Program-made: the position numbers and the translations under genes
In this document: piece by piece, positions 1-22,220 of the stretch
Position numbering within the stretch: the stretch's first letter is position 1
How the letters are laid out: each line of letters begins with the position of its first letter
From: Candidatus Heimdallarchaeota archaeon
GTDB lineage: Archaea > Asgardarchaeota > Heimdallarchaeia > Heimdallarchaeales > Heimdallarchaeaceae
Reading direction: 5' to 3'
DNA length: 22,220 nucleotides
NCBI GenBank assembly: GCA_016840095.1
Contig: JAEOSZ010000043.1
Coordinates: 1 to 22,220 of the forward strand
Notes under the pieces: generated by a model
Told to the model about the DNA's origin: nothing
Databases searched by the model: none
The model's input: the letters and a program-made list of their open reading frames with translations, nothing else

Positions 1-48
1 AAGATCATGAAGCTTCTTCAATGCTTTATCAACAATATCTTGAGACAT
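1..48 (-). CDS. 5' end of a gene running off the left edge (MSQDIVDKALKKLHDL...), product unknown
   Basis: ATG on the minus strand at 48-46 with an open frame to position 1; divergent from the SDR gene across an AT-rich spacer. Only 16 codons are visible. Confidence 0.45.
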   Translation of the reverse strand, partial: MSQDIVDKALKKLHDL

Positions 49-153
49 TTAATATCAAATGTCTTAAGATTAAAAATAATATAAACATATTCAAACGAAG
101 ATATTAACCAAAATTTGAAATAGATTTAAAATCAAGGAGTTTTTTAGTAAATT

Positions 154-990
154 ATGGATTTAGATCTTCATGATAAACACATTCTAGTAACTGGAGGAAC
201 TGGAGGAATTGGCAGAGCAATTGTTGAACAACTAGTTGAAGAAGGTGTCAAAATAACAATTCACTATCATACCAATCAAGATAAAGCAACAGAAGTAAAA
301 GAAAAACACAATTCACGTCAAATTAAGGTTATTCAAGGTGATTTGCGTAAAGAAGAGGATGTTATTAATCTCTTCCAGAAAGCATCTAAAGTTTTTGGAA
401 GAATTGATGGATTAGTTGCGAATGCTGGTATCTGGAGTTCTGAATCAACTCTTACAGCTGATTTAGGCTTAGAGCAATGGAATAATATCTTGAATGTTAA
501 CCTAACTGGAGTATTCCTATGTGTTAGAAGTTTTTTTAGAAATCTGCTAAAGTTTCCTGGAAAGAATGCTTCATTGGTTCTTATTGGTTCAACTGCAGGA
601 TACTTTGGTGAAGCTGGTCATTCAGATTATTCAGCCTCTAAAGCTGCTTTAATGTATGGATTGACAAAAACATGGAAGAATGAGATAGTTCATTATGCTG
701 AACTAGGAAGAGTAAATTCTATTGGACCAGGTTGGGTAATAACAGATATGGCAATGAAGTCATTAGAAGATAATGAGAAAGTCAAGAAAATTCTACAAAC
801 TATTCCATTACAGAAAATAGCAACTGCTTCAGATGTAGCAAGTACTGTTTTATTCCTGTTATCTGACAAAGTTTCCGGGCACCTAAGCGGAGAATCTATA
901 TTGTTAAGCGGAGGAATGGAAGGAAGGGTTCTTGTAGATAAATCTGAAGTTGATTTGAGTTTTTTTGATAGTTTATCCAAAGAAAGCTGA
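154..990 (+). CDS. Classical short-chain dehydrogenase/reductase (FabG-like SDR)
   Basis: TGGTGGIG Rossmann motif, NAG motif, catalytic YSASK (YxxxK), PG motif and C-terminal SGESILLSGG. GGAG RBS-like sequence upstream. Confidence 0.95.
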   Translation: MDLDLHDKHILVTGGTGGIGRAIVEQLVEEGVKITIHYHTNQDKATEVKEKHNSRQIKVIQGDLRKEEDVINLFQKASKVFGRIDGLVANAGIWSSESTLTADLGLEQWNNILNVNLTGVFLCVRSFFRNLLKFPGKNASLVLIGSTAGYFGEAGHSDYSASKAALMYGLTKTWKNEIVHYAELGRVNSIGPGWVITDMAMKSLEDNEKVKKILQTIPLQKIATASDVASTVLFLLSDKVSGHLSGESILLSGGMEGRVLVDKSEVDLSFFDSLSKES

Positions 991-1040
991 ATTATATATC
1001 AATAGTAATGCTTTTCTTTGTATAGTTTATTTTCCTTATA

Positions 1041-1760
1041 ATGTCTGAGTCTTTACCATTTGTGGATGTTAAATCCAATTACCTCAAAGTATTAGATAAA
1101 ATAGAAAAGAGTGCTAAAATTTCAGGTAGAGACGAAACAGATATCAAACTAGTTGGTGTTACTAAAAGAATACCCTTAGAAAGAATCAGACCTGCATTAG
1201 ATGCTGGTTTAAGTATAATTGGTGAAATAACTGGAACCCAACTAAAGAAGAAATTACCAAGTATTAGAAAATACTCTACATCTGTTAATATTCATATCAT
1301 CAGCAATATGCAATCAAATAAGGTAAAATTTTCAGTTGAAAGATGTGATTTGATACAGAGTGTGAGAAGAGAAAAAATCTTGTCTATGATAAATTATTAT
1401 GCACAGAAATTAGACAGAATCTATCCAGTATTAATTCAAGTTGATTTCAGTTCAATACTCAAAAAGAAAGGGTTGAACTATCAAGAAACTCTGAAACTCC
1501 TTGGAATAGCTAAAAACTATTCTAATGTAGAAGTTCAAGGCATTATGACAATTGCTCCATTCGAGTACTCACAAGAAAAGACTCTACTAACTAAGTTTTT
1601 TGAGAAAACCAGATCATTTTTTGAGAAGGAAATTAAGCCTTTGATAACTTGTGATGTTCCTATTCTATCTATGGGTATGTCCAGTAACTTTGAACTAGCC
1701 ATAGAATATGGTTCCAATCTTGTAAGAATAGGTACAGCTATTTTTGGACCTAGAATCTAA
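1041..1760 (+). CDS. yggS: YggS/PLPBP (PROSC) family PLP-binding protein, divergent
   Basis: LVGVTK (PLP-binding Lys), QSNKVK, VLIQV, QGIMTIAP and LSMGMSSNFELAIEYGSNLVRIGTAIFG match family signatures. Confidence 0.93.
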   Translation: MSESLPFVDVKSNYLKVLDKIEKSAKISGRDETDIKLVGVTKRIPLERIRPALDAGLSIIGEITGTQLKKKLPSIRKYSTSVNIHIISNMQSNKVKFSVERCDLIQSVRREKILSMINYYAQKLDRIYPVLIQVDFSSILKKKGLNYQETLKLLGIAKNYSNVEVQGIMTIAPFEYSQEKTLLTKFFEKTRSFFEKEIKPLITCDVPILSMGMSSNFELAIEYGSNLVRIGTAIFGPRI

Positions 1761-1830
1761 TTGTCCATTTGAATAGTTTAGATGTATTTAAAAGTGAGTA
1801 CAAGAAAAGTAGAGTTGGATACTCGTTAAG

Positions 1831-3024
1831 GTGAACATTTTGGCTTTATGGCGATTAATTAAAAATTCTGTGCGATTTGCATTTCGTGCAAAACGCAGAT
1901 GGATAACCTTTGTAATTATATTTGCATTTCTTTCTGCTTTTATTACTCTCTTTGTTGGGGCTTTTAATCAATATTCAACAGAACAACTTCTCAATCAGAA
2001 GGGTTTCTATGTAAAAGCAACCGATGAAGGAACTGTTACTGAAGCAGAAGGACTTAATCTCAAAACACAAATTGAAGCATTACCAGAGGTGGAAAAAGTA
2101 GCTCTTTTCAGATACTTTGACCTTGGTGATTACATCAGGGTGTATGGAGTTGATCCAGCATCAAAGTGGATGTATGGTGATGCGAAACCGTCATTTCTTA
2201 GAACTGGCAAGTATATAGAACAGCAAGGAGAAGCACTTGTATCAATAAACGCAACAATTAGAGCAGATGTAGGAACTATTCTTGGAAACGTTAGTGCAAC
2301 TCTTCAAAAAGGTGATTTACTAGTGTTTGAAAATTCTACAAGACTTGCATTCAATGTTGTAGGTGAGATAACTGATCTTATTTTTACCCAAGATAAATTG
2401 AAGATATTTGTTACTGATACAGACTTTGATTTACTCTATTCAGATTTTGGCAGTGGTATAACAAAATACTGTCATAGTATTTCTGTAACTGTATTAGGAA
2501 AATTATACAGTCCGTTTGACAAAGAAATTTATAACAATATGATGGCTCTTTATGGATCATCACCTTTGTCTGTACTTGTTGAAAATCCAACATACGGAGA
2601 TTGGGGAGATCCTATAGCTCAGGATCCTAACGTTTCTAGAAGAGATAGAGCCACTAGAATGCTATACTTCATTTTCGGGGTTGTAGGAGGAATTTTACTT
2701 ACAGTCTTATACAATTTTCTGATTGTATGGTTTAGACGAAGAGAAGTTGCAGTTCTTAGAGCGATGGGATATGAAAAAGGTGAAATTCGGATCAACCTCT
2801 TAGGAGAAAGCTTCACGATTAGTTTTGTTGGATATATACTTGGTATACTGTCAATAATAATTTATTATGCAGCCCGAGGAATGACTTTTACTAACCAACT
2901 ATTAGCTTGGCAAACACTTCTTGTTTCGTTCAGTATTGTAGTTTTACTTACAATACCAGGTTTACTATTATCCAGTTTATCTTTTGTAAGAGTATCTCCA
3001 GTAATATTATTCAAGGCTAGGTGA
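1831..3024 (+). CDS. MacB/FtsX-like (type VII) ABC transporter permease
   Basis: N-terminal TM helix, about 230-aa extracytoplasmic domain, then three TM helices with RRREVAVLRAMGY; GTG start; directly upstream of a matching ATPase. Confidence 0.88.
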   Translation: MNILALWRLIKNSVRFAFRAKRRWITFVIIFAFLSAFITLFVGAFNQYSTEQLLNQKGFYVKATDEGTVTEAEGLNLKTQIEALPEVEKVALFRYFDLGDYIRVYGVDPASKWMYGDAKPSFLRTGKYIEQQGEALVSINATIRADVGTILGNVSATLQKGDLLVFENSTRLAFNVVGEITDLIFTQDKLKIFVTDTDFDLLYSDFGSGITKYCHSISVTVLGKLYSPFDKEIYNNMMALYGSSPLSVLVENPTYGDWGDPIAQDPNVSRRDRATRMLYFIFGVVGGILLTVLYNFLIVWFRRREVAVLRAMGYEKGEIRINLLGESFTISFVGYILGILSIIIYYAARGMTFTNQLLAWQTLLVSFSIVVLLTIPGLLLSSLSFVRVSPVILFKAR

Positions 3025-3030
3025 AAAAAG

Positions 3031-3783
3031 ATGTCAGATGCAATATTAAAAATGGATAAAGTGACCAAAATCTACAAACAAGGAAGATCTGAAATTGTTA
3101 GAGCTCTAGATAAAGTAAGTCTTGAAATTAATCAAGGTGAAATACTTATGGTTGTTGGACCTAGTGGAAGTGGAAAAACAACTATGCTCAATTGCCTATC
3201 TGGTCTTGATAAACCAACAAGTGGAAAGATACTCTTTAACACAGCAAGAGCTGGTGAAGGATTCAAATATATGGCAGAAAAAGACGAAGAGACTCCTAGA
3301 AGATCAATGTCAAACATGGTGGATTTAACAGCATGGGATCAGAAACAGCTCACAGCATATCGACGACACAATGTCGGTTTTGTCTTTCAAGCTTGGGAAC
3401 TTATCCCTACTCTAAAAGCTATAGAAAATGTGGAATCAAGCCTTTACACTTCTAGAATACCAACACCTGAGATTAGAGAAAAAGCTAAAAGACTACTAAG
3501 AAAAGTAGGATTACTAGACAAAGAATTCTCTTACCCTGACCAGTTAAGTGGGGGCGAACAACAAAGAGTTGCAATTTGTAGAGCACTGATAAAAGAGCCT
3601 AGAATTGTTTTTGCTGACGAACCAACAGGCAATCTTGATAGTGAATCTGGTGAGCAAATAATGAGACAAATGAAATTAATTTCTAGAGAAGGAGCAGCAG
3701 TAATTATAGCAACTCACAATAGTGAATTAAGGAAATTTGCTGACAGAATGGTTAAAATTCACGATGGAGAAATAACATATTAG
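3031..3783 (+). CDS. ABC ATP-binding protein, LolD/MacB/FtsE-like, with an internal insertion
   Basis: Walker [10 protein letters not shown]-loop GFVFQ, signature LSGGEQQR, Walker B/D-loop [11 protein letters not shown]-loop ATHN; GGTGA RBS upstream. Confidence 0.95.
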
Positions 3784-3788
3784 GAGGA

Positions 3789-5411
3789 ATGAAATTGGCA
3801 AACGAAATTTTCATGGATTTAATTTCTTCAGAATTTTCTGGAGATGAAGCAGACAAAGTTGAATATTCATCTCTTGTAGGCTATGCATTAGATAGTATTA
3901 AACGCAAAGAAAACCTTGAAGCAATTTACAAGTGTTATGTACCGTTTTACGCATTGAAAGTAAATGAAGGGAACTATATTGTCGTAAATGCTCTTAGAAC
4001 AGATAAAAGTAAGTTGACTGTAAGTAAAGTACCTACTGTTGCTGATATCAAACCTGTTCTAAATGAAGATTATTCTTCTTTGGAAAATCTATACAAAGCA
4101 ATCGAATCAAATTTGATTTCGAAAAGTGTTCATACAGTTGAAATGAGTGGAGCCTTAGTGAAGAAATCTGTTGAAGGAATGGCTAAAATGATTGCTCATC
4201 ATAATTCTTCCAGAGATTCAAAATTTAAGAAATTAACACCTCTAGTAAATCGAGAAGATGTAAAGAGAGATGTTGCAACTATAAGTAAATTCGCAATCAC
4301 AGATCATGAACTTGAAACAGAGCTAAACATACTCTTTGATGAAATCGAGAAGTTTCTCAAGGAAAAAATTGTTGAAAAGAAGAGAAATAAAAGCCAAACA
4401 GAAGAAGAATATAGTAGAAAAATGGAAGAAACCAAGAGAGAAGGAGAAAGAAGAATCAAAGAGATTGAGGAAGAAGAGAAAACAGAAAAAAGGAAAATTG
4501 ATGACCAAGCAGATAAGGAAAGAAGAGAGCAGCTTGTTTCTGTTAGAGATAGCAAAAGATGGAACCAAATGAAGAAGGATATTTCTGCATTAGAGGAAAC
4601 CTATGCTAAATTACTCTCAAGTACAGATCAACTAAGCTCTGGTGATCAGTTCGATGTTATATTAACTCGAATTAGAGCCGTTCAAGATGAAACTCAAGCT
4701 TTTGGAACTGGTTTAAATACTGCTGTTTCTGAAATTGAATTTAGACAGAATGAATATGAGGATATTCGTCATCAAGCTGATGTAGATAAAAGGAATGTAT
4801 CTGATAGAATGAATACCATGAAAGAAGATATTCGAAGACAGTATGTTGATTTAGAACTAGAAAAGAATCGAGAAGTTCAGTTGAGAGAAGATGACATTCA
4901 ACTCGCTCAGGATATAAGTGTAAGATTTAATTCAAATCGACAAAACTTGATGAAAAAAATCAAGAATAATTATATTATGTTTTCAGCATATTCTCTTTCA
5001 TCCGAATTACTAGGTGCAACTCATTCAGATCAGTTGATAACATTGAATGTTCCTGTAGCAATTTGCCAATATAAAGAAAGAACTAAACTAGACTATCTTG
5101 TTATTCCTCCAATTGAGATTTCGGAAAGAATGAAAAAGCCAAGATTATTGCCTGTTCACGGACTATATGGCAGAATAGGATTTGATTGTATTGCGAGCGA
5201 AGCTCTTTCGTTTCTTAAAAAACCTCTAGAGAACCTTTTATCTTCAAACCAAGGACTTCAAGCGGAAATTCAAGGAGATAATAACGAAGTTATTGGAACA
5301 GGAGATTTATCTCTTTTAAATGCAGGATTAACCATTTTAGAACAGCGAAAGAAATTACCTAAAAAATATTCAGATGAGATTGTAGCTCGATCGAGAACAA
5401 TTCTCTCTTAA
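3789..5411 (+). CDS. Uncharacterised cytoplasmic protein with a long central coiled coil flanked by globular domains
   Basis: 540-aa ORF 5 nt after the ATPase stop; E/K/R-rich helical region at about aa 170-390; no signal peptide or TM segment. GGAGG spacing favours TTG at 3795 as an alternative start. Confidence 0.85.
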   Translation: MKLANEIFMDLISSEFSGDEADKVEYSSLVGYALDSIKRKENLEAIYKCYVPFYALKVNEGNYIVVNALRTDKSKLTVSKVPTVADIKPVLNEDYSSLENLYKAIESNLISKSVHTVEMSGALVKKSVEGMAKMIAHHNSSRDSKFKKLTPLVNREDVKRDVATISKFAITDHELETELNILFDEIEKFLKEKIVEKKRNKSQTEEEYSRKMEETKREGERRIKEIEEEEKTEKRKIDDQADKERREQLVSVRDSKRWNQMKKDISALEETYAKLLSSTDQLSSGDQFDVILTRIRAVQDETQAFGTGLNTAVSEIEFRQNEYEDIRHQADVDKRNVSDRMNTMKEDIRRQYVDLELEKNREVQLREDDIQLAQDISVRFNSNRQNLMKKIKNNYIMFSAYSLSSELLGATHSDQLITLNVPVAICQYKERTKLDYLVIPPIEISERMKKPRLLPVHGLYGRIGFDCIASEALSFLKKPLENLLSSNQGLQAEIQGDNNEVIGTGDLSLLNAGLTILEQRKKLPKKYSDEIVARSRTILS

Positions 5412-5419
5412 TCCTTTCT

Positions 5420-8400
5420 TTATTGTTTTTCATCAGGTATTGCTGTAGGGTATTCTGATAACCTGAATAAAGCTTCTTTTATTGTTTCAGATAGATCGAT
5501 GATATTGGTATCTCCATTTTCGATAAGATACGAGATAACTGATTTCATTCCTTCAAGAACTGGACCTGTATTCTCATCAAATTTCATTCGTGCAACAAAA
5601 CCTACAATATCACTCATGACTATTAAACGATCACGATATTCATCCATATATTTGTTATAATTAGGTTCTAAGTACAACCTGACTTCCCAATCCTTTGGAT
5701 GGCTTACTACTGATACATTTGGAAACTTGAGAACATTAAGAACATCTGCCTTAGTTGCGTATATTTCTTTAGGTAAAGCTCCTAAAACAATATAATAGCC
5801 GTTAATATCACTTGACAATTCTAGATCATTTTTAACAAATAAAGTGCTTGTTAATCGTCCATAAGTATTGATCATTTTTGTGAATGTGTTCCCTAAAACT
5901 CTCATATTAAGGTAAAGGTTATTCTCAAATTCCTTTCGAGATCTACTTTTACTCCAAGCTCTTAGAACAGAATCTGCTACTTTCCTTTCTCCACTTATCA
6001 TCTGATTATATGAATCGTCAATAACATACTCAGGGATTCTGTGATATAGTAATATCGAGATAGCTATTTCCATGAAGTTCTTTGGTAATTCTGCAATTTC
6101 TTTTGGATTAAGTCGATTTACTGTTTCAATTATCTCTCTCAGACTTTGCTGTTCAGATATTGTGAATCTTCCATATTCAAGTTTCTGTATCTTAAAAACA
6201 TCTCCAACCCATTTGGGAGCGTTTCTACCTACTTCTGATAAATGAGATGACAAGTCTACACTTACATCCTTTGACCAGCTTTCAACCATCTTTGTCATCT
6301 GATCATTTAATGGATTCCAGTTCTTGATAAGCATCCTTTTTATATACTTCAAATCCTTTAGGGATTTACTATAAAGCCTCATTGCTTTCTTCTTATAATT
6401 TAAGTCATTTTTTCTTAATTTCGAAAAGCCGGAGAGAAGCTCTTGTAGGTTTTTGTGAATTTTCGGAGCATGAATATTCCAGCTTTCCTGACATCTCTCG
6501 TGGAAATTCTTTCCTTTGAATCTTTGGGGAATATCCTGAATTACTGGAAACGATGGAAAGCTGTTTTGTATATCTGGTAATCTCTGAGCTGGAGTAAGAT
6601 TCCCAGACATCTCTCTATTAAAAATAGTAATTAGAGTGTCTAATTGGCTGTAAACTTCTCCTTCAAAATGAAACATCTTTTGAAGATATGAACTTATCAT
6701 TCCTCTGAGAATAGCTTTAGAATATGCTCTTTTGAGAATTTTTGTATTTATCAAACAACTAGTTAAAAATTCTGCATCAGCTTCTGCATCTCTGAGAGGT
6801 ATGATGTTATTTGAGAGATTAACAGCAACGTTTTGTTTTTGTAACAATTCAGTAGACGAAATATTTCTACCATCAAAACGTAATTTTGTTCCTTTAAAGA
6901 ACGATTTCTTCAATTGAACAGGGACTGAATCAACATATGCCTTTACTTCTCCTTCATCTATAGCTGAAGCTATGAGGTCTCTTGAACCTAAACTCATTTG
7001 TTTTTTTGTTTCATAATCCCTATCTTTTAGATCCTCTGCGGTTTTCGATAGGATATTAACAAAAACTGTCTGAGGAGCAATTTTTCTAAATGAATTGACC
7101 ATGAAAGAGAATATATCTCCTAAACTTGCATTAAATAACTGATCTTTTACAATCTTTTCAAGTGTTGTAATAATTGCTCTTTCTAATGCACTTGCAAAAA
7201 GAACTGATTCTTCAATATTTGAAAGTTGAAGTTGTTTTCCAACACCCATTTTTGTAAATCTCTCTGTTAACTGCTTTTGCCACTTTGGTTGTAAAACTGT
7301 CAATTTAGAAAGACGATCTTTTAGTATATTTCTCTTAAACTGGATTGAGGTTTCACTAGAAGATTCTGCTTTCTTTTTTGAAGACATTTTCCTCTCATCT
7401 ATTATTGAAAAAGTGAAATCGACTATAGCATTCCAAATACTAGGTGGTAGTTTCTTACCAATGAAAGGTTTGATGAGTTCACTATAGAACAATCTAGCAC
7501 TTTGCAATGCTAGTGGAGTAACATCATCAATTAATGCATCACATACCATAGAACCTGGATCTGGAACTTCGGTTGCTATGCTTATCTGATTTTGAATTGA
7601 AGAGTATAGATTTACATCTCTAAAATCGATTAAAGAGAAGAGTGGATCATCTTTGGCAACACTGTAAATTACTTCTTTTGCTAAGTTGTGTGCAATAAAA
7701 GAACTTGCAGAATGAATTTCATCAATAGATAGTTTCTTCAGTTCTGATGTAACTTTTTTACCCATCTTCTTGGAGAGATATTTGTCAATAAGCTCTTGAG
7801 GTTTAACATCTTTAGCTTTGAGACTTTTTTCTATAGTATTTCGAATTTCTTCAATTGCAAATCTTGGTCTTTCATATTCAATAAGTACAAAAGGATCGTC
7901 TGTAATGATTTGGTTTAAGATATCTTGTGCTACCATTTGAACTAGAAGCTGACGCTTGAATGGTATCATAGCACCCTTTTCCCATGAGTGTTCATCCTCT
8001 CCAAGCCAAGCTTTCAAATCTTTGAGTTGTGCTATTGTTGGAAACTTTATTGGATCGGTTTCAAGAATTTTAACATTTTTAGTAATTAATTCGACCAATC
8101 CTTTATTGCTAGTTGATACAGAAACTTTCTGTTTCGCTATTGTGCAAGCTTTGAGAAAAGCTTTTGAGACATAGTCTGGGGAAATCATCTTTCCTGAAGC
8201 CATGTTCTGATGAAAATTGGGAGTTAAAACGATAAACCTACAGAAGGATAAAGCTAACTCCTGAACAAGTTGTTCGTCAGTTTTACTAAGTTTTCCTGCT
8301 TGGTCTGATTTTAACACATATTGAACTACAACATTATCTGCTTCTTCAGCCAGGGTGAATGTGCCAAATTTAACATATTCGTTTTCACCGGTCATAAATT

Positions 8401-8572
8401 GGGAGTTGGTTACTTCCACTTCTGTAGTCATTAATGTTTGTAGGGATAATAGAATACCTTGCATCATACTAGAATCTTTAGCAAGGCTTCCAATAGTTGC
8501 AAAACTAATTCCTGCATCGCTTCCAGCTGAAATCCATAAATTATAGGGAAAATGTTTAGACATAGACCTCAC
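5420..8572 (-). CDS. Large hypothetical protein with a putative N-terminal longin-like domain and a largely alpha-helical body
   Basis: 1050-aa uninterrupted ORF (GTG at 8572, or ATG at 8563). The N-terminal pattern resembles beta-beta-alpha-beta-beta-beta-alpha. The CDS is secure; the domain call is an inference. Confidence 0.8.
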   Translation of the reverse strand: MRSMSKHFPYNLWISAGSDAGISFATIGSLAKDSSMMQGILLSLQTLMTTEVEVTNSQFMTGENEYVKFGTFTLAEEADNVVVQYVLKSDQAGKLSKTDEQLVQELALSFCRFIVLTPNFHQNMASGKMISPDYVSKAFLKACTIAKQKVSVSTSNKGLVELITKNVKILETDPIKFPTIAQLKDLKAWLGEDEHSWEKGAMIPFKRQLLVQMVAQDILNQIITDDPFVLIEYERPRFAIEEIRNTIEKSLKAKDVKPQELIDKYLSKKMGKKVTSELKKLSIDEIHSASSFIAHNLAKEVIYSVAKDDPLFSLIDFRDVNLYSSIQNQISIATEVPDPGSMVCDALIDDVTPLALQSARLFYSELIKPFIGKKLPPSIWNAIVDFTFSIIDERKMSSKKKAESSSETSIQFKRNILKDRLSKLTVLQPKWQKQLTERFTKMGVGKQLQLSNIEESVLFASALERAIITTLEKIVKDQLFNASLGDIFSFMVNSFRKIAPQTVFVNILSKTAEDLKDRDYETKKQMSLGSRDLIASAIDEGEVKAYVDSVPVQLKKSFFKGTKLRFDGRNISSTELLQKQNVAVNLSNNIIPLRDAEADAEFLTSCLINTKILKRAYSKAILRGMISSYLQKMFHFEGEVYSQLDTLITIFNREMSGNLTPAQRLPDIQNSFPSFPVIQDIPQRFKGKNFHERCQESWNIHAPKIHKNLQELLSGFSKLRKNDLNYKKKAMRLYSKSLKDLKYIKRMLIKNWNPLNDQMTKMVESWSKDVSVDLSSHLSEVGRNAPKWVGDVFKIQKLEYGRFTISEQQSLREIIETVNRLNPKEIAELPKNFMEIAISILLYHRIPEYVIDDSYNQMISGERKVADSVLRAWSKSRSRKEFENNLYLNMRVLGNTFTKMINTYGRLTSTLFVKNDLELSSDINGYYIVLGALPKEIYATKADVLNVLKFPNVSVVSHPKDWEVRLYLEPNYNKYMDEYRDRLIVMSDIVGFVARMKFDENTGPVLEGMKSVISYLIENGDTNIIDLSETIKEALFRLSEYPTAIPDEKQ

Positions 8573-8767
8573 ACATTATACTTTGTAATTATACGCTCTC
8601 AATTCTTATTCTTTGTATTCTTTAATATTGTTTTGCGTTATGGTAATACAAAAGAACAATGTTAAGGAAAATATATTAAAGTTCTTATTCGTTTCGATAA
8701 CAGAAAGTTTAAGAATTGAAGCTTCAAAAGTTTGAATAATTAACTTATTAATTTACGTGAGTTCAAG

Positions 8768-9082
8768 ATGAGCGAAACCACAACAACTGTCCGAATAAGG
8801 CGATTAGTGCTCGATGTTTTAAAACCTCATCAACCAAGAATTGATGTTTTGGCATATGCTGTAGCTGAATTAAATGGTGTTGATTCTGTCAATATCACAA
8901 GAACAGAAACCGATTCAAGCACAGAAGGAATAATAGTAACTATTGTAGGCGATAATTTAGTCTACAAAGATATTGAAGATGTATTAAGAGATTATGGTTC
9001 CTCAATTCATTCAGTAGATGAAGTAGTAGCTGGAGAACAGATAATAGACACTGTGATAATTCCGGTTGAAGAAGAAAGGTAA
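8768..9082 (+). CDS. DUF211 family protein (COG1888, MTH889-like)
   Basis: IRRLVLDVLKPHQP and GSSIHSVDEVVAG are characteristic of this archaeal family. Confidence 0.92.
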   Translation: MSETTTTVRIRRLVLDVLKPHQPRIDVLAYAVAELNGVDSVNITRTETDSSTEGIIVTIVGDNLVYKDIEDVLRDYGSSIHSVDEVVAGEQIIDTVIIPVEEER

Positions 9083-9084
9083 TT

Positions 9085-9151
9085 CAGAGAACTTTCTCTG
9101 TGAGAACAACGTGTTTGCCAAAGCTATAGAATAAATGTAAGTTGTACATTT
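9085..9151. terminator. Two short inverted repeats in the convergent DUF211/iorB gap, possibly terminator elements
   Basis: CAGAGAA-ct-TTCTCTG (9085-9100) and AAATGTA-agttg-TACATTT (9133-9151), each abutting one of the two stop codons. Confidence 0.3.
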
Positions 9152-9753
9152 CACAGATTCTTTATTGATTTAATACCTAGATCAAAAGCTTTGAGATTCT
9201 GTTCTATATATTTAGTTGGAACTCTTTCTTTAAGTGCACTTCTTAACTCATCTGCTGATAATGGAAAATTTTCAACTTGAGATAATGCACCTAGGAGTAC
9301 GATATTCTGAGTAAGAGCTAAACCAGCTTTAACAGCTAATTCTTCTGCTTCTATCATCATTAATTTCACATCAAATTTAGAAATGTTTTCTTCTATTTTC
9401 TCCTTAGCATTATCAGCTGCTTTTTTATCCTTTTTCCATGTTATAGGGAATAAGACTGTATTTGATGTAATAGCTGTTCCTCCAGGTTTTAAGAACTTCA
9501 TATATCTAAGAGTTTCATTTTGTTCTAAACCAACTAAAACTTCACATGTTCCTATAGGATTAGTAGGGGAATGAAGTTTATCTCCTATTTTTAGGTTAGT
9601 TACTACAGATCCTCCTTTTTGTGCCATTCCATGAACTTCTGATCCAAGAACATGCAAACCTTTCTTCTGAGCTGCAATTACTATAACATCAGTAATTGTA
9701 AGGATACCTTGCCCTCCTACACCACAGACGATCATTTGATATGCTTTACTCAT
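9151..9753 (-). CDS. iorB: Indolepyruvate:ferredoxin oxidoreductase beta subunit
   Basis: GVGGQG, SEVHGMAQKGGSV, NIVLLGAL and NLKAFDLG; overlaps the iorA stop. Confidence 0.95.
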   Translation of the reverse strand: MSKAYQMIVCGVGGQGILTITDVIVIAAQKKGLHVLGSEVHGMAQKGGSVVTNLKIGDKLHSPTNPIGTCEVLVGLEQNETLRYMKFLKPGGTAITSNTVLFPITWKKDKKAADNAKEKIEENISKFDVKLMMIEAEELAVKAGLALTQNIVLLGALSQVENFPLSADELRSALKERVPTKYIEQNLKAFDLGIKSIKNL

Positions 9754-11608
9754 TTTTATCCCCCGCTTTTGATATTGCCTTCACAGGGCAAATTTGAGAA
9801 CAAACACTACATCCCGTACACATCGAAGGATCAATTACTGAGTAATTCTTTCCTTTTGAATTACTATCTAGACTCCAAGAAATAGCAGGACACTGATACT
9901 GAACAATGCATGTACCACAGGCGATGCAAACCTCAGGATCAATTTCATAGACCTCTATTTTTTGACCACTTCTTCTTTGTTGTCTCCACCACTCATTTGC
10001 ACAAATTTTTCGCATTATTATTACTGTTGGTCCTTCATGCTTAACTGCATCTTCGAAAACTTTCTTACCCTTCTCGAAATCATATGGATCGAATACTTCA
10101 ACATATTCTACTCCTAGAGATTTTGCAACATCAGCTATGTCTATTTCTTCAGTTGGATTAGGTTGAAAACCTGTCATAGCTGTCATTCGATTATCAAGCA
10201 CCAACACGTTGATGTTAGCTTTGTGGTAAACAGCATTCGCAAGAGCTGTTTGACCTGTATGGAAAAATGTACTGTCTCCAATATAAGCAAAAATTGGTTT
10301 ATCTTTAATCACTCTAGAAAATCCATTTGCCATACTTATTCCTCCACCCATACACAAGATTGTATCTGTTACCCAAGGATCAAGAGAATAACAGCCAATA
10401 TCTGAAGCAAAAATTCCCTTGTTCTTTCTAACTACTTTAGATAATTCCCAAAAAGCAGCTCTATGTTGGCAACCTGGGCAGAATAATGGTGGTCTGAAGG
10501 GTATAAAATCAGTTATCTCTCCTTCTGCTTCTTGAATTTCTGCTACTGAACTCAGATCTCCTCCAATAATATTTCTTAATGCTTCCGCAACCATTCTTGA
10601 ATTCAGTTCATGATATTTTTTGGTGATTCCTGAACATTTACCATGAATTTTTGGGTATAATCCATTTTGAAGCAGAAGAGCTGAGATTCTATCTTCAAGG
10701 TAAGGATCTACTTCTTCAATGAAGATGATATTCTTCTTTTCTTTGGCAAAATTGATTATTGTAGTTTCGTCAAGTGGTGCTACCATTCCTAGTTTAAGAA
10801 TTGGTACTTCTTTGTCTAAAATCTCCAGAGCATCCTTGACATAAGCATAAGAAATTCCACTTGTAATAATTCCATACTCTTTATTATCTGTACCTTCAAT
10901 AACTGACAAACCACTTTCATGAATCCAATCTTTAATTGCATCCATCTTAGCTACAAGTTTTGGATGATTTGCTCTTGCTAGAGCTGGCAAGCATTTGTAT
11001 CTGTTACTTTTCTCAAAGTCACCTTCTCTATAACTAGTCTCATATGTATTAAACTGCACATCAGACCTAGCATGTGAGATTCTAGTAGTTGACCTAACTA
11101 CGATTATTGCTTCAAATTTTTCACTTATTTCAAAAGCTTTCTTTGTGAATTCTTTCGCTTCTTGTGGATTTGAAGGTTCTAAAACTGGGACCTGAGCAGA
11201 TACACCTAACCATCTTGAATCTTGTTCATTCTGACTACTAAAACAGTGTGGATCATCAGCTACTAGTAGAACAAACCCTCCTTTAGTACCCATATAAGCA
11301 GCACTATATAGAGCATCAGCTAAAACGTTGATTCCAACATGTTTGCATGCTGTCATTGATCTAACACCACTGATGGAGGCAGCATATGCTGTTTCAAAAG
11401 CTACTTTTTCATTAGTACTCCATTCTGCATAAAAATCTAATTTTTTGGATGCAGAAATTAAGGCTGTGCTTATTTCACTACTAGGAGTACCTGGGTAAGC
11501 AGCATATAGTTGAACACCAGCTTCAATTGCACCTCTAGCTATAGCTTCATTTCCAAGACATAAAACTCTATTTTCTTCATTAGCAATGAGCTCTTCTAAC
11601 CTAGCCAT
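9746..11608 (-). CDS. iorA: Indolepyruvate:ferredoxin oxidoreductase alpha subunit
   Basis: LGNEAIARGA, YPGTPSSEI, NEKVAFE, SSQNEQDSR, RPPLFCPGC, DIGCY, TPP motif GDSTFFH...N, and C-terminal ferredoxin motifs CIACGTC...CP and CTGCSVCSQICP. Confidence 0.97.
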   Translation of the reverse strand: MARLEELIANEENRVLCLGNEAIARGAIEAGVQLYAAYPGTPSSEISTALISASKKLDFYAEWSTNEKVAFETAYAASISGVRSMTACKHVGINVLADALYSAAYMGTKGGFVLLVADDPHCFSSQNEQDSRWLGVSAQVPVLEPSNPQEAKEFTKKAFEISEKFEAIIVVRSTTRISHARSDVQFNTYETSYREGDFEKSNRYKCLPALARANHPKLVAKMDAIKDWIHESGLSVIEGTDNKEYGIITSGISYAYVKDALEILDKEVPILKLGMVAPLDETTIINFAKEKKNIIFIEEVDPYLEDRISALLLQNGLYPKIHGKCSGITKKYHELNSRMVAEALRNIIGGDLSSVAEIQEAEGEITDFIPFRPPLFCPGCQHRAAFWELSKVVRKNKGIFASDIGCYSLDPWVTDTILCMGGGISMANGFSRVIKDKPIFAYIGDSTFFHTGQTALANAVYHKANINVLVLDNRMTAMTGFQPNPTEEIDIADVAKSLGVEYVEVFDPYDFEKGKKVFEDAVKHEGPTVIIMRKICANEWWRQQRRSGQKIEVYEIDPEVCIACGTCIVQYQCPAISWSLDSNSKGKNYSVIDPSMCTGCSVCSQICPVKAISKAGDKNE

Positions 11609-11635
11609 ATATATTCAAAAAAAGGGGAAAATCGG

Positions 11636-11652
11636 ACTATAAAAAGGATTGT
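11636..11652 (-). promoter_or_regulatory. Putative archaeal TATA box for iorAB
   Basis: Minus strand reads AATCCTTTTTATAG, with the TATA element (11645-11638) about 30 nt upstream of the iorA ATG. No obvious RBS, consistent with a short or absent leader. Confidence 0.5.
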
Positions 11653-11671
11653 GAAATGAGTATACCACTGG

Positions 11672-13600
11672 TTATTCGACAATGTTACTTGTTAGTTGAG
11701 TTTGATATAAATCATAGTATTTACCTTTCTTCTGCATCAACTCTTCATGAACTCCTATTTCAACAATCTCTCCATCATCAATAACAACTATCTGTGATGC
11801 TGTCTTAATTGTTGATAATCTGTGAGCAATAATTATGGAAGTTCTATCCCGCAGAATGAAATGTATTCCTTTCTGAATAAGTGATTCAGTAATAGGATCC
11901 ACAGAGCTACTACACTCATCTAGAATGAGAATGCTAGGGTTAGCAATTACAGCTCTTGCTAAAGAAATCAATTGTCTTTGTCCTAGAGATAACCTTGACC
12001 CTCCTTCTTTAACATCAGTATCATATCCTTCAGGTAGTTTTAGGATGTAATCATGAAGACCAAGAATTAGACATACATCAAAAACATCATCATCTGATGC
12101 TTCCTTTCTTCCATACTTTAGATTATCCATTATAGAACCACTGAAGAGATAAACATCTTGAGGAACTACAGCTATATTTTTCCTGAGAGTTTCTAAATCA
12201 ATTTCTTTAATATCAATTCCATCAACTCTCAATTGTCCTCCTGTTACATCATAATAACGTGATAATAATTTAGTAATTGTAGTTTTTCCAGCCCCCGTTT
12301 GACCAACAAGAGCTATACTCTTTCCAGGACTAATAGCTAAATTGATATCCTTTAGAATTGGTACCTCTGGTTGATATCTAAAGTCAACAGAATCAAGAAT
12401 GATTTGTCCTTTGATTTTCTCAGGAAATACTGGATTTTTTGCATTCTTAACTGAAGGTTCTTCATCTAGAATCTCAAATATTCTTTCTGCACTTGCAAAC
12501 CCTGATTGAATAACAGTATAGAAAGTAAATAGACTTATCACTGGCATGAAAAATCTATTAGAATACTCCAAAAATGCATAGAGTTTACCATATGTGAGAG
12601 TTCCTAGTGATATAACAGAATAACCTCCAAAGATAATCACAATAGTACTCCCCAAAGCTGCTATAAGTTGAATTATAGGCATAAACAGGGAAGATACTCC
12701 AGCTGCTTGAACATTAGCAGAGTAATTTTCTTTGTTTAAATCCTTGAAATTTTTGATATTCTTGTCTTCTCTTGAAAGCGCTTTTGTAACTTTAACTCCC
12801 GAAATAGTTTCCTGTAGATTTGCAGTTACTTGTGCTATAGCAACTCTTGTTCTTCTGTAAGCTGATCTTACACGTTTCTGGAAAAAGAAGGCAATCAGAA
12901 TCAGAATTGGAATAACTGTAAATGTTAACAAAGTCATCTTAATGTCTAAGATAAACATTAAAGCAAGTATCCAAACAAGACTAATGAAGTCCGCAAAGAT
13001 ATCTATAATACCCGTTGTTAATAATTCACCAAGAGAATCTACATCATTCGTCAGTTTTGAAATCGTTCTTCCAGATTCTGTTTCAGTGAAATAGTCGAAA
13101 GAGAGATACTGAAGTTTTGAAAACAAATCATTTCTGATGCGATAAATCATTCTTTGACCCAATTTTGCAAAGAAGATTGTTCTAACTAAAATTAAAATGA
13201 AGTTGATAATTATAAACAGTAAATACATAGCTCCCATGATAATCAGAGAGTTGGAAATCTCACTTGCTGAAGGGGGAATTAGAACGGTAAAACTTTTGCT
13301 TAAAATTCCAATATTTGATGAACTATAATTAGAAACAAATGTTCTTCTGAAGCCTGTAATGATATAATCAATTGGATTATCTGAAGAATAAGGTTTTATG
13401 AAGAAATCTATTATTTGTTGCATAAGAATAGGTATGGTTGTTGTGAAAAGTGAAAATAGGATTACTATGGCAAGAACAGAGAATGCTTCTTTTTTATAAT
13501 AACCAAAAATACTAAGTATTTTCTTGAATAATATCCAATCAGAATATTTCTTCTCTCTTTGTTCTTCTTCCCTAGCCATATAACGCATTATATGTCCCAT
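11672..13600 (-). CDS. ABC exporter, fused TMD-NBD, TM288/YheH-like subunit of a heterodimer
   Basis: Six-TM exporter domain; Walker A GQTGAGKT, degenerate signature LSLGQRQL, canonical Walker B LILDE and H-loop IAHR; start overlaps the partner's stop. Confidence 0.95.
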   Translation of the reverse strand: MGHIMRYMAREEEQREKKYSDWILFKKILSIFGYYKKEAFSVLAIVILFSLFTTTIPILMQQIIDFFIKPYSSDNPIDYIITGFRRTFVSNYSSSNIGILSKSFTVLIPPSASEISNSLIIMGAMYLLFIIINFILILVRTIFFAKLGQRMIYRIRNDLFSKLQYLSFDYFTETESGRTISKLTNDVDSLGELLTTGIIDIFADFISLVWILALMFILDIKMTLLTFTVIPILILIAFFFQKRVRSAYRRTRVAIAQVTANLQETISGVKVTKALSREDKNIKNFKDLNKENYSANVQAAGVSSLFMPIIQLIAALGSTIVIIFGGYSVISLGTLTYGKLYAFLEYSNRFFMPVISLFTFYTVIQSGFASAERIFEILDEEPSVKNAKNPVFPEKIKGQIILDSVDFRYQPEVPILKDINLAISPGKSIALVGQTGAGKTTITKLLSRYYDVTGGQLRVDGIDIKEIDLETLRKNIAVVPQDVYLFSGSIMDNLKYGRKEASDDDVFDVCLILGLHDYILKLPEGYDTDVKEGGSRLSLGQRQLISLARAVIANPSILILDECSSSVDPITESLIQKGIHFILRDRTSIIIAHRLSTIKTASQIVVIDDGEIVEIGVHEELMQKKGKYYDLYQTQLTSNIVE

Positions 13601-15417
13601 TACTCATAGCCTCCTTGATTTGAGTCATTTTCATCAATATCTGTCCCATAGCTTTCTGCAAGTGTTTGGTAAATCTCTTGGTATAGTCCATGAGCCTCAA
13701 TCAATTCATTGTGGCTTCCATCTTGTATAATTCGTCCTTCTTCAAAAACTAGTACTCTATCAGCATAATGGACGGAAGAAATTCTTTGTGATATTATTAG
13801 TGTTGTTCTACCCGCACTTAGAATATTCAGGGCTTCTTGTATTTGAGCTTCAGTCTCAGCATCTACAGACGCTGTAGAGTCATCAAAAATAAGAATAGAA
13901 GGATCAGTAAGAAGCGTTCTTGCTATCGATAGTCTCTGTTTTTGTCCCCCACTTAAAGTGATACCTCGATCACCAACTTTGGTTCCATATCCATCTGGTA
14001 AGCTAGTAATAAAATCATGCATCCTTGCTATTTTGCAGACTTCTTGAATTTCATCATCTTCAGCATCAGGTTTTCCAAAAGCAATATTTTCCTTGATTGT
14101 AGCATTGAAGAGATATGTCTCCTGAAGAACTAGACCAATCTGTTGTCTCATCTTTTTCAATTTGTATCGCTTAACATTTTTATCATCTATTAACACTTCA
14201 CCTTCAGTAGGATCATAGAATCTTGATAAGAGGTTTACAAAACTACTCTTTCCACTTCCAGTACCACCTAGAATTACAACTTTTTGTCCCGCTGGAATGT
14301 TAACTTGAATTTTGTTTAAAATCAATCTTCCCTCCTCATATTCAAAACTTACATCTTTATAGGATATATTTCCTAAGAATTTTGGTGGTTCAATTGCATT
14401 TGGATCTTCTTGAACTTCTCTTTTTGCTTCGATTAATTCTATTATTCTGTCCCCACTAGCTAAAGATCTTTGAAGTATTCCAACCAGCCATGTTAACTGT
14501 CTTGTAGGTCCAGGCAGAAGAGCTAGATAAGAGAGAAAAGCTATAAAATCTCCTAGCAAAAGTTGTTGTTTTGTAACAGCAATTCCACCAACTACTATGA
14601 CTAGAGTTGATCCTATACCTATGAGTAAAGTCATAGTTGAAAAATAAACTGCACGATAAACCTGTGTTTTGATTCTTAAATCTCTATAAACAGTATTTGA
14701 ACTGTCAAATTTCTTGATTTCATCTTCTTCTTGAGCAAAACCTCTCACAACATGAGCACCAGTAACATTCTCTTGTAAAATTGATGTAACGTCTCCAAAC
14801 TGTCTTCTAGCTTTGTAAAAAAGAGGTCGAACTTTTGCACTGAACCAATACACTAACCATATAAAACCTGGAAACAATGCCACTAGAATCAGTCCTAGCT
14901 TCCAGCTCATTACTAACATTGCTACATAAGCTCCAATGAAGAAAACTAAACCATTCATAATTAATCTTAAAGTGAAACTAATAAGACTTTGAATTGCATT
15001 TAAGTCAGTTGTAACCCTTGTCATTATTTGTCCAGTATTCTCGTCATCATAGAATTCCAGACTAATTTTTTGGAGAATTTCATAAATGTCATTTCTAAGC
15101 TCAAAGACAGCTTGTTGAGCATATTTAGCTGAATAGAATCTTGAATAATAAGTCATAAATCCTCCAAAGATTGCAACTCCGAAAATACTTAGACCAAATA
15201 TCCAAACAAGATTCATTTTCTCATTTGGAATTGCATTGTTTATTACTTCTCTAACAAGTAATGGGGAAACTAAACCAACGATAGAAGCAAAAAATGAAAC
15301 AATAATAATAAAAATTAGAAATCCTTTTCTTCTTGTTACATAGGGCCAGATAACCTTAAGAATCTCTTTTGCAGAATGAGTTCTCTCTCGATTTTCTAGC
15401 CATGACATCTGGTTCAA
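13600..15417 (-). CDS. ABC exporter, fused TMD-NBD, TM287/YheI-like subunit of a heterodimer
   Basis: Walker A GGTGSGKS, signature LSGGQKQR, degenerate Walker B LIFDD and switch ISQR. Start is TTG at 15417 or ATG at 15408. Confidence 0.95.
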   Translation of the reverse strand: MNQMSWLENRERTHSAKEILKVIWPYVTRRKGFLIFIIIVSFFASIVGLVSPLLVREVINNAIPNEKMNLVWIFGLSIFGVAIFGGFMTYYSRFYSAKYAQQAVFELRNDIYEILQKISLEFYDDENTGQIMTRVTTDLNAIQSLISFTLRLIMNGLVFFIGAYVAMLVMSWKLGLILVALFPGFIWLVYWFSAKVRPLFYKARRQFGDVTSILQENVTGAHVVRGFAQEEDEIKKFDSSNTVYRDLRIKTQVYRAVYFSTMTLLIGIGSTLVIVVGGIAVTKQQLLLGDFIAFLSYLALLPGPTRQLTWLVGILQRSLASGDRIIELIEAKREVQEDPNAIEPPKFLGNISYKDVSFEYEEGRLILNKIQVNIPAGQKVVILGGTGSGKSSFVNLLSRFYDPTEGEVLIDDKNVKRYKLKKMRQQIGLVLQETYLFNATIKENIAFGKPDAEDDEIQEVCKIARMHDFITSLPDGYGTKVGDRGITLSGGQKQRLSIARTLLTDPSILIFDDSTASVDAETEAQIQEALNILSAGRTTLIISQRISSVHYADRVLVFEEGRIIQDGSHNELIEAHGLYQEIYQTLAESYGTDIDENDSNQGGYE

Positions 15418-15481
15418 GTTTTTTTATAAACGATTTAAGACTTATGTTATACCATGAAATTTTGATTGAATTAACTTGGGA

Positions 15482-15498
15482 TAAAAACAGTTATAAAT
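15482..15498 (+). promoter_or_regulatory. Putative BRE/TATA promoter for the surface-protein pair
   Basis: AAAAACAG-TTATAAA, with TATA at 15491-15497, upstream of a GGTGGA RBS (15532-15537) and the GTG start at 15544. Confidence 0.45.
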
Positions 15499-15543
15499 GT
15501 CATTTGAACTCTTCTTATAGAATGTATTTCTGGTGGAAATAGA

Positions 15544-16404
15544 GTGAAAAAGAACAAACTAATCAGTTTAACATTAATCCTTGCATTTTTAGCAGTTCCA
15601 TTCGCAATTCATCAATCTAGTCCTGTGACAGGAGTTTTTGAATTTACAAATGTATGGGATTACCAAGGAATTCTCAACAGGCAAAATCACCGTATTAGAT
15701 ACATACCTCCCTTTGGTCTCGATAATTATCGTAGAAGGACATTTATCTTCTGTTTAGATTCAGTAGATGACGAAGTAAAAGAAATAAATATAATGGTAGC
15801 TATGCATGGAATAAATGCATTACGTAATGCTCCTCTCTATTCATTGTTCTTTGAAGAGTCAAGTCTTGGAGGAAAATATGGTTTCAATGTAAGTGCTGAA
15901 GCAGGAATGAGTTGGTACGATGTATATTGGTATTCAGATATAATAAACGCTAGTACAGTTTCTTATGATCCTGCAATAGCAGATATTTATGATGTTGTTG
16001 TAAGTTCTACCCAGTATACATTACCAGAATTGTACGATCCTTCAGATCATCTAATCTTCCCAGTTCATATAGCCAATTTTGTTTCACAAACTGGAGTAGT
16101 TGGTCATTGGCAGCAAATCAATAAAGATCAAACTGTTATAAATGGAAATTTCACTACTTTTGGACCCGACAATCCTATCTTTACTGGTCCAGTTAATGCA
16201 ACTGATCCTACAAATTATGCGTACCCTGAAGAAGATTGGTGGCCACAATTTAACATAACTGTTGCACAAAATGTTCAGAGAACTTCATTGCCTCGAACTC
16301 ACAGTTTTCAAGTTGATTTTCCATTCACTGCATTAATAGCTTCTTTTGCACTAGCTATAATGATATTTACCTCTGCTCGAAGAAATAGGAGGAAATTAAT
16401 ATGA
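15544..16404 (+). CDS. Secreted, C-terminally membrane-anchored putative surface glycoprotein (paralog 1)
   Basis: Signal peptide MKKNKLISLTLILAFLAVPFA; five N-x-S/T sequons; C-terminal FPF + hydrophobic helix + RRNRRK tail. Confidence 0.85.
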   Translation: MKKNKLISLTLILAFLAVPFAIHQSSPVTGVFEFTNVWDYQGILNRQNHRIRYIPPFGLDNYRRRTFIFCLDSVDDEVKEINIMVAMHGINALRNAPLYSLFFEESSLGGKYGFNVSAEAGMSWYDVYWYSDIINASTVSYDPAIADIYDVVVSSTQYTLPELYDPSDHLIFPVHIANFVSQTGVVGHWQQINKDQTVINGNFTTFGPDNPIFTGPVNATDPTNYAYPEEDWWPQFNITVAQNVQRTSLPRTHSFQVDFPFTALIASFALAIMIFTSARRNRRKLI

Positions 16405-17165
16405 AAAAGATATCTCTCGCTATATTAACATTAATGGTAACATCACTATTTGTTATTTCATATAATCTTTCAATAGGTGTTTCAGCTCAAGAAGATGAAG
16501 AAGTATGGGATTTCACTGGTACAATGCGAATTAGTAGTGATCAAGTTAGACGTCTGGTTTATGATCCTGTTGCAGATGGATATAATGAATCATATGGAGA
16601 TTATGACACACCAGCACTATATATGGATATCATGGGATTTGATACAGATGATGATTTAGAAATGGATGTCTATTACGGATTCTATGGTGTTAATCTCTTC
16701 GATTTAGATCATCTCAATTATACAACTATGAATAATTTATTCAGAGTTGTTGTATTTTCTCAATGGAGTTTAAGAATTCCTGAAAGCTCTCCATTAAAAT
16801 GGGAAGTTCTCTATTATCCTGATCCATTTTATGATGATTTAGCTATCAATCTAATTCATGACATACCAATCTATTATGTAAATCTAACAAAAGCTGAAGG
16901 GGTTAATCTTCAGTTCAAATATCAGTTAGGATTAAATTATACAATTGGAAACTTTACAACTTTTGGTGCATCCAATCCAATAGTACCAGATGAGCCAACT
17001 TTTCCGGATTACAATGTTTCAGTTCCAGTGTTTACTGACAACCAACCAATTCCTGAACTTGTAGCAACACCATTCTTCTCTGATCCACTAGCTTACTTAA
17101 CAATTATAACTTTAAGTTTCCTCTTTGGTATATACGTGAAGAAACGAAGAAAGGGAACGAGATAG
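16401..17165 (+). CDS. Secreted, C-terminally membrane-anchored putative surface glycoprotein (paralog 2)
   Basis: Signal peptide ending near VSA-Q; six sequons in the mature part; C-terminal TPFF + hydrophobic helix + KKRRK tail; ATGA overlap with the upstream gene and a GGAGG RBS. Confidence 0.85.
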   Translation: MKKISLAILTLMVTSLFVISYNLSIGVSAQEDEEVWDFTGTMRISSDQVRRLVYDPVADGYNESYGDYDTPALYMDIMGFDTDDDLEMDVYYGFYGVNLFDLDHLNYTTMNNLFRVVVFSQWSLRIPESSPLKWEVLYYPDPFYDDLAINLIHDIPIYYVNLTKAEGVNLQFKYQLGLNYTIGNFTTFGASNPIVPDEPTFPDYNVSVPVFTDNQPIPELVATPFFSDPLAYLTIITLSFLFGIYVKKRRKGTR

Positions 17166-17186
17166 AACACTCTATTTTTGATTCCC

Positions 17187-17211
17187 AAACCTTTTTATCT
17201 TTCTTTTTATT
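17187..17211 (+). promoter_or_regulatory. T-rich intergenic element: candidate TATA box for the nuo-like cluster and/or terminator for the surface-protein pair
   Basis: AAACCTTTTTATCT about 30 nt before ATG 17230, sharing the CCTTTTTAT core seen upstream of iorA; further T-runs are adjacent. Confidence 0.4.
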
Positions 17212-17229
17212 ACATCTAAATGTATTGAG

Positions 17230-17910
17230 ATGATTGAATTATCTTACTTAACTTCTATACTGTTAATCTCAATTTTTAGTTTAATTATTGCTATTTTAAT
17301 TGTTATTCCAAATTTCATCAAGATTAAGCAATACTTCTGGTTAAGTACAAAAATTACTCTTGTTTTAGTATTTGCAATTTTAGTTATTTTGTTTGTAAAA
17401 GTAAAAACTGATGCTTATTATTTTCTGGGAAGTTTCATAGGTGTTGGTCTAATTATTAAAGGAATACTAATTTCAAATCGTATGAGTTTTGTTGCTTTTC
17501 TAGCAAGCTTCATTTCATTTTCTTTTGTGTTCCTTTCTATAGGACATATCATCTTTTTCGTTTTTAGTTTGTGTTTTTCATATCTATTTATTATAGGAAT
17601 AACTGTATTCAGTTTGTATGATTCGAAAACTGATAAAGGTTTCAAGGAGACAGGTAATAAATTCCAGACTATTAGCTTCGCTACTTTACTAGCTTTTCCT
17701 ATAATTACAGTTTATATTCTTTATCTCCTATCTGAAAACCAAGTAATCTGGGTAGAGAAAACATCATTCTTTTCACTCTTTTATAATAATTATGATGCAA
17801 TTACTTTCATTATTATTGGAACTATATTTTTACTTATTGTGACTATATTATTTGTTCTCGGATTTCGATCTCACGACAAAAGAGGAGTTGACGAACTATG
17901 GTATTCATGA
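17230..17910 (+). CDS. Polytopic membrane protein, divergent NuoJ/ND6-like with two extra N-terminal TM helices
   Basis: From about aa 62 it aligns by eye with NuoJ (VFLSIG vs VFFSLG; final LFYNNY + TM vs LFGPY + TM). It lies immediately before K-, L- and N-like genes. Confidence 0.55.
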   Translation: MIELSYLTSILLISIFSLIIAILIVIPNFIKIKQYFWLSTKITLVLVFAILVILFVKVKTDAYYFLGSFIGVGLIIKGILISNRMSFVAFLASFISFSFVFLSIGHIIFFVFSLCFSYLFIIGITVFSLYDSKTDKGFKETGNKFQTISFATLLAFPIITVYILYLLSENQVIWVEKTSFFSLFYNNYDAITFIIIGTIFLLIVTILFVLGFRSHDKRGVDELWYS

Positions 17911-18179
17911 GTTATTTGATAGCATTAAGTCTCATTTGTTTCTGTTTAGGTTTGTTACTCATAATGTTTGCAAAATCTAAACTTCAATTGTCCATGAGTT
18001 TTCTCTTTCTCTTTCTTTCAGGTATTCTTCTTGTTTCAGGTTCTATATTGACTTCTGATACTGTTATTTTCTTACTACTAGGATTAGTAGCAGCAACAAT
18101 CATTATGGTATTCCACTTCAGAGATCATTTACTATCAGAAGCTACAGTAAAAATTGTTAGGGAGGATGAAATTGAATAA
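17898..18179 (+). CDS. Small 3-TM protein, divergent NuoK/ND4L-like
   Basis: 93 aa with three hydrophobic segments; LSLICFCLGLLLI resembles NuoK LAAILFVLGLTGL; located between J-like and L-like genes; lacks both conserved Glu. Confidence 0.6.
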   Translation: MVFMSYLIALSLICFCLGLLLIMFAKSKLQLSMSFLFLFLSGILLVSGSILTSDTVIFLLLGLVAATIIMVFHFRDHLLSEATVKIVREDEIE

Positions 18180-20103
18180 CATCATCATATTGCTTATTGC
18201 TCAAATCTTAGTTTCAATCTCTCTTCCACTCTTCAGACGTTTCCTGTTATTCGTAGACAATGAATCTATTAATCTCAAAAGGTTATATTCGAGCCTAGTA
18301 TCTTCAATACTTATCGTCATTTCATTTATAGTTCTTGCATTAACTATTACTCACCTAAATACAACTGGTAATCCAGAACTATCTGAACAGTTTACATTAT
18401 TCTCTATCTCGAGTTTCAACTTCTCTGTTGGTTTACAACTATCGCAGATACAGATTTTACTTTATGCTTCATTCCTTACAGCTTTAGCTTTAATAAACTT
18501 CTACTTGTCTTGGAATAAAGAAATTTGGACTATCAATCAAGTTGATAGAATAGCGATTTATTCAGCTGTATTAATACTCGTGATACTTTCTCCAAATTTC
18601 TTTCAGTTATTATTCTTTCTGATACTTCTTGACTTAATTCTAATCGAGCTTTTATCATCTTTTGAACAGAGAAATCTGAAGACAATGAATGGTTCAATTG
18701 TATTTGGTGATTTATTGATTCTTGTTTCTTCAATTCTTCTTTTCAGAAGATCTCATAGTTTTGATTTCGATACTATTCTTAGTGATATCCAGTTCAAATT
18801 TTTCATCTACAAACCTTATTTTATAATTCTCTGTTGCTTATTCTTACTAGGGATTATTGCACGAAGTTCACTGTTTCCATTTCACAGCTGGTTATCAAAA
18901 GTTAGTTCAGAAGAATCTGTCTGGAAGTTCAATATTATTATGATTAACATTGTTGTAGGTATATCATTTATTTTCATTTCACCTATATCTAAATTGCTTA
19001 TAGTTGTCCCTAATTATTTTGTATGGTATGGTGTGCTTTTCTCAGTAATTGCTACAATTGTGGGAATATTAACAACAAAAGATAAGGATAAACAGATACT
19101 GATTTTTACAGCTTCAATCGGTTTGCTACTTATATTACTAGGTGTAGGTAATTTAGCAAGTGCCTTTCAAATCTTATTACTGATGCCTGTTGCATTTCTA
19201 GGTTTAATGATTATTTCATCAAAATCAACAACTGACGATGAGATTCCTAGTTCTGAACATAAAGGTAAAATAATAATCAAACTAACAATCGATATTTTAA
19301 TTTTTACAATAGTGGGAATCACAATAATCTCAGTTATTCCATTTAGTAGTAATTTACTTAACATTGGTTATCTCTTCACAACAACCATCATAAATTCAAG
19401 TATAGCTGTTTACGTCATTGTAATCGTTTCTTTACTAGGTATTTACTTGATTTATATGCAATTTAGTAGAAGATATTTTGAACAAAGCTTACATAGAATA
19501 TTAAGAATCTCTGAAATTATACCTCTCACTTTAATTGTGGTATTCTTATCCCTAAATTGCATTCTTTATCCTATTTTTGATTTACTAAATCCATTTTCCT
19601 TACCTGTAGATTTTGTACAAGAGAGTTTACCTATTGCACTTATCCCGATATTCATAGGATGGTTTGTTATTCTTGTTTCTTATATTGTAATAGAATTATT
19701 CATTAAGAAAGTTTCAAAAAGTCTCGATCAATTCTCTGAAAAAATCCAAGAACCACTTCAAAGAATTTACAATCTTGAATTTATAATTACTCCAATATAT
19801 TGGATTAGAGATAAAGTTCTTACACCTTCCATTATTTGGTTTTATGAATATTGCATCAGAGATTTCTTTTACAAGATTATCATTTTAGGAATTGCTAGAT
19901 TCTTCGTTTTAGTATCAAAATCTATAAGAGATTATATCAAGAATGTTGCAGCCCCTCAAACTATTAATTTCTTTAAGAAGTGTTCTCTTTTTGTTCGAAG
20001 TCTAGAAAAAGCTAAACTGAGGACTCAATTATTATTCATTATATTAGGTCTAGGAATACTGCTTGCTTTAGTGATAGGTCTATATGCTGGAGGTGCAATC
20101 TAA
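18154..20103 (+). CDS. nuoL: NuoL/ND5/MrpA-like antiporter-fold membrane subunit, divergent
   Basis: FGD motif (TM6), GIIARSSLFPFHSWL (TM7 broken-helix motif), SIGLLLILLGVG, and a C-terminal amphipathic helix + RSLEKAKLRTQL + final TM. The true start is probably ATG 18166 or TTG 18172. Confidence 0.8.
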   Translation: MLGRMKLNNIIILLIAQILVSISLPLFRRFLLFVDNESINLKRLYSSLVSSILIVISFIVLALTITHLNTTGNPELSEQFTLFSISSFNFSVGLQLSQIQILLYASFLTALALINFYLSWNKEIWTINQVDRIAIYSAVLILVILSPNFFQLLFFLILLDLILIELLSSFEQRNLKTMNGSIVFGDLLILVSSILLFRRSHSFDFDTILSDIQFKFFIYKPYFIILCCLFLLGIIARSSLFPFHSWLSKVSSEESVWKFNIIMINIVVGISFIFISPISKLLIVVPNYFVWYGVLFSVIATIVGILTTKDKDKQILIFTASIGLLLILLGVGNLASAFQILLLMPVAFLGLMIISSKSTTDDEIPSSEHKGKIIIKLTIDILIFTIVGITIISVIPFSSNLLNIGYLFTTTIINSSIAVYVIVIVSLLGIYLIYMQFSRRYFEQSLHRILRISEIIPLTLIVVFLSLNCILYPIFDLLNPFSLPVDFVQESLPIALIPIFIGWFVILVSYIVIELFIKKVSKSLDQFSEKIQEPLQRIYNLEFIITPIYWIRDKVLTPSIIWFYEYCIRDFFYKIIILGIARFFVLVSKSIRDYIKNVAAPQTINFFKKCSLFVRSLEKAKLRTQLLFIILGLGILLALVIGLYAGGAI

Positions 20104-21599
20104 TGGGTTATCCAGCTTTCTTTCTTTATAGCTATTTGCCACTAGAAATTCTACTAATAGGAATCATATTACTTTTACTCTTAGGGGCATTGTCTCCTAA
20201 AATAGTTTCGAGATTTAAAAAACTAAGAACAAGAATGAGAATCATCTCTGGTTATATTACTCTTATTTCGTGCATAATCTCTGTAGTAATGTATAGTTAT
20301 ATCTACTCTCCTCTTGGGAGTAATCATAGTATAGCTCTAAATTTGAACATAACAGCTTATACTACAGGATTATATTATGCAATAGCTTTTGCTGTAATCA
20401 TAGGTACATTTCTATCTATAGTTGAAGTAGATTTGAAGTTCAGGAAGAACCATGTGCTATATGTTTCTCTTCTACTCATTAATGTGAGTACTTTCTTTAT
20501 TACCTCCGCAAAATCATTGGTTTTCATTTTCTTTGGTTTTGTAATAATGTTTTCAAGTATTAATTTCTTCATTAGAAATTTCACCGCTGATTTGCCAAGA
20601 AAACAAAAATCGTTTATTAGAAATTATTTAATGATAAGCAGTTTAGCTTTATCATTTCTATTTGTAGGTTTTTCAGCTCATTCTCTTTCTGGGAATGAAT
20701 TTCTATTATCTATTGATAACACAACTCTGCAGTTTTGGGAGTATTTGAGTGAGATCTTCATAGTAACTGGGTTGTTAATCCTTATTGGAGGTCCTCCATT
20801 CCACTTCACCTTTTTCGAATCAGAAGATGTAAAGTTCAATAGTATCACACAAATCATCATTTCTGTTCAGAAAGGTTTGGCTCTAGCTTTCTTGACTAGA
20901 TACACTGTAACAATTGCTGCTTCACCATTATCAAGTGTTCTGATTTGGTTATATACTGTGTGTGGTTCTGTTTATGTTATCTGGGGAGTTTTTGCTGCAA
21001 TGACAGAAGAAAGATTACAAAAATTAATTCATTATATTAGTATAATCTTTTCAGGAATAATCTTAGTAATTCTGTCTGATTTGTTTTCAACAGTATTAAC
21101 AGAAGAAGTAATTAATTTGACTTTGAGAACTGTATCTTATGGTATTCTGATATTCATCTTAACAATATCACTTTCCATTTCTTCAGTTGGTGCAATTTCA
21201 AAGAGTTTTCAGTCTGATAGCATAGAGGTTTTGAGAGAAGTAAGTAGATATTCCCTCTCGCAATTCATATTTTTACTATTGAACGCACTTGTTTTATTTG
21301 CTGGACCTTTGTCAATACTGATAGTATCAGAGAAGATTACTTTTCCTGAATACTTGTGTCCAAGAATGATTACAACAACTATAATTCTTCTTGTTGGAGC
21401 TGTATTTTCATTGATATATCTGTATAGATTATTAAAACATATTTTCTTCATTCCCCTTCAGATGAAATTTGAGTTTTCATCACCTGAACCAGGAGTTTTC
21501 TTAGCTTCATTCATTGCTTTTGTTCTAACAATTATTGTTATAATTTTCTTTAAGCAATTCTTAATCTTCTGCAGTTTGATTGGATTAAATATAGCATAA
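20103..21599 (+). CDS. nuoN: NuoN/ND2/MrpD-like antiporter-fold membrane subunit, divergent
   Basis: LPLEILL N-terminus, NYLMISSLALSFLFVG, GGPPFHF, SVQKGLA, AAMTEERLQKLIHY, YLYRLLKHIFF; about 14 TM helices; TAATG coupling to the L-like gene. Confidence 0.8.
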   Translation: MGYPAFFLYSYLPLEILLIGIILLLLLGALSPKIVSRFKKLRTRMRIISGYITLISCIISVVMYSYIYSPLGSNHSIALNLNITAYTTGLYYAIAFAVIIGTFLSIVEVDLKFRKNHVLYVSLLLINVSTFFITSAKSLVFIFFGFVIMFSSINFFIRNFTADLPRKQKSFIRNYLMISSLALSFLFVGFSAHSLSGNEFLLSIDNTTLQFWEYLSEIFIVTGLLILIGGPPFHFTFFESEDVKFNSITQIIISVQKGLALAFLTRYTVTIAASPLSSVLIWLYTVCGSVYVIWGVFAAMTEERLQKLIHYISIIFSGIILVILSDLFSTVLTEEVINLTLRTVSYGILIFILTISLSISSVGAISKSFQSDSIEVLREVSRYSLSQFIFLLLNALVLFAGPLSILIVSEKITFPEYLCPRMITTTIILLVGAVFSLIYLYRLLKHIFFIPLQMKFEFSSPEPGVFLASFIAFVLTIIVIIFFKQFLIFCSLIGLNIA

Positions 21600-21654
21600 A
21601 CCTCGACAATTCAATAAGTTTTTGAATACCAACGATGGAATTATCATGATTTAA

Positions 21655-22220
21655 GTGACTTCTAAAAAGCTTGATCTTCCTATTGAAGTTGATCAAATTA
21701 ACACTTACTTATCAGACTTAAGGAATCACAGTCCTTATGATGATGATATTAATGATTTAATTGATCATATCCTTCAAAATGGAGGGAAAAGAATTAGACC
21801 TCTGATATGTCTTCTTTCATTTGAAATGATTTCAAACGAGGAAAGAAACGATTCAAGTCTTGCTGCCGCTTGTTCTTTAGAAGTTATTCACAATGCTTCT
21901 CTTCTCATCGATGATATTTTTGACAAAGATGTTTATAGAAGACAACAGAAATCATTTTATCTAAAGTATTCAACTTTTGCAGCTCTTTCTCTTTCATATT
22001 CTCTGAGTAGTTTAGCACTAAGTTTAGCATCTAAAACACATGTGATTGAAATAGTTGACGAATTAATAAAAGCAATTCACACTCTATCTACTTCTTTATA
22101 CTTAGAACAAAAATTCCGTTCCGGAAAGAAGAAAATGACCAAAGATGAAGCTTTGCAACTTATCGATAGAAAGACTTCAAGCTTATTTGAAGCAGCTTCT
22201 GTTATTGGTTTACTTCTTGG
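21655..22220 (+). CDS. Trans-polyprenyl diphosphate synthase family protein (3'-truncated by the window), probably long-chain type
   Basis: Not in the ORF track. Manual translation from GTG 21655 gives MTSKKLDL...GGKRIRP...LEVIHNASLLIDDIFDKDVYRR...RKTSSLFEAAS, containing GGKRxRP, the first DDxxD motif and the KT motif. Confidence 0.9.
   Translation, partial: MTSKKLDLPIEVDQINTYLSDLRNHSPYDDDINDLIDHILQNGGKRIRPLICLLSFEMISNEERNDSSLAAACSLEVIHNASLLIDDIFDKDVYRRQQKSFYLKYSTFAALSLSYSLSSLALSLASKTHVIEIVDELIKAIHTLSTSLYLEQKFRSGKKKMTKDEALQLIDRKTSSLFEAASVIGLLL

Follow-up and report, generated by a model that had tools for sequence, protein, structure and literature searches.

A divergent NuoJ-K-L-N-like membrane module in Heimdallarchaeaceae, most likely descended from a respiratory-type operon and probably serving a purpose other than redox-driven pumping

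The window, the whole 22,220-nt stretch analysed here, contains between positions 17230 and 21599 four intact membrane open reading frames (ORFs), all on the forward strand and each overlapping the next, by 13 nt for J'/K', by 14-26 nt for K'/L' depending on the L' start, and by 1 nt for L'/N'. The features of the locus are as follows, with L' residues counted from the 18154 start.

15544..16404, forward strand: S1, with a signal peptide, an ectodomain of ~230 aa carrying N-glycosylation sequons, a C-terminal TM helix and a basic tail
16401..17165, forward strand: S2, with the same architecture as S1, an Asp-rich motif GxDTDxDxExDxYYGFYG and an invariant NLT sequon
17166..17229, forward strand: spacer of 64 nt containing three T5 tracts, and a TTTTTATTA box that lies ~20 nt ahead of the J' start codon (ATG)
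17230..17910, forward strand: J', 226 aa, ~6-7 TM helices, in the NuoJ position
17898..18179, forward strand: K', 93 aa, a 3-TM NuoK/ND4L derivative lacking both membrane glutamates
18166..20103 (alternative TTG start at 18154), forward strand: L', 645/649 aa, a NuoL/ND5-type antiporter-like subunit
19786..20097, forward strand: lateral amphipathic helix (residues 545-619) and terminal TM16 (622-648) of L', from DSSP of the AF2 model
20103..21599, forward strand: N', 498 aa, a NuoN/ND2-type antiporter-like subunit
21655..22218, forward strand: 5' part of a short-chain polyprenyl (GGPP/IdsA-like) diphosphate synthase (PPS), a positional marker common to the canonical nuo operons of sister families

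No NuoA/B/C/D/H/I or hydrogenase gene occurs in the window, and ORF and Pfam checks confirmed the earlier note's description of four intact, overlapping membrane ORFs without such neighbours. A Pfam search with J', K', L' and N' themselves returned no match, all four falling below thresholds.

Profile comparison places the homology of two of the four genes, L' and N', well beyond chance. The L' family profile matches NdhF (6hum_F, E 4.5e-11) and M. smegmatis NuoL (7e-6) in the PDB. The AF2 model of L' (pLDDT 82.5, pTM 0.78) displays the full NuoL fold, including the beta-hairpin, broken TM7 and TM12, a 75-residue lateral helix and TM16, and the best 50 PDB matches listed by Foldseek are all NuoL/ND5/NdhF chains (TM 0.59-0.70, alignments spanning ~625-740 columns). 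Significant matches of the N' profile are NdhB/ND2/NuoN chains (best E 8.9e-10), with one family member, P0019, passing the Pfam PF00361 threshold (42 bits). K' aligns with canonical NuoK in register from residue 1 (hhalign probability 64%, E 6e-5), and NuoK proteins alone score against its profile (G054_K, 19 bits). Judged by sequence comparison, K', L' and N' demonstrably derive from NuoK, NuoL and NuoN, respectively.

J' is assigned by position only; its profile similarity to NuoJ is not significant, and NuoJ family identity is not demonstrable. Of the J-like identity proposed earlier, the position stands and the family similarity does not, and the suggested change of YAGA to SYLF is not confirmable by alignment. 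J' carries a conserved FLSIG(Q/H) motif, with His at position 106 in the window protein. In complex prediction, J' docked onto N'+K' with a score of 0.57, the best of three controls reaching 0.06, with at least 68% of contacts agreeing between runs and partner pLDDT of at least 63. Among solved complexes, 58 of 80 reach this docking mark, as do 2 of 110 mismatched pairs; passes at 0.60 or below comprise only seven of those 80 complexes and both of the passing mismatches. The prediction hints that J' docks to N'+K', although its score may stem from complex I structures that the predictor had already learned.

Residue losses in L', N' and K' were mapped against the closest canonical orthologues. 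In K', the TM2 Glu site is L36 and the TM3 core holds no acid, both NuoK glutamates being gone. L' has lost the canonical TM5 Glu (WE to LI157), the TM8 His, the HAFFK motif with the second His and the Lys of TM11, and the TM12 SKD, while the first TM11 His is Q339 here and Q/H family-wide. In N', TM5 GFE has become GFV147 and the TM7 Lys L227; the TM8 Lys is retained as K257 (20871-20873; Lys/Arg across relatives, Arg in 12 of 20), and K411 (21333-21335) of 'VSEK' aligns with the TM12 Lys. These changes bear out the by-eye alignment of the earlier note for K', L' and N'. Its TM7 Lys-to-Arg change in L' holds for the window protein (R237, 18862-18864) and not for the family, Lys being found in 26 of 28 relatives. 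Two observations are new: this Lys in relatives, and an acid at L' position 160 in 28 of 28 relatives, D160 (18631-18633) lying three residues past the lost TM5 Glu. The conserved polar set of L' comprises N148, Q151, D160, R237, H244 and Q339, and the helix-break prolines of TM7 and TM12 are conserved as well. The label 'disarmed' is largely apt but overstated, as L' keeps an acid/Lys/His/Gln set and N' its central Lys/Arg.

The module genes show omega of 0.05-0.26 and dN of 0.09-0.28, compared with 0.02-0.07 and 0.02-0.09 for neighbouring genes, omega values being approximate with dS of 0.7-3.5, near or above saturation; the module genes evolve 3-5 times faster than their neighbours. No frameshift or stop was found in ~20 loci across five genera, protein lengths within genus g1 match to a few residues, and conserved motifs persist across relatives, with 21-32% identity in the most distant comparison made (metagenome contig L007). 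Of the 30 other Heimdallarchaeaceae genomes, 26 were found to carry N'. Decaying relics, pseudogenes in waiting with no current function, would be in keeping with the loss of most functional residues, the very fast divergence and the varying subunit content, but intact loci, conserved lengths and motifs, low omega and the wide occurrence of N' largely refute this explanation, leaving it a very slim chance. By these sequence measures the module is kept under selection and is not decaying, which upholds the earlier preference for repurposing.

Subunit content varies within the family, a feature added by the present analysis. Genus g2 carries an extra M' subunit, and in genus g5 the L' body is gone, the L' tail (strap) alone being kept as a 151-aa protein. 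This variability is read as easier to reconcile with a scaffold than with a pump of fixed stoichiometry.

The retained residues bear on whether the module still works by itself as a secondary transporter, either as a cation/proton antiporter resembling Mrp or as a uniporter of some other ion or solute, through relocated residues (candidates L' N148/Q151/D160/K237/H244, N' K/R257, K' D/E54 and J' D61/K77/Q106). Stand-alone NuoL/NuoN/NuoK-like sets act as antiporters in Mrp (Mnh/Pha), which the module resembles as such a membrane complex lacking a redox module. The L' acid is family-invariant and lies a single helical turn away from the site of the canonical TM5 Glu; Lys237, His244 and the break prolines are conserved, and purifying selection acts on all subunits. 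However, L' has lost its second half-channel (TM8 His, TM11 Lys, TM12 Lys) and N' its first (TM5 Glu, TM7 Lys), and Arg, a poor proton carrier, occupies the N' central site in 12 of 20 relatives and the L' TM7 site here. Genus g5 dropped the L' body and, with it, the best of the charge sets that remain, and the fast evolution of the genes also counts against transport. Whereas Mrp retains the Glu/Lys axis and requires MrpB/E/F/G, the module locus encodes none of these, no such genes were found adjacent, and most of the axis is gone. A transporter therefore appears unlikely, though it retains appreciable weight.

Synteny illuminates the evolutionary origin, also an addition to the earlier account. 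In sister families f3 and f4, canonical nuoH-J-K-L-M-N lies beside the orthologous PPS, in two f4 genera in the order N then PPS as at the window locus, so the module occupies the genomic position of the sister families' canonical operon. The N' profile scores f3/f4 PPS-linked NuoN proteins at 95 and 64 bits versus 2.7 bits for its own genome's hydrogenase-linked NuoN, and the L' profile scores G041_L at 58 bits versus -6 bits for its own genome's NuoL. In the ML tree, L' and N' were not grouped with PPS-linked orthologues because of long branches, and orthology therefore rests on synteny and profile scores. The heme-copper oxidase gene COX1 occurs in 0 of 31 Heimdallarchaeaceae genomes versus 13 of 15 f3 and f4 genomes, N' showing the opposite distribution. 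The module most likely descends, through fast evolution at the original locus, from a membrane-arm operon nuoH-J-K-L-M-N of respiratory type, as gene order and profile scores suggest.

Heimdallarchaeial complex-I-like group 4 [NiFe]-hydrogenases have shortened membrane arms, with L and N as sole antiporter-like subunits (Appler et al., bioRxiv 10.1101/2024.07.04.601786); no mention of the divergent module was found in that study, nor was any paper found describing it. Although present in the same organisms, the hydrogenase arm, which in the window's own genome is the H-A-J-K-L-N cluster of contig C108, is canonical, with L charges seen in alignment and Pfam E-values of 1e-54 to 1e-59; hyp genes are linked to it, and C108 also carries a NuoD-like gene. 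The divergent module is a separate and far more divergent set. It could serve as an accessory or alternative membrane arm, un- or differently coupled, that docks to an energy-converting module whose genes lie at another locus, such as an Hdr/Mvh-type complex or the Q-module/NuoH of the group-4 hydrogenase. The catalytic and membrane genes of the genome's own hydrogenase are split across ~18 kb, so trans-assembly is normal in this host, and L' retains the full lateral helix. But the hydrogenase cluster already possesses a complete H-A-J-K-L-N set, including the single NuoH of the genome (three other Heimdallarchaeaceae genomes checked also have one each), while the divergent cluster lacks NuoH and NuoA, no E-channel acids to receive coupling were found in K', and J' is unalignable. 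These points weaken the uncoupled arm suggested earlier, which we regard as improbable.

Comparison with complex I/NDH-1 (NuoJ/K/L/M/N = ND6/ND4L/ND5/ND4/ND2) highlights the shared J-K-L-(M)-N order, the full NuoL fold of L', the NuoN/ND2-type N' and the 3-TM NuoK derivative K'. Unlike complex I, the module locus lacks NuoH, NuoA and a Q-module, the charged sites described above are missing from K', N' and L', J' cannot be aligned to NuoJ, and S1/S2 glycoproteins are added in some genera. Cyanobacterial NDH-1MS (NdhD3/F3-CupA/S) and DabAB likewise employ the PF00361 fold in a non-respiratory task with lineage-specific partners. Those partners are cytoplasmic carbonic-anhydrase-like proteins and the membrane subunits retain charged residues, whereas S1/S2 are extracytoplasmic, lack an assigned fold and are not universal in the family.

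S1 and S2 (15544-17165), likewise beyond the earlier note, belong to the module cluster in the host genus. They are paralogues, S1 cross-matching the S2 profile at E 1e-7 to 1e-13. S1 (dN/dS 0.12-0.28) has no Pfam or NCBIfam match and is conserved in genera g1, g2 and g5; both proteins are absent from g3 and g4. The AF2 model of S2 (pLDDT 66.7) has a beta-rich ectodomain with no fold match in the PDB or Atlas. The 64-nt spacer before J', with counterparts of 50-70 nt in gene tables and ORF maps of relatives, may be an internal terminator or promoter.

In the explanation to which we give somewhat better than even chances, the module is a repurposed relic of a respiratory arm with a mainly structural or platform role and at most residual single-site ion movement. 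The Heimdallarchaeaceae operon would have lost NuoH, usually NuoM, the K' E-channel glutamates and most of the antiporter Glu/Lys axis. We infer a complex-I-like row of J', K', N' and L', held together by the lateral helix and TM16 of L'. With no NuoH/NuoA interface, no K' acid chain and J' unalignable, canonical redox drive would be lacking and the route closed to any redox module, so the module would work as a stand-alone membrane complex. The remaining buried residues (L' N148, Q151, D/E160, K(R)237, H244, Q/H339; N' K/R257) could provide no more than a single short path for ions or protons, or else a salt bridge between subunits. Against a pure scaffold, L' acid 160, Lys237, His244 and the TM7/TM12 break prolines are kept without obvious need, so some transport or conformational activity may persist. 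In the host genus the platform would anchor S1/S2 at the cell surface, a role that is not universal as two genera lack both proteins. In Heimdallarchaeaceae, this likely relic of a respiratory arm probably serves some purpose other than redox-driven pumping.

The module lies in a block of six genes reading in one direction (15544-21599), in which two surface glycoprotein genes are followed by four membrane genes whose primed names denote divergent versions of NuoJ, NuoK, NuoL and NuoN. The features of the locus are listed below.

15544-17165, first gene: S1, 286 aa, paralogue of S2, with a signal peptide, a sequon-rich ectodomain of ~200-230 aa, a C-terminal TM helix and a basic tail
15544-17165, second gene: S2, 254 aa, paralogue of S1, with a signal peptide, a sequon-rich ectodomain of ~200-230 aa, a C-terminal TM helix and a basic tail
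17166-17229: T-rich spacer of 64 nt between S2 and J'
17230-21599: overlapping membrane genes J' (226 aa), K' (93 aa), L' (645/649 aa) and N' (498 aa)
21655-22218 (+): 5' part of a polyprenyl synthase gene, starting 55 nt downstream of N'
Opposite strand, upstream of S1: two MsbA-like ABC exporters, then IorAB, then a DUF211 gene

The earlier note had described four overlapping reading frames with no other nuo or hydrogenase genes adjacent, and this description held in full, the window containing no NuoH and no NuoB/C/D/I module genes. Two large reading frames elsewhere in the window, at 5420-8572 (-) and 3789-5411 (+), encode 1050 aa and 540 aa, with no Pfam match and marginal NCBIfam results. 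In a close relative (locus L008:3252-5201, -), a 649-aa reading frame with a weak Cas12f1-like TNB (TnpB-type) match lies between the ABC exporter and S1; it is missing from the window.

Pfam searches with J', K', L', N', S1 and S2 returned no matches, and for the four membrane proteins none appeared even at E <= 1. The homology of L' and N' was settled by profiles built from relatives. The L' family profile matched cyanobacterial NdhF (E 4.5e-11) and NuoL (E 7e-6) in the PDB, and a search of 1.84 billion proteins with L' reached canonical NuoL-like proteins at E 1e-10 to 1e-3. The NCBIfam NuoL model aligns with L' end to end at E 9e-6, far under its cut-off; two relatives carry a weak precomputed PF00361 match, while L' of the window fails the Pfam gathering threshold. 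The AF2 model of L' (pLDDT 82.5, pTM 0.78) displays an antiporter core in which TM7 and TM12 are broken, together with a beta-hairpin, a lateral helix of 75 residues and TM16. The best 50 PDB matches listed by Foldseek for this model were all NuoL/ND5/NdhF, spanning ~625-740 aligned columns with TM scores of 0.59-0.70 and E values down to 4.5e-15. By profile similarity and predicted fold, the assignment of L' to the NuoL/ND5/NdhF type is considered settled.

For N', the significant PDB matches of the profile are NdhB/ND2/NuoN chains, with a best E of 8.9e-10, and NCBIfam NuoN gives a weak end-to-end match at E 1.6e-6, far under its cut-off. The relative P0019 clears the PF00361 threshold with 42 bits, N' of the window having no Pfam match itself. 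K', with 93 aa and three hydrophobic segments, aligned in register with TM1-2 of canonical NuoK in hhalign (probability 64%, E 6e-5), and among 19 candidate proteins only three NuoK proteins scored with its profile (19, 12 and 10 bits). In the PDB search, NuoK/ND4L entries appeared only below threshold for the K' profile, and Pfam was likewise blank.

J' gave nothing significant against NuoJ in the local and relaxed modes of hhalign (probability 1.7%), and its PDB profile search and its Pfam and NCBIfam searches produced no match; its database homologues are all labelled 'hypothetical protein'. Complex prediction by docking scored 0.57 for J' against 0.06 for the best control, a weak result; among 80 solved complexes only 7 passed with a score of 0.60 or under, as did both of the mismatched pairs that passed. 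The docking runs share at least 68% of contacts and partner pLDDT is 63 or more, though the pass may reflect complex I structures already known to the predictor. J' is termed NuoJ-like only because of its position upstream of K' and this weak docking score.

The charged residues of K', L' and N' were mapped on close canonical orthologues, with family counts over 20 proteins for N' and 28 for L'. In N', the TM5 motif GFE has become GFV147, the position being V, L or I in all 20 relatives, and the TM7 Lys is L227, replaced elsewhere in the family by Q, L, N, V or F. In TM8, K257 occupies the place of the canonical GSK Lys (K in 8/20, R in 12/20), and K411 aligns with the canonical TM12 Lys, where just seven of the 20 relatives have Lys. 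In L', the TM5 motif WE reads LI157, and residue 160, three positions on, is acidic (Asp or Glu) in 28/28 relatives and D160 here. TM7 carries R237, a position held by Lys in 26 of the 28, and H244 is conserved in 23. L' has no TM8 His, no TM11 Lys and no TM12 Lys, with SKD lost; of the TM11 H...HxxFK motif, the first position alone survives, as Q/H339. In K', L36 stands where the TM2 Glu aligns, and the TM3 core lacks an acid in the window protein and in most relatives, D/E54 occurring only at the helix start.

This mapping on close orthologues bears out the residue list that the earlier note had drawn up by eye for K', L' and N'. Its description of the module as 'disarmed' stands for the E-channel, the first half-channel of N' and the second half-channel of L'; it fails for the acid/Lys/His cluster of L' and the central base of N'. 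That the module might be an active Mrp-like transporter with relocated residues is weighed on both sides. The L' cluster and the N' central base persist, whereas Glu/Lys axis residues are lost and MrpB/E/F/G are not among the neighbouring genes, the flanks being two glycoproteins, ABC exporters and the polyprenyl synthase; we regard such a transporter as rather unlikely.

Selection was assessed against relatives at 60-85% identity, in which the six genes gave omega values of 0.05-0.28 (0.05-0.26 for the membrane four) with dN of 0.09-0.28; these omega values are approximate because dS was 0.7-3.5. In the same genome pairs, the ABC, IorB, DUF211 and polyprenyl synthase genes gave omega of 0.02-0.07 and dN of 0.02-0.09. 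In comparisons across genera, L' and N' are only 22-29% identical, versus 64-65% for the adjacent ABC exporter, and about 20 loci contain no stops or frameshifts. The module genes are under purifying but relaxed selection, not decay. The dN/dS values thus agree with the suggestion of the earlier note that the genes are repurposed, and the rival reading, that they are decaying, is barely credible despite their fast divergence.

The composition of the module varies within the Heimdallarchaeaceae. One genus has an added 495-aa M'-like gene (M' denoting a divergent NuoM) between L' and N', and two others keep J'K'L'N' without S1/S2. A further genus, represented by closed genomes, carries S1, an enlarged S2, J', K', a 151-aa protein and N'; the 151-aa protein matches only the lateral helix and TM16 of L', and genome G016 of this genus has no L' body anywhere. 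The constant parts of the module are J', K', N' and the L' strap. The M'-like gene (L053:5031-6518, +, genome G011) is unmatched by the L' or N' profile, and its product contains an 'LE' motif whose Glu may be the counterpart of that in TM5. At locus L056 of G016, the strap protein occupies 6081-6536 (+) and S2, enlarged to 449 aa, occupies 3746-5095 (+).

The search for a canonical nuo operon in the same genome, proposed as a check in the earlier note, was successful. Contig C108 encodes a separate nuoH-A-J-K-L-N adjoining hypE/hypF, with a NuoD-like gene 18 kb upstream. All six genes match Pfam families, those for H, K, L and N strongly so (E 1e-22 to 1e-67), and the alignment shows the charges of the L protein. 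Since C108 holds this canonical arm and the single NuoH of the genome, the divergent module is a second, separate set. It might still act as an accessory arm for a module whose genes lie elsewhere and to which it would dock, such as one with the NuoH that its own locus lacks, a reading we consider improbable. A second PF00420 (NuoK/MnhC-like) match occurs at 8-259 (-) of C158, at the very end of this short contig, in an assembly with a contamination estimate of 7.8%.

Sister families of the order offer a view of the same neighbourhood. In G054, a genome of family f4, one strand carries nuoH-J-K-L, a gene for a 235-aa TM-ectodomain-TM protein, M and N, then the orthologous polyprenyl synthase; in a second f4 genus (G046) N is likewise followed by the synthase, and in G041, of family f3, the synthase directly precedes nuoH-J-K-L-M-N. 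The N' profile scores 95 bits (G041) and 64 bits with the synthase-linked NuoN proteins, 29 and 19 bits with their NuoM, and just 2.7 bits with the hydrogenase-linked NuoN of its own genome. The L' profile gives 58 bits for the NuoL of G041 versus -6 bits for the NuoL of the module's own genome. Together, these profile scores, the common position and the gene order point to the module being an in-place descendant of a respiratory-type arm, in which NuoH was lost and NuoM usually lost. A maximum-likelihood tree of L/M/N-type proteins was tried as an orthology test and could not confirm this descent because the branches are very long, L' and N' sitting on stems of 1.4-1.7 substitutions/site with unreliable placement.

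The polyprenyl synthase was considered as a functional partner and set aside, being a generic short-chain IdsA/GGPP-like enzyme that also adjoins the canonical nuo operons of sister families; it is used here to mark the position of the locus and is not taken to be functionally linked. The 235-aa protein of G054 (L096:9213-9920, -) has a TM helix at each terminus flanking a sequon-rich ectodomain, the architecture of S1/S2, and no Pfam match; as a candidate ancestor of S1/S2 it was rejected, there being no sequence similarity.

N' is present in 26 of the 30 other Heimdallarchaeaceae genomes and in none of 16 genomes of the order's other three families; weaker matches elsewhere in the phylum (E 1e-14 to 1e-5) are read as canonical NuoN-like proteins. 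Across the order (genomes G010-G055), heme-copper oxidase subunit I (COX1) has the mirror-image distribution, found in 0/31 Heimdallarchaeaceae genomes (two closed), 13/15 of families f3 and f4, and 0/1 of f2; this contrast counts as a single event in evolution and does not provide independent replicates. The L' family comprises only ~17 clusters at E <= 1e-10 among 1.84 billion representative proteins, and the only relative carrying an organism name is 'Candidatus Heimdallarchaeota archaeon AB_125'.

The S2 model (pLDDT 66.7) had no usable match among PDB representatives, the best (Z 7.0) covering terminal helices only, and reached TM <= 0.31 in the ESM Atlas; both searches are uninformative on fold novelty, and an Atlas feature search with S2 found nothing. 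Residues ~74-93 of S2 (window 16620-16680) form an Asp-rich GxDTDxDxExDxYYGFYG segment with invariant Asp residues, which resembles the calcium-binding DxDxD motifs of surface proteins, and N161-L162-T163 is an invariant sequon.

Unlike complete complex I or a group 4 membrane-bound hydrogenase, the module has no NuoH or NuoB/C/D/I encoded at its locus. With neither NuoH nor NuoA, and with K' devoid of an acid chain (J' being unalignable), the canonical redox-drive route to the arm is absent. The charges that remain could make up a single short path, or else a salt bridge where N' meets L'. We judge it slightly better than an even chance that the module is a membrane complex put to a new, mainly structural use, in which any ion movement would be residual and limited to a single site. 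A long shot is that it is no passive relic and instead a new machine on the complex I arm chassis, either a stator-like transducer or a handler of lipids or of polyprenyl-linked glycans at subunit interfaces. In the transducer version, ion flow via the single L'/N' path would be passed on by the lateral helix, and conformational work on S1/S2 or the envelope would result.

Literature searches turned up no description of the module; a paper on heimdallarchaeial complex-I-like hydrogenases (10.1101/2024.07.04.601786) covers the canonical short arm, not the divergent module. New here is the origin to which the evidence points, in place from a respiratory-type arm. Public records label the module genes hypothetical proteins, and the present assignment corrects that annotation. 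The module amounts to an experiment of nature on the membrane arm of complex I: it retains the fold, the strap helix and the helix breaks, it has lost its redox input along with most charges of the axis, and yet its genes are still maintained by selection. For the Heimdallarchaeia, a group closely related to eukaryotes, it also offers an evolutionary marker that can be dated, since sister families with heme-copper oxidase have a canonical nuo arm at the locus, whereas the Heimdallarchaeaceae, with no oxidase found, carry the degenerate version.
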